Made by a program: the position numbers and the translations under genes
In this document: positions 1 through 52,400 of the stretch, in pieces
Position numbering within the stretch: the stretch's first letter is position 1
Layout: every line of letters starts with the position of its first letter
Source of the DNA: Candidatus Berkelbacteria bacterium
GTDB taxonomy: Bacteria; Patescibacteriota; UBA1384; 2-12-FULL-50-11
Assembly: GCA_030650195.1 (NCBI GenBank)
Contig: JAUSEP010000009.1
Span: forward strand, 1 to 52,400
Direction of reading: 5' to 3'
Length of the DNA: 52,400 bases
Notes under the pieces: model-generated
The model's input: only the letters and a program-made list of their open reading frames with translations
Told to the model about the DNA's origin: nothing
Databases searched by the model: none

Positions 1-240
1 CACAAGTCTTTCCTGTTTCTTTTGGTCCTTGCTGTTCATCCCCTCAATGAAACAACTAGATAGGTGGTCCTTCATAACCTGACTGTGAACCGAACGAAGC
101 AACCCTATCACTGCCAAGTTCTGCTGCATGATGTCGACGCAATAGCCGTCCCCGTCTACCATAGAGGTAATCTTTTTTAATAAACTCTCGGCCTTCTTCA
201 AACCAATCAAAATTTTTTGTTTGTCTTTTTCTATACCCAT
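1..240 (-). CDS. csoR: CsoR/RcnR-family metal-sensing transcriptional repressor (C-terminus runs off the window)
   Basis: Hand translation of the reverse strand from ATG 240-238 gives MGIEKDKQKILIGLKKAESLLKKITSMVDGDGYCVDIMQQNLAVIGLLRSVHSQVMKDHLSSCFIEG... The Cys (YCVD), His (DHL) and Cys (SSCF) spacing matches the DUF156 metal site. It is absent from the ORF track because the window edge truncates it. Confidence 0.8.
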   Translation of the reverse strand, partial: MGIEKDKQKILIGLKKAESLLKKITSMVDGDGYCVDIMQQNLAVIGLLRSVHSQVMKDHLSSCFIEGMNSKDQKKQERLV

Positions 241-275
241 ACCCCCACCCTAGGTGTAGGTAGAGAGTTTGTCAA
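240..275 (-). promoter_or_regulatory. csoR promoter (TTGACA-17-TAGGGT) with an overlapping pseudo-palindromic operator candidate
   Basis: On the minus strand: TTGACA at 275-270, a 17-nt spacer, then TAGGGT at 252-247. The inverted repeat TACCCCCACC-cta-GGTGTAGGTA spans 240-262. The ATG lies 6 nt after the -10 box. Confidence 0.5.
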
Positions 276-283
276 GCTTTACG

Positions 284-306
284 AAAAAACCACCCGTATA
301 GGGTGG
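284..306 (-). terminator. Intrinsic terminator of ssrA
   Basis: The minus strand reads CCACCC-tatac-GGGTGG followed by TTTTTT, starting 8 nt after the tmRNA CCA end. Confidence 0.7.
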
Positions 307-314
307 AATTCTCG

Positions 315-698
315 TGGTGGAGCTGCCGAGGATCGAACTCGGGTCCGAAAACTAACGACCAAAGTGTCTACAAGCTTAGTTTGTTTTATTTTTCTTGAAA
401 ATACAGCTCTAAACAGACAAAACACTGTATTTTCCAGCATCAATTCTTAGTGTCTAAACGATGCCTCTTAGACAAGCATCCGATAATATGGCGCAACAAG
501 TCTCCATCGGAGTTAAGGCTTGTTACGGCTCTCGGGTTTAGGCGAGGGCTAAGACCGGGCTAAAGCTAAACGCGTTAGCTAAAGTAGCTTTAGCACGACT
601 TAATACGTTTGCACGTAATTGTTGTTACCAATTAGGCAGATAACTTTCCGCTTGCGTACTTTGGTTGTAAATGTTCCCGTCGAAGCCAATTCAGCCCC
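315..698 (-). ncRNA. ssrA: tmRNA (transfer-messenger RNA), one-piece
   Basis: 5' end is GGGGCTGAATTGGCTTCGACGGGAAC (698 downward). 3' end is GAGTTCGATCCTCGGCAGCTCCACCA (ending at 315). The acceptor stem GGGGCTG/CAGCTCC has a G3:U70 pair. The candidate tag frame 612-538 ends ...PVLALA-TAA. Confidence 0.93.
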
Positions 699-736
699 AG
701 TGACCAAACTTTACCATATAATACTTAGGATGTCAA

Positions 737-1093
737 CTAGCGACTTATCTCTTTTTTGTCTATTGAGATCGGGTTAAAAAGAGCGGAAATTTGATTAAAA
801 ACTGTGTGGGTAGCTGCTCTGTTGTCGCGGCTGTAATTACAAGTAAAAACGTCGAGTGTTACAAAATATTCCTCTGGCCAGGTGTGTATGGAGACGTGGG
901 ATTCACACAAAGCGACCACTCCTGTAAATCCACCCCCTTCAAAAGGATGGTAGTAGTTTCCGACTTCGGTTAGACCTGCTTCTGCGATAATCAGGGAAAT
1001 TTCTTTTTTGTAGAAATCCATGTCGCGATGAACGTAGTCTACCGCCAATGTCAGTGTCCCCAAGATATGCAAACCTTCTACTTTTTTCATCAA
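737..1093 (-). CDS. speH: S-adenosylmethionine decarboxylase proenzyme (small SpeH/SpeD type)
   Basis: It carries the diagnostic self-processing motif ESHVSIHTWPE, and its 118-aa size is typical of the class 1b enzyme. Confidence 0.88.
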   Translation of the reverse strand: MMKKVEGLHILGTLTLAVDYVHRDMDFYKKEISLIIAEAGLTEVGNYYHPFEGGGFTGVVALCESHVSIHTWPEEYFVTLDVFTCNYSRDNRAATHTVFNQISALFNPISIDKKEISR

Positions 1094-1176
1094 TCAAGAG
1101 AATATGGTATAGATTTACTAATAAATAGTCAATCTCTGCGTTGTCAATCTAGTTAGCAATCGCTATCATTAGCTCG

Positions 1177-1848
1177 ATGCTTCATCTCAAGAACGCTAGA
1201 AAACGCTTTACGGCCGGAGAAGTGGTTAACGCCCTTGATGGTGTCACTCTAAACATTACTGCAGGTGAGTTTGTCGGTATCATTGGGCCAAGCGGCTGTG
1301 GTAAGTCCACCCTGCTCTACACTTTGGGTCTGTTAGACTCCGTGGATGAGGGTGAGTACTCCATTGACGGAATGAGGGTAGATGAGTTTTCCAGTCGCCA
1401 ACGAGCCCTTTTACGCAACAAAAAGTTTGGATTTGTTTTTCAGTCTTTTAATCTAATTAGTCGTACTACTTCCTTCGACAATGTTTTACTACCCCTTTTA
1501 TATAGTCAAACTCGGGGCGCCGCGACTAAAGTCCAACGTGCGCTTGAGCAAGTTGGGGTTTGGAACAAGCGTCGCAACTGGCCCAATCAAATGAGTGGCG
1601 GTCAACAACAAAGAGTAGCCATCGCCCGAGCCCTCGTTACAGAACCTGAAATAATTTTAGCTGACGAGCCAACCGGTAATCTGGACTCCAAAACTGGTAG
1701 CGAAATTATGGATCTTTTCAAAAAAATTCATGCCAAAGGAACAACCGTTGTAATGGTTACCCACAACCCTGATTTACTTGAGTACGCTACCAGAATAATT
1801 GAGATGCGTGATGGCAAGATAGTAAGCGATAAGAAAGTAAAAAGATAA
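1177..1848 (+). CDS. ABC transporter ATP-binding protein (MacB/LolD-like)
   Basis: Walker [10 protein letters not shown], signature [15 protein letters not shown], Walker [12 protein letters not shown]. Confidence 0.92.
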
Positions 1849-3047
1849 TGAGTATCTTTGAGAATTATAAAACTGCCTTAAAATCTCTCTGGAATAACCG
1901 GCTCCGTAGCTTTCTAACCTTGCTGGGAATTGTGATCGGTGTTTACGCCGTAGTTACATTGCTCGCCGCTGCTCAAGGCGTTCAAAACCAGATAGGAGGT
2001 TTCGTTGAAGATTTTGGACCGAGAACAATTCTGGTGATGCCAGGAGAGTCTGACTCTTCCGGTACACCAAACTTTGCCGCCCAGGCAGCACCTTCAACTC
2101 TCTTGGTTGACGACATCGACTACCTTAAGGCCCATACGACACTTATAGAGAGCGTAATCGACTACGCGGTTTTTATCGGCGGACTTGCAACGCATGGTGA
2201 TAAGAAGCTAACTGGCATGCCAGTTGGTATTACTCCAGGCGCAGAAGAGTTATTCAGCATTAAAATCGTTACTGGACGTAACTTTGAGCAAGCAGATCTC
2301 GACAAGAAGAATCGCTTTATCGTTCTAAGTGAAGCGGCTGCTGATAAACTCGCCGTAAAGGTAGGCGAAACAATGAACATCGGAGTTGATAAGTTTGAGG
2401 TTATTGGCTTATTCAAAATTGATCAGTCGTTGAGTATCAGTTCCGCTCAGGGAGAGATGTTTCTCATTCCCGCTCCAGTTGCCAATGAAATAAATAAATC
2501 TCCTCAAGTAAATCGTATCGTCGTACATTCGAAGACGGTCGAAGATGTAGATAGGGCAATTACCGAAGTCAGAGAAGCGCTCACTACCAAGCACGGCACA
2601 ACAGATTTTACGGTTATGAAACCATCTGAAATCTTAAAAACAGTCGACCAAATCATCAACGTATTGAAATATATGGTTATAGGCATCACTTCCATCTCGC
2701 TATTGGTAGGAGGTATCGGGATCATGAACATCATGCTTGTTACAGTAGCCGAACGAACTCGCGAAATCGGAATTCGCAAAGCAGTTGGTGCAACGGAAGG
2801 TGCAATTCTAACTCAGTTTCTAATAGAATCCGTTCTCTTAACTCTCATTGGGTCATTAATTGGCATAGGATTAGCTGCAATTACCTCATACTTGGCAGCT
2901 AAATTCTCACCTTTGGAACCAGCAATTACTGGCACGACCATTATGATGGCCGTTGGTATGGGTGTCGTCGCTGGAGTGATATTTGGTCTTCTACCTGCTG
3001 TCCGCGCCGCACGCAAGAACCCAGTAACTGCACTCAAGTACGAGTAA
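1848..3047 (+). CDS. ABC transporter permease, FtsX/MacB family
   Basis: It has an N-terminal TM helix, a large extracytoplasmic domain and a C-terminal FtsX-type TM bundle. Its start overlaps the stop of the ATPase gene (ATAATG). Confidence 0.88.
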   Translation: MSIFENYKTALKSLWNNRLRSFLTLLGIVIGVYAVVTLLAAAQGVQNQIGGFVEDFGPRTILVMPGESDSSGTPNFAAQAAPSTLLVDDIDYLKAHTTLIESVIDYAVFIGGLATHGDKKLTGMPVGITPGAEELFSIKIVTGRNFEQADLDKKNRFIVLSEAAADKLAVKVGETMNIGVDKFEVIGLFKIDQSLSISSAQGEMFLIPAPVANEINKSPQVNRIVVHSKTVEDVDRAITEVREALTTKHGTTDFTVMKPSEILKTVDQIINVLKYMVIGITSISLLVGGIGIMNIMLVTVAERTREIGIRKAVGATEGAILTQFLIESVLLTLIGSLIGIGLAAITSYLAAKFSPLEPAITGTTIMMAVGMGVVAGVIFGLLPAVRAARKNPVTALKYE

Positions 3048-3054
3048 AATTACA

Positions 3055-3082
3055 TTGACCCGTAAGCGAAAAGCCATATAAT
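3055..3082 (+). promoter_or_regulatory. hicB promoter, TTGACC-16-TATAAT, leaderless geometry
   Basis: TTGACC at 3055-3060 and TATAAT at 3077-3082. The hicB ATG at 3090 lies only 7 nt after the -10 box. Confidence 0.6.
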
Positions 3083-3089
3083 TGAACTG

Positions 3090-3308
3090 ATGAAAAGTTT
3101 TCGTCACGAATTTACAGCGGTTTTTGAACGAGCACCGGAAGGTGGCTACGCTGTTTATATACCCTCGCTGCCTGGCTGTATCTCCGAAGGCGATACGCTC
3201 GAACAAGCTGAAGAGAATATCCGTGAAGCGGCCGAACTCTACTTAGAAGAAACTCCCCACACCGTCGTCAAAAAAACCGACGCTTTTACTCTGCCGGTCA
3301 GAATATAG
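3090..3308 (+). CDS. hicB: HicB-like antitoxin (UPF0150 fold only, no DNA-binding extension)
   Basis: FTAVFERAPEGGYAVYIPSLPGCISEGDTLEQAEENIREA is typical of the HicB N-terminal domain, and a HicA gene follows 3 nt downstream. Confidence 0.8.
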   Translation: MKSFRHEFTAVFERAPEGGYAVYIPSLPGCISEGDTLEQAEENIREAAELYLEETPHTVVKKTDAFTLPVRI

Positions 3309-3311
3309 CTT

Positions 3312-3536
3312 ATGACGGACTTACCGTCGCTCAAGCCAAAGGTAGTCGCGAGAGCTCTGGAGAAGTCTGGATTCGTTTTTGTTCGTCAGAAAGGTAGTCA
3401 TCGACTTTACCGCCGTGGCGATTACTCAACAACCGTGCCAATTCATAAGAAAGACTTAAAGATGCCGACACTTCGAGCAATTATCTCCCAAGCCGGTTTC
3501 ACGGCTAAAGAGTTTATTGGATTGCTAAAAGACTAG
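3312..3536 (+). CDS. hicA: HicA-family mRNA interferase toxin
   Basis: The YcfA/HicA signature is present: ...LEKSGFVFVRQKGSHRLYRR...VPIHKKDLKMPTLRAIISQAG. Confidence 0.85.
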   Translation: MTDLPSLKPKVVARALEKSGFVFVRQKGSHRLYRRGDYSTTVPIHKKDLKMPTLRAIISQAGFTAKEFIGLLKD

Positions 3537-3555
3537 CTTTTTGCACAAAAATACC

Positions 3556-3584
3556 TTGACCCAATGTAAAGTTTCCTTTACATT
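3556..3584 (+). promoter_or_regulatory. Promoter TTGACC-17-TACATT with a perfect 9-4-9 palindromic operator
   Basis: TTGACC at 3556-3561. AATGTAAAG (3563-3571), tttc, CTTTACATT (3576-3584) form the palindrome, and its right arm contains the -10 box. The ATG at 3593 lies 8 nt after the -10 box. Confidence 0.6.
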
Positions 3585-3592
3585 ATGGGTAA

Positions 3593-4294
3593 ATGTCAGC
3601 GGAATTACGATTACTCTTAAGGGATCTACGCCAAGCACAAGATCTAAGCCAAGACGAGCTAGCTCGTCAACTTGGTATCTCTCGCCAATCTATCATTTCC
3701 TTAGAACAAGGTGCTTACTTACCAAGCTTTCCGCTACTTATTAATATGATTCACTTCTTCAACTGCTCTTTAGAAGAGCTAGTTGAGGGAGCGCCTAAGT
3801 TAATCCAACAAGAAAATAACCAAAATATTGAGGAAGGAGGTGAGCAAGATATGCAGATAGCACGATGGGATCCTTTTCAAGCAATCGATAAAATGCACGA
3901 CGAAATGGGAGATGTAGTTGAAAGAACATTTGGTCGTGTCGACTGGCCACGAGCTCTCGGTACTACTGCCGGTGCAATGAATATCCACGAAACCGACAAG
4001 GAATATGAAATTCAAGTTCAGGTTCCAGGATATAAAGAAGATGAAATTAATCTAGAATTCTCTGATGACACCCTAACTATTTCCGGAGAGAAGAAAGTTG
4101 AAGAGCAAGAAGAAAAAAAGAATACAATTCGCCGAGAGTGGACTCATGCTAGTTTCTCTCGTCAGGTGCGCTTTGCTCAACCAATAAAGGACGAGAAAGT
4201 TGAAGCCAAGCTCTCAGACGGAACACTAACAATTACCGCTCCGAAAGTGGAGCCGGTAAAACCAAAGATCAAGAAGATTGAAGTGAAGAAGTAG
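3593..4294 (+). CDS. XRE-family HTH domain fused in frame to an Hsp20/alpha-crystallin small heat-shock domain
   Basis: N-terminus: LSQDELARQLGISRQSIISLEQG (HTH_XRE). C-terminus: WDPF...MNIHETDKEYEIQVQVPGYKEDEINLEFSDDTLTISGEKK...SFSRQVRFAQPI...AKLSDGTLTITAPK (alpha-crystallin domain). No stop codon separates the two domains. Confidence 0.85.
   Translation: MSAELRLLLRDLRQAQDLSQDELARQLGISRQSIISLEQGAYLPSFPLLINMIHFFNCSLEELVEGAPKLIQQENNQNIEEGGEQDMQIARWDPFQAIDKMHDEMGDVVERTFGRVDWPRALGTTAGAMNIHETDKEYEIQVQVPGYKEDEINLEFSDDTLTISGEKKVEEQEEKKNTIRREWTHASFSRQVRFAQPIKDEKVEAKLSDGTLTITAPKVEPVKPKIKKIEVKK
3836..3853 (+). promoter_or_regulatory. Internal Shine-Dalgarno GGAGGTG plus in-frame ATG (codon 87) at the linker/sHSP boundary
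   Basis: GGAGGTG at 3836-3842, an 8-nt spacer, then ATG at 3851 in the same frame as the 3593 start (MQIARWDPF...). Confidence 0.5.
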
Positions 4295-4295
4295 G

Positions 4296-4333
4296 ACGAC
4301 AGCGGATACGGAGGAAAAAAGCCGTATCGTCGT
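4296..4333 (+). terminator. Hairpin terminator after the HTH-Hsp20 gene
   Basis: ACGAC(agcg)GATACGG-aggaaaaaag-CCGTATCGTCGT, then TATT, directly after the stop codon. Confidence 0.55.
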
Positions 4334-4359
4334 TATTCACATATGTGTAAAGTTAAGTT

Positions 4360-6003
4360 ATGAGATTTTTTGGGCATGGCACTGAAAACAACCCCTCACC
4401 ACAGGAAGCGGATGTCGTTGAGGCTCCTCCCCAAAACGGAAATGGGTATGAAAAACGTCTTCTGGATGGTGAATACCTAGGTATTCTTGAAAGCTACGCC
4501 GTGTCCTGGGACATGGAAAAAGCCGGACGGGACGTTTGGCAGAACTTCTTTGATGCTGCTGGCGGTACCGTTGACGGAGTTCGTTATCAAGTAGCCGAGG
4601 AAGGTGAAGATGAGAATAAACAGTACATAATCACTGTCGAAGGCGATGCCGAGTATGACTACCGAAAACTTCTTCATATCGGCGGCACAAGCAAAGAAGA
4701 CAACTCAACGGCCGGGGGTTTCGGTGAAGGCTCGAAAATTCTTTCTCTCGTGCTTTTGCGCGACCAGGGCTTTACAGATGTGAAGTTTGGATCGAGTGAC
4801 TGGCAGGTTGACTTCTCTCTTCGGGAAGTACCAGAAGGTGTTTATGATAAACCAATTCGGGGTCTTACCGCCCAACTTGCAAAAGGCGAGAAGAGGCCCG
4901 GTAACTTCGTACAGCTAACAACAAATGACCCAGAGAAAGCCCAAGCAATAATAGCCGCACGAGAGCTGTTCTATTCATCTGAAAATCCTGATTTTCAAGA
5001 TTCAACCATCGATTTTCGCTCTGAGGAAGGTGGCGGAGGATTTAAATTTCTCGGTTTGAATGACTATGGCCAGTTAAACAAAGGTCATCTGTATGATGCT
5101 GGGCAGAGGCGTCACTACGTCGAAGATGGTAAATGGGAAACTGTTGAAGGTGTCAATATTTGGGGCTGGAGTAAGGTCTTTGGCAAGGACAGAGATCGAG
5201 GTTCTATTTCCCGCCAAGCTCTCGATAGCAATCTGATTGAGCCTCTAATCGCTAGCTTACCTCAAGAGCAAATCATCCATGCCCTGGAAGAGATGGGGCC
5301 AGTCTGGGATAGCGGAAAGTCTTGGAGTCATGAAGTGACTTATAAAATAATGGAGAAAGCGGTGGGGAAGCTGGCAACAGAAGGCGTCCAACTCGATTTC
5401 CCAGATACTCATCTGGCGAGTAGCGCATTCTTGCCAATGTACATTAAGGATGCTTTGAAAGCCCAGGGATATACGATTTGTCACCACTTTTTTGAGAAAA
5501 TAGGCATGAAGGAAGCGGCAGAAAAATTCCGCGAGATGCAAGAGCACCTTAAGACCGAGCCCACACCTGAGCAACAACAGAGAATAGATACCCTAAAACA
5601 AGCCATCGAGCTTTTACAGCAAGCCTTCGAAAGTGGAAAATGGGAGAAAGAAATAACCAGCAAAGAAATCTGGCTTTTCAACAAGAGTAAAGAAAATAGT
5701 ATCGTGCACGGACAATACAACGAAGCTTTTGTTTGGCTTTCTGAGGAACGGTTAACAGGCTCATTCCCCGAGGCATTAGCGACCTACCTTCATGAGATAG
5801 ATCACAAACACGGTAGCGACCAGTCAGCGGAGTTTAGCTATGCTTTGACCGATACACTGAGGGATGTGATTACGGCTCTTCTTAGCGAACAGGAGATGTA
5901 TGTTCAATTCTCTGCGCTACAAAAACGCTGGGAGTCAATACAAATTCCCAAGAGGCCCGACACTACGCCTGACGAAGAAAACGGCAGTAGCCCTGCGGGC
6001 TAG
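4360..6003 (+). CDS. Hypothetical protein: N-terminal GHKL (Hsp90/sacsin/MORC-like) ATPase motifs, C-terminal HExxH motif
   Basis: N-box-like RDVWQNFFDAAGG, G2-box-like GGFGEGSKILS, and C-terminal YLHEIDHKHG (HExxH). No signal peptide or TM segment. Confidence 0.5.
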   Translation: MRFFGHGTENNPSPQEADVVEAPPQNGNGYEKRLLDGEYLGILESYAVSWDMEKAGRDVWQNFFDAAGGTVDGVRYQVAEEGEDENKQYIITVEGDAEYDYRKLLHIGGTSKEDNSTAGGFGEGSKILSLVLLRDQGFTDVKFGSSDWQVDFSLREVPEGVYDKPIRGLTAQLAKGEKRPGNFVQLTTNDPEKAQAIIAARELFYSSENPDFQDSTIDFRSEEGGGGFKFLGLNDYGQLNKGHLYDAGQRRHYVEDGKWETVEGVNIWGWSKVFGKDRDRGSISRQALDSNLIEPLIASLPQEQIIHALEEMGPVWDSGKSWSHEVTYKIMEKAVGKLATEGVQLDFPDTHLASSAFLPMYIKDALKAQGYTICHHFFEKIGMKEAAEKFREMQEHLKTEPTPEQQQRIDTLKQAIELLQQAFESGKWEKEITSKEIWLFNKSKENSIVHGQYNEAFVWLSEERLTGSFPEALATYLHEIDHKHGSDQSAEFSYALTDTLRDVITALLSEQEMYVQFSALQKRWESIQIPKRPDTTPDEENGSSPAG

Positions 6004-6007
6004 GTAC

Positions 6008-6616
6008 TTACTGAACCGTTATTCCTGAGATCTTATCCCCAACGGCTATTTTATGAACGACATCCAAACCAGAAGTAACTTTTCCAAAGATTGTATAGTT
6101 TTTTGGTAGAGAAGTGTTGTCGGCCAACATTATAAAAAACTGGCTACCGTTAGTGTTTGGACCCGCATTAGCCATCGCTAGGACACCTTCTAAGTATCCT
6201 GTCTTATAGCTTGTGGTATTGGGGTTGAGCTCGTCTTCAAACTTAGCACCATATATTGAGACACCACCAGTACCGTTACCGTTCGGATCTCCACCCTGTA
6301 TTACAAAGCCTGGCTCAACTCGGTGGAAGGTAAGGCTATCGTAATAACCGTTCTTAGCAAGGGTTGCAAAATTCATAACTGTTTTTGGCGCATCGTTAGG
6401 ATATAACTCAAGAGAGATATCTCCTTTATCTGTTTTTATTACAGCTGAAGTGGCACTAACTTTTTCAAATGTCGTTGGATCTGTACTCATGGTTTTTGTC
6501 TCCTTTGTAGGGCTAGTTGTATTAGTAACTTTGTCTATAGTTTTACTTTGAGGAACGAAATAGAAAATCCCAATAATAATCGCTGCGAAAACTGCTAAAT
6601 ATCTAATATTTTTCAT
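6008..6616 (-). CDS. ppiB: Peptidyl-prolyl cis-trans isomerase, cyclophilin type, membrane-anchored
   Basis: [22 protein letters not shown] and GSQFFIM motifs, with an N-terminal TM helix ([15 protein letters not shown]). Confidence 0.9.
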
Positions 6617-6620
6617 TTTG

Positions 6621-6693
6621 TGCGCCCACTCCGGATCGAACGGAGGACCCCGCCCACGTCAAGGGCGTGCTCGTACCACTGAGCTATGGGCGC
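6621..6693 (-). tRNA. tRNA-Val (GAC)
   Basis: The cloverleaf folds by hand: GCGCCCA/TGGGCGC acceptor stem, anticodon loop TTGACGT, T arm CTCCG-TTCGATC-CGGAG. CCA is not encoded. Confidence 0.92.
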
Positions 6694-6711
6694 GTAACAG
6701 AGCAATTTTAC

Positions 6712-7614
6712 CTAATCTTTGCTTCGTTGGGAAGGTGAGAGCTGTTTCTTAGCAATAGCAACTTCTTCATTAATTCGTGTCAAGAGATCAGTATGCTCTT
6801 TAACTCGGATCCTTGGTAACTCAAACATGCTACTCGTTTCGGTAGCAACTCCTAAATTTGTGGTTACGGCGGCTTTTATTCCAAGACCAGAAACAATATC
6901 CAATGTTACCGGGTTGTACTTACCAGATGGATAAGCAAAAACCGAATCACGCGACCTTATGCTAGACGAGATTTCATTTATCGCTTTTTCGTACGAAGCG
7001 TTGGCTAAATTTAGATGAGTCACTGTATGGCCACCAATTTCCATACCCGCTAACTTTAGTTGTTGAACTTGGGGAGTTGTCATATACCCAGTTCGTCCCA
7101 AGAATCCCGATACAATAAAAAATGTTGCCGTATTATGGTATTTTTCCAAGACTGGTAAGGCAGAGGTGTAATGATCATCGTAGCCGTCATCGAAAGTTAT
7201 AATAAGCGACTTAGGTTTGTATTTACCGTTAGCAAAATCTTCGAGTGATATAGTTTCGTACCCAGCATCCTTCAGGGTAGACAATTGTTTATCGAAAGTT
7301 TTTGGCGAGACTGACAGCTGAATCCCAAGCGGATCATCTATCCGATCCTGATAGTCGCGTATGTAGTGGTACATCAAAATTGGCACATAAACCGATGACG
7401 AAACCGAGGGAACGGTTGAGTCATTCTGTACGAAAGGCTCTGAAACTGCCTCGTTCTTCTTCTGTTCAAACAACGGTTTAGCAGAAGAGGCTTGGATTCC
7501 ATGAAAGAGTGCCACCCAAACTAAACCGCCACCAATTAGCATTAGACCAGCCACCAGATATAGAAACGCGCCCTTCATCTCCCTATCATACCCCGAATCG
7601 TTGTTTCTCGGCAT
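6712..7614 (-). CDS. Polysaccharide deacetylase (NodB homology domain), membrane-anchored
   Basis: NodB motif IITFDDGYDDHY plus downstream His motifs, with an N-terminal TM helix. The track start at 7677 overlaps tRNA-Glu, so I use the ATG at 7614; the ATG at 7578 is an alternative. Confidence 0.85.
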   Translation of the reverse strand: MPRNNDSGYDREMKGAFLYLVAGLMLIGGGLVWVALFHGIQASSAKPLFEQKKNEAVSEPFVQNDSTVPSVSSSVYVPILMYHYIRDYQDRIDDPLGIQLSVSPKTFDKQLSTLKDAGYETISLEDFANGKYKPKSLIITFDDGYDDHYTSALPVLEKYHNTATFFIVSGFLGRTGYMTTPQVQQLKLAGMEIGGHTVTHLNLANASYEKAINEISSSIRSRDSVFAYPSGKYNPVTLDIVSGLGIKAAVTTNLGVATETSSMFELPRIRVKEHTDLLTRINEEVAIAKKQLSPSQRSKD

Positions 7615-7638
7615 TTTTAAAGGTAAAATAGGCGTATT

Positions 7639-7712
7639 GGTCCCATCGTCTAGTGGCCTAGGACGTCGCCTTTTCATGGCGAAGATCGCGGGTTCGACTC
7701 CCGCTGGGACCG
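7639..7712 (+). tRNA. tRNA-Glu (UUC)
   Basis: GGTCCCA/TGGGACC acceptor stem, anticodon loop TTTTCAT, T arm GCGGG-TTCGACT-CCCGC. Confidence 0.92.
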
Positions 7713-7788
7713 CTGAATGTGAATTCTCGCCAAACCTGTTGTTAGAACCTTCTACAGGAGAAGCGTTCTCATTAGGTGTAGCAGTCTA

Positions 7789-8118
7789 TTGACAGCACGA
7801 AACCCGTTCTCTACCATGCGGCTCATGGCCAAGAACGATGTCGAAATCTACAAGGCGCAAACACTGGCGGTGGAGAGCTTGCTCGACCATCACCCGGAAT
7901 TCGATCCGGCGGCGGATGCTGAATTCTCCGAGCACGAGCGTAAGGTGTTCGCGTATGTGTTTCAGCCGGATTGGGACAAGTATGGCGACGACTACCACCA
8001 GGTCTTCGAACACCTACTGACCAAAGAGCCTCGCCAGCTGAAAGAAGCTCAGCTGGTTCTTCAAAAGTTCTTCCGAGCCCATGGGGTCGATCCAACGGGC
8101 TTGGAGTTAGTGCTCTGA
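7789..8118 (+). CDS. Hypothetical protein in the GC-rich islet (true start probably ATG 7816 or 7825)
   Basis: It is the longest coherent frame, and a perfect hairpin follows its stop. A TTGACA (7789-7794)-17-TACCAT (7812-7817) promoter-like element lies inside the track ORF, which favours MAKNDVEIYK... (7825) as the start. Confidence 0.5.
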   Translation: MTARNPFSTMRLMAKNDVEIYKAQTLAVESLLDHHPEFDPAADAEFSEHERKVFAYVFQPDWDKYGDDYHQVFEHLLTKEPRQLKEAQLVLQKFFRAHGVDPTGLELVL

Positions 8119-8127
8119 CCTTCAACC

Positions 8128-8153
8128 AGAGGCTCGGTAGAAACCGAGCCTCT
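8128..8153. terminator. Perfect 10-bp hairpin between convergent islet genes (bidirectional terminator candidate)
   Basis: AGAGGCTCGG-tagaaa-CCGAGCCTCT. Confidence 0.6.
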
Positions 8154-8157
8154 CAAC

Positions 8158-8376
8158 TTACTTATCGTCAGAATGGATCTTCTCGTAGCTGATCGATCCG
8201 TCTGACTGCTTTGTTCCAGCCGTTGCATCGTTGTGGGTCGGCCCGCTGGTCTGACCCGCGTGATGATGGCTCGGCTGACCGATCGTTTCGCCCTGGGCTC
8301 GCCTCTTGGCAATCGCTAATCTGCCCATCTCGGAGATGGCTTGGTAGAAGACGGTGAGATCGCTTTGCTTGCTCAT
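8158..8376 (-). CDS. Hypothetical small protein (72 aa) in the GC-rich islet
   Basis: MSKQSDLTVFYQAISEMGRLAIAKRRAQGE... The ATG at 8376 is preceded by GGAAGGG at a typical SD distance. The longer track ORF (8439) lacks an RBS. Confidence 0.45.
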   Translation of the reverse strand: MSKQSDLTVFYQAISEMGRLAIAKRRAQGETIGQPSHHHAGQTSGPTHNDATAGTKQSDGSISYEKIHSDDK

Positions 8377-8520
8377 GCTGCCCTTCCAACTTCCGCCGTA
8401 TTTCCATTGTTTGTCAAAAAAGTTGCATCCGCGAAACACAGTTCTTCATCATCTAAACCTGCTAACAGAGTGCGAATGCGTTCTCGCCAAGCCCGCAAAG
8501 GCAGAGCGGCTAGGATGCAC

Positions 8521-8916
8521 CTAGCCGCTTTCGTGTTGGGTTATGGCTTCTTCCATCTCGGCTTCTGCTTCGTGGATTTTTTCTAGAGTCAGGCGCAGAG
8601 GCAGAGGAAGCTGTCGCTCGTATTCAAGCTGCGCCAACTTAGAACGGGCTTGTTTGATCAGCTCAGTAAGAGCCTCTCTTTCGCCGACTACCTCCGCTCG
8701 AAGAAGCTGGGCTTCCAAGCTAGCGATGCGTTCCCCAAGAATTTTGGTCCTTAGGTCACTGCGAACATCAAGCTCGGTTGCACGCTCTTGCTCTTTCTGT
8801 TTGCCTTTGTGGCGGACTAGAAGCCAGGAAACCGCCCCTAGGGCAGCTAAGCCAGCCCCAATACCCCACAATGCTTTTGTATTGAGCAACTTGGTTTCCA
8901 TCTCTTTCTTACTCAA
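8521..8916 (-). CDS. Hypothetical membrane-anchored coiled-coil protein
   Basis: TTG start at 8916, preceded by GAGGAGGTG with a 5-nt spacer. It has one TM helix (ALWGIGAGLAALGAVSWLLV) followed by heptad-like Glu/Leu/Arg-rich sequence. The 10-bp hairpin 8505-8529 overlaps its stop. Confidence 0.6.
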   Translation of the reverse strand: MSKKEMETKLLNTKALWGIGAGLAALGAVSWLLVRHKGKQKEQERATELDVRSDLRTKILGERIASLEAQLLRAEVVGEREALTELIKQARSKLAQLEYERQLPLPLRLTLEKIHEAEAEMEEAITQHESG

Positions 8917-8972
8917 TGTTCACCTCCTCAAGGCAGGTTGATATTACCATAGAATTAGGCGACTCTTATTAT

Positions 8973-9554
8973 ATGCGTAGGGGGTTCACGTTAATTGAGG
9001 TTTTAACAGTTATAGCAATTATTGGTATTCTAGCGTCGCTAGGAGCCTACACCTACGCCACATCCCTGACTCGATCCCGAGACAGTCAAAGAGTTGCTGA
9101 TTTGCAATTTATACGTAATGGCTTAGAGCAGTTCTATGTTGATAATCGGAGCTATCCAATGTATCAAGAAACCCCCGACCTACCCCAGGCCACGTGGCAA
9201 CTTGAAAAAGGCTATAGCTGTCAAAGCAAGCCATCAAATCAGTACCTAGCTCCAAAGTATATGTCTAAGCTACCCAATGATCCGTCAAACAAATTCAGTC
9301 TGGTCGAAGGCAACGGTTCCTGTACCGCTGATTCTCTTGGTCAGTATCTTTACTTTGGATTACCAAAGAGCTCGAGTAAGCAGGGGTTCTATCTAATGGC
9401 GCTCATGGAACGAACACAAAACATTAATTACTCCAGCGGGGTCTCAACGACTCTAGTCGATAACGGCTATAGCTTAAGCTCGCTTTCTTTCTGCACAACC
9501 ATTGAACCCAACTGTTCTCAAAACTACTTCGTCACTAACTCCAGGAACAACTAG
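8973..9554 (+). CDS. Type IV pilin / pseudopilin with prepilin N-terminal cleavage-methylation motif
   Basis: MRRGFTLIEVLTVIAIIGILASLG is the class III signal (G/FTLIE). The track ORF start at 8916 adds a non-pilin extension, so the ATG at 8973 is used. Confidence 0.85.
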   Translation: MRRGFTLIEVLTVIAIIGILASLGAYTYATSLTRSRDSQRVADLQFIRNGLEQFYVDNRSYPMYQETPDLPQATWQLEKGYSCQSKPSNQYLAPKYMSKLPNDPSNKFSLVEGNGSCTADSLGQYLYFGLPKSSSKQGFYLMALMERTQNINYSSGVSTTLVDNGYSLSSLSFCTTIEPNCSQNYFVTNSRNN

Positions 9555-11062
9555 TCTCCGACCCGAACGATACCGGATTTAACGGCAAACTTTTTCGTTA
9601 CGTTGAAAACGGTAAAGGGTTTATTAAACATCATTCGCGTCTGAGAGTCGATAGCTGGTATGGCAGAGAATAGTATTCCGGAGATCGGTAACATTAGTGG
9701 TGCAAAGATCCACTCCTTCACTAAGGTTAGGATATAGAGTGCTTTGCTTCCAGGTCGCGGTGGGACAATCATCGACGCAATTGCCATGGTTGAAATCATA
9801 CCGATCCAAGCGGCCAGTAAGAATGCCCGGTAAACAATTGGGAAATTATATCCTAGGACTGAATTCTGAAATTCAACATCAAGCACTCCTGGTAACCAAC
9901 CTATTAGTAAGATGAACGACTGGGTTGCTAGGCTCCAGTGAGACTCAAATAATCTACCGAACTGAAGCCATTTATAGAAAAACGGGATCGAGCCGTTTCT
10001 GAATGAATGGGTAAAAACGTATGGAACGTCAGATACTCCCCAGAACCAGCGACGGCGCTGAAGATATTGCTCGCGAAAGGTATTGTAAAGATTTTCTCCT
10101 TGGACAGCATCCATGTATACCGGCACAAAGATCGGAACAATATGATGGTTACCGTTAAACTTAAAATATGACCTCCAGTACTGATGACCATCCTCAACAA
10201 TTGTTTCAACAGACCAAAAATCTGTTTCGATCAGGGCCTTCAAACTCTGAGAGTGAGCGGAAAAGTTTCGGGCATGGTGCGGTCTCATCGCCTGGATCAT
10301 CTGCCAGAAGCTAGATCCCATTGCCGTCATTTTTACAGCCAAAGGAACCTGCCAGACATTATTAAAGAACATCGGAATGGGCTGGAAGCTCTTATGATGT
10401 GGGTCAGGATCATTCAAGAACGCCCAAGAGACATTACCAAAATAGTTTTCATCAACCCTATTGTCAGCGTCTAAGGTAGTTACTATTACGCTATCACGAT
10501 CAATCTTCTTACTGTCTATGTACTCCAAAGCTCTTCTAGCCGCCCATGTGATATTTGGCCCCTTTCCTCGAACTTCACCTGGGATGTCGCTGGGATGGAA
10601 TGTTGTTAGTACCCCTCCAAATGAGTGTTCGAACTCGTGCATTATTGTTTTGGCGTAACCAGGGGCTAAGTCTTTTTCTCTCTCCTCAAAAGCCACGACA
10701 ACAATCAACTTCTCGCAGGGATAGTTGCTATTTTTTATCGCTCCAAGAGTATGTCGCAAAATAGAGATATCTTCTTTGTAGGTAGGAACAAAGGCTAAGT
10801 GGTAGGGATTCTCCCATCGATCAGGAAATTCTAACTTCAGACGTGCCTGCCAATCCATTTTCTGTTCACGACGGTAACGTAAGAAACCCGCAATCAGATA
10901 GCTGGTCATGATAATAATCCGGACCACCCAGTAAATGGCGTAGAGCAAAACGAATGTGGCAACAAAATGCGGAGAAATCCGCACCAATAATAGCAAGCCA
11001 AGTATCGTTACCCAGGTTGTTAGGCCGGGGATAATCTCCCAGGCCCTCTTGCCCAAACCCAT
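9551..11062 (-). CDS. Family 2 glycosyltransferase, integral membrane (processive synthase-like)
   Basis: TTLDADNRVD (DxD), QRRRWFWG (QxxRW), and TM helices at both ends. Confidence 0.85.
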   Translation of the reverse strand: MGLGKRAWEIIPGLTTWVTILGLLLLVRISPHFVATFVLLYAIYWVVRIIIMTSYLIAGFLRYRREQKMDWQARLKLEFPDRWENPYHLAFVPTYKEDISILRHTLGAIKNSNYPCEKLIVVVAFEEREKDLAPGYAKTIMHEFEHSFGGVLTTFHPSDIPGEVRGKGPNITWAARRALEYIDSKKIDRDSVIVTTLDADNRVDENYFGNVSWAFLNDPDPHHKSFQPIPMFFNNVWQVPLAVKMTAMGSSFWQMIQAMRPHHARNFSAHSQSLKALIETDFWSVETIVEDGHQYWRSYFKFNGNHHIVPIFVPVYMDAVQGENLYNTFREQYLQRRRWFWGVSDVPYVFTHSFRNGSIPFFYKWLQFGRLFESHWSLATQSFILLIGWLPGVLDVEFQNSVLGYNFPIVYRAFLLAAWIGMISTMAIASMIVPPRPGSKALYILTLVKEWIFAPLMLPISGILFSAIPAIDSQTRMMFNKPFTVFNVTKKFAVKSGIVRVGD

Positions 11063-11063
11063 G

Positions 11064-11372
11064 TTAAGGCTGAGGCCCGGCAGTTAAGCTAATAAGGTAG
11101 AATATGGTCACAATCACCTCCATAGTGACTAGAAAGATTAAAGACAACACTCCCATCTTAGCGTTAACGCGATCAGTAAAAAAGAAAAGTAAGCTATCTA
11201 CAGCGTAAAGAATGGTTAGCTGTTTAAAAACAGTCCAGTTATTCGGTTCCACTAGTCTAGCCAGTAAAAAAACTCCTACTAAGCCAACTGTAATAATCAA
11301 CCACAAAAACCGTAGTTTGTTAGTCGAGCCGTCTCTGGTGTTAGAAAAGTATTCAGAGAGTCTTTTCATCAA
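11064..11372 (-). CDS. Small integral membrane protein
   Basis: Three predicted TM helices. It is sandwiched within the operon, overlapping the GH130 gene and lying 1 nt from the GT2 gene. Confidence 0.6.
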   Translation of the reverse strand: MMKRLSEYFSNTRDGSTNKLRFLWLIITVGLVGVFLLARLVEPNNWTVFKQLTILYAVDSLLFFFTDRVNAKMGVLSLIFLVTMEVIVTIFYLISLTAGPQP

Positions 11373-12279
11373 GTGAAGACATAATACTCTCTAAAGGAAT
11401 TTTCGCTAGGCCGATAACTTTGTCTGCCCCTCCGTAGTAAAGTCGAATTTTGCCATGGGCTACTACTGCACCGGTCGGAAAAACAACGTTACTTACTACG
11501 CCCCGTCTTTCCCAGTCAAAATGCGGTGACATAATAGGATATTTAGTTCTTTTTAAAACTACTGCCGGATTTTCTTTTGCTAGTAGTACCGCTCCTAGTG
11601 AGTAAGTGTGGTTAGTGGAGACACCGTGATAGAGCAGCAGATAGCCTTCATCGATTTCGATCGGTGGACAAGCGGCGCCAATCTTCAGCTCCTCCCAAGG
11701 TTCCTTTGACGTCATCATCTCAATATTGCCTTCCCACTTTTTCAAATCCCGCGATCGAGCTATGAAAATACTTGGATCTACCCGATGGATTAGCCAATAA
11801 AAACCAAGGTGCTTTTGAGGCACTATTACGGCATCCTTACTATCTATGTCCGGTAGTATTACACCCAATCTTTGGAAGGATCGCATGTCTCTGGTTTTGA
11901 GAGCGCCAATTCTTACTCGCCAAGGAGTATGGCTCGGATCGAGTGGTTGGTTGATTGGTTTAGTACCGGCCGGATAAACCGAAGCAGCAGTATAAGTAAC
12001 AAAAATATCTCGACCAATAACTGTAGCGCGCGGATCTTCAACTCCTAACCGTTCGTAAGGGTTGTTAGGGTCGCCTTCGAAAATAGGTTCGTCAAAACGA
12101 GTGAAAGTTTCGCCATCTTCTGAAATAGCTAGACCAAACCGTGAGATATGATCGGCACCAACGGCCCGGTAGAGTAAATGAACCTTTCCGCCGATCTCAG
12201 CTACTGCCGGATTTAAAACACCGCCTCTTTCCCACCATATGTCTCTAGGTTCAAGGACAACTTGTCGTGGGAATTCCAT
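11353..12279 (-). CDS. GH130-family glycosidase/phosphorylase (DUF377-type beta-propeller)
   Basis: VLNPAVAEIGGKVHLLYRAVG, FGLAISEDGETF, LGVEDPRATVIG and YYGGAD motifs are typical of GH130. Confidence 0.8.
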   Translation of the reverse strand: MEFPRQVVLEPRDIWWERGGVLNPAVAEIGGKVHLLYRAVGADHISRFGLAISEDGETFTRFDEPIFEGDPNNPYERLGVEDPRATVIGRDIFVTYTAASVYPAGTKPINQPLDPSHTPWRVRIGALKTRDMRSFQRLGVILPDIDSKDAVIVPQKHLGFYWLIHRVDPSIFIARSRDLKKWEGNIEMMTSKEPWEELKIGAACPPIEIDEGYLLLYHGVSTNHTYSLGAVLLAKENPAVVLKRTKYPIMSPHFDWERRGVVSNVVFPTGAVVAHGKIRLYYGGADKVIGLAKIPLESIMSSLDEKTL

Positions 12280-12358
12280 GAACTAAATATACGTTGGAAA
12301 ACACCTTAAACCAATAGGGTTGTCAGCTTTAAGCTATAGCTCGTACTTGCTACGGGCT

Positions 12359-12697
12359 CTACGTAGCCACATTACGACTCTTTTTAGCTTCTTCTCTTAT
12401 CTCCTTGAAGATACGGCAAGGTTCAACAATTCTCGGGTTTGCAATTTTGTAGTAGATGTTTCGACCGTTACGGCGGAAGGTGACTACTTTAAGACGCCTT
12501 AAAACCGTCAAGTGCTGAGAGGTGTTGGCTGGTCTAATACCAAGAAGATTGCTCATTTCCTCTACTGTGGCTTCGCGATCTTTAATAAAGTTGAGAATCT
12601 CCAGGCGCTTAGGGTTGGCTAGTAAACGATAAATTTTGGCGTTTTGAATATATACCGCCTTAGGGAAAGGAGACTTTAGAGGCAACCTTCTGTGCAT
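12359..12697 (-). CDS. ArsR/SmtB-family transcriptional regulator
   Basis: LANPKRLEILNFIKDREATVEEMSNLLGIRPANTSQHLTVLRRLKVV is a winged HTH. Confidence 0.88.
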   Translation of the reverse strand: MHRRLPLKSPFPKAVYIQNAKIYRLLANPKRLEILNFIKDREATVEEMSNLLGIRPANTSQHLTVLRRLKVVTFRRNGRNIYYKIANPRIVEPCRIFKEIREEAKKSRNVAT

Positions 12698-12705
12698 TTG
12701 CGTTA

Positions 12706-12734
12706 ATACTAGAAATTTTACTCTAGCCAGTCAA
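12706..12734 (-). promoter_or_regulatory. arsR-family gene promoter TTGACT-17-TAGTAT with inverted repeat CTAGA-N8-TCTAG
   Basis: On the minus strand: TTGACT at 12734-12729 and TAGTAT at 12711-12706. The inverted repeat spans 12709-12726. The ATG at 12697 lies 8 nt after the -10 box. Confidence 0.5.
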
Positions 12735-12818
12735 GCTAACTTCCAGGAAAACATCTCTAGCCTAGATTAAAAAGAGAAATTCTCTTGCTACTCGGCTTAA
12801 AAGTAATACCATGAATTC

Positions 12819-13973
12819 ATGAAGGTGGTATTACGAGTGCTTGCGATAGGATTACTGATCGGGGCTTTTATTTTGCCTGCTCAAGCAGCAGAATTTCGCT
12901 CTAGTGAGCAACCAATATCCGTCAGCCAAAAAGAAAAGCCTCGAGATCTTCACTTAGCTGGAAAAAATATCATTGTTGACGCTAACACTACTGGAGACTT
13001 AGTCCTTGTTGGCGAAACCATTCTTTCAAACGGTGAAATTGAAAACAGCTTATTCATCGCAGGTGGCACCGTAACCGTCCGTAGTCATGTCCTGCGTCAT
13101 GTTCGGATCGCTGGTGGGACCGTAACCTTATCCGGCAAAATTGATGGCGATGTTTATGTCGCTGGTGGGGACGTTACTCTAGCCGACACTTCCGAGATAG
13201 GCGGTGGACTCTATGTTGCCAGCGGAACTCTCACCCTTAACGGAAAAATAAACGGTGAATTGCGGATTGGTAGCGGAACCGTTGTTGTAAACGGAACTAT
13301 TGGTCCATCCAATATTTATGCCGAAGAAATTAGCCTGACAAGCAAGGCTAGGGTGAACGGTAACTTTAATTACCACTCTTCAAAAACAGCGACCATCGAT
13401 CCCGCTACCGTTATAACCGGTCAAACAAATTACACAAAATATGTTGGATCACAATTTGATAAATACGGCTTCTTCTTCGGTAGCTTCCTGACTCTCGGGT
13501 ATCTGTTGCGACTTCTTGGCGCCATTTTGTTGGGATGGCTTCTGCTTCGTTTCTGGCCACGTACTTCACGTAAAGTTGCTGATTTTGCCTTTGGCTCCCC
13601 GTTACAGGCGATTGGCTACGGCCTGTTAACCCTGATAGGAGTAATACTAGCGGTAATGGTTCTGTTCTTTACTATTGTCGGCACAGGTATAGCTAGTATG
13701 GTATTTGCCTTGTGGCTGATAACCTTAATGATCGGTTCAATATTCGGTAAGATTCTTCTTGGAAGTTGGTTGTACCGTATGCTCAAAAAGGATGCGGGAT
13801 ACCAATTAACTACCGGCACCGTAGCGCTAGGGGTGATCGTCAGCTCATTACTCATCTTCCTACCTGTTGTCGGACCGTTTATTACCTTTATCTTCTTCCT
13901 GCTTGGGGTTGGCTCTGTATTCAACCTGGTTGTTCACTCTAAAGAAACTACGACTACCGACCCAACGGTTTAG
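12819..13973 (+). CDS. Membrane protein with N-terminal bactofilin-like (polymer-forming beta-helix) repeats and a C-terminal multi-TM domain
   Basis: Signal peptide ...ILPAQA; repeated G-G/D-V-T-L-x-G-x-I-x-G-D/E-L units; 4-5 TM helices in the last 170 aa. Confidence 0.6.
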   Translation: MKVVLRVLAIGLLIGAFILPAQAAEFRSSEQPISVSQKEKPRDLHLAGKNIIVDANTTGDLVLVGETILSNGEIENSLFIAGGTVTVRSHVLRHVRIAGGTVTLSGKIDGDVYVAGGDVTLADTSEIGGGLYVASGTLTLNGKINGELRIGSGTVVVNGTIGPSNIYAEEISLTSKARVNGNFNYHSSKTATIDPATVITGQTNYTKYVGSQFDKYGFFFGSFLTLGYLLRLLGAILLGWLLLRFWPRTSRKVADFAFGSPLQAIGYGLLTLIGVILAVMVLFFTIVGTGIASMVFALWLITLMIGSIFGKILLGSWLYRMLKKDAGYQLTTGTVALGVIVSSLLIFLPVVGPFITFIFFLLGVGSVFNLVVHSKETTTTDPTV

Positions 13974-16078
13974 TCAGGTAGCCAGCGGCGAAATCTCCGG
14001 CCGCGGAAAGATACTAGACCAGCAATCAAACTAACTAAACTCATTGAGATTGTTTGGTTGTCTGTATTGTTGTTGTTGCTCTCGGCACCAGCTACGATCA
14101 CCGGGGTCTCGGAAGGTTTGGAGGTTCCTGCAACAGTTGGAACCGGCTTTGAGCTAGCAATCGGAGTTGATAAGGTCGACTTTTTAGCTACGGTAGCTTT
14201 CTTCGGTGCAACAGTTTCAGACACGCCAGAGCTCACGGTTATAGCCGTAGAAGTGGCTGGCTGATTACGGAATATTAGTTGATAGTCTGTTGATAGCGCC
14301 CAAGCTTCGTTATGGCCAGAAGCACTATTCCAGTCAACTACGGCCGGAATAATTAGCTGGTCATCTTTCTGAAAAATTGTTTTAGCACCAACGAAATGTA
14401 GTTTTAAGTTCCCTAGCGTCAAATAGTCTGTATCTGTATCCGAAACTGCGCCCTTAACCTGGACAGATCGCCCTAGATAGCTCGTAACCTGATCGGGATT
14501 TATAATCGGCCCGTTCCATGTTGAAGCACTACCTAGCTCCAAGTCTGTTAACGAATTAAGTAGTACTCGCTTAGTTTGGCTGGTACTAATTTCGCCAGTA
14601 GCTACGGCCTTAATCTTTGTTTGGGTCGGTAAGAGACCGCTGGTTTGGCTAAGAAAAATTTGAACTCCTCCAGTTTCGTCTTCTAGGTATAGGACTTCAC
14701 TATCGACTACCTTTGGCCCTACTGTGATAACACCGGAAATCTCAACCAGACTACCGGCAGTAAGTGTACGGACCTGGCTAATTGCAGGCGACAAAGTAGG
14801 CTTGGTTGGTAGGGTAATACGACTCCAATGAGTGAAATCTGTAGTTTTATACAGATTAACGTTACCGTTTCCTGATTGGGTGATAACTGAGACGAAACTA
14901 GTAGCCTGACCGATTTCAACAGCTTGTATTGGTGAAGTTGTTGATGACCAGGGATTAACTTTGGTGAAAACTGTTGAACCTGTCGGTGCAAATTGAGTTA
15001 GCGAGCCAGTGTTCCAAATCAATAATCCGAGCGGTGTCTGGCGTGCAACACTAAAGGTTCCTACGGATGTAACTAATTGCCACTGGCCTGGCGATGTCGA
15101 GACCTGAGGCACTGAACCGCTGATCATCAAATTATTAGAACCGGCCACGGGTATTACCGTCCCGGAACTGGTGTCTGTCAACTCGACTAACTGCGGCGTG
15201 TCCGACTGCCAAATAAGCTCTCTCCAGTTATCTTCTATCTTATGAAACAGGATGCGACGACCGCTTACTTTTATCTGGTCAACTTCGGTAGCAACAAGCG
15301 TTGGAAGCCCAATGTCTGTTTGTGTGCCAGAGTGCCAGATGCGGAATAGATGATCGTCAATTTTGTCCCATCCAGCCAAGATCTCTTCTGAGGAATAGAT
15401 ATCTCGGACTGGGTTCAAGTTCAGTTCAGTCCAGCGATCTACTGCTTCCATTCGGATGACCGTGCCATTCTGGCAGTAAAGCCCGATGAGAGGTTCTTCG
15501 ATCACGCGGGACTGAGCACAACCAAGCTGGGTTATTGGCTGCCATCCGTGGCTTTGACGGAAAACTGTAACATTTATACCGACCTGCTGGAGATATACTA
15601 GCTCTCCATCAGATTCGATAATTCTTCCTAAGTCAGATTTTGAACTTAGTAGCGGTGGCGCAACCTGCTCAGGCTGACCCCCGGGCGTAAAAATTGTTAA
15701 GCCAATCTCCGTGCCACTTTTCCGAAAGACAATGAGGTTACTAGCAGTTTTCTTGAGAACTATATCCTGTGCTGGGGCTACACTGGTAACCTCAGTGAAA
15801 TTAAGTAAATTGGCCTGCTGATATAAGTGTTGCTCTGCTCCGACCTCAACTATTAACCAAATTTTGTCATCAAAGCTTATAGACTGTTTGATCTTAGACC
15901 CATCGGGCAGAGAAACTAATTGCCACGGTCGTTGGGAAGTTTTCTGTCTATAAACTCCGGTATTAGCACTGAAAAATAAACCGTTGTTTTGATTGAAATC
16001 GTGAGCTAGTGCAACTTGAGGTAATAACAACAACGCGATTAGCGCTAAGAGTAGTCTAGGAGTTTTCCTCATTGACAA
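13970..16078 (-). CDS. Large secreted protein with C-terminal OB-fold-like modules and a C-terminal TM anchor
   Basis: Signal peptide LLLALIALLLLPQVALA. VEISGVITVGPKVVDSEVLYLEDETGGVQIF resembles extracellular OB-fold modules. The C-terminus LVSLIAGLVSFRGRRFRR is a TM helix with a basic tail. Confidence 0.6.
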   Translation of the reverse strand: MSMRKTPRLLLALIALLLLPQVALAHDFNQNNGLFFSANTGVYRQKTSQRPWQLVSLPDGSKIKQSISFDDKIWLIVEVGAEQHLYQQANLLNFTEVTSVAPAQDIVLKKTASNLIVFRKSGTEIGLTIFTPGGQPEQVAPPLLSSKSDLGRIIESDGELVYLQQVGINVTVFRQSHGWQPITQLGCAQSRVIEEPLIGLYCQNGTVIRMEAVDRWTELNLNPVRDIYSSEEILAGWDKIDDHLFRIWHSGTQTDIGLPTLVATEVDQIKVSGRRILFHKIEDNWRELIWQSDTPQLVELTDTSSGTVIPVAGSNNLMISGSVPQVSTSPGQWQLVTSVGTFSVARQTPLGLLIWNTGSLTQFAPTGSTVFTKVNPWSSTTSPIQAVEIGQATSFVSVITQSGNGNVNLYKTTDFTHWSRITLPTKPTLSPAISQVRTLTAGSLVEISGVITVGPKVVDSEVLYLEDETGGVQIFLSQTSGLLPTQTKIKAVATGEISTSQTKRVLLNSLTDLELGSASTWNGPIINPDQVTSYLGRSVQVKGAVSDTDTDYLTLGNLKLHFVGAKTIFQKDDQLIIPAVVDWNSASGHNEAWALSTDYQLIFRNQPATSTAITVSSGVSETVAPKKATVAKKSTLSTPIASSKPVPTVAGTSKPSETPVIVAGAESNNNNTDNQTISMSLVSLIAGLVSFRGRRFRRWLPD

Positions 16079-16655
16079 TCTTGCGGTGCAATTCCAAGAT
16101 TACCCGGGCGATCCGGTTGGGGTCGGGAATGTCGCTAACACTAAAATAGCCCTGTAAACCATGTCTAGCCTTATCGTCAGAGGTTCCCTCACCGGCCGTT
16201 TCAACCGTAAGTGTACCGAAGTTAAAGTAAGACCGAAGAACTCCGTCCATATTAGCTGAGACATCCTGCACTTGATGCAAATTTAATTCGGATACTTCCC
16301 GTGCCAACAGCCCTTTTTGGTTAACATTTAGAATTCTTTCTCCCGTAATAAAAATAACGTCGTAGTAAAAATCTAACCAGCTACCGAAGAGAAACGTTAA
16401 GAGAAATAAGTAGTAGCCGGACAGACCCATAACTAGGAAGCTGTGGTACTGCGAGAATTGATTGGCTACTAAAAGCTTACCGACAAAGATTAGCAATGCC
16501 GGAAAAATAAACATTGCTAGAAACAAGCCTATCGTAGCTAGAAATCCGGCCCAATGATGCCTAACTACAAAAAGAATTTGTTCGTCTGCATGTAGGTTCA
16601 GATACAGAAACGCTTGGTCGTTGGCGTCAACTTCTTCTTCTATTAAGTGACTCAT
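16056..16655 (-). CDS. Membrane protein with bacterial PH (bPH_2/YdbT-like) domain
   Basis: Two TM helices are followed by a soluble domain, an arrangement typical of DUF304/bPH proteins. Confidence 0.55.
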   Translation of the reverse strand: MSHLIEEEVDANDQAFLYLNLHADEQILFVVRHHWAGFLATIGLFLAMFIFPALLIFVGKLLVANQFSQYHSFLVMGLSGYYLFLLTFLFGSWLDFYYDVIFITGERILNVNQKGLLAREVSELNLHQVQDVSANMDGVLRSYFNFGTLTVETAGEGTSDDKARHGLQGYFSVSDIPDPNRIARVILELHRKIVNEENS

Positions 16656-16858
16656 AGTAATGAACTAATTCCTAAATAAAGGGAGCTAACAACTAGGATG
16701 GTTAGAATAAGTGCTAAGTGGATTATTAAGATGGGTATCGAAGCATCTCCTGGTAGACGATACTTAAAGACCTGGAAGAAATAGAGAAGGTTAATGATAA
16801 GGATCATAAGCAGGAACCCAGCGTAAACCCCTAGAACTATTATATTAGACAGCGACAT
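16652..16858 (-). CDS. Small two-TM membrane protein
   Basis: It is entirely hydrophobic and overlaps the next gene by 4 nt. Confidence 0.5.
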   Translation of the reverse strand: MSLSNIIVLGVYAGFLLMILIINLLYFFQVFKYRLPGDASIPILIIHLALILTILVVSSLYLGISSLL

Positions 16859-16884
16859 GCCTTAACAGTATCGCAAGCAAGTCG

Positions 16885-18054
16885 CTACGGGAAGATGTAG
16901 GTGACGTTACCGTAGAGTGCTGGGTTCACTCGTAAGCGCTCACTGTAGCTTCGGCTAACCGACCAGTTGTACTCTTCGATATCAATCGTGCCGTCACTGT
17001 TTACTCTGTTTACCCAAGCCGCATGTCCGTACGGTCGGTTAGGACCTGTAGGGATCGAGATAACTGAGTTGGCCTGCGGGGTGGAGCTTGTTTGGTAGCC
17101 TTGGTCACGAGCTAATGCCGGCCAGTTCCAGGCCGAACCTTGTCCGGGACGAGTATTATAAAATACTAATCCAAATTCCGCCTGAAACTTCCAAGCAGCA
17201 AACGAGGTGCACTGACGCTTATAGTAAAGCCACGGATCAACGGCATAGGCATCAGGTTCATTCGCCCATGGGTATCCACCAGTTCCACCGATTAAGAGCT
17301 GACCGTTACCAGAAGTTCGACGGGCATCGTAAATGGCTTGACTGATAGATTCTTGTTCGTTCTGGAGTTTCTTAAGTAACGCTTCGTACTGCGCTTGCTC
17401 TCCCTGTGTTTGAAGCAAAAGATAGTTTTTTTGTGTTCGGCGACTATTAAGAGAGTTTTTAGATTTTGTTAGGTCTTGTTTTAAACTAACTAATCCAGTC
17501 TTCTGAGCAACGCTCTCATTTTGCTTGCTTTCAAGTTCGGTTTTTGCAGCGTTGGTTTTATCTATATTACCCTGAAGCTCGGTTTGTAGGGACTGGATAT
17601 ATTGGGTTTGTGAGACCATCTCGTTCAAAGAAGAAGAGGCTAAGATCGTATCTAGCGGACTAGCCTGAGAAAGCTCGTAAAGAGAGATATAGGCGTTACG
17701 TAGCTTTAACTGTAAAGCATCAAGTTCAGTTTGGGTTTGGTCGATATCTACTGCTAATTCGCTTATGACTTCCTCTGTTACGGCAATCTGGGCTTCGGTA
17801 TTAGTAATGTTAGTTTGTGTCTCTGTGATGTCTTCGTCGAGCCCACCAACAATTCCCGTGAGATCATTAACTACGCCTTTTGTTTTCTCGAGTTTCTTTT
17901 TACTTTCATCTGCTTGACGACGTAGGTCAGCTTGACGTTGGAGTAACTGGCTTAAACTTTCGGCATTGGCCTGGGGAGGGTACAGCAAACCTATCAGCCC
18001 AATCACGGCGACAAAGATAATTACTAATCTCGTGAAGCGACCTCCAATCATCAT
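16885..18054 (-). CDS. PcsB-like secreted peptidoglycan hydrolase (long coiled coil plus C-terminal CHAP domain)
   Basis: Signal/TM segment, about 200 aa of Q/E/L-rich coiled coil, then CHAP catalytic Cys (QCTSFAAWKF) and His (GHAAWV). It lies directly downstream of ftsEX. Confidence 0.8.
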   Translation of the reverse strand: MMIGGRFTRLVIIFVAVIGLIGLLYPPQANAESLSQLLQRQADLRRQADESKKKLEKTKGVVNDLTGIVGGLDEDITETQTNITNTEAQIAVTEEVISELAVDIDQTQTELDALQLKLRNAYISLYELSQASPLDTILASSSLNEMVSQTQYIQSLQTELQGNIDKTNAAKTELESKQNESVAQKTGLVSLKQDLTKSKNSLNSRRTQKNYLLLQTQGEQAQYEALLKKLQNEQESISQAIYDARRTSGNGQLLIGGTGGYPWANEPDAYAVDPWLYYKRQCTSFAAWKFQAEFGLVFYNTRPGQGSAWNWPALARDQGYQTSSTPQANSVISIPTGPNRPYGHAAWVNRVNSDGTIDIEEYNWSVSRSYSERLRVNPALYGNVTYIFP

Positions 18055-18121
18055 GACCTACTTAGTGTAACAGAGAAGTCAATGCAATTAATGTTGAATT
18101 TATAATAATTTGACGAGTTTG

Positions 18122-19036
18122 TCAGGCCTTAAGGAATCTTCTAACAGATATGGAGCTGACGATAACCCCAAGCAGAACACCGATGGCAAGTTGGATACCG
18201 ATCAACGTCCAGAGATTAACAATGATTAATTGAAAGAAATCGACTCCAAAACTAACAAAAACTGTATTTATAGACGAGGAGACAAGATAGGCAATAAGAA
18301 GAAGAAAGATTGTTGTAAAGATCGTTCCCAAAACACCATATAAAATACCTTCAACAATAAACGGTCCGCGTACAAAGGCGTTAGAAGCACCGACGTAGCG
18401 CATAATCTCAATTTCGTCTGCACGAGCGTTAATAGTAATACGAATAATATTCATGACGTTAAAGACTGCGATAATACCGAAGAAGAGACTTAGGAAAAGT
18501 CCGGCTTTTTGAACGAATCTCGTAATAGAAAGTAAACGATCAACCGTTTCTTTGTTCTTTGAATACGACACACACTCATTACATATAATCTTTTGGCTAT
18601 CTTGAGTGGCGATAGTACTTACAAGCCCTTGGATATTATCAGGGTTTTCCGAGCGTATCTGTAAACTTCGAGGAAGAGGATTGTACGATTCTCCAACGGG
18701 ACGTTTGATGTTCTCGTTTATCGGAAGTCTGTTCCAGATCGTTAAAGCTGCTCGCTTATCTGTAAAAGTAACCTCGGCTACGCCGTTCTGAAGTTTGATC
18801 CTGTCTCCTAAGGCTGTGATGTCGCTGTCTAGTACCGCATCATCACGGAAATATATCGTTAGATCAATTTTGGAGCGGATGGTGGTAGCTAGGTCTTGTA
18901 CGATCAAACTTAGAACCAACGAAACCGAGATCATTATCAGTGTCAGTGTCATTAAAAGTGTTGCCCCTAGAGTTAACCAGCGATTTCGCCAGAAGTTGGT
19001 ATATCCTAACTTTACGATTCTTTGGAAAGTCTCCAT
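18122..19036 (-). CDS. ftsX: Cell division permease-like protein FtsX
   Basis: Four-TM FtsX topology with an extracellular loop domain. Its start overlaps the stop of ftsE. Confidence 0.88.
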   Translation of the reverse strand: METFQRIVKLGYTNFWRNRWLTLGATLLMTLTLIMISVSLVLSLIVQDLATTIRSKIDLTIYFRDDAVLDSDITALGDRIKLQNGVAEVTFTDKRAALTIWNRLPINENIKRPVGESYNPLPRSLQIRSENPDNIQGLVSTIATQDSQKIICNECVSYSKNKETVDRLLSITRFVQKAGLFLSLFFGIIAVFNVMNIIRITINARADEIEIMRYVGASNAFVRGPFIVEGILYGVLGTIFTTIFLLLIAYLVSSSINTVFVSFGVDFFQLIIVNLWTLIGIQLAIGVLLGVIVSSISVRRFLKA

Positions 19037-19785
19037 TAGATCACGTACTTTCCAGTTTTTTGGTCACTAACTAACTTCCCTGACTTCATTAGCAAAACTC
19101 TTTTTTGAATTCTATCTACGGCTTGACGGTTATGGGTAGCTAAAATTACGGTCGTCCCTTTTTGGTTGATGCGGTACAGCAAATCTATAATTTCAAAGGT
19201 ATTAACTGGGTCCAGATTACCCGTTGGCTCGTCAGCAATTAGAAGCTTAGGACCATGAACCAATGCTCGGGCAATAGCGGCCCTCTGACGCTCGCCGCCA
19301 GAAAGCTCACTCGGGTAGTTATTTTTGCGTCGCCCTAAGTTAACTAAATCCAAAACTTTTTCTACTCTTCTTAAGATATCTGCACGAGCGACTCCACAAA
19401 CTTCTAACGCGAAAGCAACATTTTCAAAAACCGTTTTTTGAGGAAGTAGCTTAAAGTCTTGAAAAACTACACCAATTTTTCGGCGATAGTACGGTAGCTC
19501 ACTACCCCTAAGGTCGGCTAAGTTACGTCCGGCAACAAAGACAGATCCAGAGCTAGGGGATTCCTGTTTCGTTAAAAATTTAATTAATGTGGTTTTACCA
19601 ACTCCAGATTGCCCAACCAGACAAACAAACTCCCCTTCATAGATTACTAGCGTCACATCACTCACAGCAGCCCGAGAGCCGTACTTTTTGGTAGCTGCTT
19701 TCATCTCGATTAGCGGCACCTTAACTTTAGAGTCGGTGACTGGTCTATTAAGTCTTGGTGAACCAACTGTCAGAATTTCCTGCAT
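19036..19785 (-). CDS. ftsE: Cell division ATP-binding protein FtsE
   Basis: Walker A GQSGVGKTT, signature LSGGERQRAAIARAL, Walker [12 protein letters not shown]. Confidence 0.9.
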   Translation of the reverse strand: MQEILTVGSPRLNRPVTDSKVKVPLIEMKAATKKYGSRAAVSDVTLVIYEGEFVCLVGQSGVGKTTLIKFLTKQESPSSGSVFVAGRNLADLRGSELPYYRRKIGVVFQDFKLLPQKTVFENVAFALEVCGVARADILRRVEKVLDLVNLGRRKNNYPSELSGGERQRAAIARALVHGPKLLIADEPTGNLDPVNTFEIIDLLYRINQKGTTVILATHNRQAVDRIQKRVLLMKSGKLVSDQKTGKYVI

Positions 19786-19824
19786 TAGCTTGAGAATACC
19801 AGGGCTGGACCTACAAGGGTAGTG

Positions 19825-21069
19825 TTAAAGCACAAATGCCCCAATAACGGCAGCGGCCATCAGAAACATCACCAAGTAACCCAAGAAGTTGCTGATCGGT
19901 GAGTTGGTATGAGATCCCATCAGCTTCTTGTTGTTAACAATCTGGAGAATGGCAAAAATTAGCAGTGGGGCGGTAATGCCGTAAAAGACACCGGTATAAA
20001 ACAGGGCTTTAATCGGATCTATCCCAAAGAGTGGGATGAGGAGGCCGACCAATGTTGAGACAATAATCACCCCGTAGAACTGCTTGGCTTGATGAAACTT
20101 CTTGTTTAACCCCTCCTGCCAGCCCATGACTTCGGCCAGAGCGTACGAGCTACTGCCAGCTAAGACCGGGATAGCCAAGATTCCCATACTGACAATGCCT
20201 AAGGAAAAGACGATATAAGCGTACGACCCAACAAATGGTTTGAGAGCTTCGGCCGCTTCTTTAGCGGTGTTGATTTGAGTGATGCCGTTGGCGTTGAGGG
20301 TCACAGCCGCCGCCACAATAATAAACCACATCACCGCATTGGAGACGAACATGCCAATCGTCACATCCTCCTTCATATCTCGCAATTCGTGCTTGGTCAC
20401 AATCCACCGCGCCATAAAGCGCTTCAGCTTGGTCTGCTTGTCTTCAACCTCCATCGAAGTTTGCCAGAAGAATAGATACGGCGAGATGGTTGTACCGAGT
20501 ATAGCGACAATGAGCAAAACCGTTTCCCGATTTAAGCTCATTGATGGTACGACAGTGTGAAAGATCGCTTCCCGCCAATTAGTTTGGGTGAAGTACGGCA
20601 CGAACATATACGCCAGCACCGTTAGGGCGATCCATTTGAGGAAGCTGGCCAGCGTCCGATAGGAAGTAAAAATTAGTAAAAGAACTATTAATATAGCGTA
20701 AAGGATGGCTAGGATTGGTTCGGGAATTGGCACGAATAAATGAGTTACATCAGCCATTGCCGCTAAGTCTGATCCGATGTTGAGTGTAATACCGGCAACA
20801 GCCAAACTAACTAAAGAAACCAGTATCCATCGAGGATAATAACGGCGAAGATTACCAGCCAAACCGTGACCGGTGACTAAACCGATACGGGCGCACATCT
20901 CCTGGACAACGGCCATTAGCGGAAAAGTAAATAAAGCGCTCCACAACAAACCAAATCCAGACTGTGCTCCAGTCTGAGAGTAAATTACGATTCCTGCTGG
21001 GTCGTCGTCACTTGCACCAGTTACTAAACCGGGACCGATCTTACGCCAAAAGCTCCCTAACCGACTCAT
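19825..21069 (-). CDS. mntH: NRAMP-family divalent metal cation transporter
   Basis: GPGLVTGASDDDPAGI motif and about 11 TM helices. Confidence 0.85.
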   Translation of the reverse strand: MSRLGSFWRKIGPGLVTGASDDDPAGIVIYSQTGAQSGFGLLWSALFTFPLMAVVQEMCARIGLVTGHGLAGNLRRYYPRWILVSLVSLAVAGITLNIGSDLAAMADVTHLFVPIPEPILAILYAILIVLLLIFTSYRTLASFLKWIALTVLAYMFVPYFTQTNWREAIFHTVVPSMSLNRETVLLIVAILGTTISPYLFFWQTSMEVEDKQTKLKRFMARWIVTKHELRDMKEDVTIGMFVSNAVMWFIIVAAAVTLNANGITQINTAKEAAEALKPFVGSYAYIVFSLGIVSMGILAIPVLAGSSSYALAEVMGWQEGLNKKFHQAKQFYGVIIVSTLVGLLIPLFGIDPIKALFYTGVFYGITAPLLIFAILQIVNNKKLMGSHTNSPISNFLGYLVMFLMAAAVIGAFVL

Positions 21070-21093
21070 AAACTAACTGTATCGATTCCCGTC

Positions 21094-21897
21094 TTAGCTA
21101 GCTAGCTCACGAAGATCTTTCTCTATTACTTTTGCCGCAAGTGGATCAAAAGTTTTAAGTAACTTTTGGTAGCTCATATAGGACTCGTCAGCTTTTTTCT
21201 TATCCCCCAACTCCTCGTATATCGCAGAGAGTAATCCGTGGAGTTGAGCGAGACGACGACCGTAGTCACTGTCGGGATGATCTGCCACGTACCATCCCAG
21301 AGATTCTTCGGCCCAATCCCTGGCCTTCTCGAAATCCCCTAGCTTAAATTGAATTCGAGCACCATCTAGTAATGTAGTTGAACGAAAGAATCCTGCTGTT
21401 GGATCTTGTTTAAAAAGATTTAAAGCTTTCTCGACAAATGGTACTGCTTGTTCGGGTAGATTCTGTTTATAGAAATGGAGTCCGAGTTTGTTATAAGTCA
21501 CGGCTAACTCTCCAAAAAATTCTGTTGACTCTAACGTCTCAATGGCCTTTTGAAAATAATTGACAGCTGTTTGGGAGTCCTGAGCATAATCTGCACAGCT
21601 AGCAATGTCCCGATAAAGCGCACCGAGCATTTTTCGATCTCCTAAAGTTCGGTATATCTCCTCAGCTGAAGCGAACAAATTTAAAGCGTCTCGGTAATAC
21701 GAGCTATCTATACTAAGAACCGCCTCTTTTGCTGAGACCCCAGCCAAATGAAATGCTCTAGCCCGAAAAAAGTTTTCGTGGTTATCTGATGCAAGAGAAA
21801 CTATCTCTTTATATGCCTTAATCGCTTCGTCAACCTGAGCGTTGTTTCGTAATCTATCGGCCTGAGAGAGTAAATCTTCAAAATCTATGCTTGGCAT
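21094..21897 (-). CDS. Tetratricopeptide-repeat protein
   Basis: Repeated A-x3-Y/F-x-K-A-helix units. Its start abuts the secA stop. Confidence 0.65.
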   Translation of the reverse strand: MPSIDFEDLLSQADRLRNNAQVDEAIKAYKEIVSLASDNHENFFRARAFHLAGVSAKEAVLSIDSSYYRDALNLFASAEEIYRTLGDRKMLGALYRDIASCADYAQDSQTAVNYFQKAIETLESTEFFGELAVTYNKLGLHFYKQNLPEQAVPFVEKALNLFKQDPTAGFFRSTTLLDGARIQFKLGDFEKARDWAEESLGWYVADHPDSDYGRRLAQLHGLLSAIYEELGDKKKADESYMSYQKLLKTFDPLAAKVIEKDLRELAS

Positions 21898-24486
21898 TTA
21901 GCCCAGATGGTGCGGGGAATTTATTAATCCGCACTGCTTGTACTTGTAGGGTTTCTTAGTAGCCGGATTTATGGCACCGCAAGGGCACGGATCGTTCCGT
22001 CCAACTTTTTTGCTATGTCCAAGTGCACTTGCCGACGGCTCAGAAGGATCGTTTGTCATTAATTGTTGTGGTGTTTTTTCCACTTTCACGGGTTCGTTAC
22101 TCTCAATTTGGGCGCGGAGCAATAGATCGACAATTTGGGCATCGATAGCCCCTTGAAGCTGGATGAAAATATCGTAGGCCTCACGTTTATATTCAACTAT
22201 CGGCTCTCTTTGGCCGTAACCACGCAGACCGATACTTTCACGAAGTGCCTCCATTGTTTTCAGATGCTCGATCCACATCGTGTCTATAATTCGCAAGCTG
22301 ATTGCTCGCTCAACATCGAGCTGAAGTTCATGCGGCCAAGAAGCGTATTTTTGTTCGTATGTCGCTAACTGCTCCGGGTTCATAAGGGAAGTCAGCTCTT
22401 CGTGTAACGCTACTGCTTGAGCAGGCTCTGTCTTCACAATGCGCTCTCGACGACGATAAATTGCCTCACGATGTTTGTTCATAACATCGTCGTATTCGAC
22501 TAATTGTTTACGGATATCAAAATTATGGGTTTCTACCTTGGTTTGTGACTGTTCGATCGCTTTAGAAAGCAGGGTGTTGTTGATACTAACATCATCTGGA
22601 ATCTTCAAGCGTTCCATCAGACCCTTCATCTTCTCGCCGCCAAATATGCGCATTAGATCATCGTCCATCGAGACAAAAAATTGACTTACGCCAGGGTCGC
22701 CCTGGCGTCCGGCTCGGCCACGAAGCTGGTTGTCTATACGACGAGATTCGTGTCGCTCTGTTCCAATAACAAATAGTCCACCTAGCTCAACGATCTGTTC
22801 GTGATCGGCTTCCCATTTTTTGAATTCAGTCTTGTCCTTATCGGTTGAAGGCGGCTGACCACCAAGAATAATATCTACACCACGGCCAGCCATGTTGGTT
22901 GCTACTGTTACGCCACCGAGTCGGCCTGCTTCAGCAACTATCGCACCTTCTTTCTGATGGTGCTTAGCGTTAAGGACTGTATGAGTGATCTTTGCAGCCT
23001 TCAGAAATTTAGAAATTTTTTCAGATTTAGCAATTGATACAGTCCCAACTAATACTGGCTGTCCGTTAGCGTTGAGCTCTTTTATAAGGTTTGTGACCGC
23101 TTGGAATTTAGCATCTTCGGTCTTAAAGATAACGTCTTGTCGATCTATGCGAACCAGCGGTCGATGCGTAGGAATGGTGACTACTTCTAGGCTATAAATT
23201 TTGGAGAATTCCTCCGCTTCGGTAACCGCAGTACCCGTCATACCTGACAATTTGGCATAAAGTCTAAAGTAATTCTGGAAGGTAATCGTTGCAAGTGTCA
23301 CTGACTCTTCTTGGACCGACACTCCTTCTTTGGCCTCGATGGCCTGATGTAAACCAGCAGAGTAACGACGGCCATGTAACATTCGCCCAGTAAACTCATC
23401 GACAATGATAATCTCTCCATCTTTAACAACGTATTCTTTGTTTTTATGGTAGAGAGTATATGCTTTTAACGCAGAATCAACGTGATGAACAAGTTCAACG
23501 TGCTCCGGAGCATAGAGGTTTTCAATCCCAATCAAACCCTCCAGTTTTGTAATACCCTCGCTTGTTAAGGAAGCGGCATGCGCCTTTTCGTCAACAGTAA
23601 AATCTACTTCTGGTTTTAACTTACTAACCGTTTGTGCAAACTTTGCGTAAAGATCTCCAGATTGGGAGCTTGGAGCCGAAATAATTAAAGGGGTTCGGGC
23701 TTCATCGATTAAAATCGAGTCAACTTCATCGACAATAGCATATACTAGCTCTCTTTGAGAAAGTTGGTTCACCGTCTGGGTCATGTTGTCTCTCAGGTAA
23801 TCAAAACCAAATTCATTATTAGTCCCATACGTGATATCCGCCCGGTAAGCTTCCTGTCTTGTAGCTTCCCGGAAGCAACGTAACCTTTCGTCACTTTCGC
23901 CGTTATCATGTGTCGGATCGTAGATGTACGAGAACTGTGGGCCAATAACTCCAACGGTTAGGCCAAGCAACGAATAAACAGGCCCGATCCAACCAGCATC
24001 GCGACGAGCCAGGTAGTCGTTAACTGTTACTAAGTGGGCTCCTAGCCCTGTCAGGGCGTTAAGAAACAGAGGAAGGCTTGCCACCAGCGTTTTACCCTCA
24101 CCGGTTTTCATTTCTGCGATCTGTCCTCGGTGCAAAACCGCTCCTCCAAGTACCTGGACGTCGTAATGCCGTAAACCTATCGCTCGCTTAGCAGCTTCCC
24201 GTACTAACGCATAAGCATATGCTTCTTTAGGGGCGAGTAACTCATTTATGATTTTTTTACGTTCTTTGTTGCGCTCCTGCCGGTCATCGATTGAGTTTGT
24301 CCCCGTTACTACCTCTAGAGCCGCCGCAGAGATAGTAGCCTTAAGCTCTGTGGATAACTTTGTTAACTGGGAGTCTGTAATTGACTCAAATTTGGTTTCG
24401 AGGGTATTAGTTTCATCAACAACGCTTTGGTAGCGACTAACCTCCTTTTTGTTGGCATCGCCGAACAGGCGCTCTAGAAAAGACAT
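21898..24486 (-). CDS. secA: Preprotein translocase ATPase SecA
   Basis: MKTGEGKTL Walker A, DEVDSILIDEARTPLIIS, TNMAGRGVDI and a C-terminal zinc finger CPCG...KYKQC. Confidence 0.97.
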   Translation of the reverse strand: MSFLERLFGDANKKEVSRYQSVVDETNTLETKFESITDSQLTKLSTELKATISAAALEVVTGTNSIDDRQERNKERKKIINELLAPKEAYAYALVREAAKRAIGLRHYDVQVLGGAVLHRGQIAEMKTGEGKTLVASLPLFLNALTGLGAHLVTVNDYLARRDAGWIGPVYSLLGLTVGVIGPQFSYIYDPTHDNGESDERLRCFREATRQEAYRADITYGTNNEFGFDYLRDNMTQTVNQLSQRELVYAIVDEVDSILIDEARTPLIISAPSSQSGDLYAKFAQTVSKLKPEVDFTVDEKAHAASLTSEGITKLEGLIGIENLYAPEHVELVHHVDSALKAYTLYHKNKEYVVKDGEIIIVDEFTGRMLHGRRYSAGLHQAIEAKEGVSVQEESVTLATITFQNYFRLYAKLSGMTGTAVTEAEEFSKIYSLEVVTIPTHRPLVRIDRQDVIFKTEDAKFQAVTNLIKELNANGQPVLVGTVSIAKSEKISKFLKAAKITHTVLNAKHHQKEGAIVAEAGRLGGVTVATNMAGRGVDIILGGQPPSTDKDKTEFKKWEADHEQIVELGGLFVIGTERHESRRIDNQLRGRAGRQGDPGVSQFFVSMDDDLMRIFGGEKMKGLMERLKIPDDVSINNTLLSKAIEQSQTKVETHNFDIRKQLVEYDDVMNKHREAIYRRRERIVKTEPAQAVALHEELTSLMNPEQLATYEQKYASWPHELQLDVERAISLRIIDTMWIEHLKTMEALRESIGLRGYGQREPIVEYKREAYDIFIQLQGAIDAQIVDLLLRAQIESNEPVKVEKTPQQLMTNDPSEPSASALGHSKKVGRNDPCPCGAINPATKKPYKYKQCGLINSPHHLG

Positions 24487-24489
24487 TAA

Positions 24490-25701
24490 TTAAATCCGCC
24501 AATGCCTAGGCAGGTTAACCGAGCCATCCGGACGTTGGTTGTTTTCGATATATGAAATTAGTAGTCTCTCAGTTGCTAATGTCCCGTTAAGGGTGTGCGC
24601 AAGCTTTTCCTGGCCATCCTGGGTACGGTACTTAATACCAAATCTACGAGATTGGAAGTCGGTACAGTTACTAGCTGAATGTGTTTCTCTGTATCTCTTC
24701 TGGGAAGGAAACCACGCCTCAATATCAAACTTCTTGGCTGCAGTCGGCCCTAAATCCCCACTACCAATCAAAACCTTTTGGTACGGTAACCCCAATTTTT
24801 TTACGAAGGTTTCCTCCATCGAGACTAGAAACTCGTGTTCTTCTGCAGATTTCTCTGGCGTGGTCACAGAAACCATCTCGACTTTGTCGAACTGGTGCTG
24901 ACGAAACATTCCCTCGACATCTTTACCATAAGAACCAACTTCACGACGGAAACATGTTGAAAAACCAACCAAACGTATCGGTAGCTCTTCTTCTTTGTAG
25001 GTTTTGTTAGCAAAGAGAGCTAGTAACGTTTGCTCAGAAGTTCCGGGCAACAGAAGATCGTCTCGTTCTACTTTAAAGAAGTCGTCTTTAAGGAAGGGCA
25101 AGTAACCGGCTCTCTCAAGAGTCTCCGCTTTCGTCATTACTGGTGGTATGACTGGAGTAAATCCGTAATGGACGGCCAACCTTAGAGCTTCTCCCATTAT
25201 CTGTAGGTGAGCCCAAGCGGCGTCTCCCTTAAGGTAGCGATAACGGGAACCGGACCAGTCAGCGGCGGTCTTAAGATCGAGCCAACCTGCCTTGGTCATC
25301 AATTCATGATGCGGTCGGCCCTCAGTTAAGCGGATTTTGCCAACTGTATCCACAACCTTGTTGGCCGATTCTCCTTCGCCGACCGGTACATCATCTGCTA
25401 CCAGATTAGGTAAGGAGAGAAGGGCAGTCTTAGCAATAACCTCGGCTTTTTTGAGGTCATCTTCAATAGCGGAAATCTTTTTGTTTATTTCCTTCGCCTT
25501 TTTTAGAGCGGCTGGAGTCGGTTTGCCGCCACGACTAAGAGTATTTTTCTTGGCTCTAAGTGGCTCAACGTCAGCCATCAAAGAACGCCACTTGGTATCA
25601 AGCTCGAGATATTTATCGATCAACTTCGGATCCTCGCCACGCTTTTTCAGCGAATCTTTGAATTTATCTGGATTTTGGCGCAATAAATCACGATCAATCA
25701 T
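24490..25701 (-). CDS. serS: Serine--tRNA ligase
   Basis: N-terminal coiled-coil arm plus class II motifs (FRREVGSYGKD, GTSEQ, GTLATERLL). Confidence 0.95.
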   Translation of the reverse strand: MIDRDLLRQNPDKFKDSLKKRGEDPKLIDKYLELDTKWRSLMADVEPLRAKKNTLSRGGKPTPAALKKAKEINKKISAIEDDLKKAEVIAKTALLSLPNLVADDVPVGEGESANKVVDTVGKIRLTEGRPHHELMTKAGWLDLKTAADWSGSRYRYLKGDAAWAHLQIMGEALRLAVHYGFTPVIPPVMTKAETLERAGYLPFLKDDFFKVERDDLLLPGTSEQTLLALFANKTYKEEELPIRLVGFSTCFRREVGSYGKDVEGMFRQHQFDKVEMVSVTTPEKSAEEHEFLVSMEETFVKKLGLPYQKVLIGSGDLGPTAAKKFDIEAWFPSQKRYRETHSASNCTDFQSRRFGIKYRTQDGQEKLAHTLNGTLATERLLISYIENNQRPDGSVNLPRHWRI

Positions 25702-25742
25702 GCTCGTAGTGTACCAAACCCCCTCCTGAAAACCAACGACCG

Positions 25743-26210
25743 TTAGTCAACGGAAACGATTTTGTACTGAATTTTACCGTCAGGTGTCTCAACCGAAACG
25801 GTATCTTTGGCTTTGTGGCCAAGTAGGGCTTTACCGACAGGCGAATCAATAGAAATCTTACCTTTGGATGGATCAGATTCAGTTGGACCGACTAGTTCGA
25901 ACTTGTCTTCTTCGCCGTCAACTAGAACAGTAACCATACAGCCGATGCCGATACTGCCGTTGCAATCAGCGTTAGAAGAAGCGATCTTGGCGTGCTTAAT
26001 TACTTCTTCAATTTCCTGGATTCTCCCCTCAACAAAAGACTGCTCTTCCTTAGCAGCAGAATATTCGGCGTTTTCTGATAAGTCGCCAAGTTCTTTTGCC
26101 CCCTTAATACGGTTAATTACTTCTGGACGTCGAACTGTCATGAGCTCTTTAAGCTCTTCTTTCAGCTTCTCCAAACCTTCTTCGGTAATGAGGATATCTT
26201 TTTTAGGCAT
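25743..26210 (-). CDS. greA: Transcription elongation factor GreA
   Basis: ITEEGLEKLKEEL...GDLSENAEYSAAKEEQ is the acidic-tip coiled coil, followed by the C-terminal FKBP-like domain. Confidence 0.95.
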   Translation of the reverse strand: MPKKDILITEEGLEKLKEELKELMTVRRPEVINRIKGAKELGDLSENAEYSAAKEEQSFVEGRIQEIEEVIKHAKIASSNADCNGSIGIGCMVTVLVDGEEDKFELVGPTESDPSKGKISIDSPVGKALLGHKAKDTVSVETPDGKIQYKIVSVD

Positions 26211-26475
26211 TGTTTTTATATGAAATATTACTTAACTTTCCATCGAGGCCAGTCTTGGCGTTTTGTGTTGAGTGTATGTTAGATAGTTTCTTTTCTTAGA
26301 CTGGGTATCTGCTAAAGCCAGGCTGCGATGCAGCGAGAACTTGAATTTCAACTTCAGCTGATACAAAGAGTTTAGCAACCTCTCAGATTCTGTCAAGAGT
26401 CAATGCACTTTTGTAGGAAGTCACAAAAAAATAACAGGGTTGCAGCAAATATGAGAGAATACACCCATCAAACCT

Positions 26476-28140
26476 ATGAACCGAAGACTGTATACTGGGT
26501 CCATGTCTGAAGACCGTCGCTTTGTCCGACTACCAACCCTACCATCATGGGAAAAATTACTATCACGTCTGTACATCCTGCCGGAAGCAGCTTTCGATCA
26601 GAAAGCGCTCCAGCTGGAGCTGCTTGGCGTTATTAGTAATGTATCCGTCACCTTACCCCAACTCTTTGCTCAGCTATGCGTTTTTCTGCCGAAAATCACC
26701 CGTTGCGAAGGAGTGGTTATTTGGGGGGTTGGTGCTCAGGGCAACCAAATTATAAGTACAAATCTGTCACCCAAAAAAGCCCTGCGTTGTATTGAGACTC
26801 GGGGGATTCAACGAATCTCCAAACCCGATCACTATTACTTCAACAGAAGCTCGCCAATGGCACTACAAATAAGACAAAAACAGATTACGAACTGCCACAT
26901 AATGTCTTTAGGGGAGTTTGACGGACTACATTACTATCTCTTATCTGTTAGTAGCCGACCGATTTCCGGTGAAACAAGTCGCGTCTTTGAGGTCGTGCGA
27001 CAGGCTCTCGGAGTTAGGTTAAAAAACAGCCAGCTAGAATTAAACTACCAACAGCAAGTTACAAAAATTACCAACCTTACCAGTCAGCTTGGAGAGGGAA
27101 TGGTGATGACAGACAGTACCTTGAACGTAGCGATGTGGAACCGATCGATGCACCGTCTAACTGGATTTCGAGCCTCTGAGGCGATTAATCGCCCCTTCGA
27201 ACAGGTGTTCCGACGCGCTAACCAACTCGACTGGCTAACAATTCTCGCGGGGGAAACAAACGGCTCCGAACCTAAGCATGTTAGTGCAGACTTTGAAATT
27301 TTTACTAAAGACGGTGAGCGTCGATGGGTTAGCTGTCTAGTAACTGTCTACAAGAACCGTGCTGGTATATTTGAACAGGCAGTGTTGGTTGCTCGCGATA
27401 TTTCCCATAAAAAGAGTCTTGAGCAAAAAAAGAACGAGTTTATCTCGATCGCCACCCACGAGCTACGCACCCCCTTAACAGCTATTAAGGGATATCTAAA
27501 TCTACTTGAGCGCAAGAGCGAGAATCTAACCGAGAAACAACTCTCCTACCTTTCGCAAGCAACTAAAGCCAGTAACCGTCTCGGGAGATTGGCAGAAGAT
27601 TTACTGCGAGTTAACCAAATTGATCAGGATCGAATCCAATTCAAGCCAACTAGTATCCATCTGTTTCCCATATTGAAAAAGGTGGTCCGCGACTTCAAAC
27701 CTAAGGCCGCTGCTAAGGGAGTGACGCTGTCACTAACCAACAGTAAGTTGAATGATAATGTTCGACTTGACCCAGAGCGAACAGAGCAGATATTTGCCAA
27801 CCTCATAGATAATGCCACTAAGTACACCGAGCAAGGCGCAATTAAAGTTTGGATGGAAACCTCTGAAGATCGGCAAAGCTCAGACCCTCAGCTAACAATC
27901 AACATCCGGGACACCGGTATCGGCATCGGTGTAAAAAATATCGAGGAAATTTTTGAGAAGTTTCACAGGGCTCATCGACCGGAACAATCACGGGAGCAAG
28001 GAGCGGGCTTGGGTTTGTATATTGTGAAATCCTTTGTTGAAAAACAAAATGGAACCATTACAGTCAAAAGTCGGGTGGGCAAAGGAACGCATTTTGTTAT
28101 TGCCTTCCCATTAGAGCAAACTAAAAGGAGTAAAAAGTGA
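26476..28140 (+). CDS. Cytoplasmic sensor histidine kinase (GAF-like region, PAS, HisKA, HATPase_c)
   Basis: H-box ATHELRTPL, N-box NLIDNATKY, G-boxes DTGIGI and GAGLGL. No TM helices. Confidence 0.9.
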   Translation: MNRRLYTGSMSEDRRFVRLPTLPSWEKLLSRLYILPEAAFDQKALQLELLGVISNVSVTLPQLFAQLCVFLPKITRCEGVVIWGVGAQGNQIISTNLSPKKALRCIETRGIQRISKPDHYYFNRSSPMALQIRQKQITNCHIMSLGEFDGLHYYLLSVSSRPISGETSRVFEVVRQALGVRLKNSQLELNYQQQVTKITNLTSQLGEGMVMTDSTLNVAMWNRSMHRLTGFRASEAINRPFEQVFRRANQLDWLTILAGETNGSEPKHVSADFEIFTKDGERRWVSCLVTVYKNRAGIFEQAVLVARDISHKKSLEQKKNEFISIATHELRTPLTAIKGYLNLLERKSENLTEKQLSYLSQATKASNRLGRLAEDLLRVNQIDQDRIQFKPTSIHLFPILKKVVRDFKPKAAAKGVTLSLTNSKLNDNVRLDPERTEQIFANLIDNATKYTEQGAIKVWMETSEDRQSSDPQLTINIRDTGIGIGVKNIEEIFEKFHRAHRPEQSREQGAGLGLYIVKSFVEKQNGTITVKSRVGKGTHFVIAFPLEQTKRSKK

Positions 28141-28514
28141 AAACAAAAAAAGTTTTATTAGTTGAGGACGAGCCACTTTTAATAGACCTGTACCAAGAGC
28201 GTTTCAGTGAGGAGGATTTCAATCTAGAAATTGCCCGTGATGGTAACGAAGCCCTGAAGAAAGCTGACCTTGGAGCAGATCTGATATTGTTAGATATCCT
28301 TTTGCCTGGCATTAACGGTTTTGAAGTCTTGCGACGACTAAAAAGAAACTTGGATACCAGAGATATCCCGGTAATCGTTCTGACAAACCTAGGAAGCGAA
28401 CAGTCAGACTCAGATAAACAGCTGGCCTTTTCGCTTGGGGCCGTTGATTATCTCGTTAAGTCCTACCATACACCAGATGAGATGGTGGAAATTGTTAACA
28501 AACGCCTCGCCTAG
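28137..28514 (+). CDS. Response regulator, receiver domain only
   Basis: VEDE...DILLPGINGF...TNLG...K are the receiver residues. At 125 aa it has no output domain. Its start overlaps the kinase stop by 4 nt. Confidence 0.9.
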   Translation: MKTKKVLLVEDEPLLIDLYQERFSEEDFNLEIARDGNEALKKADLGADLILLDILLPGINGFEVLRRLKRNLDTRDIPVIVLTNLGSEQSDSDKQLAFSLGAVDYLVKSYHTPDEMVEIVNKRLA

Positions 28515-28702
28515 TTGGCTTTCTTTAGTCAGATTTGCTAATGACTTTCTCCGGGTTTCTGGCAGATTAAGACTGTGCTTTTTATTGTTTGCTCCTTCTA
28601 CCTTCTGCCCCGAATTGATTAGAAGAGCCTTCGGGATCGGCGCGAATTCTAAACGAGGCCGAGTAGATCGCTCATCGGAGGGTGACAGAGGGTGGCTATT
28701 CA

Positions 28703-28766
28703 CCAAAAGTACTCGAGCATAAGGAGAAAAAAGGCCTCCTGCAGTGCTCGGGTTCTTTTGGTTTTT
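28703..28766 (+). terminator. Long three-segment hairpin followed by TTTTT, abutting the PucR-family gene stop
   Basis: CCAAAAG (28703-09) pairs with CTTTTGG (28755-61), CGAGCA (28714-19) with TGCTCG (28745-50), and AGGAG (28722-26) with CTCCT (28736-40). TTTTT follows at 28762-66. Confidence 0.5.
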
Positions 28767-29946
28767 AGCCAAATAACTTGGCAAATAGCGACGCCAGGTA
28801 AAGCTCAACGGCATCAGTAAATTTACGAGGGTCCTTTCCAAGCTTTTCCTGGATCCGGTCTAGACGGTAGATAACAGTATTACGATGGATTTTCAATTTT
28901 GTCGCCGCTTGTGTTAGGTTCAGGTCTTCAGAGATGAACGCCTCGAGAGTTTCAGTTAGTTGCTCGTCTTCAAGAGAAGAGAAGAGCTTGGAAGAAAATT
29001 CTTTTTTCTGCTGGTCATTTCCCATGAGTAACAATGGCAAAACGCCAAGTGAATCAAAACGATGTGTCTGGTTGCTGCCAATAATTTTCTGGCCAATCTT
29101 GAGTACTTGCATGGCTTCCTGAGCCGAGCGGATTAAGCCACTCGGTGTTGAAGCGGGTGACCCGATACCAACCGTTACCTCAGTAATATGAACATTTTTC
29201 AAAGGTGCGGTAATTTCACTGTAATGTCGAGACAGAAGTTGGCAGAACTTAGAGTAATCCGTATCTCGTAGATCTTTTAAAATAAGAAAGGTGTCATGCC
29301 CAATAAAACCAACTAAGTTATCTTGGTTTTTAGTAAAGAAGCTTGTTAGAGATTGGTTTAGATCACGTTTTTTGGCTTCAATTAAACCTTCTTTTGCACC
29401 AAGTGGTGAGCCGAGAGTCTGGAGGTAGTTATCCCAGAAGCCCTTTAGTTCAAAGGTAACAGCCACTCGCGGTAAGTCTAGCCGGAAACCTAGCGCAGTC
29501 ATCTGTTCGGAAAGCTCTTCCGGGTCAAGTGTCTGTGGTCGGAAAGCAACGCGAGTTAACAGCAGATCAACTGCGTCAGGCTTTGGTTTGTGAGTTAGAA
29601 TGAACTGTTGAACAATTAATTCAGCTAGGCTGTTAATTATTTGGGTGGTTTGTGTGTCCTCAAGGGGGACCCTAACTACAACCACGACTAACAGCTTACC
29701 TTCGAGGAAGATTGGGATTGCCTGAGAGTTCTCGTCACCCTCGACTCCAAACGAGTGTTGGCTGTCGCCTGAAGTTAATACTGGGTAATGAGCGGATCCT
29801 GGTTCACCACGGAACGTAATTTGTTTCTGGCTACCGAAATCCGAAAAATTCTTGTATATAATTCCCCGCTCGTCGGTTAGGGCCAACGGTTTAGTGATAA
29901 CCCGTTTTATTTGCTCAAAGAGTTGTTCGAAAAGTTTTGGTGACAT
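28765..29946 (-). CDS. PucR/CdaR-family transcriptional regulator
   Basis: C-terminal HTH_30: LNLTQAATKLKIHRNTVIYRLDRIQEKLGKDPRKF. Confidence 0.85.
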   Translation of the reverse strand: MSPKLFEQLFEQIKRVITKPLALTDERGIIYKNFSDFGSQKQITFRGEPGSAHYPVLTSGDSQHSFGVEGDENSQAIPIFLEGKLLVVVVVRVPLEDTQTTQIINSLAELIVQQFILTHKPKPDAVDLLLTRVAFRPQTLDPEELSEQMTALGFRLDLPRVAVTFELKGFWDNYLQTLGSPLGAKEGLIEAKKRDLNQSLTSFFTKNQDNLVGFIGHDTFLILKDLRDTDYSKFCQLLSRHYSEITAPLKNVHITEVTVGIGSPASTPSGLIRSAQEAMQVLKIGQKIIGSNQTHRFDSLGVLPLLLMGNDQQKKEFSSKLFSSLEDEQLTETLEAFISEDLNLTQAATKLKIHRNTVIYRLDRIQEKLGKDPRKFTDAVELYLASLFAKLFG

Positions 29947-30042
29947 CTTTTAGTATAATCCTACAAATATAGTCACTGAACAAGTCGTCAATTCAGCCTA
30001 AGTTTAGTTGCTACGGATACTAACTTTTGTGATTACTCACAA

Positions 30043-32076
30043 TTAGTCACTAGGCAACGGTTGGATTGGCGTGAGCGGTAATTTGAAATAGGCTTCTATG
30101 ATATTCTTTGCAACCGGAGCCGCCACAACATAGCCTTCGCCTCCGCCCTCCACGATAACTGTTACGGCAATCTGTGGGTCATTATACGGAGCAAACGCCG
30201 TAAACCACGAGTGGGTTTTTTCTTTAGCTTTGTCGAACTGGGCTGTGCCTGTTTTAGCCGCCACCTCAACCGGGAGAGTCGCGAAAGACCGAGCGGAACC
30301 ACTTAACACCGCTTGGCGCATACCTTCGCGAACCACCTGCAAAGCAGAGGCAGGCGCTAAATTATCTCGAGTAGTTCTAATAGGGTAATCTTTTTGACCA
30401 GTACCCGGAGAAAATGAAGATTTGACCAAACGAGGCGTTAACAACTGACCGTTGTTAGCGATTGCCGCAGTGGCTCTGGCAAGTTGAAGCGGCGTCACCA
30501 ACAGATCTCCTTGCCCAATCGAAAGGTTGTACGTATCACCGATGTACCACGATTCCTTTTTAGTTTTTTTCTTCCAGTCAGGCGTGGGTACTAGCCCGTC
30601 TTGTTCGCCAGGAATGTCGACACCCGTTACTTGACCGAACCCAAACTTTGTCAGCCAGGCAGCCAAGCGTTCAGCACCAAGACCACCAATTTGTTTAAAT
30701 CCACCCCCAACGGAGTAGAAGAAAATATTATTACTCTCGGCTATGGCTTGCTTGACGTCACTGGTTCCATGAGTTTTCCAGTCATGAAAAGTCCACTGCC
30801 CAACTTCGATTTTCCCGGCCGAGGTGTCTATCTTGGTGTTAGCGTTAATAACCCCGGTTGCTAAACCAGCTGTGGCAACAAAAGGCTTAACTGTTGATCC
30901 AGACGGATACTGACCAGATATTGCTCTGTTGATCAGAGGAGAACCAGGATCTTGGAGAACGGCCTGGCGAGCAGCCGAATCAGTAGTCGGCGAAAAAAGA
31001 TTGTTGTCAAAAGTTGGTAAGCTAACCATGGCGAGAACGTCTCCAGTATTTACATCAATCGCAACCGCCGCACCATTTGTTGCGCCGGATTTTATGATTG
31101 ACTCTTGCAACGCGGTAGCCGTAACCCGTTGTATCGAAGCATCAAGCCCTAACACTAAGGAATTCCCAGAAACCGATGGCTTATTTCCAACTGATCTAAT
31201 CGCTCTGCCAAGAGAGTCGACTTCAGTAATTTCCTGGCCCGGAATACCCTGGAGAATCTCGTCGTAAGTGCTCTCAACGCCTGATTTTCCAACATAGCTT
31301 GTTGGAAGAAGATTAGGACGCTTTTTAAGATCCTCTGCATCAACTTTACCTATATAACCCAGCAGATTACCCATTGATGGTACTGTGCCGTACAAGCGAA
31401 TCGGTTGTTTAATGAGCTCTAACGCGTTCCAGCCGTGAGTCTTTAGCTCCAGAGATAGCGACTGTTCCCGGTTCAAACCATCCAGTAGGGTAATGAAGTC
31501 ACGATTTGCTTGTGAGTTAACCATCGTTTCTAAGGCGGCCCTATCGAGTAGTACCAAACGTGCCAAATCATCTAGATACATCTGTCGATCAGATTTTTTC
31601 TTAGGTAGTTCGCTCGGACGAAGTATCAGAGAAAAGCTTGGTGCATTTTGAACGAGACCTACGCCATTTCGGTCGTAAATCAGACCCCTTGGAGCAGATA
31701 TTAAATTTGTTTTAAGACGGTTACCTTCGGCTAGTCGGTAATTCTCCTGACCCTGGGTGATTTGTAGAGAGATTAAGCGAAAGGCAAATATTGCTGCGAT
31801 TAAAAAAGCCACCGCCTTAAGAAGGAAAAATGACCTTCGAGACTGAACATTTGATTCAAGTACTCCACCTTCAGCAGGGTCTTTAACGCTACTCTCGTAA
31901 TCGGCACCTAAAGTCTTTAGGGAGCCAAGAGGTACGTACGGATCAAAGATACCTAAGTCAGTTGACCTAATTTTTGAGACCCTAAACCTAGCCCATATCC
32001 ACCCAATTGGAAGCCAGACAATCTTAAGGACCCGGCGAACCGGCTCCCAATCTACCCGATCCGTCTGCCTGCCCAT
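30043..32076 (-). CDS. mrdA: Penicillin-binding protein 2 (elongasome transpeptidase)
   Basis: STVKP (SxxK), SNN (SxN) and KTGTA motifs. It lies downstream of mreBCD. Confidence 0.92.
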   Translation of the reverse strand: MGRQTDRVDWEPVRRVLKIVWLPIGWIWARFRVSKIRSTDLGIFDPYVPLGSLKTLGADYESSVKDPAEGGVLESNVQSRRSFFLLKAVAFLIAAIFAFRLISLQITQGQENYRLAEGNRLKTNLISAPRGLIYDRNGVGLVQNAPSFSLILRPSELPKKKSDRQMYLDDLARLVLLDRAALETMVNSQANRDFITLLDGLNREQSLSLELKTHGWNALELIKQPIRLYGTVPSMGNLLGYIGKVDAEDLKKRPNLLPTSYVGKSGVESTYDEILQGIPGQEITEVDSLGRAIRSVGNKPSVSGNSLVLGLDASIQRVTATALQESIIKSGATNGAAVAIDVNTGDVLAMVSLPTFDNNLFSPTTDSAARQAVLQDPGSPLINRAISGQYPSGSTVKPFVATAGLATGVINANTKIDTSAGKIEVGQWTFHDWKTHGTSDVKQAIAESNNIFFYSVGGGFKQIGGLGAERLAAWLTKFGFGQVTGVDIPGEQDGLVPTPDWKKKTKKESWYIGDTYNLSIGQGDLLVTPLQLARATAAIANNGQLLTPRLVKSSFSPGTGQKDYPIRTTRDNLAPASALQVVREGMRQAVLSGSARSFATLPVEVAAKTGTAQFDKAKEKTHSWFTAFAPYNDPQIAVTVIVEGGGEGYVVAAPVAKNIIEAYFKLPLTPIQPLPSD

Positions 32077-32525
32077 CGTTGGAATAACTTTAATCGCATC
32101 GCTAAGAGATAGTAGACAAATATTCCAAGTATTACATTACCCAAAATAACAAGTGAGATCTCCTTAATAGCAAACGTTCCGGTTGCTATAGAGAGAAAGA
32201 TCGGCGCAACTAGCGAAACAATCAGTAACGCAAGTAGCGCATGGAGAATTGAGCCTGCATCAAGTAGCCTCCCTTTAAGCGCATCGACAATCAAAACCAC
32301 TGCAACGGCACTCACGCTCCACAGTCCAAACCAGTTCCAGCCAACTAAATCCAGTAGCAGTCCTCCGACAATTGCCAGCGAGAGTGTTTGGGAACGAACG
32401 CCAAACCAGCTAACCGCCCAAAGAAAAACCACCAACAAGTTGGGAGTGAACGGGTAAGATTGCGAGAGATGCCCCAATGGTCCAAGAGATAGTCCGACAA
32501 CGATCAGTAATAGTATCCACCTCAT
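32052..32525 (-). CDS. mreD: Rod shape-determining protein MreD
   Basis: Five-TM 157-aa protein located between mreC and PBP2. Confidence 0.8.
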   Translation of the reverse strand: MRWILLLIVVGLSLGPLGHLSQSYPFTPNLLVVFLWAVSWFGVRSQTLSLAIVGGLLLDLVGWNWFGLWSVSAVAVVLIVDALKGRLLDAGSILHALLALLIVSLVAPIFLSIATGTFAIKEISLVILGNVILGIFVYYLLAMRLKLFQRWAGRRIG

Positions 32526-33316
32526 GAAGTAACGACAAAAACTACCGTTAAATCACCAAACTTAGTTGGGGTACTTATCCTAAGCGTCAGGAAAATCTCT
32601 TCTTTAGACGAGATTATCTCCTCGACGTTACCGACGGCGATACCGGACGGGTAGATACCTTCGAGTGAAGAGGTTACAACAGACTCTCCGACCGTAACCT
32701 TAGTATCTAGTGGAATATTCTCTACAACCAATCCCCGAATACCGCCAGATAGCAAACCTATAGTCTGACTTCCAGTTAAAACAACTGGGGTTAGTAAGTT
32801 CCGATTAGTAATTAGCCAGACTTCGGAAGTTGAATCTGCAACGGTATGAATTTTTCCAATGAGGAAACCGTTCGAGACCACGGCTTGGTTCTCTTTAATT
32901 CCATCTCTGGAACCACGATTTATCGTAAATGCTTGATACAATCCTGAAGGCGAAAATGTAAGGACTTCGGCAGGAGTCAGCTTTAGATCGTTTCGACTAC
33001 TCTTGAAATTCAAGTCTTGACGAAGGGTTTCGTTTTCCCCTTGAACAGATTTAAGCTTCGCAAGCTCGGCCTCGAGAGTTGAGTTCTGTAACCGTAGAGC
33101 GGCGTTTTCTTTTGAGAGGTCGTTAATTGCAAAAAGAATTCGAGCCGAAGAACTTAAGCGATTGGCCAAGGAGTCGAACATACTAGCTGGAGCACCAACT
33201 GCTCGACGAGTCAGGTCTCGAATAGGGCTGAAAAATCTAAATTGACTAGCAACGAGAAGTAATACGACAACCACCAATATGATTACTCGGTAGTTCCAAC
33301 GCGGAAATCGTATCAT
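32522..33316 (-). CDS. mreC: Rod shape-determining protein MreC
   Basis: N-terminal TM helix, coiled coil (ENAALRLQNSTLEAELAKLK) and beta-barrel domains. It overlaps mreB and mreD by 4 nt each. Confidence 0.88.
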   Translation of the reverse strand: MIRFPRWNYRVIILVVVVLLLVASQFRFFSPIRDLTRRAVGAPASMFDSLANRLSSSARILFAINDLSKENAALRLQNSTLEAELAKLKSVQGENETLRQDLNFKSSRNDLKLTPAEVLTFSPSGLYQAFTINRGSRDGIKENQAVVSNGFLIGKIHTVADSTSEVWLITNRNLLTPVVLTGSQTIGLLSGGIRGLVVENIPLDTKVTVGESVVTSSLEGIYPSGIAVGNVEEIISSKEEIFLTLRISTPTKFGDLTVVFVVTS

Positions 33317-34353
33317 CTAAGGGCACTACTTAGGAGAACGCTCTCTAGTGTTTCCAGATCCTCTAGAACCACCCCGGTTCCACGTGCTACACAAGTCAAC
33401 GGATCGTCAGCAATGTAAACTTTTGTTTGGGTAGCTTGAGAGATCAAAACATCCAGCCCTTTTAAGAGCGCTCCACCACCAGCCAGAACGATTCCTCTTT
33501 CCATAATATCTGCCACTAACTCAGGTGGAGTTTCTTCGATGGTGGATTTGACCGCATCTACGATGATCATCGTAGATTTATAGAGCGCCTGGCGAACTTG
33601 CTCGTCATTTATCATAACTTGGTGAGGCAGACCCGAAACTAGATCACGACCGCGCATCGGTCTTTCCAACGGTTCTTTGAGAGTACATGCCGATCCGATA
33701 TCAATTTTAATCTGTTCGGCGGTTCTTTCCCCTAGTAATAAATTAAAGTTATCACGAGCATAATTAATGATGTCCTGGTTCATTTCATCGCCCGCAACCC
33801 GAATTGAACGCGAAGCAACGATTCCACCCATCGAAATTACCGCCACCTCAGTAGTACCGCCGCCGATATCAACAATCATGCTCCCCGTCGCTTCCTGGAT
33901 AGGTAAACGAGCACCGATAGCGGCTGCCACTGGCTCTTCGATTAGAAAGGCTTGTCTGGCACCAGCGTTCAACGCCGCTTCCTCTGCTGCACGACGCTCA
34001 ACTTCGGTAACACCGTACGGGACACCAATAACCACTCTTGGACGTGGTAAAAGTGAAAAGCGTTCTTTGTGAACTCGTTCTATAAAATACCGAAGCATCT
34101 GCTCGGTGACTTCGAAATCTGACACAACTCCATCGACCAGTGGACGAGTAGCAACAATATGAGCTGGCGTTTTACCAACCATTACCTGAGCTTCCGTACC
34201 GATTGCCAAGATCTGCTTTGTTCTTTGGTTAATAGCTACAACCGAGGGTTCATTAATAACGATCCCTTTACCGCGTACATAAACGAGGGTATTAGCAGTA
34301 CCCAAGTCTATTCCCACGTCATGCGAAAATGCACCCCAAAATCGGTTTAGCAT
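33313..34353 (-). CDS. mreB: Rod shape-determining actin homologue MreB
   Basis: GIDLGTANTLVY, EPVAAAIGA and DIGGGTTEVAVIS motifs. Confidence 0.96.
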   Translation of the reverse strand: MLNRFWGAFSHDVGIDLGTANTLVYVRGKGIVINEPSVVAINQRTKQILAIGTEAQVMVGKTPAHIVATRPLVDGVVSDFEVTEQMLRYFIERVHKERFSLLPRPRVVIGVPYGVTEVERRAAEEAALNAGARQAFLIEEPVAAAIGARLPIQEATGSMIVDIGGGTTEVAVISMGGIVASRSIRVAGDEMNQDIINYARDNFNLLLGERTAEQIKIDIGSACTLKEPLERPMRGRDLVSGLPHQVMINDEQVRQALYKSTMIIVDAVKSTIEETPPELVADIMERGIVLAGGGALLKGLDVLISQATQTKVYIADDPLTCVARGTGVVLEDLETLESVLLSSALR

Positions 34354-34421
34354 CGTGTTAGCATTGTATTAGAAACGAAGCTTAAATCAACAGAGTTACT
34401 TGCGTCTCCTGTAGTTATGCA

Positions 34422-34640
34422 TAAAAAAAGAGCTCCTGAGGTAGAGCTCCGGTGGAAACGAACAAGACCCGATAGGCGGTTGCCTCAGATGCACGAAGGA
34501 TGGTATTCCACTGATGACGAATCTCCCATCTATTCTCTACAACGTGCACGCCCACCAGTTCAAGCAGGGGAGTCGAACCCCATTTGCATTGGCCCCGCCG
34601 GTACGTCCCGACGGTTCCGCAGCCCCTCTTGTCTTGTACT
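34422..34640 (-). ncRNA. Unclassified structured RNA (stand-alone sRNA or leader) with its own extended -10 box and intrinsic terminator
   Basis: Minus-strand TGTTATAAT at 34654-34646. Hairpins: CCGTCGG-gacgta-CCGGCGG, the T-arm-like GGGG-TTCGACT-CCCC, and GTGCACG...GATGG..ATTC-N10-GAAT.CCATC...CGTGCAT. The terminator G-GAGCTC-tacctcag-GAGCTC-T plus TTTTTTT spans 34450-34422. No credible ORF or RBS. Confidence 0.55.
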
Positions 34641-34682
34641 TGGTGATTATAACAATACGAGACTAAGAATCTAGAGTCAGAC

Positions 34683-35444
34683 TCAATCAAAAACGATAAC
34701 AGCTTTTTGGCCGTTAAGGATATTGTCCGGATCCCAGTCGTGCATAGCCGTCATAATCCGGTCGAATGTGTAATGGTAAGATTCCCCGTTACGGGTTCCG
34801 GGATCGTTCACAACAAAACCAGTCTCATCGAAACTCTTTAGAACAAGCATGTGGTAAACCGGTCCGGGTGAGGTGAAATTTGGATTCTTTAACTCTCTTC
34901 CAGCGGCTGGGATGATTACTGGTCTTCCCGCAGAAACTTCAGCTTTTAGCTGCTCAACAGTTGGATCCGTAATTACACGGCCCGTTTTGAGTTTCATGTA
35001 ACCATTAGCCACTGCCACCAACTCTTGAGAAGTTAGATCAACCTTGTAACCGTTACTACTTTCCCAAGTAATTAATTTTTTAATTTCCGTGTCCGCCTCT
35101 AGGGGTGAAGAGAATTTCTGACCAGTTCGGTAGTAGTAAACCATTAATAAACTTGCTTCCTCGCAAGCCTCTTCGTGTAACGGATCCCAAAGTGCAAACG
35201 GAGCCTGAGTGGTAAAAGGAACTTTAAGCGGGAGAGTGACAGGTGGTTTTACGACAACAGTTGCAGTTACGGGTGCCGGTTTATCTGGCACGTTTGTTTT
35301 AAGTGTTAGGTTACCTAGCGGTAGCTCGAGTCCTTTGTAGTAATCTACGTACTTGTTACGAACTACGATCGCCAAGACTAGGGCAACAACCAGAAATATT
35401 AGGAATGGGGGAAGCTTAGCCAGCGGTCGCCGAGAACGACCCAT
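34683..35444 (-). CDS. Membrane-anchored C39-like (papain-fold) peptidase domain protein
   Basis: N-terminal TM helix, catalytic Cys context HEEACEEASLLMVYYY, and downstream His context VYHMLVLKSFDETGFVVNDPG. Confidence 0.65.
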   Translation of the reverse strand: MGRSRRPLAKLPPFLIFLVVALVLAIVVRNKYVDYYKGLELPLGNLTLKTNVPDKPAPVTATVVVKPPVTLPLKVPFTTQAPFALWDPLHEEACEEASLLMVYYYRTGQKFSSPLEADTEIKKLITWESSNGYKVDLTSQELVAVANGYMKLKTGRVITDPTVEQLKAEVSAGRPVIIPAAGRELKNPNFTSPGPVYHMLVLKSFDETGFVVNDPGTRNGESYHYTFDRIMTAMHDWDPDNILNGQKAVIVFD

Positions 35445-35447
35445 CAG

Positions 35448-36359
35448 CTAAAAATACTGTCGGACCTTGGCAGCGTGTTCAGCGTAAGTTTTGGAGAAAT
35501 ACGTCTGTCCTTTAGCATGGAAAAAATAAAGATAGTCATGTTTAGCCGGTGCGGCAGCCGCTTCCAAACTCTTTAATCCAGGGCTACAGATCGGACCTGG
35601 TGGCCAGCTGTCATTAAGGTAAGTGTTATAAGGTGAGATGACCGACTTATATTCTGCTAAGGTTACTGCCGCCCAGCTACCCTTGGCGTACTGGATAGTT
35701 GGATCTGCTTCGAGTCGAATTCCCTGTTTCACCCGATTGGCATAGACCCCGGCAATCTGGCTACGATCTTCGTCGCCTAGAGATTCCCTCTCAACTATTG
35801 AGGCCAGAATAACCGTCTCTGGAGTTATTCTAAGTTTGGAAGTTCTCTTGTCGAATGTTTCCCTCATTAGCTTAATTAGCTCAGCGCTTGTAATATCGAT
35901 TTTAACTTCGTATGTGTCTGGAAAAAGGTAGCCTTCATCAGGTTCAGCGAGCTTGGTAAATCCAACTAACTGAGTTAACTTTTTATCTTTAACAAAATAA
36001 TCCTCCATCTGGCTAGCTCTCCAACCTTCAATAATTGTAATTTTTGCAACTTTAAACTTTCCACTGGCTAATTGAGTGGCAATATCAGAAGCCGACTGAT
36101 TGGCTGAGAGCTCGTAAGTACCTGGCAAGATCTTGCCATTAATCAGCTTTAGGTAGAGATAAAAAGCAAAACCATTTTTTATAACTCCTTCTTTTTCAAG
36201 ATTTTGTGAAATGTCAGCTGAGCGCTGGTTAAGCGTAACTACAAAATCCAGCTTCTCGGCTGCTTCTTTATTTTTTGGTGCTAATAAAATTATAAAGATA
36301 ATCGCTAGGACAATAATCAGCCCCAGCAAACCTATCGCAATGCGCTTAAGAATTAACAT
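35448..36359 (-). CDS. mltG: Endolytic murein transglycosylase MltG (YceG family)
   Basis: EGYLFPDTYE, ASIVERE and YNTYL...PPGPICSPG motifs, with an N-terminal TM helix. Confidence 0.92.
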   Translation of the reverse strand: MLILKRIAIGLLGLIIVLAIIFIILLAPKNKEAAEKLDFVVTLNQRSADISQNLEKEGVIKNGFAFYLYLKLINGKILPGTYELSANQSASDIATQLASGKFKVAKITIIEGWRASQMEDYFVKDKKLTQLVGFTKLAEPDEGYLFPDTYEVKIDITSAELIKLMRETFDKRTSKLRITPETVILASIVERESLGDEDRSQIAGVYANRVKQGIRLEADPTIQYAKGSWAAVTLAEYKSVISPYNTYLNDSWPPGPICSPGLKSLEAAAAPAKHDYLYFFHAKGQTYFSKTYAEHAAKVRQYF

Positions 36360-36774
36360 TCTCTTCGAGAAATTGTTGCAATATTAACTGAGCCGCTAAT
36401 TGATGCTCGCGCAATTTAGCTTCCTCTATACTCAATCCTTGGCTTTCAAGAATGTCTGAAGCCATAAAGCTAGAAAGCGTTTCGTTAACGTAATGGATAG
36501 TTTTGTCTAATTTATGACCTAACACTTCACTAAATTTTTGAATTTTTTTAGCTTCCGGACTAAGAGTACCGTCTTCGTTAACTGGCAATCCAACCACTAT
36601 TGCATCAGCCTGTTCCTGGACGATTAACCTGGAGATAGAGTCAATTGATAGCTCTGGATTCTCGTAAAAGCTTTTGTCTTTACCAGACCGTAAAGTCGTT
36701 ACTTCACTAGCGAGCAGCTCACCGACTGCTACACCAATAGAGCGAGCACCAATATCTAGTCCTAAGTATCGCAT
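36346..36774 (-). CDS. ruvX: Pre-16S rRNA nuclease / Holliday junction resolvase-like RuvX (YqgF)
   Basis: MRYLGLDIGARSIGVAV N-terminus, 142 aa. Confidence 0.88.
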   Translation of the reverse strand: MRYLGLDIGARSIGVAVGELLASEVTTLRSGKDKSFYENPELSIDSISRLIVQEQADAIVVGLPVNEDGTLSPEAKKIQKFSEVLGHKLDKTIHYVNETLSSFMASDILESQGLSIEEAKLREHQLAAQLILQQFLEENVNS

Positions 36775-36777
36775 TGA

Positions 36778-38526
36778 TTAAAGAGTGGGGGTGGCCTCGT
36801 TGAAGCCGTATTCGATATTAATGGCTTGTGAGAGAATCGGCAAGCGCTTCAACCACCAACCGGGAATAATCTCGATTTTAACTTCTTGGGCCTGGTATTT
36901 ATCCTTGAGAAAACTTTCAGCACTGGAAGCGGATTTATTTTTAACTTGCGAGGCAACAGCAGATTTATCAATATTTGGTGCCGCGAATCCCGAGGCAGTT
37001 ACCTCAACGGTGAGAGTTGTTTTATCATCAGTTAGCTCTTTGAATACGAGGGTCGGTTTTTTATCGCTAGGAATTATCAGCTCTTGGTTGGCTTCGAGTT
37101 TGGTTGTCAGCTCGTCTTTGGCAGCAGTTTCTACTGCCACTTGGTCAAAGGCGATCGTGTAAAGATCAACCGTCATCGATGCTGTGGCCTTATCAACTTG
37201 AGCACCAACTTCTTTATCTACTTTCTGCTCAATAACAGCCGACTTTATAGCTTCGTCTAGAACTGTCTGGGAGCCAGCCTTTCCCTTTAACTCGTTGGTT
37301 GCGTCTTGAACGAGTTGAGTTTTTATATCCAGATAGGCCTTATTAACATCGTCTTGGGACAAAACTGTTATTTGTTTGGTGGTACCGCCAGAAGTTGTGC
37401 CTGTTCCAGAAATCCGGCTCGCTAAGCCCGAAAGGGCAAACGTAGCGCCCGAAAGATTGTAAGTTTCGCCGGCATCACTGGCGCTAATGCTTACAGAAAC
37501 CGTTGTTGAATTACAGACTGTTCCGCCACCGCTGAACTGTCCGGCAGGAATAGTTACCGTTGAAGCAGTAACAAAAACCTTGCCTCCAGAGGTGGCTTTC
37601 GTTCCTGCAGAAAGAGCGTGGCTATTGGTATCTTCGCAATTTTTAACGCTAATATTTCCCGTAGCTTTAGTACCAACATCCTTTTTACCCGTAGAAGTAA
37701 TTTCTTTTGTGCTGGTTTTTTCAACTGTGAGTAGGTTACCACTAATCACACCCTCGCTACTGCTGGTATCTGTTTTTGCTAGAAGAGCGAACGACTCACT
37801 CAGTAGTTTAGCCGGAAATGTTAGTGTCACGGTCGCCTTTGGTAAAAATAGAAATGTAATAACTGCGGCGACTAAAACCATTACGACAGCAGCAATTGCA
37901 GACTTCCAAGGAAAAACGAATTCTCGATGAGACTGGATTCCCCGCGAGACGATAGAAGGTAAACCTACGGGAACCGAAGAAACTGGTTCCTCACGAAGTG
38001 GGGCAGGGCTACTGGCTATCTGCTCATCAGCAACCTCAGGCTTCTTGAGCTCAACCTCGGGCAGTATTTCTTCGCTAGGTTCTGGCTTACCCACTGCTTG
38101 TTCGTCCTGTTCTGGCTCGCTTTCTTCCGCTGAAGGTTCGTCATTTGTAGCCAATTGACCCATTTCTGGTGAGTAACGGTGCACTGGGGTACCATCGGGT
38201 AAGACGTCAGCTCCCACTGGTTCGGTACTTGGCGTAGGTTTAGTCACGGGCGTAGGTGTTGGAGTGTTGCTAACCGTCCCTAAACTGGCGTAGGTTTCTA
38301 GTCCTACTTGTTTTGCCAAGCGAGAGCCAACTTTATTATTAGAAATAATTGCTACTTCTTTACCAAGCTTTTGAGCCTGGCGAGCGAGTAATTTTAAATT
38401 AACTAAACTTTGGAACATGGTGCTGTTTTTTGGCACCACAACTGCAATCTTAGATCCTTCGACTTTAGAGAGTCGGTCAATAATAGAAGTAATCTCTTCG
38501 TCTGGCTCTAAGTAAATCGGTTTCAT
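36778..38526 (-). CDS. Hypothetical bitopic membrane protein (cytoplasmic N-domain, acidic linker, one TM helix, Thr/Ser/Gly-rich extracellular domain)
   Basis: The coding frame is clear, and its start lies 1 nt after the stop of the FtsA-like gene. I recognise no family motif. Confidence 0.6.
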   Translation of the reverse strand: MKPIYLEPDEEITSIIDRLSKVEGSKIAVVVPKNSTMFQSLVNLKLLARQAQKLGKEVAIISNNKVGSRLAKQVGLETYASLGTVSNTPTPTPVTKPTPSTEPVGADVLPDGTPVHRYSPEMGQLATNDEPSAEESEPEQDEQAVGKPEPSEEILPEVELKKPEVADEQIASSPAPLREEPVSSVPVGLPSIVSRGIQSHREFVFPWKSAIAAVVMVLVAAVITFLFLPKATVTLTFPAKLLSESFALLAKTDTSSSEGVISGNLLTVEKTSTKEITSTGKKDVGTKATGNISVKNCEDTNSHALSAGTKATSGGKVFVTASTVTIPAGQFSGGGTVCNSTTVSVSISASDAGETYNLSGATFALSGLASRISGTGTTSGGTTKQITVLSQDDVNKAYLDIKTQLVQDATNELKGKAGSQTVLDEAIKSAVIEQKVDKEVGAQVDKATASMTVDLYTIAFDQVAVETAAKDELTTKLEANQELIIPSDKKPTLVFKELTDDKTTLTVEVTASGFAAPNIDKSAVASQVKNKSASSAESFLKDKYQAQEVKIEIIPGWWLKRLPILSQAINIEYGFNEATPTL

Positions 38527-38527
38527 T

Positions 38528-39784
38528 TTATTGTTTTACTCCAGAAAGGGCTTTTTTCATCAGTGTCTCTAGCATACTCGTTTGACCAATCAAGTCTAAG
38601 GCAACATTTCCTAAGGCCATCGGAGTAACTTGAGAAATATCCTGGAGAGTTTTTGTTTCGTCTACCATATTGGCCACATCATTCGGCTTAATAAATTGAA
38701 CCTCAGGCGCTCGAGCAAATGGCAGATCTTTTGACCACTCCCTATCAGACAAAACTTCTTTAATTTCTGGCAGATTGCTGCCCCCACCACAAAGTAGAAT
38801 TTTTGATGGTAGCAGATCGCCCTCACCAAAATCTTCCAACGATATTTGTAATGCAGATAGCCAAACCTGCGTATCATTTTTAAGGGCGTGTCGAACAAGT
38901 TCAGATTTTTCTTTATCTAGCTTACCGCTGGAGTAGGCAATCTTAGCTTCTTCTGCATTAGCAAAAGTCTCGCCTAATACCGCCGCGACTCTTTTTGTAA
39001 AAGCTCTACCTCCTATAGCAAACATTTTCGTGCCATCAACTCCGCCGTTTCGTACAACGGCAATATCTGTTGTTCCACCACCAATATCTATAAAGGTTGC
39101 GGCAAAGTCTGTAGATTCTTCGTTTAGGCATCGAGCAACTGCGTACGGTTCAGCGGCAATCGCCAGTAATTCTAAGTTTAGCTCCCGAACAACGGTTTCT
39201 AACGCTCCAAATTGGACGATAGGGGCAAAAGCGTTGTAAACCCCGACGGAAAGCTCCTTGCCCTGGTAACTCATTGGATTTGAAACCTTGTAACCATCAA
39301 TAACAACAGAGACGATTGCGGCGTTAACTAATTGAATATCTATTTCTTCTAAGCCAGTTTCTTCAGCTAACTCCTTGCGAGCTTGAGTGAAGGCCTGAGC
39401 TTGAACTTGGTTAACGATATCTTGAAGTTCGGAAACCTGGATTTGAGTTTGGGGTTTTTGACGAGTAACTTTTACCGTTGTCGTCGCCCCCTTTACAAGC
39501 TCTCCAGCTATACCAACGATCGCTTTATCCGGAAGGAATTGAGCTTGGGTTGCAGCTTGTTCAATAGCCTTCTCACAGTTTTGGGCAACGCCATGGATAT
39601 CCGTAATTCCACCACCCTGCATGTCAGATAGCCTCTGTCGAGCTCGGCCAACTCCACGGATATGACCTTCTCCGTCTATAGCCTCAAAAACTAGAGCTTT
39701 CACAAACTCCGTCCCGATGTCTAAGGATATTGCCCAATTGTTCTGTTTTTTGCGCCCCCCAAACAGCCCCATATGTAGTATCAA
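38528..39784 (-). CDS. ftsA: FtsA/PilM-like actin-family ATPase
   Basis: ISLDIGTEFVKALVF and FIDIGGGTTDIAVV are the phosphate-1 and phosphate-2 motifs, followed by LLCGGGSNLP. Confidence 0.75.
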   Translation of the reverse strand: MILHMGLFGGRKKQNNWAISLDIGTEFVKALVFEAIDGEGHIRGVGRARQRLSDMQGGGITDIHGVAQNCEKAIEQAATQAQFLPDKAIVGIAGELVKGATTTVKVTRQKPQTQIQVSELQDIVNQVQAQAFTQARKELAEETGLEEIDIQLVNAAIVSVVIDGYKVSNPMSYQGKELSVGVYNAFAPIVQFGALETVVRELNLELLAIAAEPYAVARCLNEESTDFAATFIDIGGGTTDIAVVRNGGVDGTKMFAIGGRAFTKRVAAVLGETFANAEEAKIAYSSGKLDKEKSELVRHALKNDTQVWLSALQISLEDFGEGDLLPSKILLCGGGSNLPEIKEVLSDREWSKDLPFARAPEVQFIKPNDVANMVDETKTLQDISQVTPMALGNVALDLIGQTSMLETLMKKALSGVKQ

Positions 39785-39838
39785 CGTACCAGATATGCAC
39801 TACCTTCCGCAATCAACAGAATAATGTAAGCTCGAGCT

Positions 39839-41287
39839 ATGAGTGTTGAAAATGGACCAAGTGACAAAGATATAAACTTTAAGGTACCTTTAGCAGACGG
39901 AACTGCACCGTCAGGCGAACCCACCTTGGACCCAGAAAGCGAGAAAGGCGAGGAACGAGTCGAGCGACTGGTCGAGTCCGAGGAGATGGCACTATTACGC
40001 AGCGAGGCGTACATAACAATCAACGCGCTATTAAAAGCTGGTGCAGCTCATGTCAAAGAAGCTGGTCAAACAACGGTACTGCCTCGAGACTCATTTGTTA
40101 AAAAGTACCTTAACTCGTACCTAGAACTCGGCCAGGCCGCCATTGAAAAAGTTGTTCCAGAAGGTCAAGAGCAGGCTCAATTCGACCTTGTGGTTATCAG
40201 TGCTCGTTTCGAGCAAGATTGTGGATTTGAGCCGGAAGCCATCGAGCGTCTTGGTCAGACCGATGCAGCCCTAACCGACGCTGATAGCAAAGAGCTGAGT
40301 AGCCGCTGGGTGGAGTCCAAGACCACCTGGGTCGGGCGCCCACGGCTAGAAACTGAAAAGTTGGCCGAACCCATGGTTGAGTCAGCAGAAATGGTTCAAT
40401 TACGTCAGCTGGCCTCCGACACTATCGAGAGATTGCGTCCAGAGACCGGAGAATTGCAAGCCGGGTTTGCACTGAATCGAGATGAATTTGTCGCTAGCTT
40501 TCTAGACCCATACCTAGAGCTCGGGCAGGGATTGATTAAGCAATCTGTCCCGGAAGAGGGTTGGGAGACGGCCGGGCTCGAGCTAGCAGTAATGGCTGTA
40601 CAGTTTCAAGCTGACTGCGGTTTCAAAAGCAATGGTGATAACTCACTTATCATTCTCACTGACGAGGTTAAGCATACAAAGCCCGAGAAGCTACCGATTT
40701 TTCGAAAGAATCTAGATGTACTAAAAGCTCGGGCGGAAGCAAGTTGGGTCAAGTCAACGATTCAGCCCGAGGTTCAGATTCCTCAAGATCAAATCGAGCG
40801 TTTCCTCCAAGGCGTCGCTATAGAAACCTTTGAAGAGGAAGAAAGCTCTGGGCAATCGATCAATTGCCAGCTGAACGAAGATGTTAGTCTGCCCGACTTT
40901 CGACTCCTTATTCAAAAAGCGATTCTGCCCCAACTAACCTACACCGACACGCTCAGGGTTAGGGGTGATAACCTACCGCCAGAATATCTAGATGCTCTGG
41001 CCGACGAGGTGCTTCGAACTGACTTCCCGATTATCTGTGTCTACGACAAGGCGTCCGGTGAATACCAAGTTACTTATGATGAAACGGGGGAGGATTCCTC
41101 GGAGGACGAACCGACTCCAGCAGAATTAATTGACGCCTGCCGAGAGGTGCTTGATGGAGATTCGTTAGAAGCTCTCAATGAATGTGAAGATTTCGAAGAG
41201 GCGATGGGACTAGTGTTCACCATGCTCATTGAAGCTGGAGTTGAAGATCCCGAACAGTTCCTACGTGAAAAAGGCCTGATTCAATAA
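39839..41287 (+). CDS. Acidic hypothetical protein with an internal tandem duplication of an approximately 130-aa module (P1)
   Basis: aa 45-165 align with aa 180-305: VESxEMxxLR ... RDxFVxxxLxxYLELGQxxIxxxVPE ... FxxDCGF ... SxWVxS. It is GC-richer than its neighbours and lacks a signal peptide or TM segment. Confidence 0.65.
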   Translation: MSVENGPSDKDINFKVPLADGTAPSGEPTLDPESEKGEERVERLVESEEMALLRSEAYITINALLKAGAAHVKEAGQTTVLPRDSFVKKYLNSYLELGQAAIEKVVPEGQEQAQFDLVVISARFEQDCGFEPEAIERLGQTDAALTDADSKELSSRWVESKTTWVGRPRLETEKLAEPMVESAEMVQLRQLASDTIERLRPETGELQAGFALNRDEFVASFLDPYLELGQGLIKQSVPEEGWETAGLELAVMAVQFQADCGFKSNGDNSLIILTDEVKHTKPEKLPIFRKNLDVLKARAEASWVKSTIQPEVQIPQDQIERFLQGVAIETFEEEESSGQSINCQLNEDVSLPDFRLLIQKAILPQLTYTDTLRVRGDNLPPEYLDALADEVLRTDFPIICVYDKASGEYQVTYDETGEDSSEDEPTPAELIDACREVLDGDSLEALNECEDFEEAMGLVFTMLIEAGVEDPEQFLREKGLIQ

Positions 41288-41289
41288 CC

Positions 41290-41313
41290 CCCTGTGCGGA
41301 GGCCTCTTCTTTA
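41290..41313. repeat. Copy A: half-copy of the alaS 3'-end hairpin repeat (3' arm plus T-rich tail only)
   Basis: CCCTGTGCGGAGGCCTCTTCTTTA is identical over 24 nt to 42735-42758. It begins 2 nt after the P1 stop. Confidence 0.85.
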
Positions 41314-41380
41314 CCCCCTAACCCTGGACAAGCAACGCCAATAGCGATAAAGTTTCTGCATAGTTCGTACGGAGGACAAT

Positions 41381-41941
41381 TTGAGAACTTTTCAAATGCA
41401 AGCACTCGAGAAACTGTCAGAGATTCTCGAACCAGAGTCCCTAAGCACTCTTCTCTCTGTCGCCAGCGGTTTTACTGCGGCTAACATAGGAAGTGTTAAT
41501 GACTTACTCGCTGATCCAGACGGTTTCACCACCTGGATCGAACAGGAGCGGAAACAGGACAAAGAAGAGCCGGAATCAGTCGACGCAAGCCTGTCGTTTC
41601 AGAGATTTGTTCAAGAGGGAGTTCGCCTCTTTCTGGAATCCACGCCGTCAACTGTTTGCGGGACGGGGATGGAAATGTTGGGCAGCTTCGACGGAACAGG
41701 CTTTCGCAAGCACTGCCTTAGCTGTAAGAAGTGTGCTGACGCCCTCATCTATCTCCACTGGATGGCACTCCAGAAACATCTGGTCGATTGTTTGTGGTTG
41801 GCTAGTCAGAAAAATAAGGGGAAACTAGGGCGGTTGCTGGGCATCCCGGAAACGGAGCTCACCAAGGATTTTGTTGAAAGCTACCCGGAAGATGAGAAAG
41901 TATTCAGCCATCTAATCCGGCTGAAGCAACGCAAACCCTAA
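41381..41941 (+). CDS. Hypothetical Cys-rich protein, paralogue of 42120-42707 (P2); C-x17-H-x3-C-x2-C motif
   Basis: TTG start preceded by GGAGG plus 5 nt. C93...H111-C-L-S-C115-K-K-C118. It aligns with P3 (LExESLxxL, TPxxxCxxG, FxxHCxxCxxC). Confidence 0.65.
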   Translation: MRTFQMQALEKLSEILEPESLSTLLSVASGFTAANIGSVNDLLADPDGFTTWIEQERKQDKEEPESVDASLSFQRFVQEGVRLFLESTPSTVCGTGMEMLGSFDGTGFRKHCLSCKKCADALIYLHWMALQKHLVDCLWLASQKNKGKLGRLLGIPETELTKDFVESYPEDEKVFSHLIRLKQRKP

Positions 41942-41954
41942 CTTTGTCACTCTC

Positions 41955-41999
41955 GCCTTGAGCCTTCGCACCCTGTGCGGAGGCTTCTTCTTTAAGAAT
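41955..41999. repeat. Copy B: relic of the alaS 3' end (hairpin repeat), frameshifted
   Basis: GCCTTGAGCCTTCGCACCCTGTGCGGAGGCTTCTTCTTTAAGAAT differs from 42717-42763 by one substitution and a 2-nt gap. Its reverse strand reads ILKEEASAQG / VRRLKARVTK. Confidence 0.85.
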
Positions 42000-42119
42000 T
42001 TGAAGCGACCTAGTTGGCCGGTTTTTCTATATTTGGACTAAATGAAACGGCATAGAACCATTCACTTCTCTTGGAAAACGAAGTACTATGCCCATATCTT
42101 TGAACGTTAGGAGATCAGG

Positions 42120-42707
42120 ATGCAACAAGCGATAACCATGCGCCGACTAGGAAGGGTCCTAGAGGCTGAAAGTTTGGCAAAATTGACCGAGTATCTACCC
42201 GATCTATTCAGGATCGACTCAGACCTCTTCTCGGCAATCAGCGAAAGTCTAGATCGGGCTCGGGAAGAAGGGAAATGGTTTTTGGGTGAGTGCTTCGGAA
42301 GACTAGCACCAGAAAACAGCGAGACTCGCAAACTAGCTCATGCAGACATTGAGAAGCTGGCACCGGTGGACGATCATGAATTCAAAAAGGCCCTCGCTTC
42401 CTTAACGGAGTTCTTCAACTACACACCGGTTCAGCCTTGCCAAGACGGCTTGATCTTGTTGGCGCAACTCAACCAGCAAGCTTTCGAGTCTCATTGCGAG
42501 AACTGTCCAAACTGCGTTGTAGCAGGCCGTTACGCCGACTGCTACCTGTTTTGGCACCACCTCAATTCGTTGGTGGAAGAGATACTGCGATCAGAGCCAG
42601 ATGCTATGCGAGAAGGTCAGCCAGACAGCGAGCGTCTGGTGAGAACAATCTTCTCAGAACCCGTGACCGGCCTTTCGAAGCTACGCTTGAAAGCTACCGA
42701 GACCTAA
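42120..42707 (+). CDS. Hypothetical Cys-rich protein, paralogue of 41381-41941 (P3); C-x17-H-x3-C-x2-C motif
   Basis: AGGAG plus 6 nt precede the ATG. C107...H125-C-E-N-C129-P-N-C132. Its stop TAA (42705-07) overlaps the alaS stop (42704-06). Confidence 0.65.
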   Translation: MQQAITMRRLGRVLEAESLAKLTEYLPDLFRIDSDLFSAISESLDRAREEGKWFLGECFGRLAPENSETRKLAHADIEKLAPVDDHEFKKALASLTEFFNYTPVQPCQDGLILLAQLNQQAFESHCENCPNCVVAGRYADCYLFWHHLNSLVEEILRSEPDAMREGQPDSERLVRTIFSEPVTGLSKLRLKATET

Positions 42708-44389
42708 ACAACCCGTGCCTTGAGCCTTCGCACTCCCTGTGCGGAGGCCTCTTCTTTAAGAATCTCGAATTTTCCTAATTCGCCTGTATTTTTTATGTGG
42801 GGGCCACCACAAAGTTCTTTTGAAAAGTCCCCGATCGAATAAACCGAGACTGTTTCACCGTATTTTTGACCAAACTCTGCCAGTGCTCCAGATTTCAAAG
42901 CCTCATCTTTAGACATTTCTTGCTTCTCAACTGGTAAGCTAGCTTCAATTTTATCGTTTACGATAGTCTCTACTTCCTTTATCTCGTCGTCAGTTAGCTT
43001 GCGGTCGAAAGAAAAGTCTAGTCGCAAACGCTCTTTGGTAACATTAGATCCTTTTTGAACTACACCGTTACCCAAAACTTTTCGTAATGCCGCCAGCAGT
43101 AAGTGATGAGCGGTATGGTGCTTAATTGTCTGCTCATCGTGATCGGCTAGTCCGCCCTTAAATAACCCCTCAGAACCTTGTCGTGAAGTTTCTTGGTGTT
43201 CAGCGAATAATCTAGCGAATAATTCGCTATCAAAATCCCAACCTAGGTCACGTAGATGCTCTAAGAGCAACTCTTTCGGGAAACCAAAAGACTCGAAAAG
43301 ATAGAATGCCAATTTAGTTATCTCCTCGCTGGTAGGCTGATTACTTTGGGTTGCCACCCACCGATCTAGGTGCCCAATTGCTCGAACCAAATTTTTTTCA
43401 AATTGAGCTTGCTCGTCAGCAAAAACTTTAATAACTTTCTCTGGATCTGTCAGCGTGTAAGACGGAGCATAATAAGAATGGATTTCTGTAATTATCTTAG
43501 ATATGTCAGCCTTGATAGCTGCTCGACGTTCCAAAAAAACAATTTTCCGGATGAGTCTACGTAAAATATAGTCACGGCCTTTGTTGGACGGAGTTACTCC
43601 AACACTAACCAAAAATAGAATTGCCCGAAGATGATCAACAATAATTTTACTCTCGTATTCGCGTGTTGGATCTACCATATCCACCCAACTCACAAACGGC
43701 TCGATCGCCCAGACACTACGGTGACTCTGTAAGGTTGCCGAAAGACGTTCTAAGCCACTTCCGGTGTCTAAGCCTGCCTGGGGTAATTTCTCGAACTTAC
43801 TATCAGTATTCTTGTAATACTCGGCAAAAACTAAATTCCAAACTTCAATACCATCAATATAAATTTCAGTGCAAGGACCGCAAGGACCTTCGTCGCCCGC
43901 TGGCCCCCAAAAGTTATCAACACGCCCCATTCTTTTGACTTCAATACCCAACATCTGCCAAATACCTTCTGATTCGGTATCTCCTGGCGTCAACTTGTCG
44001 CCCTTAAAGACCGTAGCCGACACTCTCTCTTTCACAACTCCGAGTCTCTTGTGAACAAAGTTCCAAGCTTCTTTAATGGCAGTTTCTTTCATCCTTAGGC
44101 TCGACTCTTCACCGAAGCGGAAGTTACCAAGCATCTCAAATATTGTTAGATGTGTGGCATCACCAACTTCGCCGATATCTGAAGTTCGGAAAACTGGCTG
44201 GATAGTTACCACAGATTTAGCAGGCGCATCCAGCGGGGATGAATAGAACTCCTTGAACTGCTGCATACCCGCAGTAGTAAACAGAACTGACGGATCATTA
44301 CGAGGTATAAGACTAGATTCGGCCTGTCGTACGTATCCAAGGTCTGTGAAGTAGCCAACAAAGTTTTTTCTAACCTCGTCTAATTGCAT
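42704..44389 (-). CDS. alaS: Alanine--tRNA ligase, short form ending after the editing domain (no C-Ala domain)
   Basis: N-terminus VRKNFVGYFTDLGYVRQAESSLIPRNDPSVLFTTAGMQQFK. Editing motifs HTAHHLL and CGGPH. The C-terminus ...GVRRLKARVV corresponds to the conserved AGVRRIEAV segment. Confidence 0.92.
   Translation of the reverse strand: MQLDEVRKNFVGYFTDLGYVRQAESSLIPRNDPSVLFTTAGMQQFKEFYSSPLDAPAKSVVTIQPVFRTSDIGEVGDATHLTIFEMLGNFRFGEESSLRMKETAIKEAWNFVHKRLGVVKERVSATVFKGDKLTPGDTESEGIWQMLGIEVKRMGRVDNFWGPAGDEGPCGPCTEIYIDGIEVWNLVFAEYYKNTDSKFEKLPQAGLDTGSGLERLSATLQSHRSVWAIEPFVSWVDMVDPTREYESKIIVDHLRAILFLVSVGVTPSNKGRDYILRRLIRKIVFLERRAAIKADISKIITEIHSYYAPSYTLTDPEKVIKVFADEQAQFEKNLVRAIGHLDRWVATQSNQPTSEEITKLAFYLFESFGFPKELLLEHLRDLGWDFDSELFARLFAEHQETSRQGSEGLFKGGLADHDEQTIKHHTAHHLLLAALRKVLGNGVVQKGSNVTKERLRLDFSFDRKLTDDEIKEVETIVNDKIEASLPVEKQEMSKDEALKSGALAEFGQKYGETVSVYSIGDFSKELCGGPHIKNTGELGKFEILKEEASAQGVRRLKARVV
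42717..42763. repeat. Copy C: hairpin repeat lying inside the functional alaS 3' end
   Basis: GCCTTGAGCCTTCGCACTCCCTGTGCGGAGGCCTCTTCTTTAAGAAT. The reverse strand encodes ILKEEASAQGVRRLKA of AlaRS. On the plus strand it forms a hairpin (42724-42748) followed by a T-rich tail after P3. Confidence 0.85.
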
Positions 44390-45117
44390 TAGTTGCTAAG
44401 TAAATTCTTCCAGAACGAGTCGACGTTAATCGAACCTGATGACTGAGGATCGTTAGTTGGTATGTCGCGATTAAAGAACAAGTTCTTCCAGAAATCGGCA
44501 ATATTTATCGTCTTTAGCAAGTCGGTTGGGTTCTGAGATTTGGCTGACAGATCCGGCAAATCTTCCCGACTGCACCAATCACCGTAAATTTTTTCGTACA
44601 TATCTCCAACAGCAATAACTTTATTGGCATAAGCAAGCGTTCCCTTAAATGGATATCCTTGCTCGTAACCAATGACCGCCCCACCGCCCCCGTTATAAGC
44701 AATTAAGGCTTTCGTCTTATTGCCGCCGTAACGTCGGTTAACCAGATCTCCAAGATAGTAGGCACCAAATCTGATCGCCATCTTTGGGTCACGTTTTAGA
44801 TCGCTTGGCTGGAATGGGCTTACTTCCAAATGCTTTGCTACTGATATAGCCGTTCCGGAAATGAACTGAGTTAATCCTTGTGCACCGGCACCAGACTGAG
44901 CAGTTGGGTTCCAGCGACTCTCTGTAAATATAAGACCCGCCAGAAGTTTTGGCTCAACACTAAAGTTCTTTGCTTCGTCACAAACTGTTTGTTGATATTC
45001 CTGAGGCAACGGATAGGCGACACTCGCAAATAACGCTGGACCGATAACAAACAAAAGTACGCCCAGCCCAAGCAGGCTGACGCCTGTCCATGCTAGTACT
45101 TTTACCCACACTCTCAT
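44389..45117 (-). CDS. Lytic transglycosylase (SLT domain), membrane-anchored
   Basis: FTESRWNPTAQSGAGAQGLTQF is the E-S...G-L-x-Q SLT signature, with an N-terminal TM helix. Confidence 0.85.
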   Translation of the reverse strand: MRVWVKVLAWTGVSLLGLGVLLFVIGPALFASVAYPLPQEYQQTVCDEAKNFSVEPKLLAGLIFTESRWNPTAQSGAGAQGLTQFISGTAISVAKHLEVSPFQPSDLKRDPKMAIRFGAYYLGDLVNRRYGGNKTKALIAYNGGGGAVIGYEQGYPFKGTLAYANKVIAVGDMYEKIYGDWCSREDLPDLSAKSQNPTDLLKTINIADFWKNLFFNRDIPTNDPQSSGSINVDSFWKNLLSN

Positions 45118-45195
45118 CTGGTTAAGTGTAACAGAGAAATATTAGAGCTGTCGACCGCCGCGCAGAGCCGTCAATCCAACCAAAGTTACATGTAG

Positions 45196-45279
45196 TGCCC
45201 AGGAGAGGACTTGAACCTCCACGGACTTTCGTCCACATCCACCTCAAGGATGCGCGGATACCAATTTCGCCACCTGGGC
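45196..45279 (-). tRNA. tRNA-Leu (GAG)
   Basis: GCCCAGG/CCTGGGC acceptor stem, anticodon loop TTGAGGT, long variable arm, T arm GGAGG-TTCAAGT-CCTCT. Confidence 0.9.
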
Positions 45280-45282
45280 TTG

Positions 45283-45365
45283 TGCCTGGAAGAGGACTTG
45301 AACCTCCAAGGGGTTACCCCCACACGAACCTGAATCGTGCGCGTCTGCCATTTCGCCACCCAGGC
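45283..45365 (-). tRNA. tRNA-Leu (CAG)
   Basis: GCCTGGG/TCCAGGC acceptor stem, anticodon loop TTCAGGT, long variable arm. It lies 3 nt from the other tRNA-Leu. Confidence 0.9.
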
Positions 45366-45411
45366 CTGGGTTAACTGGTTAATATTCTACCAGTTTCCAG
45401 TTTATTTATCA

Positions 45412-46749
45412 CTACTTAACGGACCAGAGGGCGGCGGAGAGAAAACGATCGGCATCAGACGACGGCAGAGACGGTTCAACGAATTGGATACTGTTAGACA
45501 TGTAGTAATCGAGGGTCATTCGCTGAACAATCATCATAACGCCTTGTGATATTAGGGTGTTTTGAAGCTCGTCTAGTAATTGCTGTCGTTCTGTAACGTT
45601 TAAGTTGTTGCGCGTCTTTTCCACAAGTGCATCAACGGTTGGGTTATTAACCCCCGTAACGTTATTACCTGTGGCTCGAATTTGCGAGGAGTGCCAGAGG
45701 TAGAACGGATCCATTTCTAGTCCGTAATCAATTCCAATGAGTAACGCCTGGAAATTACGCGATGGGCCTATACTCCCTGTTACTTCCTGGAGGGGTTTTA
45801 AACTAAGATCCACTTTTGCACCAAGTTGTTGCCATTTAGCAACAACTTCTGTTGCCAAAGTTTTATATGGCTCTTGGTCGGAGGCTATTAGTGTAAATGG
45901 GGTCGTTGGAGCGGCCGTACCTGCCGATAGTGCCTTACGCAATCCATCGTCCCTGAAAGGTGTTTTATTAGTATTAAACAAGACTGTGTAGTACCGGTTT
46001 AGATTTACCTCATAGTGTTTGAAGTCTTTAGGTGCAACGCTACTGGATGTTCCTATTGCCCCGTCTAGCCGATTACCGCGTAGTGCTTTCTGGAGATCCT
46101 CTTCATTAGCGTAAGAATGGATAATTAGTTTGTTTATGTATGAAGTAACGGCTTTCTTCTTTGTGTTTCGGGTAAAGACCGTTGTTTGATCGTTAGATTT
46201 GCCCAATTTATACGGACCGTAATCAAATAGCGGTCTAGTCACTAGTAACGCAAAGCTAGGATTTGGGGCTGCAAGTTTAACAACGATGTCGCGCTCGAGA
46301 TCGGCGCTGGTTTCTGCCTCGCCAATCACATCGCTACGCTGTTGGAGAACAGAAATAATATCATCGCGGTCAACCCCATCAGCTAAAGTAAACCGGTATT
46401 CAGACTTATCTTCATTAATTGACCACTTTTCCGCTAGCTGCCCATCGAGCTGGCCGTCGGAGGAAAATGTTAGAAGCCCGGCTTTAGTAAGTCGGGTCGT
46501 AATTTGGCTAAGTTCTTTTTTGTCGTTAACCATACCCTCAACGTAGGTACCCCCAATAGTTGGGCTATCAGAATTGTTGTTACTAAATTGTCGGTACCAG
46601 AATCCACCGCTTATAACGATGACGATAGCTAAAATTGCTAGTAAGACTTTCTCGTGGGCGCCAACAAATCTAGCTGTTCGTCTCCAGGATTTTTTCCAAT
46701 CAGGAAATTTAACAGCAGATAAGATCCGAGAAGGATCAAGGGATGACAT
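45412..46749 (-). CDS. Extracellular solute-binding protein, family 5 (peptide/nickel type), membrane-anchored, no cognate permease nearby
   Basis: N-terminal TM helix, then GGTYVEGMV...LTKAGLLTFSSDGQLDGQLAEKWSINEDKSEYRFTL, which is typical of SBP_bac_5. Confidence 0.75.
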   Translation of the reverse strand: MSSLDPSRILSAVKFPDWKKSWRRTARFVGAHEKVLLAILAIVIVISGGFWYRQFSNNNSDSPTIGGTYVEGMVNDKKELSQITTRLTKAGLLTFSSDGQLDGQLAEKWSINEDKSEYRFTLADGVDRDDIISVLQQRSDVIGEAETSADLERDIVVKLAAPNPSFALLVTRPLFDYGPYKLGKSNDQTTVFTRNTKKKAVTSYINKLIIHSYANEEDLQKALRGNRLDGAIGTSSSVAPKDFKHYEVNLNRYYTVLFNTNKTPFRDDGLRKALSAGTAAPTTPFTLIASDQEPYKTLATEVVAKWQQLGAKVDLSLKPLQEVTGSIGPSRNFQALLIGIDYGLEMDPFYLWHSSQIRATGNNVTGVNNPTVDALVEKTRNNLNVTERQQLLDELQNTLISQGVMMIVQRMTLDYYMSNSIQFVEPSLPSSDADRFLSAALWSVK

Positions 46750-46755
46750 TAAAGT

Positions 46756-46971
46756 CTAGACAAAGAGTTGCGCCACTGAACAAACTAGAAAAATCGCCGC
46801 TAACAAAATAGTGCCGCGAAATAACAGCTGCTCAACGCCTCTTCGACTACGGTAACTAACGCCTTCGCCCCCAAAAGCGCCGCCAAGTCCAGTTCCCCGG
46901 TGCTGGAGTAGGATCGACAGGATTAATAGAATCCCGGAAACCACTTGGCCCACTTGCAAAATATTTGCCAT
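46756..46971 (-). CDS. secG: Preprotein translocase subunit SecG
   Basis: A 71-aa two-TM protein with LLQHRGTGLGGAFGG. Confidence 0.85.
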   Translation of the reverse strand: MANILQVGQVVSGILLILSILLQHRGTGLGGAFGGEGVSYRSRRGVEQLLFRGTILLAAIFLVCSVAQLFV

Positions 46972-47038
46972 GTAGGGGATATGCTAACGAGAAACTGGGC
47001 TGGAGTCAACCCAAAAATACATTTTTCGAGGCCAGAAG

Positions 47039-47109
47039 GGGAATCGGACCCCTGTACGCGGTTTTGCAGACCGCTCCCTAACCACTCGGGCATCTGGCCG
47101 AACGTCTGT
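47039..47109 (-). tRNA. tRNA-Cys (GCA)
   Basis: GGCCAGA/TCTGGCC acceptor stem, discriminator U73, anticodon loop CTGCAAA. The T arm AGGGG-TCCGATT-CCCCT has C at position 55. Confidence 0.8.
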
Positions 47110-47169
47110 ATTTTACCTGTAATCGAGAGCTTTTTCTATGAATTAGGGGGAAAAATTTGAGCGGCAGAC

Positions 47170-47241
47170 CGGATTCGGACCGGCGACCTCTTCGTTGGCA
47201 ACGAAGCATTCTACCACTGAACTACTGCCGCAACTCTAGAT
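47170..47241 (-). tRNA. tRNA-Gly (GCC)
   Basis: GCGGCAG/CTGCCGC acceptor stem, anticodon loop TTGCCAA. The T arm GCCGG-TCCGAAT-CCGGT has C at position 55. Confidence 0.85.
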
Positions 47242-47299
47242 AATTCTAGCGGTTGAGCGGGGTTGTGTAAAGGAGTGAAAGGACTTAAGATGTCCCCAA

Positions 47300-47614
47300 A
47301 TGGCAAAAAAGAAAAAACAAAACCTCCAAAAATTAATTGCAAAGAAGCAGCAGCTCCAACGAGTTGCCCAAGGAGCTGTAATTTCGTTTAGCGAAAATTC
47401 CCAAACTGAAAATTTTCAAAAACCTGAAGTCGCCGTTACTCAAACAACAACTTACCAGCCAAAAGCAACCAGAGACCGAGCTCTTCGAAAAACTGCACTT
47501 AGTATTGTTGTTATCGCCGTCTTACTGATTGCAGCAGTAATTTTTGACAAAAAATCTCCGTATCTCAACCAATTCGGGGACTGGATCTACAACGCCTTAC
47601 GCTTACAAGGCTAA
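47300..47614 (+). CDS. Small hypothetical protein with a Lys-rich N-terminus and one TM helix
   Basis: MAKKKKQNLQKLIAKKQQLQ... followed by the TM helix LSIVVIAVLLIAAVIF. Confidence 0.5.
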   Translation: MAKKKKQNLQKLIAKKQQLQRVAQGAVISFSENSQTENFQKPEVAVTQTTTYQPKATRDRALRKTALSIVVIAVLLIAAVIFDKKSPYLNQFGDWIYNALRLQG

Positions 47615-47644
47615 CCTAAAAATTAATTACCGCACGTACTTTGT

Positions 47645-48349
47645 TTAGGGTCCAAAGATTATCACTGAAAAACCAACTAAACAGATAATAATAACGCACC
47701 AGCCAACTAGTACGATTGGCACTTTGCGACCCAATACAGCGAGAATTGTTCCAGCCAAATACGTGATCCCGAGTAGTAGTAACGTCAAAATATTGGGGCC
47801 GCTTGAGGGCAGGACTTGATCGGAAGTTGCATTGAGACCGATCTCCGTTCTTTGACCTGACGCTATTACCAACGCCGCGCCTATAAAAACTAGTATTCCC
47901 GCAAGCGTTGAACGAGATCTAGCCGAAACTAGCCCAGCAATATGCTCGCCGTGTATATCGTGATTATGATGGGTCATAAGAGCAAGCTGTCCCTTGGGGT
48001 AAAACGCACCTTCGCAGTCCGGACATTTCCAGTACTGGGTTCCAGCTGGTAGATCGTCTCGCTCCACGCTAGCCAGTAACGAATTATCATTCGAGCAAAC
48101 CAGATCCATCTGTTTCAATGAGTAATTGGGAGTTGGGACATCGACTTTATTTATAGAATCTATTGATAAGAATTCCGTTGGTTCTCGTTCAAACCAAAAA
48201 CCACCGCATTGGTTACAGTGTTTTGCCCAAGTGCCACTTCCGCCAACTGTTTTTAAATTGACGTTGTCAAAATCCCCACCGCACATCGGACACTTCAGAA
48301 TCCCCTCCCATCCATTGCTTAAATGTAGCGTAATTAAGTTTACTTTCAA
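47645..48349 (-). CDS. Membrane protein with two N-terminal zinc-ribbon (TFIIB-type) modules
   Basis: CPMCGG...CNQCGGFWFE and CSND...CPDCEGAFY, followed by three TM helices. Confidence 0.6.
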   Translation of the reverse strand: MKVNLITLHLSNGWEGILKCPMCGGDFDNVNLKTVGGSGTWAKHCNQCGGFWFEREPTEFLSIDSINKVDVPTPNYSLKQMDLVCSNDNSLLASVERDDLPAGTQYWKCPDCEGAFYPKGQLALMTHHNHDIHGEHIAGLVSARSRSTLAGILVFIGAALVIASGQRTEIGLNATSDQVLPSSGPNILTLLLLGITYLAGTILAVLGRKVPIVLVGWCVIIICLVGFSVIIFGP

Positions 48350-49095
48350 GAAATTTGAAAATTTTTCACTATTAGTAAGGCTTGTCTAATCGAATTTATT
48401 GCTATTGGCCTTCCGTGATGCCGCCACCATGTAATTTGTCTGCGGATATATGCCCGACTAGCCGCTTGGGATTGCAGAACTGTCTCTTCACGTTCCAGTT
48501 GGCCATCTAGGTATCTGTACGCATAACGATAATCAAGACCAATACTATTTAGCCACTCTCCAGAGATACCGCTATCAAGAAGCTTCTTGGTTTCGGCTAC
48601 TAAGGCGTCAAAAATCTTTGGAAATCTTTCATCTGATTTTCTGTTAAGAACGCTTCTCTCAATATCTGGCATTAAAATCAAAGGTTCAAAATCAACTGGC
48701 TGGTTATTCTTAGCAAATCGTCCACCACCTAGCTGATACCCTTCTGTTAGCGCCGTGACGTACAGTCCTGTACCGCCAACAACAATCGGTAGCTGACCTG
48801 CTGCCCAAATCTCCCTTAACATTTTCCGTGCTAGAGTTAGCCAGTCAGCTACAGTAAATCGATCGCCTGGTTCGACCACATCAATTAGTAGTTGTGGTAT
48901 TCCGTCAACAATCCGAGCTTGATAATTTCCCCATTTCCCCGGTACGCCTTCCTTGTTTGTACCGATATCCAATCCCCGGTAAACCTGCCTAGAGTCGGCA
49001 GAAACAATTACACCATTAAATTTCTTGGCTAGCTTAACTGCTAGCTTTGTTTTTCCTGACCCAGTGGGACCAACAACGGCAATCAGCTTGTGCAT
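48346..49095 (-). CDS. miaA: tRNA dimethylallyltransferase MiaA (short form)
   Basis: GPTGSGKT P-loop, SADSRQVYRGLDIGTNK, and ITWWR near the C-terminus. Confidence 0.9.
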   Translation of the reverse strand: MHKLIAVVGPTGSGKTKLAVKLAKKFNGVIVSADSRQVYRGLDIGTNKEGVPGKWGNYQARIVDGIPQLLIDVVEPGDRFTVADWLTLARKMLREIWAAGQLPIVVGGTGLYVTALTEGYQLGGGRFAKNNQPVDFEPLILMPDIERSVLNRKSDERFPKIFDALVAETKKLLDSGISGEWLNSIGLDYRYAYRYLDGQLEREETVLQSQAASRAYIRRQITWWRHHGRPIAINSIRQALLIVKNFQIS

Positions 49096-49132
49096 CTTTG
49101 ACTTGAGTAATTTTTTGAGTTAAGAAAAGGTA

Positions 49133-49855
49133 ATGTTAGTTATCCGTAACTTGACCAAACAATTTTACCAGAGAAACGAGGAGATTACTGTCGTTGACAA
49201 TCTGTCTCTGACGGTCAAAAAGGGTCAAGTGTTTGGTTTAATCGGCCCTAACGGTGCAGGAAAAACAACCACTGTTAAGCTAGTTGCTGGTTTACTATTC
49301 CCCGGTAAGGGAAAGATATCTATCGGGGGGTTTCCGGCAGGAACGCTTGAAGCCAAACGAAAAATTGGTTTTATGAACGAGAATCCTCAGTTCTACTACC
49401 ACCTAAAAGCCCGTGAAGTTATGGAATTTGTCGCGGATTTATTTGAGATCGAGAAAACAGTTGCTACTAAAAAAATCGATGTTTTATTAAAGGAAGTCGG
49501 CCTTAAGGATGCTAAAGAGCTAGCGGTTCGTAAATTCTCTAAAGGAATGCATCAACGTTTAGCGTTTGCAGTGGCCCAAATTAATAACCCCGAATTACTA
49601 ATTCTGGATGAACCGCTTGATGGACTGGATCCACTCGGAAGATTGGATTTCAAGCAGATGATACTGAAATTAAAAAAATCTGGTGCAACAATATTCTTTT
49701 CTTCGCACATACTCTCCGACGTCGAAGAAATTTGTGACGAAGTAGCCATTTTGCATAAAGGAAAAATTATTGCTCAAGGATCGCCAAAAGATTTAGTTAA
49801 GTCGTCAAAACAATCCTTAGAAGAACTGTTCGTTAGGAGTATTCGCAATGCGTAA
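49133..49855 (+). CDS. ABC transporter ATP-binding protein (ABC-2 type exporter)
   Basis: GPNGAGKTT, FSKGMHQRLAFAVA and LILDEPLDGLD. Confidence 0.9.
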   Translation: MLVIRNLTKQFYQRNEEITVVDNLSLTVKKGQVFGLIGPNGAGKTTTVKLVAGLLFPGKGKISIGGFPAGTLEAKRKIGFMNENPQFYYHLKAREVMEFVADLFEIEKTVATKKIDVLLKEVGLKDAKELAVRKFSKGMHQRLAFAVAQINNPELLILDEPLDGLDPLGRLDFKQMILKLKKSGATIFFSSHILSDVEEICDEVAILHKGKIIAQGSPKDLVKSSKQSLEELFVRSIRNA

Positions 49856-50612
49856 GGTACTCTGGGCGATCACTCTTAATACTTTTCGAGAAACTTTGCG
49901 CGACAAGCTACTATATTCCCTAGTGGGGTTCGCTGTTTTAGTTATTGCCGCATCTCTTCTGGCTGGCTCGGTTTCGCTCGGCCAAGACGCCAGAGTAATC
50001 CAAGACTTCAGCCTTACGGCAATGCTTGCTTTCCTACTTATTATTACCTACTTCATCGGTACACAGCTGGTATTTAAAGAGGTGGAAAGAAAAACAATCT
50101 ATCTCGTCTTAAGTAAGCCGGTGTCTAGAGAAACTTTCTACCTCGGTAAATTCCTTGGGCTTTGCCTAACTATTCTTGTTGCCGGACTAATAATGGCCGT
50201 TATGTTTGTTATCGTCCTGTTTGCAAAAACCCACTCTGTGCCAACGGCCGCCTACTTTGCAGCTGGAGCTGTAATCTTGGAGGCTTGGTTACTTACGGCG
50301 GTTAGTCTACTTTTCAGTTCATTTACCTCGCCGCTATCGAGTGCCATCTACACCTTCGGCGTAACTCTAATCGGTCACGGTTCGGCAACTGTTTGGCTCT
50401 TAAGCCAGAAGGCCTCACCTGTAATACGCACAATCCTTGAAGGAGTCTACTACATATTCCCGAATCTAGAAAAGTTTAATTTACGCAACGACGTCGTTTT
50501 TAATCTAACTCCCAGTGCCAGTCAAGTTGGTCTAATTCTGCTCTACTTTGCAACGTATACCGTATTCTTGTTAATCCTGGGCGTGGCGGTTTTCCGCAAA
50601 GATGAGTTCTAA
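49848..50612 (+). CDS. ABC-2 family transporter permease
   Basis: Six TM helices. It overlaps the ATPase gene by 8 nt. Confidence 0.75.
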   Translation: MRKVLWAITLNTFRETLRDKLLYSLVGFAVLVIAASLLAGSVSLGQDARVIQDFSLTAMLAFLLIITYFIGTQLVFKEVERKTIYLVLSKPVSRETFYLGKFLGLCLTILVAGLIMAVMFVIVLFAKTHSVPTAAYFAAGAVILEAWLLTAVSLLFSSFTSPLSSAIYTFGVTLIGHGSATVWLLSQKASPVIRTILEGVYYIFPNLEKFNLRNDVVFNLTPSASQVGLILLYFATYTVFLLILGVAVFRKDEF

Positions 50613-51483
50613 GAGTCAGCCATTTCCTGGGGTCTGGAAGCAGATCGACTTGAAAAAGGTCACCATTATCTGGGTTCTTGTTTTCTGGGGGCTAAGTTTT
50701 GTCGGACAAATAAATTACGATTCTTGGCGACGATACTCACCACCAAAGTTATCAGGGGTTGATTACAATGTGTATATAGAACCGCAGCCACTTTCGCCAA
50801 CTCTAGCAAAGGCCGTGAGCTTTGGTTCAACCGAATTTCTTGCCGATTATTACTGGCTGACCTTAATCCAATACTACGGTGGAGGTACCCCAAACGGTAA
50901 ATACCGAAAATTAGCCGAACTTTTCAGCCTTGTTACGGATCTATCACCAAAATTTCAACAAGCATACCAAACTGGGTTAATAATTTTACCGGGCGAGGGA
51001 TTTCCTGATCAAGCTATCCAGCTAGGTGAAAAAGGGAAGAATAATTTACCAGATAGCTGGGAAATGCCGTACTACACCGGTCTCGTTTACCATATTTATA
51101 AAAAAGATTATGTTTCTGCCGCTAAAGAATTTCAAATTGCCGCTACTAAGAAAGATGCCCCACCAATAACGCAGTACTTTGCTGGTATATATTACAAGGA
51201 AGCTGATCAGCGCCAACTTGCTTACCAAATTTTTAAAACTGTTCACGATACTACAAAGGACGACTTCGTTCGTGAAAGGAGCGGCAAACAACTACTTCAC
51301 CTGGAAATGATTTTTTTTCTAGAGGATGCAGCCACCAAATACCGCCAACAATTCGGTCGTTACCCATCTACCCTTCAGGACTTAGTAACTAAACAATTCA
51401 TTAAAGAAGTACCTGTTAGTCCGCTCGGGGTTAATTTCGTAATCGATCCTCATAACGGAACGGTTAGCGAATCTAGAAAGTAA
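50602..51483 (+). CDS. Membrane-anchored helical-repeat (TPR-like) hypothetical protein
   Basis: N-terminal TM helix, then repeated Y-rich helical pairs. It overlaps the permease gene by 11 nt. Confidence 0.5.
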   Translation: MSSKSQPFPGVWKQIDLKKVTIIWVLVFWGLSFVGQINYDSWRRYSPPKLSGVDYNVYIEPQPLSPTLAKAVSFGSTEFLADYYWLTLIQYYGGGTPNGKYRKLAELFSLVTDLSPKFQQAYQTGLIILPGEGFPDQAIQLGEKGKNNLPDSWEMPYYTGLVYHIYKKDYVSAAKEFQIAATKKDAPPITQYFAGIYYKEADQRQLAYQIFKTVHDTTKDDFVRERSGKQLLHLEMIFFLEDAATKYRQQFGRYPSTLQDLVTKQFIKEVPVSPLGVNFVIDPHNGTVSESRK

Positions 51484-51487
51484 GTTT

Positions 51488-51994
51488 CTACGGCAGCAAG
51501 GGATATACATAGCCGTCTTCGCTAACGGCTTCATGGTCTGGCGTCCAGGTTTGTAGAGCAAACCGGGCTGAACTTTGAGATTCTTGATTATTCGAATGTG
51601 CCCTCACTCTAGTCTCAAAGACCCCAAGATAACTAAAATCGTCTATTTTAAACTTAATTTTGAAGCGACCTGTTTCGTCCGCAGTTGCTCTAAGGGTCTG
51701 GGCATTGTTTACGCTACCGTCAGGATAGACCGTGACTATCTCAAGTGTCGCATTAGGAGAGGTTGTGATTTTCATCTCCTGGGTTTGCCCTAGCTTCACG
51801 CGGGGTTGGGCAAACTCGACTAACAGTGGAAATGCTTGCTTAGTAATAGTTGTTTCTGCCGAAAGAACCGTACTGCTTATTTGGACTGGATCACTATGGC
51901 GAACGATACTTTTGTTCCAATTTAAGCCAACGGCCGCTAGGGCTAGAACCACTAATGTAAAAATAGAATTACGGACCATCTTTGACATGTTCAA
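51488..51994 (-). CDS. Secreted hypothetical protein (Ig-like beta-sandwich guess)
   Basis: N-terminal TM/signal segment IFTLVVLALAAVGL, followed by beta-rich sequence. Confidence 0.45.
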   Translation of the reverse strand: MNMSKMVRNSIFTLVVLALAAVGLNWNKSIVRHSDPVQISSTVLSAETTITKQAFPLLVEFAQPRVKLGQTQEMKITTSPNATLEIVTVYPDGSVNNAQTLRATADETGRFKIKFKIDDFSYLGVFETRVRAHSNNQESQSSARFALQTWTPDHEAVSEDGYVYPLLP

Positions 51995-52059
51995 TCATAT
52001 TGTAACAAACCGGTGCGACAGTTGCTTGGACATGAGAAATATGAGTATGTTAGTTGAGC

Positions 52060-52400
52060 ATGACTGATGTAATTATCGTTGGTTCAGGAATGGCGGGTCT
52101 ATCCGCTGCCCTCTATACGGCTCGCTACGAGCTCTCAACATTAGTTATCGGTGCCGAGCTTGGGGGTGCAACTTCTACGGCCTGGACCATTGAAAATTAT
52201 CCAGGATTTAAGGCCATAGATGGATATGATCTGATCATTAAGGTTAAGGAGCAGGTTGAGGCACTAGGTGCCAAGGTTGTCGCCGATAAAATTCAAAAAA
52301 TAACCAAGTCTGACGGTGGATTTAAATTAACTGGGGAAGCGGGAGAGGAATATCTTGCAAAGTCGGTTATCTTTACTCACGGTGCCGCCAGACGCAAGCT
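52060..52400 (+). CDS. trxB: Thioredoxin-disulfide reductase (N-terminal part, continues beyond the window)
   Basis: Hand translation from ATG 52060 gives MTDVIIVGSGMAGLSAALYTARYELSTLVIGAELGG...IENYPGF, with the FAD-binding GxGxxG motif. Confidence 0.85.
   Translation, partial: MTDVIIVGSGMAGLSAALYTARYELSTLVIGAELGGATSTAWTIENYPGFKAIDGYDLIIKVKEQVEALGAKVVADKIQKITKSDGGFKLTGEAGEEYLAKSVIFTHGAARRK

Follow-up and report, generated by a model that had tools for sequence, protein, structure and literature searches.

Within the window, as we call the whole stretch of 52,400 nt that was analysed, a single open reading frame of 233 aa runs from 3593 to 4294 on the forward strand without internal stops, and joins an N-terminal helix-turn-helix (HTH) domain, a linker and a small heat shock protein (sHSP), as a sequence-only reading of this DNA had described. 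That reading placed an XRE-type HTH in aa 1-65, and Pfam assigns HTH_3 (PF01381) to aa 9-63 (3617..3781, forward strand), with an E-value of 2e-13 and a score of 50.5 bits against a cut-off of 23; the domain is of the CylR2-like subtype, has the recognition helix ISRQSIISLE, and is modelled by AlphaFold2 as five helices, at residues 9-15, 20-27, 31-39, 46-56 and 60-63, with a pLDDT of 80-92. The HTH is followed by a variable linker rich in Gln, Asn and Glu (aa 66-86; 3788..3850, forward strand), which is poorly conserved in the family alignment except for an E-G-G-E motif that encodes a Shine-Dalgarno (SD) sequence, and which has a pLDDT below 50 in the AlphaFold2 model. The remainder of the protein, aa 87-233, had been taken for an alpha-crystallin domain. 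Such a domain is indeed present, with HSP20 (PF00011) matching aa 131-232 (3983..4288, forward strand) at an E-value of 3e-21 and 75.8 bits against a cut-off of 20.8, but the region is in fact a whole sHSP, composed of an N-terminal arm (~87-125) that is conserved and has a predicted helix at 94-112, an alpha-crystallin domain (~126-220) whose beta-sandwich is modelled with a pLDDT of 85-91, and a C-terminal I-E-V at 229-231 (4277..4285, forward strand). This tripeptide is an instance of the I-x-I/V motif that anchors sHSP oligomers, and its I229 and V231 hardly vary across the aligned family. The best Foldseek matches in the PDB are the oligomeric sHSPs SpHsp16.0, wheat Hsp16.9 and MjHsp16.5, at a probability of 1.00, and the fusion protein is predicted both to oligomerize through its sHSP portion and to act as an ATP-independent holdase. 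Directly after the stop codon there is a stem-loop (4295..4333, forward strand; RNAfold -15.0 kcal/mol) that has no T-run and is, weakly, a possible transcription terminator, the terminator scan having given no call there; no Rfam match was found in 3400-4450, even at E-values up to 1. Neighbors of the fusion gene include HicA/HicB and a 547-aa ORF without a Pfam match.

The sequence-only reading had asked whether the frame would be reproduced by independent data and whether relatives possess the same fusion. A groundwater metagenome (run X1) assembled independently by Logan matches the window over 3300-4400 without differences or indels and so yields the same ORF, at a depth of ~53, the window's contig in that run having a depth of 52.7. 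Related strains in three other runs show similarity to the window that starts at 3555, i.e., at the -35 box, and their ORF differs by substitutions only, 30 of the 37 listed being at third codon positions. The HTH_3+HSP20 architecture is common to hundreds of protein clusters of Candidatus Berkelbacteria and other Patescibacteria: nearly all of the best 120 of 204 matches in a first protein search have it, as do nearly all of the best 120 of 400 matches in a second search that used a 37%-identical member as query, and there are ~60 full-length fusion clusters at 50% identity, with the fusion kept across the family from 97% down to ~37% protein identity. Because the independent assembly is free of indels and the same single-ORF architecture recurs in hundreds of clusters, drawn from numerous samples and assemblers, it is exceedingly improbable that an assembly or frameshift artefact has fused two adjacent genes, and the "HSP20-only" entries that were checked were alternative calls on intact fusion ORFs or spanned an assembly gap. 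The apparent stand-alone sHSP genes P0101, P0106, P0107 and P0109 were rejected as such, being alternative calls on intact fusion ORFs or, in the remaining situation, a call beside an N-gap. Members of the family are at present annotated only as "Hsp20 family protein" or "helix-turn-helix domain-containing protein".

The promoter scan identifies a -35 box TTGACC (3556..3561, forward strand) and a -10 box TACATT (3579..3584, forward strand) with a 17-nt spacer, spanning 3556-3584. The perfect 9-4-9 palindrome AATGTAAAG-tttc-CTTTACATT (3563..3584), with the core TGTAAAG-N4-CTTTACA at 3565-3582, forms a putative operator whose right arm contains the -10 box, so that the overlap between palindrome and promoter pointed out earlier holds, and it is conserved in relatives. 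The palindrome occurs once in the window, the mean number of matches in shuffled sequence being 0.03, and no second operator was found in the 52,400 nt. Protein similarity was used to pick 17 related genome loci, some of them from relatives with 37-43% identity, and all 17 have a perfect, single-copy operator core immediately ahead of the fusion gene; in nearly all relatives a TTGAC box lies 4-5 nt upstream of the palindrome. The HTH is predicted to bind as a dimer to the palindrome in its target promoter, and because the -10 box and the spacer would both be hidden beneath such a dimer, the geometry is that of a repressor. The first ATG of the ORF is located only 8 nt downstream of the -10 box, as had been reported, and has no SD sequence before it; given this proximity the mRNA of the fusion gene is probably leaderless. 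Of 27 family members, 20 have a gap of 5-11 nt between -10 box and ATG, exceptions being L014 and L016, with leaders of 52-69 nt.

A second candidate translation start is found at the junction of linker and sHSP. The codons of the E-G-G-E motif make up the internal SD sequence AAGGAGGTG (3834..3842, forward strand), and the GGAGGTG within it (3836-3842) precedes by 8 nt an in-frame ATG at 3851 (MQIARWDPF), an arrangement that the sequence-only reading had recognized and that proves to be conserved at the nucleotide level. This ATG opens an internal ORF of 147 aa (3851..4294, forward strand) that is a complete stand-alone sHSP with arm, alpha-crystallin domain and C-terminal tail. The duplex energy of the internal SD with the anti-SD is -16.0 kcal/mol, the strongest in the ORF, and in the whole 52-kb window, both strands counted, only three sites reach -15 kcal/mol or lower, this one among them. 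Most long-form members have their strongest anti-SD site at the GGAGGTGA that precedes the in-frame ATG, with -15 to -16 kcal/mol there compared with a mean near -2.5. The internal Met is kept in long-form members, and gene callers repeatedly begin at the internal ATG on fusion genes (P0101, P0106, P0107, P0109 and P0549). The chaperone genes of relatives have AAGGAG.

It could nevertheless be that only the full-length protein is made, and that the internal SD and ATG are a relic of the ancestral sHSP ribosome binding site or a translational pause site. The E-G-G-E sequence could be kept as a protein motif, and the organism hardly uses SD sequences, with none of the 42 long ORFs of the window having one, a scarcity that leaves it uncertain how much this organism relies on SD-led initiation. 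What renders this possibility unlikely in our estimation is the manner in which the signal has been retained, as it persists from 97% to ~37% protein identity, with its spacing to the ATG maintained at 5-9 nt, and survives in L016 with a changed codon phase and other encoded amino acids; it is missing only from the short forms, exactly those that have also lost the sHSP N-terminal arm. In addition, one other gene in the window does start after GGAGGTGA, and the RNA surrounding the internal site, at 3800-3900, is less structured than shuffled controls (z = +1.46), 191 of 200 shuffles folding at least as well. An internal RNA thermometer that would hide the SD was considered and rejected, since the region is less structured than shuffles and no hairpin is common to the relatives. 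On the preferred reading, one mRNA would give rise to two proteins: the first ATG, leaderless, would start the full-length repressor, and the internal SD-led ATG a free sHSP of 147 aa.

The same operator is found in front of other chaperone genes. A metagenome scan returned 122 promoter/operator instances, of which 18 precede dnaK, 7 groES, 5 grpE and at least 20 the fusion gene, the scan pattern itself containing TTGAC and part of the -10 box and therefore selecting promoter-like sites. The groEL gene comes after the operator-bearing groES in four of four testable cases, and two of the dnaK contigs carry second operators, these being before J-domain genes. Named Berkelbacteria MAGs encode proteins that are identical to the operator-bearing GroES and GrpE or fall into the same clusters. 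A less biased sample than the metagenome scan is provided by three further contigs picked by GrpE similarity, each with one perfect operator; in two of the three it precedes dnaK, by 81 and 118 nt. In run X1, single contigs with depths of 54.9 and 44.6 join the operator stretch to the dnaK coding sequence. The direct same-genome link between the fusion gene and an operator-bearing dnaK comes from one complete chromosome only, OY969116 (929,420 bp), which has a fusion gene with a perfect operator (L017) and an operator-like site, TGTCAAG-tata-CTTTACA, 33 nt before the dnaK ATG. With a single mismatch and a -35 spacing that differs, that site is the only operator-like one in the 20 kb around grpE-dnaK-dnaJ, and would be expected by chance ~0.003 times. 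No dnaK, groES or grpE was found in the window, none of the contigs fetched contains both the fusion gene and a chaperone gene, and a search by NCBI accession blocks for fusion and chaperone genes in one MAG gave no match.

Sites of the established type are not evident at these loci: neither the window nor 210 kb of chaperone loci contains a CIRCE-like site with up to three mismatches or a HAIR-like site with up to two. A CtsR-box-like repeat with one mismatch at 49213 was dismissed as a coding coincidence because it lies within the coding sequence of an ABC ATPase, just before the Walker A motif. ParB-like genes with the same promoter/operator pattern were also set aside; they come from 11 near-identical low-GC contigs that represent one lineage, and are probably unrelated. 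With dnaK, grpE, groES-groEL and dnaJ-like genes of Berkelbacteria standing behind this operator as well, the direct autoregulation of the chaperone suggested by the sequence-only reading is too limited in scope. A role as repressor of a whole regulon is likelier than control of the protein's own chaperone alone, and since the same operator fronts dnaK, grpE, groESL and dnaJ in these uncultured bacteria from groundwater, the protein is probably a previously undescribed heat-shock regulator of these chaperone genes.

The closest solved structure to the HTH is CylR2 (2xiu/1utx), which phmmer against the PDB aligns over query residues 9-68 with chain residues 6-65 at an E-value of 5e-9, the similarity spanning the whole 66-residue domain and including the recognition helix (V/I)SRQ(T/S)I. 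In the cytolysin operon of Enterococcus faecalis, CylR2 works together with CylR1; it represses as a homodimer bound to its promoter (PMC3709268). The cyl promoter region contains a perfect palindrome with the half-site TGTCAAG, compared with TGTAAAG in the fusion operator, and its half-sites are separated by 5 nt rather than 4. In other phyla, small CylR2-like XRE genes that stand alone are preceded by the operator of the fusion gene, and in many phyla the same promoter/operator is associated with small XRE genes and with genes for DUF2178 membrane proteins, modules whose operator is identical to that of the fusion gene. The CylR2-type proteins are ~66-80 aa in length, have no sensor domain and rely on a separate membrane partner (CylR1 or DUF2178), whereas the fusion protein has 233 aa, no DUF2178 gene was found among the neighbors of its gene, the fused sHSP would replace the partner, and the proposed targets are chaperone genes.

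Two of the operator-linked DUF2178 proteins are from Patescibacteria, one from Shapirobacteria and one on a 521-kb Patescibacteria contig, and because stand-alone CylR2-like XRE/DUF2178 modules with the same operator thus exist in this group, another regulator could bind the chaperone operators. In that case the fusion protein would regulate its own gene only, or be a mere member of the regulon, and a separate CylR2-like XRE, possibly paired with a DUF2178 membrane protein, would bind in front of dnaK, grpE and groES. The spread of small XRE and DUF2178 genes with this promoter/operator over many phyla is consistent with such an arrangement, as is the fact that fusion gene and operator-bearing dnaK were shown together for a single chromosome only. 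Nonetheless, a stand-alone XRE was not seen in the Berkelbacteria fusion or chaperone loci examined; the operator is at the fusion gene in every case, the recognition-helix motif SRQSI...E.G.Y.PS is common to the fusion HTH and the operator-linked small XREs, and an sHSP is functionally suited to a dnaK/groESL regulon. We therefore judge a separate XRE regulator of the chaperone genes to be improbable.

The explanation that we regard as best for the whole, and hold with moderate confidence, is an autoregulated XRE-sHSP repressor of a heat-shock regulon that is made as two isoforms. A dimer of the HTH on the palindrome would block RNA polymerase, keeping both the fusion gene and the chaperone regulon repressed. 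More speculatively, the sHSP part could be the sensor, and when heat or proteotoxic conditions set in, sHSP-client assemblies might take up the full-length protein along with the free sHSP, through alpha-crystallin dimerization and the I-x-V tail, so that the repressor leaves the DNA. The regulon would then be derepressed, and once DnaK, DnaJ and GrpE had cleared the clients, the repressor might be freed and the response brought to an end. Sensing through the chaperone domain, including modulation of DNA binding by sHSP oligomerization or client binding, is what we infer.

The short-form relatives keep the HTH, the alpha-crystallin domain and the I-x-V tail and have no sHSP N-terminal arm; because they lack this client-binding arm, it is not needed for the fused architecture, and, to judge from family members without either, the arm and the internal start are both nonessential to the fused design. 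sHSP oligomers are known to rearrange with temperature, and CtsR and RheA have been reported as thermosensing repressors. The architecture and regulon could be the same and the sensing intrinsic, with temperature altering the sHSP oligomer state or the stability of the HTH in place of client titration. Besides the rearrangement of sHSP oligomers and the make-up of the short forms, which dispense with the main client-binding arm, this possibility has a precedent in the Campylobacter jejuni HrcA repressor, described as an intrinsic thermosensor (PMC8533110). The predicted and conserved co-production of free sHSP in the long forms, in turn, suggests that stoichiometry with the chaperone pool matters, and intrinsic sensing appears to us doubtful, if plausible. 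Returning to the two-isoform repressor with a chaperone-based sensor, one may tentatively go further, and somewhat against our own expectation, to propose that in Berkelbacteria and related Patescibacteria the master regulator of the heat-shock response is this XRE-sHSP family, in the role that HrcA, HspR or sigma-32 have elsewhere. The repressor would leave its TGTAAAG-N4-CTTTACA operators as its sHSP domain and the free sHSP join unfolding proteins, and the use of leaderless versus SD-led initiation would hard-wire the ratio of regulator to chaperone.

To our knowledge, stress-response control in Candidate Phyla Radiation (CPR) bacteria is essentially unknown, because these organisms are uncultured. 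Our literature searches found no description of an HTH-sHSP fusion, of a TGTAAAG-N4-CTTTACA operator or of CPR heat-shock regulators, and the sequence-only reading had likewise known of no fusion regulator of this type. The regulon proposed is concrete and testable, consisting of an 18-bp operator, a regulator and the targets dnaK, grpE, groESL, dnaJ-like genes and the sHSP gene, and the operator can be used for predicting heat-shock genes in CPR metagenomes. A practical matter for annotation is that gene callers often truncate members of the family at the internal start. The protein, a chaperone domain coupled straight to a DNA-binding domain, is a minimal design found in nature, and the chaperone-titration model of heat-shock control, long discussed, becomes testable in one polypeptide. 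If the proposal is true, the XRE-sHSP family would be the first transcription factor with a chaperone as its own sensor module.

Genes that yield two isoforms through an internal in-frame start are known from E. coli, in clpB, with its long and short forms, and in infB. The fusion gene would resemble these in having an in-frame internal initiation site on one mRNA and in yielding a shorter protein, without the N-terminal domain, that could assemble jointly with the longer form, though its two starts would differ in mode, leaderless as opposed to SD-led, and the N-terminal domain that is dropped is DNA-binding, so that the isoforms would differ in job, one a regulator and the other a chaperone. 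In E. coli the sHSP IbpA represses the translation of its own mRNA and that of sigma-32 (rpoH), exerting feedback on the heat-shock response (PMC10410725; bioRxiv 10.1101/2020.04.20.050740; PMC10474464). An sHSP as the sensing element of negative feedback on heat-shock gene expression would be shared by both systems, but IbpA acts post-transcriptionally, binds mRNA and has no DNA-binding domain, whereas the fusion protein has a dedicated HTH and promoter targets. The nearest counterparts in overall logic are HspR/HAIR and HrcA/CIRCE, which likewise have an inverted-repeat operator over sigma-70-type promoters of dnaK, grpE and groES-groEL, have the same operator at the regulator's own gene, and employ feedback via a chaperone, which for the fusion protein is proposed here; of a repressor of that kind, heat-inducible derepression and chaperone-modulated DNA binding would be expected. 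The systems differ in that the regulator has an XRE/CylR2-type HTH, with only HTH_3-type matches, in place of MerR-type HspR or HrcA, and in that the operator is TGTAAAG-N4-CTTTACA instead of CIRCE or HAIR. Finally, the chaperone in the HspR and HrcA systems is a separate co-repressor, DnaK or GroEL, while here it is an ATP-independent sHSP that is covalently fused to the repressor.

The window holds at 3593..4294 on the plus strand a single open reading frame of 233 amino acids that joins an XRE-type helix-turn-helix (HTH) to a small heat-shock protein (sHSP), as the sequence-only reading had claimed, and Pfam recognizes HTH_3 at residues 9-63 (E 2e-13) and HSP20 at residues 131-232 (E 3e-21), both well over the curated cut-offs. 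Matches to NCBIfam are no more than partial, to sHSP and XRE/antitoxin models, and the database names given to these fusion proteins are solely "Hsp20 family protein" or "helix-turn-helix domain-containing protein." The AlphaFold2 model, for which 46 homologues were the input, contains two confident domains, the HTH (6-66, pLDDT 80-92) and a beta-sandwich (125-220, pLDDT 85-91), and, between them, about 55 low-confidence residues, namely the linker plus the N-terminal arm of the sHSP, with a helix predicted at 94-112 in the arm. Its top structural matches are the oligomeric sHSPs SpHsp16.0, wheat Hsp16.9, Xylella HspA, and MjHsp16.5, and the C terminus carries I-E-V (229-231), an I-x-I/V motif.

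Upstream of the gene, the control region is also as first read, with the perfect palindrome AATGTAAAG-tttc-CTTTACATT at 3563-3584, which occurs once in the window (shuffles average 0.03), and a TTGACC-17-TACATT promoter at 3556-3584 whose -10 box lies 8 nt from the first ATG. Among 19 genome loci fetched by protein similarity, 17 contain the fusion gene and its upstream region, and in 17/17 the operator core TGTAAAG-N4-CTTTACA is perfect, is present as a single copy per ~8.6-kb locus, and lies directly 5' of the fusion gene, staying perfect at 37-43% protein identity. The -35 box TTGAC is found 4-5 nt 5' of the core in these loci and the -10 box, TACATT or TACAAT, is part of the right arm of the operator; a dimer bound there would mask the -10 box together with the spacer, a repressor-like arrangement. 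Because the first ATG lies 5-11 nt past the -10 box in 20/27 family members (in L014 and L016 the leader is 52-69 nt long), the fusion mRNA may be leaderless.

An assembly or frameshift artefact as the source of the fusion was rejected, given an indel-free second assembly and the many fusion relatives. Logan contigs of the groundwater metagenome run X1 (depth about 53) match positions 3300-4400 with zero differences and zero indels, and in related strains from three further groundwater and soil metagenomes the ORF differs by substitutions alone, 30 of the 37 listed being at third codon positions. The same fusion recurs widely, since a search returned 204 relatives, with HTH_3 plus HSP20 in 200-250 amino acids in nearly all of the best 120, where the named relatives are Candidatus Berkelbacteria or "Patescibacteria group." When a 37%-identical member encoded in the complete genome CP011213 served as the query of a second search, 400 more were added (E up to 1e-10), of which the best 120 are nearly all fusions, and about 60 full-length fusion clusters are left at 50% clustering. 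The few "HSP20-only" matches were rejected as separate genes, each being explained at its locus: P0107 is the C-terminal portion of the L005 fusion ORF, P0101 and P0106 have an intact in-frame HTH and an upstream operator, P0109 adjoins a run of N, and gene calls inside one 90% cluster give a single gene lengths of 222, 240, or 149 amino acids.

An internal start had been proposed at the domain boundary, and it is present: GGAGGTG at 3836-3842 is followed 8 nt on by an in-frame ATG at 3851, starting MQIARWDPF. Within the variable linker, the protein alignment shows conservation of E/K-G-G-E/D-x-x-M alone, behind which the DNA reads (A/G)AAGGAGGTGA, with the ATG 5-9 nt further on. Locus L016 has the residues H-E-E-V-R here, yet GAGGAGGTGAGG persists there in another codon phase, an argument that selection at the internal Shine-Dalgarno (SD) sequence acts on RNA, not protein. 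In most long-form genes, those with the N-terminal arm and the internal SD/ATG, this site forms the strongest anti-SD duplex of the ORF, at -15 to -16 kcal/mol, the gene means being near -2.5. A recognizable SD (anti-SD duplex <= -8 kcal/mol) precedes the first ATG in 0/42 window ORFs of at least 150 amino acids, the same as at random positions, and translation initiation in this organism seems to be largely SD-independent. Three anti-SD sites reach -15 kcal/mol on the two strands of the window, the internal site (3834) among them, and a second is a genuine SD, GGAGGTGA, before the TTG start of a 131-aa gene (8521..8916, minus strand). An RNA thermometer at the internal start was rejected: shuffled controls are, if anything, more structured than the local RNA, and no hairpin conserved among relatives was found around this start. 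A short-form subfamily (L010-L013, about 201-220 amino acids) has neither the N-terminal arm nor the internal SD/ATG. A recent event, either a deletion or an insertion of about 32 codons (compared with window 3788-3965), separates it from the long form and would remove the second isoform; the existence of short forms shows the arm to be dispensable for the fused design. The HTH and promoter of the short forms are nearly identical to those of the window, and the L010 promoter region matches it base for base.

The operator also stands before general chaperone genes. A scan of metagenome contigs with the pattern TTGAC-N4,5-TGTAAAG-N4-CTTTACA, into which promoter elements are built, covers at least 120 stretches, with 122 operator instances among the matches listed. 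Behind the operator are dnaK in at least 18 instances, every sequence different, groES in at least 7 (with groEL next in 4/4 loci that have enough sequence), grpE in at least 5, and the fusion gene in at least 17 complete and at least 3 truncated instances, together with at least 21 modules of a small stand-alone XRE, which often include a DUF2178 membrane protein, and at least 11 ParB-like loci that are near-identical and belong to a single low-GC lineage; at least 27 unclassified instances and at least 9 contig ends make up the remainder. The chaperone promoters have cTTGACAAAATGTAAAG-N4-CTTTACA(A/T)T in common within unrelated flanks (GC 0.37-0.53), two dnaK contigs carry a second operator in front of a J-domain gene, and no CIRCE-like or HAIR-like sites occur in 210 kb of these loci. 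The operator thus appears to mark a heat-shock regulon, which would be a new finding.

The chaperone loci and the fusion gene probably belong to the same organisms. Several named Berkelbacteria MAGs have a GroES identical to the operator-bearing one of L072, the GroES of L052 and the GrpE of L062 cluster with Berkelbacteria proteins, and the DnaK of L111 has a Patescibacteria MAG as its source. The direct same-genome link between the fusion and an operator-bearing dnaK is one chromosome, OY969116 (929,420 bp), which contains a GrpE match (P0492) together with the fusion (L017, P0333), and which has a one-mismatch site, TGTCAAG-tata-CTTTACA, 33 nt 5' of the dnaK ATG; this is the sole site within two mismatches of the operator in the surrounding 20 kb (chance expectation about 0.003). 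Three more contigs picked by GrpE similarity have exactly one perfect operator each, 81 and 118 nt 5' of dnaK in two; that of the third is at the end of its contig. In X1, single contigs of depths 54.9 and 44.6 connect the operator stretch with dnaK coding sequence, and the genome of the window has a depth of 52.7, a match that is no more than suggestive of a link between them.

In related strains, similarity to the window breaks off exactly at 3555, at the -35 box, and in some contigs it ends at 4293. The conserved unit is therefore promoter, operator, and gene, and the upstream toxin-antitoxin pair HicB (3090-3308) and HicA (3312-3536), with its near-consensus promoter TTGACC-16-TATAAT (3055-3082, 11/12 matches), lies outside it and is a variable insertion (3055-3536). 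Further 5' is a MacB-type ABC transporter pair (ATPase and FtsX/MacB permease, 1177-3047), and a similar pair lies directly 5' of the operator-bearing dnaK of L106 (3559-5456), possibly a coincidence. Directly past the fusion gene, close relatives (L146, L147) have a convergent cyclophilin-type peptidyl-prolyl isomerase gene, and the window has, between the fusion gene and the cyclophilin gene (6008-6616, minus strand), an ORF of 547 amino acids (4360-6003) that matches nothing in Pfam. On OY969116, a small divergent winged-helix gene (HTH_24/MarR-like, 84 amino acids; L140 12374-12628, minus strand) is upstream of the operator-bearing dnaK; no such gene was seen at the corresponding position in L143 or L145. 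The window also encodes a tmRNA (140 bits) and five tRNAs, at 315-698 (minus), 7639-7712 (plus), 45196-45365 (minus), and 47029-47231 (minus); several mechanical ORFs that overlap the tmRNA, at 217-777, were rejected as genes. A one-mismatch match to the CtsR-box direct repeat, GGTCAAAAAGGGTCAAG (49213-49229, plus strand), was judged a coding coincidence because it falls within the coding sequence of an ABC ATPase, immediately ahead of the Walker A motif.

The closest solved structure to the fusion HTH is CylR2 (E 5e-9, whole domain aligned), a 66-aa homodimeric repressor of the Enterococcus faecalis cytolysin promoter (PMC3709268). Between cylL-L and cylR2 on an enterococcal plasmid there is a perfect palindrome, TTTTGTCAAGTG-T-CACTTGACAAAA, a candidate CylR2 site whose half-site TGTCAAG is one base apart from the TGTAAAG of the fusion operator and equals the variant half-site at dnaK of OY969116. 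The small membrane-protein gene cylR1 precedes cylR2, the same pairing as in the operator-bearing XRE/DUF2178 modules of Acidobacteria and other phyla. From the CylR2 match, the likeness of the half-sites, and these modules, the fusion HTH would be a member of a subfamily with a common DNA specificity. The operator (TTGAC-TGTAAAG-N4-CTTTACA) before small CylR2-like XRE and DUF2178 genes occurs in unrelated phyla, Blastocatellia, Shapirobacteria, and others, at GC 0.28-0.68 (among L022-L139, e.g., L032, L084, L105, L121, and L139), suggesting that a two-gene module of the CylR1/CylR2 kind, its operator conserved, is widespread. In the ParB-like loci (L024, L025, L027, L034, L058, L071, L076, L092, L108, L113, and L116; GC 0.33-0.38) the operator pattern lies 29 nt 5' of a ParB-N-domain gene (252 amino acids), reflecting either chance or regulation by a CylR2-like protein. 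The main rival explanation is that a different CylR2-like XRE binds the chaperone operators, and CylR2-like XRE modules with the same operator are indeed present in other Patescibacteria.

If the fusion protein is the regulator, its HTH dimer would repress the chaperone promoters as well as that of the fusion gene, and a single mRNA would yield the full-length repressor from the leaderless start and a free sHSP from the SD-led start. More speculatively, the sHSP moiety may co-assemble with free sHSP via the alpha-crystallin dimer and the I-x-V tail, may be drawn to unfolding clients under proteotoxic stress so that the repressor departs from DNA, and DnaK/DnaJ/GrpE may afterwards free the repressor from the clients. 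Intrinsic thermosensing by the sHSP oligomer, in place of client recruitment, is an equal alternative. For the proposed sHSP sensing, the closest functional precedent comes from E. coli, where the sHSP IbpA represses translation both of its own mRNA and of sigma-32 and helps to shut off the heat-shock response (PMC10410725; bioRxiv 10.1101/2020.04.20.050740). In the 8 million papers and preprints searched we found no description of an HTH-sHSP fusion, in agreement with the initial impression, nor of this operator or of CPR heat-shock regulators. CylR2-like proteins normally rely on a separate partner protein, whereas here the partner is the fused sHSP. The logic, in which a repressor acts through an inverted repeat in chaperone promoters and chaperones provide the feedback, is known; the regulator family, the operator, the covalent fusion of chaperone and repressor, and the two-isoform design would be new.

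Follow-up and report, generated by a model that had tools for sequence, protein, structure and literature searches.

In genomes of Candidatus Berkelbacteria, the gap between an ftsA-like gene and alaS was a variable slot, and the three genes analyzed here (P1, P2 and P3) were its content in one of them. Their products fell into two orphan families that were unrelated to each other and restricted to certain lineages: P1-type proteins make up one, P2/P3-type proteins the other. We estimate a probability of roughly 60% that P2 and P3 entered the slot through two or more recombination steps anchored on the 3' end of alaS, copies of which closed each gene unit.

A variable slot between an ftsA-like gene and alaS

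The window, by which we mean the whole 52.4-kb stretch of DNA that was analyzed, carried the ftsA-like gene (FtsA/PilM/MreB superfamily; 38528 to 39772, minus strand) as the left border of the variable gap and alaS (42704 to 44389, minus strand), encoding a short CPR-type AlaRS of 561 aa, as the right border. The ftsA-like product matched Pfam FtsA (1.1e-15) and shared 98.8% amino acid identity with that of L001, the nearest relative; we placed its start at ATG 39772 (MGLFGGRKK), a position conserved among orthologues in an alignment of N-termini. alaS was intact, with matches to Pfam tRNA-synt_2c (1.7e-80) and tRNA_SAD and 93% amino acid identity to L001. As originally predicted, three plus-strand ORFs lay between these two minus-strand genes: P1 (482 aa; 39839 to 41287), separated from the ftsA-like gene by a divergent intergenic region of 66 bp (39773 to 39838), P2 (186 aa; 41381 to 41941) and P3 (195 aa; 42120 to 42707), which overlapped the alaS stop by 4 nt. 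P2 was taken to start at TTG 41381, with GGAGG at 41371 to 41375 and an MRTF N-terminus in common with P0008; its NCBI annotation is 181 aa long and starts at ATG 41396. The dN/dS of P1 relative to its L001 orthologue was 0.20, indicating a real gene under purifying selection.

Every P2-family member with genomic context sat between an ftsA-like gene and alaS (L005/6, L008-12, L013/14 and L016), and P1-type genes occupied the same slot in L001/2, L003/L018 and L004/L019. Other lineages had a lone P2-type gene in this slot, or a P1-type gene, or the two types in reversed order; in L015, a P2-type gene was followed by a protein with the repeat domain of P1 (R domain; E=6e-8 and 2e-7 against the two P1 repeats) and then by alaS. 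L001 possessed P1 and lacked P2 and P3. Homology to this sister genome ended at 41286 and resumed at 42704, positions that coincide with the stops of P1 and alaS, and 199 unrelated bp stood in place of the 1417 bp of the window that held P2 and P3. Neither family was found in viral contigs. The original prediction made no mention of this insertion or replacement, nor of the alaS 3'-end repeats described below.

The compositional contrast noted for the block was real, as it was the G+C-richest 2.9-kb stretch of the window (mean 45.3 ± 1.4%), but the figures given for it needed correction: instead of 53 to 58%, the block had 49.9% G+C and its 60-nt lines averaged the same (range 35 to 60%), and the flanking genes, put at 37 to 47%, had 43.8 to 45.7%. 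GC3 of P2 and P3 was the highest among the 44 ORFs (0.561 versus 0.414 ± 0.045, 3.3 SD above). The excess in P1 was mostly at first codon positions (GC1 0.648) and reflects its acidic residues; P1 was, as predicted, very acidic (pI 4.25, 21% D+E). P2 homologues elsewhere were not G+C-richer than their own, G+C-richer genomes.

Copies of the alaS 3' end close each unit

The 3'-terminal sequence of alaS recurred on the plus strand at the close of each of the three units (copies A, B and C), giving three matches where none were expected, and such repeats were confined to the locus of this lineage; the repeat-bearing units were spaced 681 and 764 bp apart. Copy A (41290 to 41313), 24 nt long and identical to alaS nt 42735 to 42758, lacked the 5' half of the hairpin found in the other copies and could not fold. 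In L003/L018, the P1 homologue was followed at the corresponding position by a fuller, decayed pseudo-alaS. Immediately beyond copy A was a P2-family upstream element, TAACCCTGGACAAGCAACG, with a -10-like TAAAGT (41319 to 41353, plus strand), which was promoter-like (TGGACA-17-TAAAGT) and conserved upstream of P2 homologues in L005, L008 and L015. Copy B (41954 to 42033) was a pseudo-alaS 3' end of about 80 nt, of which the stop-proximal 47 nt matched the end of the resident alaS at about 98% identity. Its interior read KTGQLGRF in the minus frame, the allele type of L004/L005, where the resident alaS has TGELGKF; the interior scored 35 against L004 and 27 against L005 (each 0/2000 shuffles), compared with 19 against the resident alaS and 13 against L001. 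The region upstream of P3 (42034 to 42119, plus strand; AGGAG at 42109 to 42113) showed no similarity to any other locus. Copy C (42717 to 42763) was the functional end of alaS, its last 16 or so codons (ILKEEASAQGVRRLKA on the minus strand).

Copies B and C each formed a plus-strand hairpin followed by a T-rich tail, at 41960 to 41986 and 42724 to 42748, respectively. With energies of -22.3 and -20.0 kcal/mol (z -2.7 and -4.1), the two were the strongest terminator candidates of the plus strand; the hairpin of copy B looks like a terminator for P2, and that of copy C appears terminator-like for P3. The SSQGVRRIKA motif of alaS, elsewhere invariant, carries S to A and I to L changes here, and the stem in copy C requires them.

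Origin of P2 and P3

The most likely explanation is that recombination at the end of alaS brought two imported gap units together, one stacked behind the other. This could have proceeded by a Campbell-type single crossover of a circularized slice of the gap or by homology-facilitated illegitimate recombination, and each step would turn the alaS end present until then into a displaced pseudo-fragment and leave an intact end (copy C), so that copy A would be the oldest and most decayed fragment and copy B the next. The P2 unit would then be a contiguous gap slice from a G+C-richer, L005-like lineage, composed of its native promoter, P2 and about 80 nt of the donor alaS. The 47-nt hairpin cores of copies B and C may now act as intrinsic-terminator-like elements for P2 and P3; selection or gene conversion probably preserved their likeness. 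Among the ORFs of 120 aa or longer in the 52 kb, none coded for a recombinase, integrase or transposase, so we infer the recombination mechanism from the scars alone.

The lack of such genes counts against import, as do further observations. The same unusual hairpin variant was present in all three copies, which requires either donor-recipient identity at that site or later gene conversion, and no long imported tract was seen in alaS. Furthermore, P2 shared 44, 37 and 33% identity with its orthologues, roughly tracking the 54, 44 and 45% of a fast-evolving neighbor, a 582-aa protein, which leaves room for vertical descent with loss in L001. On that account, the slot originally contained a P2-type gene, unequal crossing-over duplicated P2 plus the alaS 3' end in tandem to give P3, the repeats were kept alike by gene conversion or selection on terminator function, and L001 lost both genes. 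The invariable placement of the P2 family, its divergence in rough step with that of the species, the regular unit spacing and the seemingly functional terminators of copies B and C fit this history, but we consider it unlikely: P3 resembled P2 (24%) no more than it did other family members (23 to 28%), yet repeats B and C were about 98% identical; the interior of copy B was of a foreign alaS allele type; GC3 of P2 and P3 stood apart from that of the other genes of the genome; and copy A cannot fold, so selection for terminators does not explain it.

An assembly chimera, in which gap variants of co-existing strains were joined via shared alaS-end k-mers, could be suspected from the strain variability of the gap and from where contigs break off, since those of L003 and L018 both ended about 105 nt past the P1 homologue and a matching contig from an independent Logan assembly had its two ends precisely at the borders of the gap (39756 and 42764). 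That contig was nevertheless identical to the window over all 3,009 bp, although its source reads were probably the same. The longest exact identity between repeat copies, 24 nt between A and C, was shorter than the Logan k-mer length, which we take to be k=31, and far shorter than reads, and the junctions between copy A and the promoter and between the pseudo-alaS interior and the region upstream of P3 were unlike k-mer jumping between intact loci. We therefore regard a chimera as exceedingly improbable.

Two unrelated orphan families

P1 belonged to an orphan family, defined by the R domain, of which only about five sequence types are known; P1 itself had three relatives among 5.8 billion proteins. 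The predicted tandem duplication within P1 was borne out by BLASTP of aa 1-171 against aa 172-482 (43% identity over 100 aa, E=1e-16) and comprised the helical repeat R1 (aa 39-171; 39953 to 40351, plus strand; motifs VESEEM..LR, YLELGQ, F.QDCGF and W) and repeat R2 (aa 172-313; 40352 to 40777, plus strand). It was restricted to the lineages of the window and L001, and a single repeat was found in P0003, P0004 and the L015 protein. A conserved C-terminal alpha/beta domain followed (aa 314-417; 40778 to 41089, plus strand; RVRGD.LP..YL..LA.E.LRTDFP.I.VYDK.SG.Y), with a pLDDT of about 80 in the predicted structure. It had no significant match in a fold search and none to Pfam (including STAS) or PDB sequences; its best local Foldseek matches, the SpoIIAA/STAS-like 8ih8_A and 2q3l_B, were weak (E=0.33-0.53, TM 0.33-0.36). 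The helical C-terminal tail (aa 424-482; 41108 to 41284, plus strand) was missing from P0004, and in L001/L002 an in-frame TAA removed it.

P2 and P3 are old paralogues in a family of proteins of about 185 aa that are predicted to be all-helical and cytoplasmic, which we term the C-H-C-C family after its putative metal ligands. Among 1.84 billion representatives, a P2-family profile recovered only seven true members, counting P2 and P3 themselves, with lengths of 181-195 aa; this total leaves out an eighth, weak match to a 2401-aa protein (E=6e-4), treated as spurious. The predicted paralogy of P2 and P3 was supported by BLASTP (E=7e-7, 29% identity), with an alignment covering only a 51-aa core around the Cys motif, and their global identity was 24%. 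P3 was deeply diverged, at 23-28% identity to every member, P2 included, and had no close homologue among 5.8 billion proteins. The Cys and His positions had been listed correctly, the putative metal-site segments being C93-x17-H111-x3-C115-x2-C118 in P2 (41657 to 41734, plus strand) and C107-x17-H125-x3-C129-x2-C132 in P3 (42438 to 42515, plus strand), and C-x17-H-x3-C-x2-C was invariant in all seven members, as was an N-terminal L-x3-S-L motif. The additional Cys of the original motif (C112) was replaced by Ala or Gln in two members. The absence of transmembrane segments was also upheld (highest Kyte-Doolittle 19-residue mean 1.24 or less). The AF2 model of P2 (pLDDT 46) was too poor for fold comparison.

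The original prediction had considered the block a four-fold expansion of one domain. This was contradicted by BLASTP of P1 against P2 or P3 (E about 1) and by hhalign of the P1 repeat profile (six sequences) against the P2 family, which gave a probability of 0.6%.

Possible function of the C-H-C-C proteins

P2 and P3 had been likened to anti-sigma factors of the zinc-binding kind (ZAS; RsrA-type), and P1 might then be the partner-switch member of a redox- or zinc-sensing set. Like the ZAS proteins RsrA, ChrR and RslA, they are small, soluble, helical and acidic, with an invariant H-x3-C-x2-C, preceded by F-x2 as in RsrA, and an invariant upstream Cys as a possible fourth ligand. The ligands also appear to straddle a helix-turn-helix junction, since in the low-confidence P2 model one helix stops at H111 and the following one begins at C118; in class I anti-sigma domains, Hx3Cx2C spans helices 2 and 3 (PMC7406223). 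The P1 C-terminal domain shows the beta-beta-alpha-beta-alpha-beta order of SpoIIAA/STAS anti-sigma-factor antagonists, although at the scores given above and with no Pfam STAS match this is a lead rather than a match. In contrast, Pfam zf-HC2 matched none of the seven members at E<=10, hhalign against RsrA gave 0.8%, and a profile search of PDB sequences found no anti-sigma factor. The upstream Cys lies at a fixed 17 residues before the His, whereas the fourth ligand of RsrA (C11/H37) and RslA (H25/H50) is located in helix 1, about 24-25 residues before it (PMC2877774). Unlike in ZAS proteins, the motif is central rather than N-terminal, and P2 and P3 carry the extra N-terminal L-x3-S-L module. 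The original prediction noted the lack of a sigma factor; none was encoded in the 52-kb window, and none, ECF sigma genes included, was found beside any homologue (more than 10 homologous loci). A redox- or zinc-sensing anti-sigma set is thus very unlikely, and the C-H-C-C proteins are not bona fide ZAS anti-sigma factors.

A 4Fe-4S ferredoxin-type site (C-x2-C-x2-C-x3-C) was rejected on account of the variable C112 and the lack of a Fer4 match; C93, H111, C115 and C118 may form another type of Fe-S site. Tentatively, the C-H-C-C proteins could bind zinc or Fe-S and be small metal- or redox-dependent protein-binding regulators with the P1-type R domain as partner, which is our best guess yet a doubtful one; the two families were linked by two co-occurrences. 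More speculative still is a CPR-specific metal- or redox-sensing partner module of C-H-C-C and R-domain proteins. Such a module would be functionally ZAS- or WhiB-like and independent in evolution. It would control either RNA polymerase or the adjacent FtsA-like division protein, which is extremely conserved and transcribed divergently, and there would be one C-H-C-C protein per R domain (two repeats and two paralogues here, one of each in L015), with slot alleles swapped between lineages by alaS-anchored recombination.

CPR bacteria have tiny genomes with many unannotated genes, and here two orphan families were fixed to a single chromosomal slot beside division and cell-wall genes. With its invariant four-ligand, putatively metal-binding site, the C-H-C-C family is a concrete candidate for a regulator specific to the lineage, and one that can be tested. 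The scars of pseudo-alaS are an unusually clear sequence-level sign that small gene units are exchanged between related CPR lineages, anchored on the end of a housekeeping gene and without mobile-element machinery, which bears on how reduced genomes acquire novelty.

Comparison with known systems

Integron cassette arrays share with this locus single-ORF units that are each followed by an imperfect-palindrome repeat, here one that forms hairpins. Together with the atypical composition and with slot content that differs among close relatives, this could suggest immunity, anti-defence or other mobile cargo at a hotspot, such as an integron-like array with hairpin attC-type sites. The original prediction had also proposed an immunity or anti-defence cassette, but there were no matches to PADLOC, PHROG, Pfam or NCBIfam and no viral contigs with these families, both of which were confined to one slot. 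Unlike in an integron, no IntI or other integrase was encoded within 52 kb (ORFs of at least 120 aa), P2 has its own conserved, predicted promoter, and the repeats are coding sequence of the adjacent alaS that reaches past the hairpin as pseudo-alaS. The attC R''/R' core (RYYYAAC...GTTRRRY) was absent, the repeats containing no GTT when read from sequence. We hence find mobile cargo cassettes highly improbable.

Another parallel is tandem accretion of integrative elements at the 3' ends of housekeeping genes (tRNA, tmRNA and protein-gene att sites), although the units here are about 0.7 kb long, with one orphan gene each and without an integrase. In both cases the target 3' end recurs as direct repeats that flank the units, an intact gene end is regenerated while older copies are displaced and decay, and the inserts are compositionally atypical and missing from a sister genome. 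The pseudo-alaS is a mosaic of about 80 nt, and this favors homologous or Campbell-type recombination among related genomes over a dedicated site-specific system.

Two orphan families between an ftsA-like gene and alaS

The locus is a recombination-prone slot bounded by the ftsA-like gene and alaS, and two new orphan families occupy it; one of them (P2/P3) is predicted from its sequences to carry a conserved metal site, and two of the three genes, P2 and P3, were probably imported. We regard the locus as real and moderately interesting. The window is contig sequence from a metagenome-assembled genome of Candidatus Berkelbacteria (CPR), in which P1 (39839-41287), P2 (41381-41941) and P3 (42120-42707), annotated as hypothetical proteins Q7K33_00665, 00670 and 00675, were found as plus-strand ORFs where the original prediction had placed them, with the ftsA-like gene and alaS (both minus strand) on either side. 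An independent Logan assembly reproduced positions 39756-42764 of the window exactly, in identical gene order, which argues against assembly chimerism; that contig began and ended at the gap borders, hinting at strain heterogeneity there.

Stretches of 2.9 kb across the window averaged 45.3 ± 1.4% G+C; the block, at 49.9%, was the richest of them, although the 53-58% first estimated was too high. GC3 of P2 and P3 (0.561) ranked as the top two among 44 ORFs (remaining ORFs 0.414 ± 0.045). The G+C surplus of P1 was chiefly in GC1 (0.648), because Asp and Glu make up 21% of the protein. Rfam and tRNA scans of the block returned no RNA family or tRNA gene. Elsewhere in the window, a second G+C-rich patch (~52%; 7713-8520, extending to 8941) lay directly 3' of tRNA-Glu (7639-7713) and contained two small orphan ORFs (7789-8118, plus strand, 109 aa; 8521-8916, minus strand, 131 aa) that neither Pfam nor Rfam matched; this patch may be a further small islet of imported DNA next to a tRNA gene. 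The window also encoded a tmRNA gene (315-698, minus strand) and seven tRNA genes (at 74, 6620, 7639, 45195, 45282, 47028 and 47159), the first of which, called as tRNA-Cys(aca) by ARAGORN (74-170), is doubtful because it is 97 nt long and missing from the Rfam results.

The tandem duplication within P1 proved solid, its repeats sharing 43% of residues over 100 aa (E = 1e-16), and only three relatives of the protein were found among 5.8 billion proteins. Members of the P1 family run from an acidic, disordered N-terminus through the repeat unit (R domain) and a strongly conserved alpha/beta domain (RVRGD.LP..YL..LA.E.LRTDFP.I.VYDK.SG.Y) to a helical tail, with two R domains in the window and in its nearest relative, locus L001, and one otherwise. 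Against the L001 orthologue P1 had a dN/dS of 0.20, compared to 0.01-0.08 for neighbouring genes, and is therefore a real but fast-evolving gene. Its dS in the same comparison (about 0.58) was below that of all six neighbours (0.85-2.36, estimates near saturation), which could be due to codon or G+C constraint, or to the two lineages having exchanged P1 more recently. An in-frame TAA occurs in the P1 orthologue of L001 (11270-11448) and of L002, and the conserved tail domain is still encoded by the 58 in-frame codons beyond it, which run to a TAG at 11446-11448; this state, common to two assemblies, could be a recent truncation, a dispensable tail or read-through. The tail was also absent from the homologous protein P0004. 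An AF2 model of P1 (pLDDT 66; about 80 in the C-domain) retrieved nothing from PDB or BFVD at E <= 1e-3, and a C-domain profile against PDB sequences gave noise only; the best local structural matches of the model were SpoIIAA/STAS-like (E = 0.33-0.53), a likeness of the modelled C-domain that serves as a lead only.

P2 and P3 could be aligned only across a 51-residue Cys/His core (E = 7e-7). By word-indexed search P3 had zero relatives and P2 had one (P0007, 42%), and an exhaustive HMMER search with the family profile across 1.84 billion representatives added, among family-size proteins, only P0008-P0011; an eighth, weak match of the P2-family profile, to a 2401-aa protein, was set aside as spurious. 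The seven members are 181-195 aa long with a pI of 4.5-5.5, and are without a hydrophobic segment. A scan of GTDB for the P2 family was empty, a metagenome scan re-found locus L005 and nothing more, and scans of viral contigs for both P1-type and P2-type families were empty. Searches of P1, P2 and P3 against Pfam, NCBIfam, PHROGs and PADLOC gave nothing above cut-offs, and a Pfam scan of all seven P2/P3 family members at E <= 10 produced scattered single weak matches only. The AF2 model of P2, built from a 3-sequence alignment, had a pLDDT of 46, too low for a fold search. The NCBI annotation starts P2 at ATG 41396, giving 181 aa; a TTG at 41381 has GGAGG 6 nt upstream and yields an MRTF N-terminus common to P0008, thus supporting the 186-aa product.

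The original prediction had read the three genes as a four-fold expansion of one domain. This was unsupported, since no similarity linked P1 to either of the other proteins (E about 1) and hhalign gave a probability of 0.6% between the P2-family profile and one built from six P1-type repeats; given how few sequences enter these profiles (Neff about 2), a very remote kinship is possible.

A variable slot with probably imported genes

Every P2/P3 family member with genomic context was situated between an ftsA-like gene and alaS. Among the related loci compared, the slot held a P2-type gene alone in L005/6, L008-L012, L013/14 and L016, a P1-type gene in L001/2, L003/L018 and L004/L019, and both families in L015, in the opposite order to the window (P0010, then a 344-aa protein whose R domain matched both P1 repeats at E = 6e-8 and 2e-7, and whose C-terminal half was different). 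The families thus occurred together in two loci with differing arrangements, and these co-occurrences, being all that connects them, make a weak case for a functional link. Immediately upstream of the P1 homologue in L019 (302-670; partial copy in L004, 1-309) was a 122-aa Cys-containing orphan (CFYCCQ...); neither this ORF, nor a 48-aa ORF in the L001 gap, nor the C-terminal half of the L015 protein showed a family or a relation to P2/P3. The ftsA-like protein (38528-39772) was exceptionally conserved, being 77-82% identical in lineages with alaS only 61-70% identical, and the gap genes adjoining it were the least conserved of the neighbourhood. Our literature search found no paper naming Berkelbacteria together with FtsA.

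In comparison with L001, the closest relative (98.8% amino acid identity in the ftsA-like protein, 93% in alaS), DNA homology stopped at the P1 stop (41286) and restarted at the alaS stop (42704). P2 and P3 occupied 1417 bp in the window, and their counterpart in L001 was 199 unrelated bp with the 48-aa ORF, a gap state seen in two assemblies. The terminal ~47 nt of alaS (42717-42763, copy C) were repeated behind the P2 stop as copy B (17/17 plus 28/29 nt matching), and a 24-nt core of them was repeated behind the P1 stop as copy A, giving three matches against 0 expected; none of the other loci compared had such repeats. Copy B ran on as an ~80-nt pseudo-alaS whose interior encodes KTGQLGRF, the L004/L005 allele, where the resident alaS has TGELGKF; its interior scored 35 against L004, 27 against L005 and 19 against the resident gene (shuffles 0, 0 and 20 of 2000). 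The 66 nt upstream of P2 contained a promoter-like element, TAACCCTGGACAAGCAACG, and a -10-like box; the element was conserved 5' of P2 homologues in L005, L008 and L015, and it adjoins copy A in the window at the position held by the ftsA start in other loci. The foreign-type pseudo-alaS and the conserved upstream element together suggest that the P2 unit is a contiguous slice of another lineage's gap, comprising promoter, gene and the start of the neighbouring alaS. The closest homologues of P2 come from G+C-richer genomes, and the GC3 of P2 is in keeping with such genomes.

Simple in-situ duplication of P2/P3 fits poorly, because the two proteins are 24% identical, with P3 equally distant from other members, whereas the repeats on either side of P3 share about 98% identity. 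L003/L018 also have a decayed pseudo-alaS behind their P1 homologue, which makes copy A old. We looked for an alaS recombination tract and for a pseudo-ftsA fragment 5' of P2 or P3 and found neither, and no integrase or transposase was encoded among window ORFs of at least 120 aa. About 70 nt past the P1 stop, L003 (1852-1883) and L018 (9076-9107), both of the single-repeat P1 type, had a perfect 32-nt palindrome, GTTAATCTATTCTCATATGAGAATAGATTAAC, absent from the window; both contigs end 3-4 nt beyond it, perhaps where assembly broke off at a hairpin, perhaps at a true edge of variable DNA.

On the plus strand, copies B and C each formed a 12-bp hairpin with a U-rich tract behind it (folding energies -22.3 and -20.0 kcal/mol, z -2.7 and -4.1) and were the region's two best terminator-like sites; copy A was unable to fold. 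The alaS stem needs S->A and I->L changes in an otherwise invariant SSQGVRRIKA motif, suggesting selection on the alaS-end hairpin.

A predicted metal site and comparison with anti-sigma factors

The Cys/His residues singled out in P2 and P3 were conserved among homologues, C-x17-H-x3-C-x2-C being kept in seven members. Invariant in 7/7 were L16, S20, L21, C93, G96, F108, H111, C115 and C118, and C112 varied. The motif is a predicted four-ligand site, for which zinc is the obvious candidate metal; an Fe-S cluster is a possible alternative occupant, because five members have C-x2-C-x2-C and one was auto-annotated by JGI as 'PreA subunit'.

The original prediction had likened this motif to zinc-binding anti-sigma (ZAS) domains. 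These class I anti-sigma domains carry Hx3Cx2C across helices 2-3, with a fourth ligand about 24-25 residues upstream (RslA H25/H50/C54/C57; RsrA C11/H37/C41/C44), and their genes usually adjoin an ECF sigma gene (PMC2877774, PMC7406223). The P2/P3 family shares the H-x3-C-x2-C motif, but its spacing is 17 and its motif central. No member matched zf-HC2 even at E <= 10, a family profile against PDB sequences gave noise only and no anti-sigma factor, hhalign against RsrA (its sequence checked against 5frf) returned 0.8%, and neither the 52-kb window nor the surroundings of any homologue held a sigma factor gene; ZAS membership was therefore not upheld. P2 and P3 may act like a metal-dependent binding switch but are better not classed as ZAS proteins.

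Follow-up and report, generated by a model that had tools for sequence, protein, structure and literature searches.

Displaced alaS 3′ ends in the alaS–ftsA interval of a Berkelbacteria genome are probably scars of recombination recurring at a single hot spot

The window analyzed here, a 52.4-kb stretch of Candidatus Berkelbacteria DNA, carries three small genes (P1, P2, and P3) in the gap between two essential genes, alaS and an ftsA-like gene, each followed by a copy or a leftover of the alaS tail. These repeats are true relics of the alaS 3′ end, and they probably record recombination events that recurred at a single hot spot; a new mobile-cassette system is improbable. On balance, we favor homology-anchored displacement, by which units from related strains would have been stacked at a recombination hot spot between alaS and ftsA.

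Organization of the locus and copies of the alaS 3′ end

The interval is bounded by the ftsA-like gene (positions 38528–39772, minus strand; Pfam FtsA, 1.1e-15), which has a conserved start (MGLFGG) at 39772, and by alaS (42704–44389, minus strand; Pfam tRNA-synt_2c, 1.7e-80, and tRNA_SAD, 7.3e-18). Next to ftsA lies the resident divergent ftsA/P1 promoter region (39773–39838), where the alignment of ftsA upstream regions gives TTGC-N17-19-TGGTAnnnT. P1 (39839–41287, plus strand; 482 aa), the ftsA-proximal unit, has internal YLELGQ repeats and is followed by relic A, a 27-nt stub of an alaS end (LKEEASAQG; 41287–41313, minus strand), and by a displaced piece of a divergent ftsA/cargo promoter (41320–41353, plus strand). 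P2 (41396–41941, plus strand; 181 aa; alternative TTG start at 41381) precedes relic B, a displaced and frameshifted alaS 3′ end (PHIEKTGQLGRF-ILKEEASAQG-VRRLKARV; 41942–42036, minus strand). P3 (42120–42707, plus strand; 195 aa), a divergent member of the P2/P3 family, runs into the live alaS end, whose last 20 codons hold copy C, a core of 47 nt (ILKEEASAQGVRRLKA; 42717–42763).

A 24-nt motif, CCCTGTGCGGAGGC[C/T]TCTTCTTTA, marks the three copies at 41290–41313 and 42735–42758 (no mismatch) and at 41971–41994 (one mismatch). No further match with up to three mismatches occurs in the 52.4 kb, and none was found in 100 shuffles. An earlier note on this DNA had described a repeat in the alaS end with three copies, and exactly three are found, with a chance expectation of 0. 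REP/RAYT and IS200–IS605 repeats were rejected as candidates: all three copies in the 52.4 kb are at the locus, and none is dispersed in 305 kb of related DNA.

Copies B and C, aligned over 41955–42030 and 42717–42796, differ in the core by one substitution and a 2-nt gap, and the reverse strand of B encodes LQILKEEASAQG, then a frame shift, then VRRLKARVTK; the core differences and the reading agree with the note. The note was also right that B is alaS-like, but the limits that it gave were too short, as the similarity extends to about 42036 (...PHIEKTGQLGRF). The relic thus spans about 95 nt, frameshifted, with an additional 1-nt deletion. Its alignment to the alaS ends of relatives (E down to 7e-22) supports the proposed in-frame-type homology, and the bias that had been noticed toward synonymous differences is present (seven synonymous versus three non-synonymous codons against the resident alaS). 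All three replacement residues are present in the functional AlaRS allele of one relative, and the codons of relic B are of the L006 type on the left and of the L004/L005 type on the right (L numbers denote related loci).

The P3 stop overlaps the alaS stop as CTAA. A corresponding CTAA does follow P2, as had been claimed, but it is out of the frame of relic B and is preceded by a 4-nt insertion. Copy A is, as described, a partial alaS end identical to copy C at 24 of 24 positions, and of the hairpin it retains the 3′ arm alone, together with the T-rich tail. That identity fits poorly with A as the oldest relic, barring selection or gene conversion. Relic A is joined directly to the ftsA-promoter piece, and the same junction occurs in L006.

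A short AlaRS encoded by mosaic alleles

The AlaRS of this bacterium is short (561 aa), ending directly past the editing domain (tRNA_SAD, residues 514–556), and it is 82–93 per cent identical in amino acids to those of Berkelbacteria and Patescibacteria relatives. At the nucleotide level, alaS is a recombination patchwork. Specifically, the window and L009 genes are 96–100 per cent identical over the first 360 nt and 62–93 per cent thereafter, and the L009 gene changes allele class at the hairpin loop. The window and L004 genes are 71.8 per cent identical overall, but 46 of the 47 core positions are the same (P = 3.4e-6). In five of seven cases, relics are nearer to foreign alleles than to the resident alaS; for example, the L009 relic matches the window alaS at 56 of 59 positions but L009's own alaS at 50 of 60.

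A terminator-like hairpin within the alaS coding sequence

The conserved 45-nt core forms a terminator-like hairpin on the cargo strand, inside the alaS coding sequence. The suggestion that the alaS tail serves as the terminator of P3 agrees with a predicted 10-bp GC-rich stem followed by CTCTTCTTTAAG on the plus strand. Copies B and C are the top two terminator-like matches on that strand (12 and 10 pairs, respectively), and both have the GC-rich stem-loop and the U-rich tract after the stop that characterize intrinsic terminators. C (z = -3.2) and B (z = -2.65) fold better than shuffled sequences, whereas stub A by itself does not fold (z = +1.5) and does not look like a terminator on its own. 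Significant folding of the class-H ends and of relics B, L009, and L006 is confined to the cargo strand (z = -2.9 to -4.8). In relic B, the hairpin at 41960–41986 and its T-rich tail are terminator-like for P2, and the L006 relic combines a newly acquired 5′ arm with the old 3′ arm and T-tract. From these sequence features, we infer that the hairpins act as terminators. The core is probably conserved because it forms this terminator-like hairpin; selection on the hairpin, the second half of an alternative raised in the earlier note, is supported.

The elements resemble intrinsic terminators that lie within the coding sequence at the 3′ end of a convergent gene, with a GC-rich stem and a U-rich tract directly after the cargo stop and stability on the cargo strand only. 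They differ in that the U-tract is interrupted (UCUUCUUUAAG) and in that the element is copied together with genes; termination is a prediction from sequence.

The interval among relatives

Across at least 14 related loci, the interval is hypervariable, ranging from 78–130 nt without a gene (L017 and L020) through 600 nt to 2935 nt (~2.9 kb, three genes), with differing genes. Polymorphism of presence and of cargo at the alaS 3′ flank, one of the expectations for the locus, is thus seen, empty intervals included. An identical three-gene arrangement in all relatives is ruled out by the varying lengths and genes. The ftsA 5′ end is 93–99 per cent identical in amino acids within the close clade.

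Relics of displaced alaS 3′ ends are present in no fewer than five lineages, whose cargo differs (the window, L009, L004, L006, and L032), and in each of these a new gene beside alaS, with an older alaS end displaced downstream, is seen independently, as the insertion idea had predicted. The relics lie at 4306–4364 in L009, at 3767–3918 and 2987–3013 in L004, at 9205–9219 in L006, and at about 735–800 in L032 (score of 76 versus a null maximum of 27). Counted from the stop, their left boundaries are at about -70 nt (window A, L006, and L009), -105 nt (L004 relic 1), -125 nt (window B), and -150 nt (L004 relic 2). The window A, L006, and L009 relics start within 4 nt of one position (TTAAAGAAG), which could reflect site preference rather than erosion to the terminator.

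Promoter pieces are displaced as well. The motif AACCCTGGACAAGCAAC (41320–41336) corresponds to the -35/spacer part of the ftsA promoter in L006, L009, and L023 (match score of 33 versus a null maximum of 24), and the plus strand of the piece reads TGGACA-N17-TAAAGT upstream of P2. The ftsA-promoter motif adjoins relics in the window, L004, and L006, and the P2 upstream region is collinear with the actual spacer between ftsA and the P2 orthologue in L023. Because some units end in a piece of the ftsA promoter, they look like whole interval "alleles" of related strains that have been stacked.

The two recurring families of cargo proteins were seen at this locus only. P1 is 81 per cent identical to a gene of L002 and 45 per cent to one of L005. 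P2 and P3, described before as only distantly similar, indeed show weak homology (E = 7e-7), and their sequences indicate that they are not recent duplicates. Their family has seven representatives among 1.84 billion proteins. Wherever flanks are readable, P2/P3 and P1-like family members are found solely in the ftsA–alaS interval, a restriction that covers these two recurring families; most other cargo genes are orphans. No Pfam match was obtained for P1, P2, P3, or the cargo of L002–L006, and the AF2 model of P2, which is all-alpha (pLDDT 86.5), has no PDB match.

Origin of the array

Under homology-anchored displacement, the alaS–ftsA interval in the Berkelbacteria clade would be a hot spot between two highly conserved anchors, with each strain normally holding one or a few fast-evolving small genes transcribed from the ftsA side and converging on alaS. 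As the cargo stop overlaps the alaS stop and the "class H" terminator hairpin lies in the last 20 codons, a complete unit includes the alaS tail. DNA from related strains would recombine into the locus, anchored by alaS homology and usually ending in an allele swap; the model presupposes that these uncultured bacteria take up and recombine DNA. In occasional events, the distal end of the donor DNA would be joined by illegitimate recombination within the resident alaS tail or immediately in front of it, so that this DNA would provide a new alaS 3′ end together with its gene, and the old tail and old gene would be displaced toward ftsA. Judging from the end products, such homology-facilitated illegitimate joining may have brought in P1 with stub A first, then P2 with relic B, and finally P3 with the live alaS end C. 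Selection would have preserved the hairpin and T-rich segment of every relic, as the terminator for the gene upstream, while the genes diverged.

An unlikely alternative, also raised in the earlier note, is that a gene and the alaS tail were duplicated in tandem in situ and the gene copies then diverged, with selection, gene conversion, or both keeping the hairpin constant. P2 and P3 are homologous neighbors, the conserved part of the relics is the hairpin, and the junction of a promoter piece with an alaS piece is the exact product expected. Nevertheless, P2 shares 43 per cent identity with its L023 orthologue and 35 per cent with that of L026, distant genomes with an alaS identity of only ~61 per cent, but 21 per cent with P3, and those genomes are single-copy. 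Moreover, relic B is alaS-like beyond the hairpin and has codons of foreign alleles, and in L009, L004, and L032 the gene next to alaS shows no relationship to the displaced gene.

It is also quite unlikely that the units were integrated site-specifically as small one-gene circles with a replacement alaS end, integron-like or as a cargo-only satellite, by a recombinase encoded elsewhere in the genome that recognizes the hairpin or core in the alaS tail. Several features would suit such integration: every unit is flanked by direct repeats of the target gene 3′ end, and the gene is always restored; all cargo genes of the window are co-oriented; three relics begin within 4 nt of each other; and five or more lineages independently have insertions at this gene end. 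In L009, a 31-nt identical core stands on both sides of a ~0.5-kb insert, and the alaS allele class switches exactly at the edge, as expected if a circle had integrated by one crossover within a core site. L009 is compatible with crossover at this 31-nt core but window B is not, since relic B is of alaS type on both sides of the core and unlike the resident alaS, whereas a core crossover would have left element sequence on the left. The left ends of the relics are spread from -70 to -150 nt, units contain ftsA-promoter fragments, and the recurring cargo families are met at one locus only, contrary to integron cargo, which occurs elsewhere. Pfam scans of 45 open reading frames (39 of at least 120 aa outside the locus and six at it) detected no integrase or transposase in the 52.4 kb, in agreement with the earlier note, and no IntI with attI beside the array, where ftsA takes that position. 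No recombinase or remnant was found in any unit, and among the loci only the distant-clade L007 has an IS200-like Y1 transposase; in L007, the hairpin differs. By eye, there are no attC boxes (GTTRRRY/RYYYAAC) in GCCTTGAGCCTTCGCAC..GTGCGGAGGCCTCTTCTTTAAG although a hairpin is there, and the only copies of the core in 305 kb of related DNA are those at alaS ends and in relics, with none in viral contigs. The defined recombination site that had been proposed, or a cassette system, is thus not supported. It is highly doubtful that the alaS-tail hairpin serves an undescribed recombination system of Patescibacteria, acting in trans, as its attachment site; in that case, the end of an essential gene for an aminoacyl-tRNA synthetase would receive promoter–gene–terminator units (0.5–1.5 kb) shuttled as circles, and the locus would be a platform for gene capture that resembles an integron but has its att site within coding sequence and no resident integrase.

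A mixed history, in which one or a few old tandem duplications formed a scaffold (alaS-X-junction-X-ftsA) and individual units were later replaced by ordinary homologous recombination with other strains, anchored in alaS, relics, and promoter pieces, is in our view improbable. The window and L006 do share the promoter|relic junction despite an alaS identity of ~74 per cent, and the heavy mosaicism of alaS indicates frequent homologous recombination; against this, at least four further junctions differ (window B, L009, two in L004, and L032), so junction formation is recurrent anyway, and relics of 27–100 nt are short anchors.

Finally, a chimera of alleles from co-occurring strains concatenated at common k-mers is hardly credible, for although the independent Logan contig ends at the conserved ftsA 5′ end and just past the conserved alaS core (39756 and 42764), both spots where strain variants would branch, it reproduces 39756–42764 with no mismatch over 3009 nt, the A|promoter-piece and B junctions (the latter with indels and flanks of its own) are new adjacencies rather than common k-mers, and loci of similar architecture are present in unrelated samples (L004, L009, and L032).

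Comparison with known systems

The closest parallel to homology-anchored displacement is found in the C-terminal displacement arrays of Rhs/CDI toxins and in T6SS effector–immunity modules displaced one after another, for which the same displacement model has been proposed (Kirchberger 2017, PMC5361080; Jackson 2009, PMC2935791), with integrase-free, homology-facilitated illegitimate recombination as the proposed mechanism (PMC5361080). As in Rhs/CDI/T6SS loci, a conserved gene body is the homology anchor, incoming DNA would supply a new 3′ end and downstream gene(s) while the old pair is displaced downstream, orphan 3′ fragments stand in tandem with associated genes (window A and B, L004, L006, L009, and L032), and these fragments correspond to functional alleles of other strains. 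Here, however, the anchor is an essential housekeeping gene, and its 3′ ends are functionally equivalent versions of the conserved AlaRS editing-domain end and not alternative toxins. The cargo converges on alaS and consists of locus-specific orphans lacking Pfam or PDB matches, apparently not immunity genes; a relic would be kept as the carrier of the cargo gene's terminator; and some units also hold remains of the ftsA promoter, from the opposite anchor.

Integrative elements can target the 3′ ends of tRNA or protein-coding genes, and in tycheposon islands they accrete in tandem (Hackl et al., bioRxiv 10.1101/2020.12.28.424599). As with such elements, the far side of the insert bears a partial target 3′ end, the target gene is restored, and later arrivals would displace older ones outward, leaving scattered partial copies. 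In contrast, neither units nor window contain a tyrosine recombinase or its remnant, the units are single genes of 0.5–1.5 kb with inconstant repeat boundaries, and the cargo stems from the corresponding locus in relatives. The array resembles integron cassettes in its co-oriented single genes with a conserved imperfect palindrome behind each, and in repeats far better conserved than the genes. It differs in having no intI or attI in the window, a hairpin within coding sequence and without R′/R″ boxes, at least one unit (P2) with its own promoter-like site, and recurring cargo families not found outside the locus.

Implications

No new molecular machine is revealed by this locus. It is instead an unusually legible record of gene gain by a streamlined, uncultured CPR bacterium without recognizable mobile elements, in which orthologous "alleles" stacked side by side yield apparent paralogues and scars of both flanking core genes. 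A displacement model known at polymorphic toxin loci is thereby extended to a housekeeping gene, and a terminator embedded in coding sequence appears to have been copied and reused. The alaS–ftsA junction is useful for strain typing and for tracking recombination in Berkelbacteria.

The alaS gene and its repeated tail

The window covers a whole contig (52.4 kb) of a MAG assigned to Candidatus Berkelbacteria. Its alaS gene (42704–44389, minus strand) encodes a short AlaRS of 561 aa that ends straight after the tRNA_SAD editing motif and returned no match in an exact-protein look-up. The 24-nt string CCCTGTGCGGAGGCCTCTTCTTTA is found at 42735 within alaS (copy C), at 41971 with one mismatch (relic B), at 41290 with no mismatches (relic A), and at no further site anywhere in the 52.4-kb contig (chance expectation of 0). 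The three copies of the alaS end that the earlier note described are therefore genuine. Local alignment matches 41955–42030 (B) to 42717–42796 (C), and in BLAST comparisons with relatives' alaS ends relic B reaches approximately 42036 (E down to 7e-22); copy A is a stub of 27 nt. An independent Logan assembly is identical to window positions 39756–42764 (0 mismatches), and an assembly chimera is ruled out because the junctions of the array are also novel adjacencies.

On the minus strand, relic B reads as a frameshifted AlaRS C-terminus (...PHIEKTGQLGRF(-1)ILKEEASAQG(-2)VRRLKARV), with codons that differ from those of the window's alaS by seven synonymous and three non-synonymous changes. The functional allele at a related locus, L006, has all three of the replacement residues, and, from the hairpin core onward, the four differing codons (14, 25–27) are exactly those of two further loci, L004 and L005. 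These matches confirm the earlier suggestion that copy B evolved as coding sequence, but as a different alaS allele.

Near the locus, Rfam detected two tRNA-Leu genes only. ARAGORN places two tandem tRNA-Leu genes (gag and cag, 3 nt between them) at 45195–45365, ~75 nt downstream of an SLT-domain gene that follows alaS in the same orientation. At the contig start (74–170), it also calls a 'tRNA-Cys (aca)' of odd length (97 nt) and anticodon.

The alaS–ftsA interval among relatives

Species-representative genomes, metagenomes, and exact-protein look-ups yielded over 14 informative loci with alaS beside an ftsA-like gene. Across them the interval is hypervariable: 78–130 nt with no gene in L017 and L020 (distant clade), 600 nt with one gene in L003, L011, and L016, ~1 kb with one to two genes in L005, L006, and L009, 1.5 kb with an IS200-like transposase in L007, L018, and L019, 1.7–1.8 kb with several genes in L002, L004, and L012, and 2.9 kb with three genes in the window (P1, 39839–41287; P2, 41396–41941; P3, 42120–42707). 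Relatives thus provide both the empty sites and the different cargo that the earlier note had envisaged. The 5' end of ftsA, ATGGGGCTGTTTGGGGGGCGCAAAAAACAGAA (window 39741–39772), is nearly invariant in nucleotides, though alaS differs by 20–30 per cent among the same genomes; one end of the Logan contig falls within this stretch and the other just past the alaS core. A literature search on hot spots in Patescibacteria returned nothing relevant.

At L007 (8690–10155) and also at L018 and L019, alaS is followed at once by an IS200-like Y1 transposase (PF01797, 1.1e-6). The hairpin CCCCGCTCCAGGAGCGGGG flanks the transposase, and the AlaRS ORF runs for ~14 codons into the first of the hairpin copies. 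L017 and L020, which have the empty spacer of 78–130 nt, are sister genomes of this group. We rejected the three hairpin copies of L007 as a parallel alaS relic, as they are IS200-like insertion hairpins into which the alaS ORF reads.

Displaced alaS ends and alaS mosaicism

Besides relics A and B of the window, displaced alaS 3' fragments are present on the downstream side of the live gene at L009 (4306–4364), L004 (3767–3918 and 2987–3013), L006 (9205–9219), and L032 (~735–800; score of 76 vs a null maximum of 27). Five of the seven relics match another lineage's alaS allele better than the resident alaS. The L009 relic, for example, agrees with the window's alaS at 56/59 positions, including a perfect run of 49 nt, vs 50/60 for L009's own gene, and relic 2 of L004 belongs to class "SSQGVRRIKA", whereas the live L004 end belongs to class "ASAQGVRRLKA".

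The alaS gene is itself a patchwork made by recombination. Window and L009 sequences agree at 96–100 per cent over their first 360 nt and at 62–93 per cent thereafter; an isolated 93 per cent block lies ~450 nt before the end. Between the window and L004, identity is 71.8 per cent over 1630 nt, yet the core matches at 46/47 positions (P = 3.4e-6).

At L004, the region 2987–3859 looks like a nested insertion within a displaced alaS relic. A gene with a PaaX_M/Cas2-like domain (3025–3684; Pfam 4.6e-16) lies between two perfect 30-nt palindromes, TTAATCTATTACCGTACGGTAATAGATTAA, at 3071 and 3730, outside both of which a 27-nt alaS fragment is present in two direct copies.

Cargo genes and the structure of a unit

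Cargo genes are for the most part orphans, with two recurrent families. The P1-like family is represented in the window, L002, L005, and, distantly, L032. An exhaustive profile search of 1.84 billion proteins found seven representatives of the P2/P3 family; where flanks are readable they always lie within the ftsA–alaS interval, and in L023, L026, and L030 no other gene separates the called ftsA-like gene from alaS. Members also lie on the short contigs L032 and L033, where the alaS end is recognized from translation only. The P2/P3 family is therefore the ancestral resident of the interval and not roaming cargo. P2 is 43 per cent identical to its L023 orthologue and 35 per cent to that of L026 (the alaS of each is ~61 per cent identical in nucleotides), vs 21 per cent to P3, so P2 and P3 are not recent local duplicates. 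The family profile matched none of the remaining cargo proteins, which are therefore not hidden P2/P3 members. Pfam assigned no family to any cargo protein except the PaaX/Cas2-like (L004) and IS200-like (L007) ones. For P2, the predicted structure is all-alpha and confident (pLDDT 86.5), and a Foldseek search of the PDB with it gave nothing at E < 1. Four invariant residues (C, H, C, and C) may form a metal site.

P1 carries an internally repeated module of ~130 aa (FV..YL..YLELGQ...DCGF), visible as direct DNA repeats at 40118, 40511, and 40719. In L002 (2790–3167), the P1 homologue has an in-frame TAA ahead of its final ~58 codons, a stretch that the window retains intact. An ORF of 47 codons separates this homologue from alaS; its end is similar to the C-terminus of the 179-aa gene of L003, and it is probably another decayed unit. 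Beside alaS in L032 (717–1751) is a gene distantly related to the P1 family (E = 6e-8); its start, as called, overlaps with the opposite-strand alaS relic. The P1-like and P2/P3 families stand there in reversed order relative to the window.

In L006, L009, and L023, the ftsA promoter has the 17-nt motif GTTGCTTGTCCAGGGTT as its -35/spacer part. The motif recurs at internal positions immediately next to alaS relics in the window (41320–41336, beside A), L004, and L006. On the window's plus strand it gives TGGACA-N17-TAAAGT upstream of P2, the sole promoter-like site detected when the spacers separating the window's cargo genes were scanned, and the sequence preceding P2 is collinear with the genuine spacer between ftsA and the P2 orthologue of L023. 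The P2 unit therefore spans an ftsA-promoter piece to an alaS piece and looks like the complete interval of another strain. No significant ftsA-promoter relic lies upstream of relic B, of the L009 relic, or of L004 relic 2.

A predicted terminator at the alaS end

Class-H alaS ends, which have a hairpin in their last 20 codons (window, L004, L005, and L006), and the relics B, L009, and L006 fold into a GC-rich hairpin of 9–13 bp (mostly 10–13 bp) followed by a U-rich tail. Only on the cargo strand does the hairpin reach significance (z = -2.9 to -4.8); class-N alaS ends show no folding. Because the stop codons of the cargo gene and of alaS overlap, the hairpin occupies the expected site of the cargo gene's terminator. 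The L006 relic has retained only the 3' arm and T-tract and has acquired a new, perfect 5' arm, and minimal relics end exactly where the T-rich tail ends. We infer that the core, a predicted terminator, is kept by selection for transcription termination. Such selection would account for repeats of 90–100 per cent identity beside genes of ~20 per cent identity, a disparity that the earlier note pointed out.

Proposed growth of the array

The simplest account of the alaS–ftsA locus is the displacement model that others put forward for C-terminal displacement in Rhs loci and for T6SS effector-immunity arrays (PMC2935791; PMC5361080). Homologous exchange, anchored in conserved alaS, would be frequent; rarely, the far end of the incoming DNA would join illegitimately, which would add a new unit and displace the old alaS 3' end. 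In the window, P1/A, the most eroded, would have arrived first, followed by P2/B and then P3/C.

Growth anchored in ftsA, with the newest unit beside that gene, fits less well because it is the alaS-side unit of L004, L009, and L032 that is missing from simpler relatives. We consider it unlikely that site-specific recombination at the alaS-tail core built the array. The 31-nt core is duplicated in L009 with a switch of alaS allele at its edge, and three relics begin within 4 nt of each other, as such a mechanism might produce; however, the left ends of the relics range from -70 to -150 nt (counted from the stop), and relic B is flanked on both sides of the core by alaS sequence unlike the live gene, which a crossover in the core would not yield. 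Furthermore, Pfam scans found no integrase or transposase in the window, as the first inspection had indicated, the core has no dispersed copy in 305 kb of related DNA, and its motif is absent from the viral contigs searched.

The observation in the earlier note thus stands, and its interpretation is supported in part. Repeated insertion at the alaS terminus agrees with the recurrence of relics in relatives, but a specific recombination site is not supported, given the variable boundaries, the flanks of relic B, and the lack of an integrase in the window. As for tandem duplication followed by selection on the hairpin, the selection is retained as probable and a recent local duplication of P2/P3 is not. 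The displacement account makes the alaS–ftsA array a housekeeping-gene variant of a known process. Its interest is moderate and lies in the clean record that it would give of a CPR bacterium gaining genes via allele stacking.
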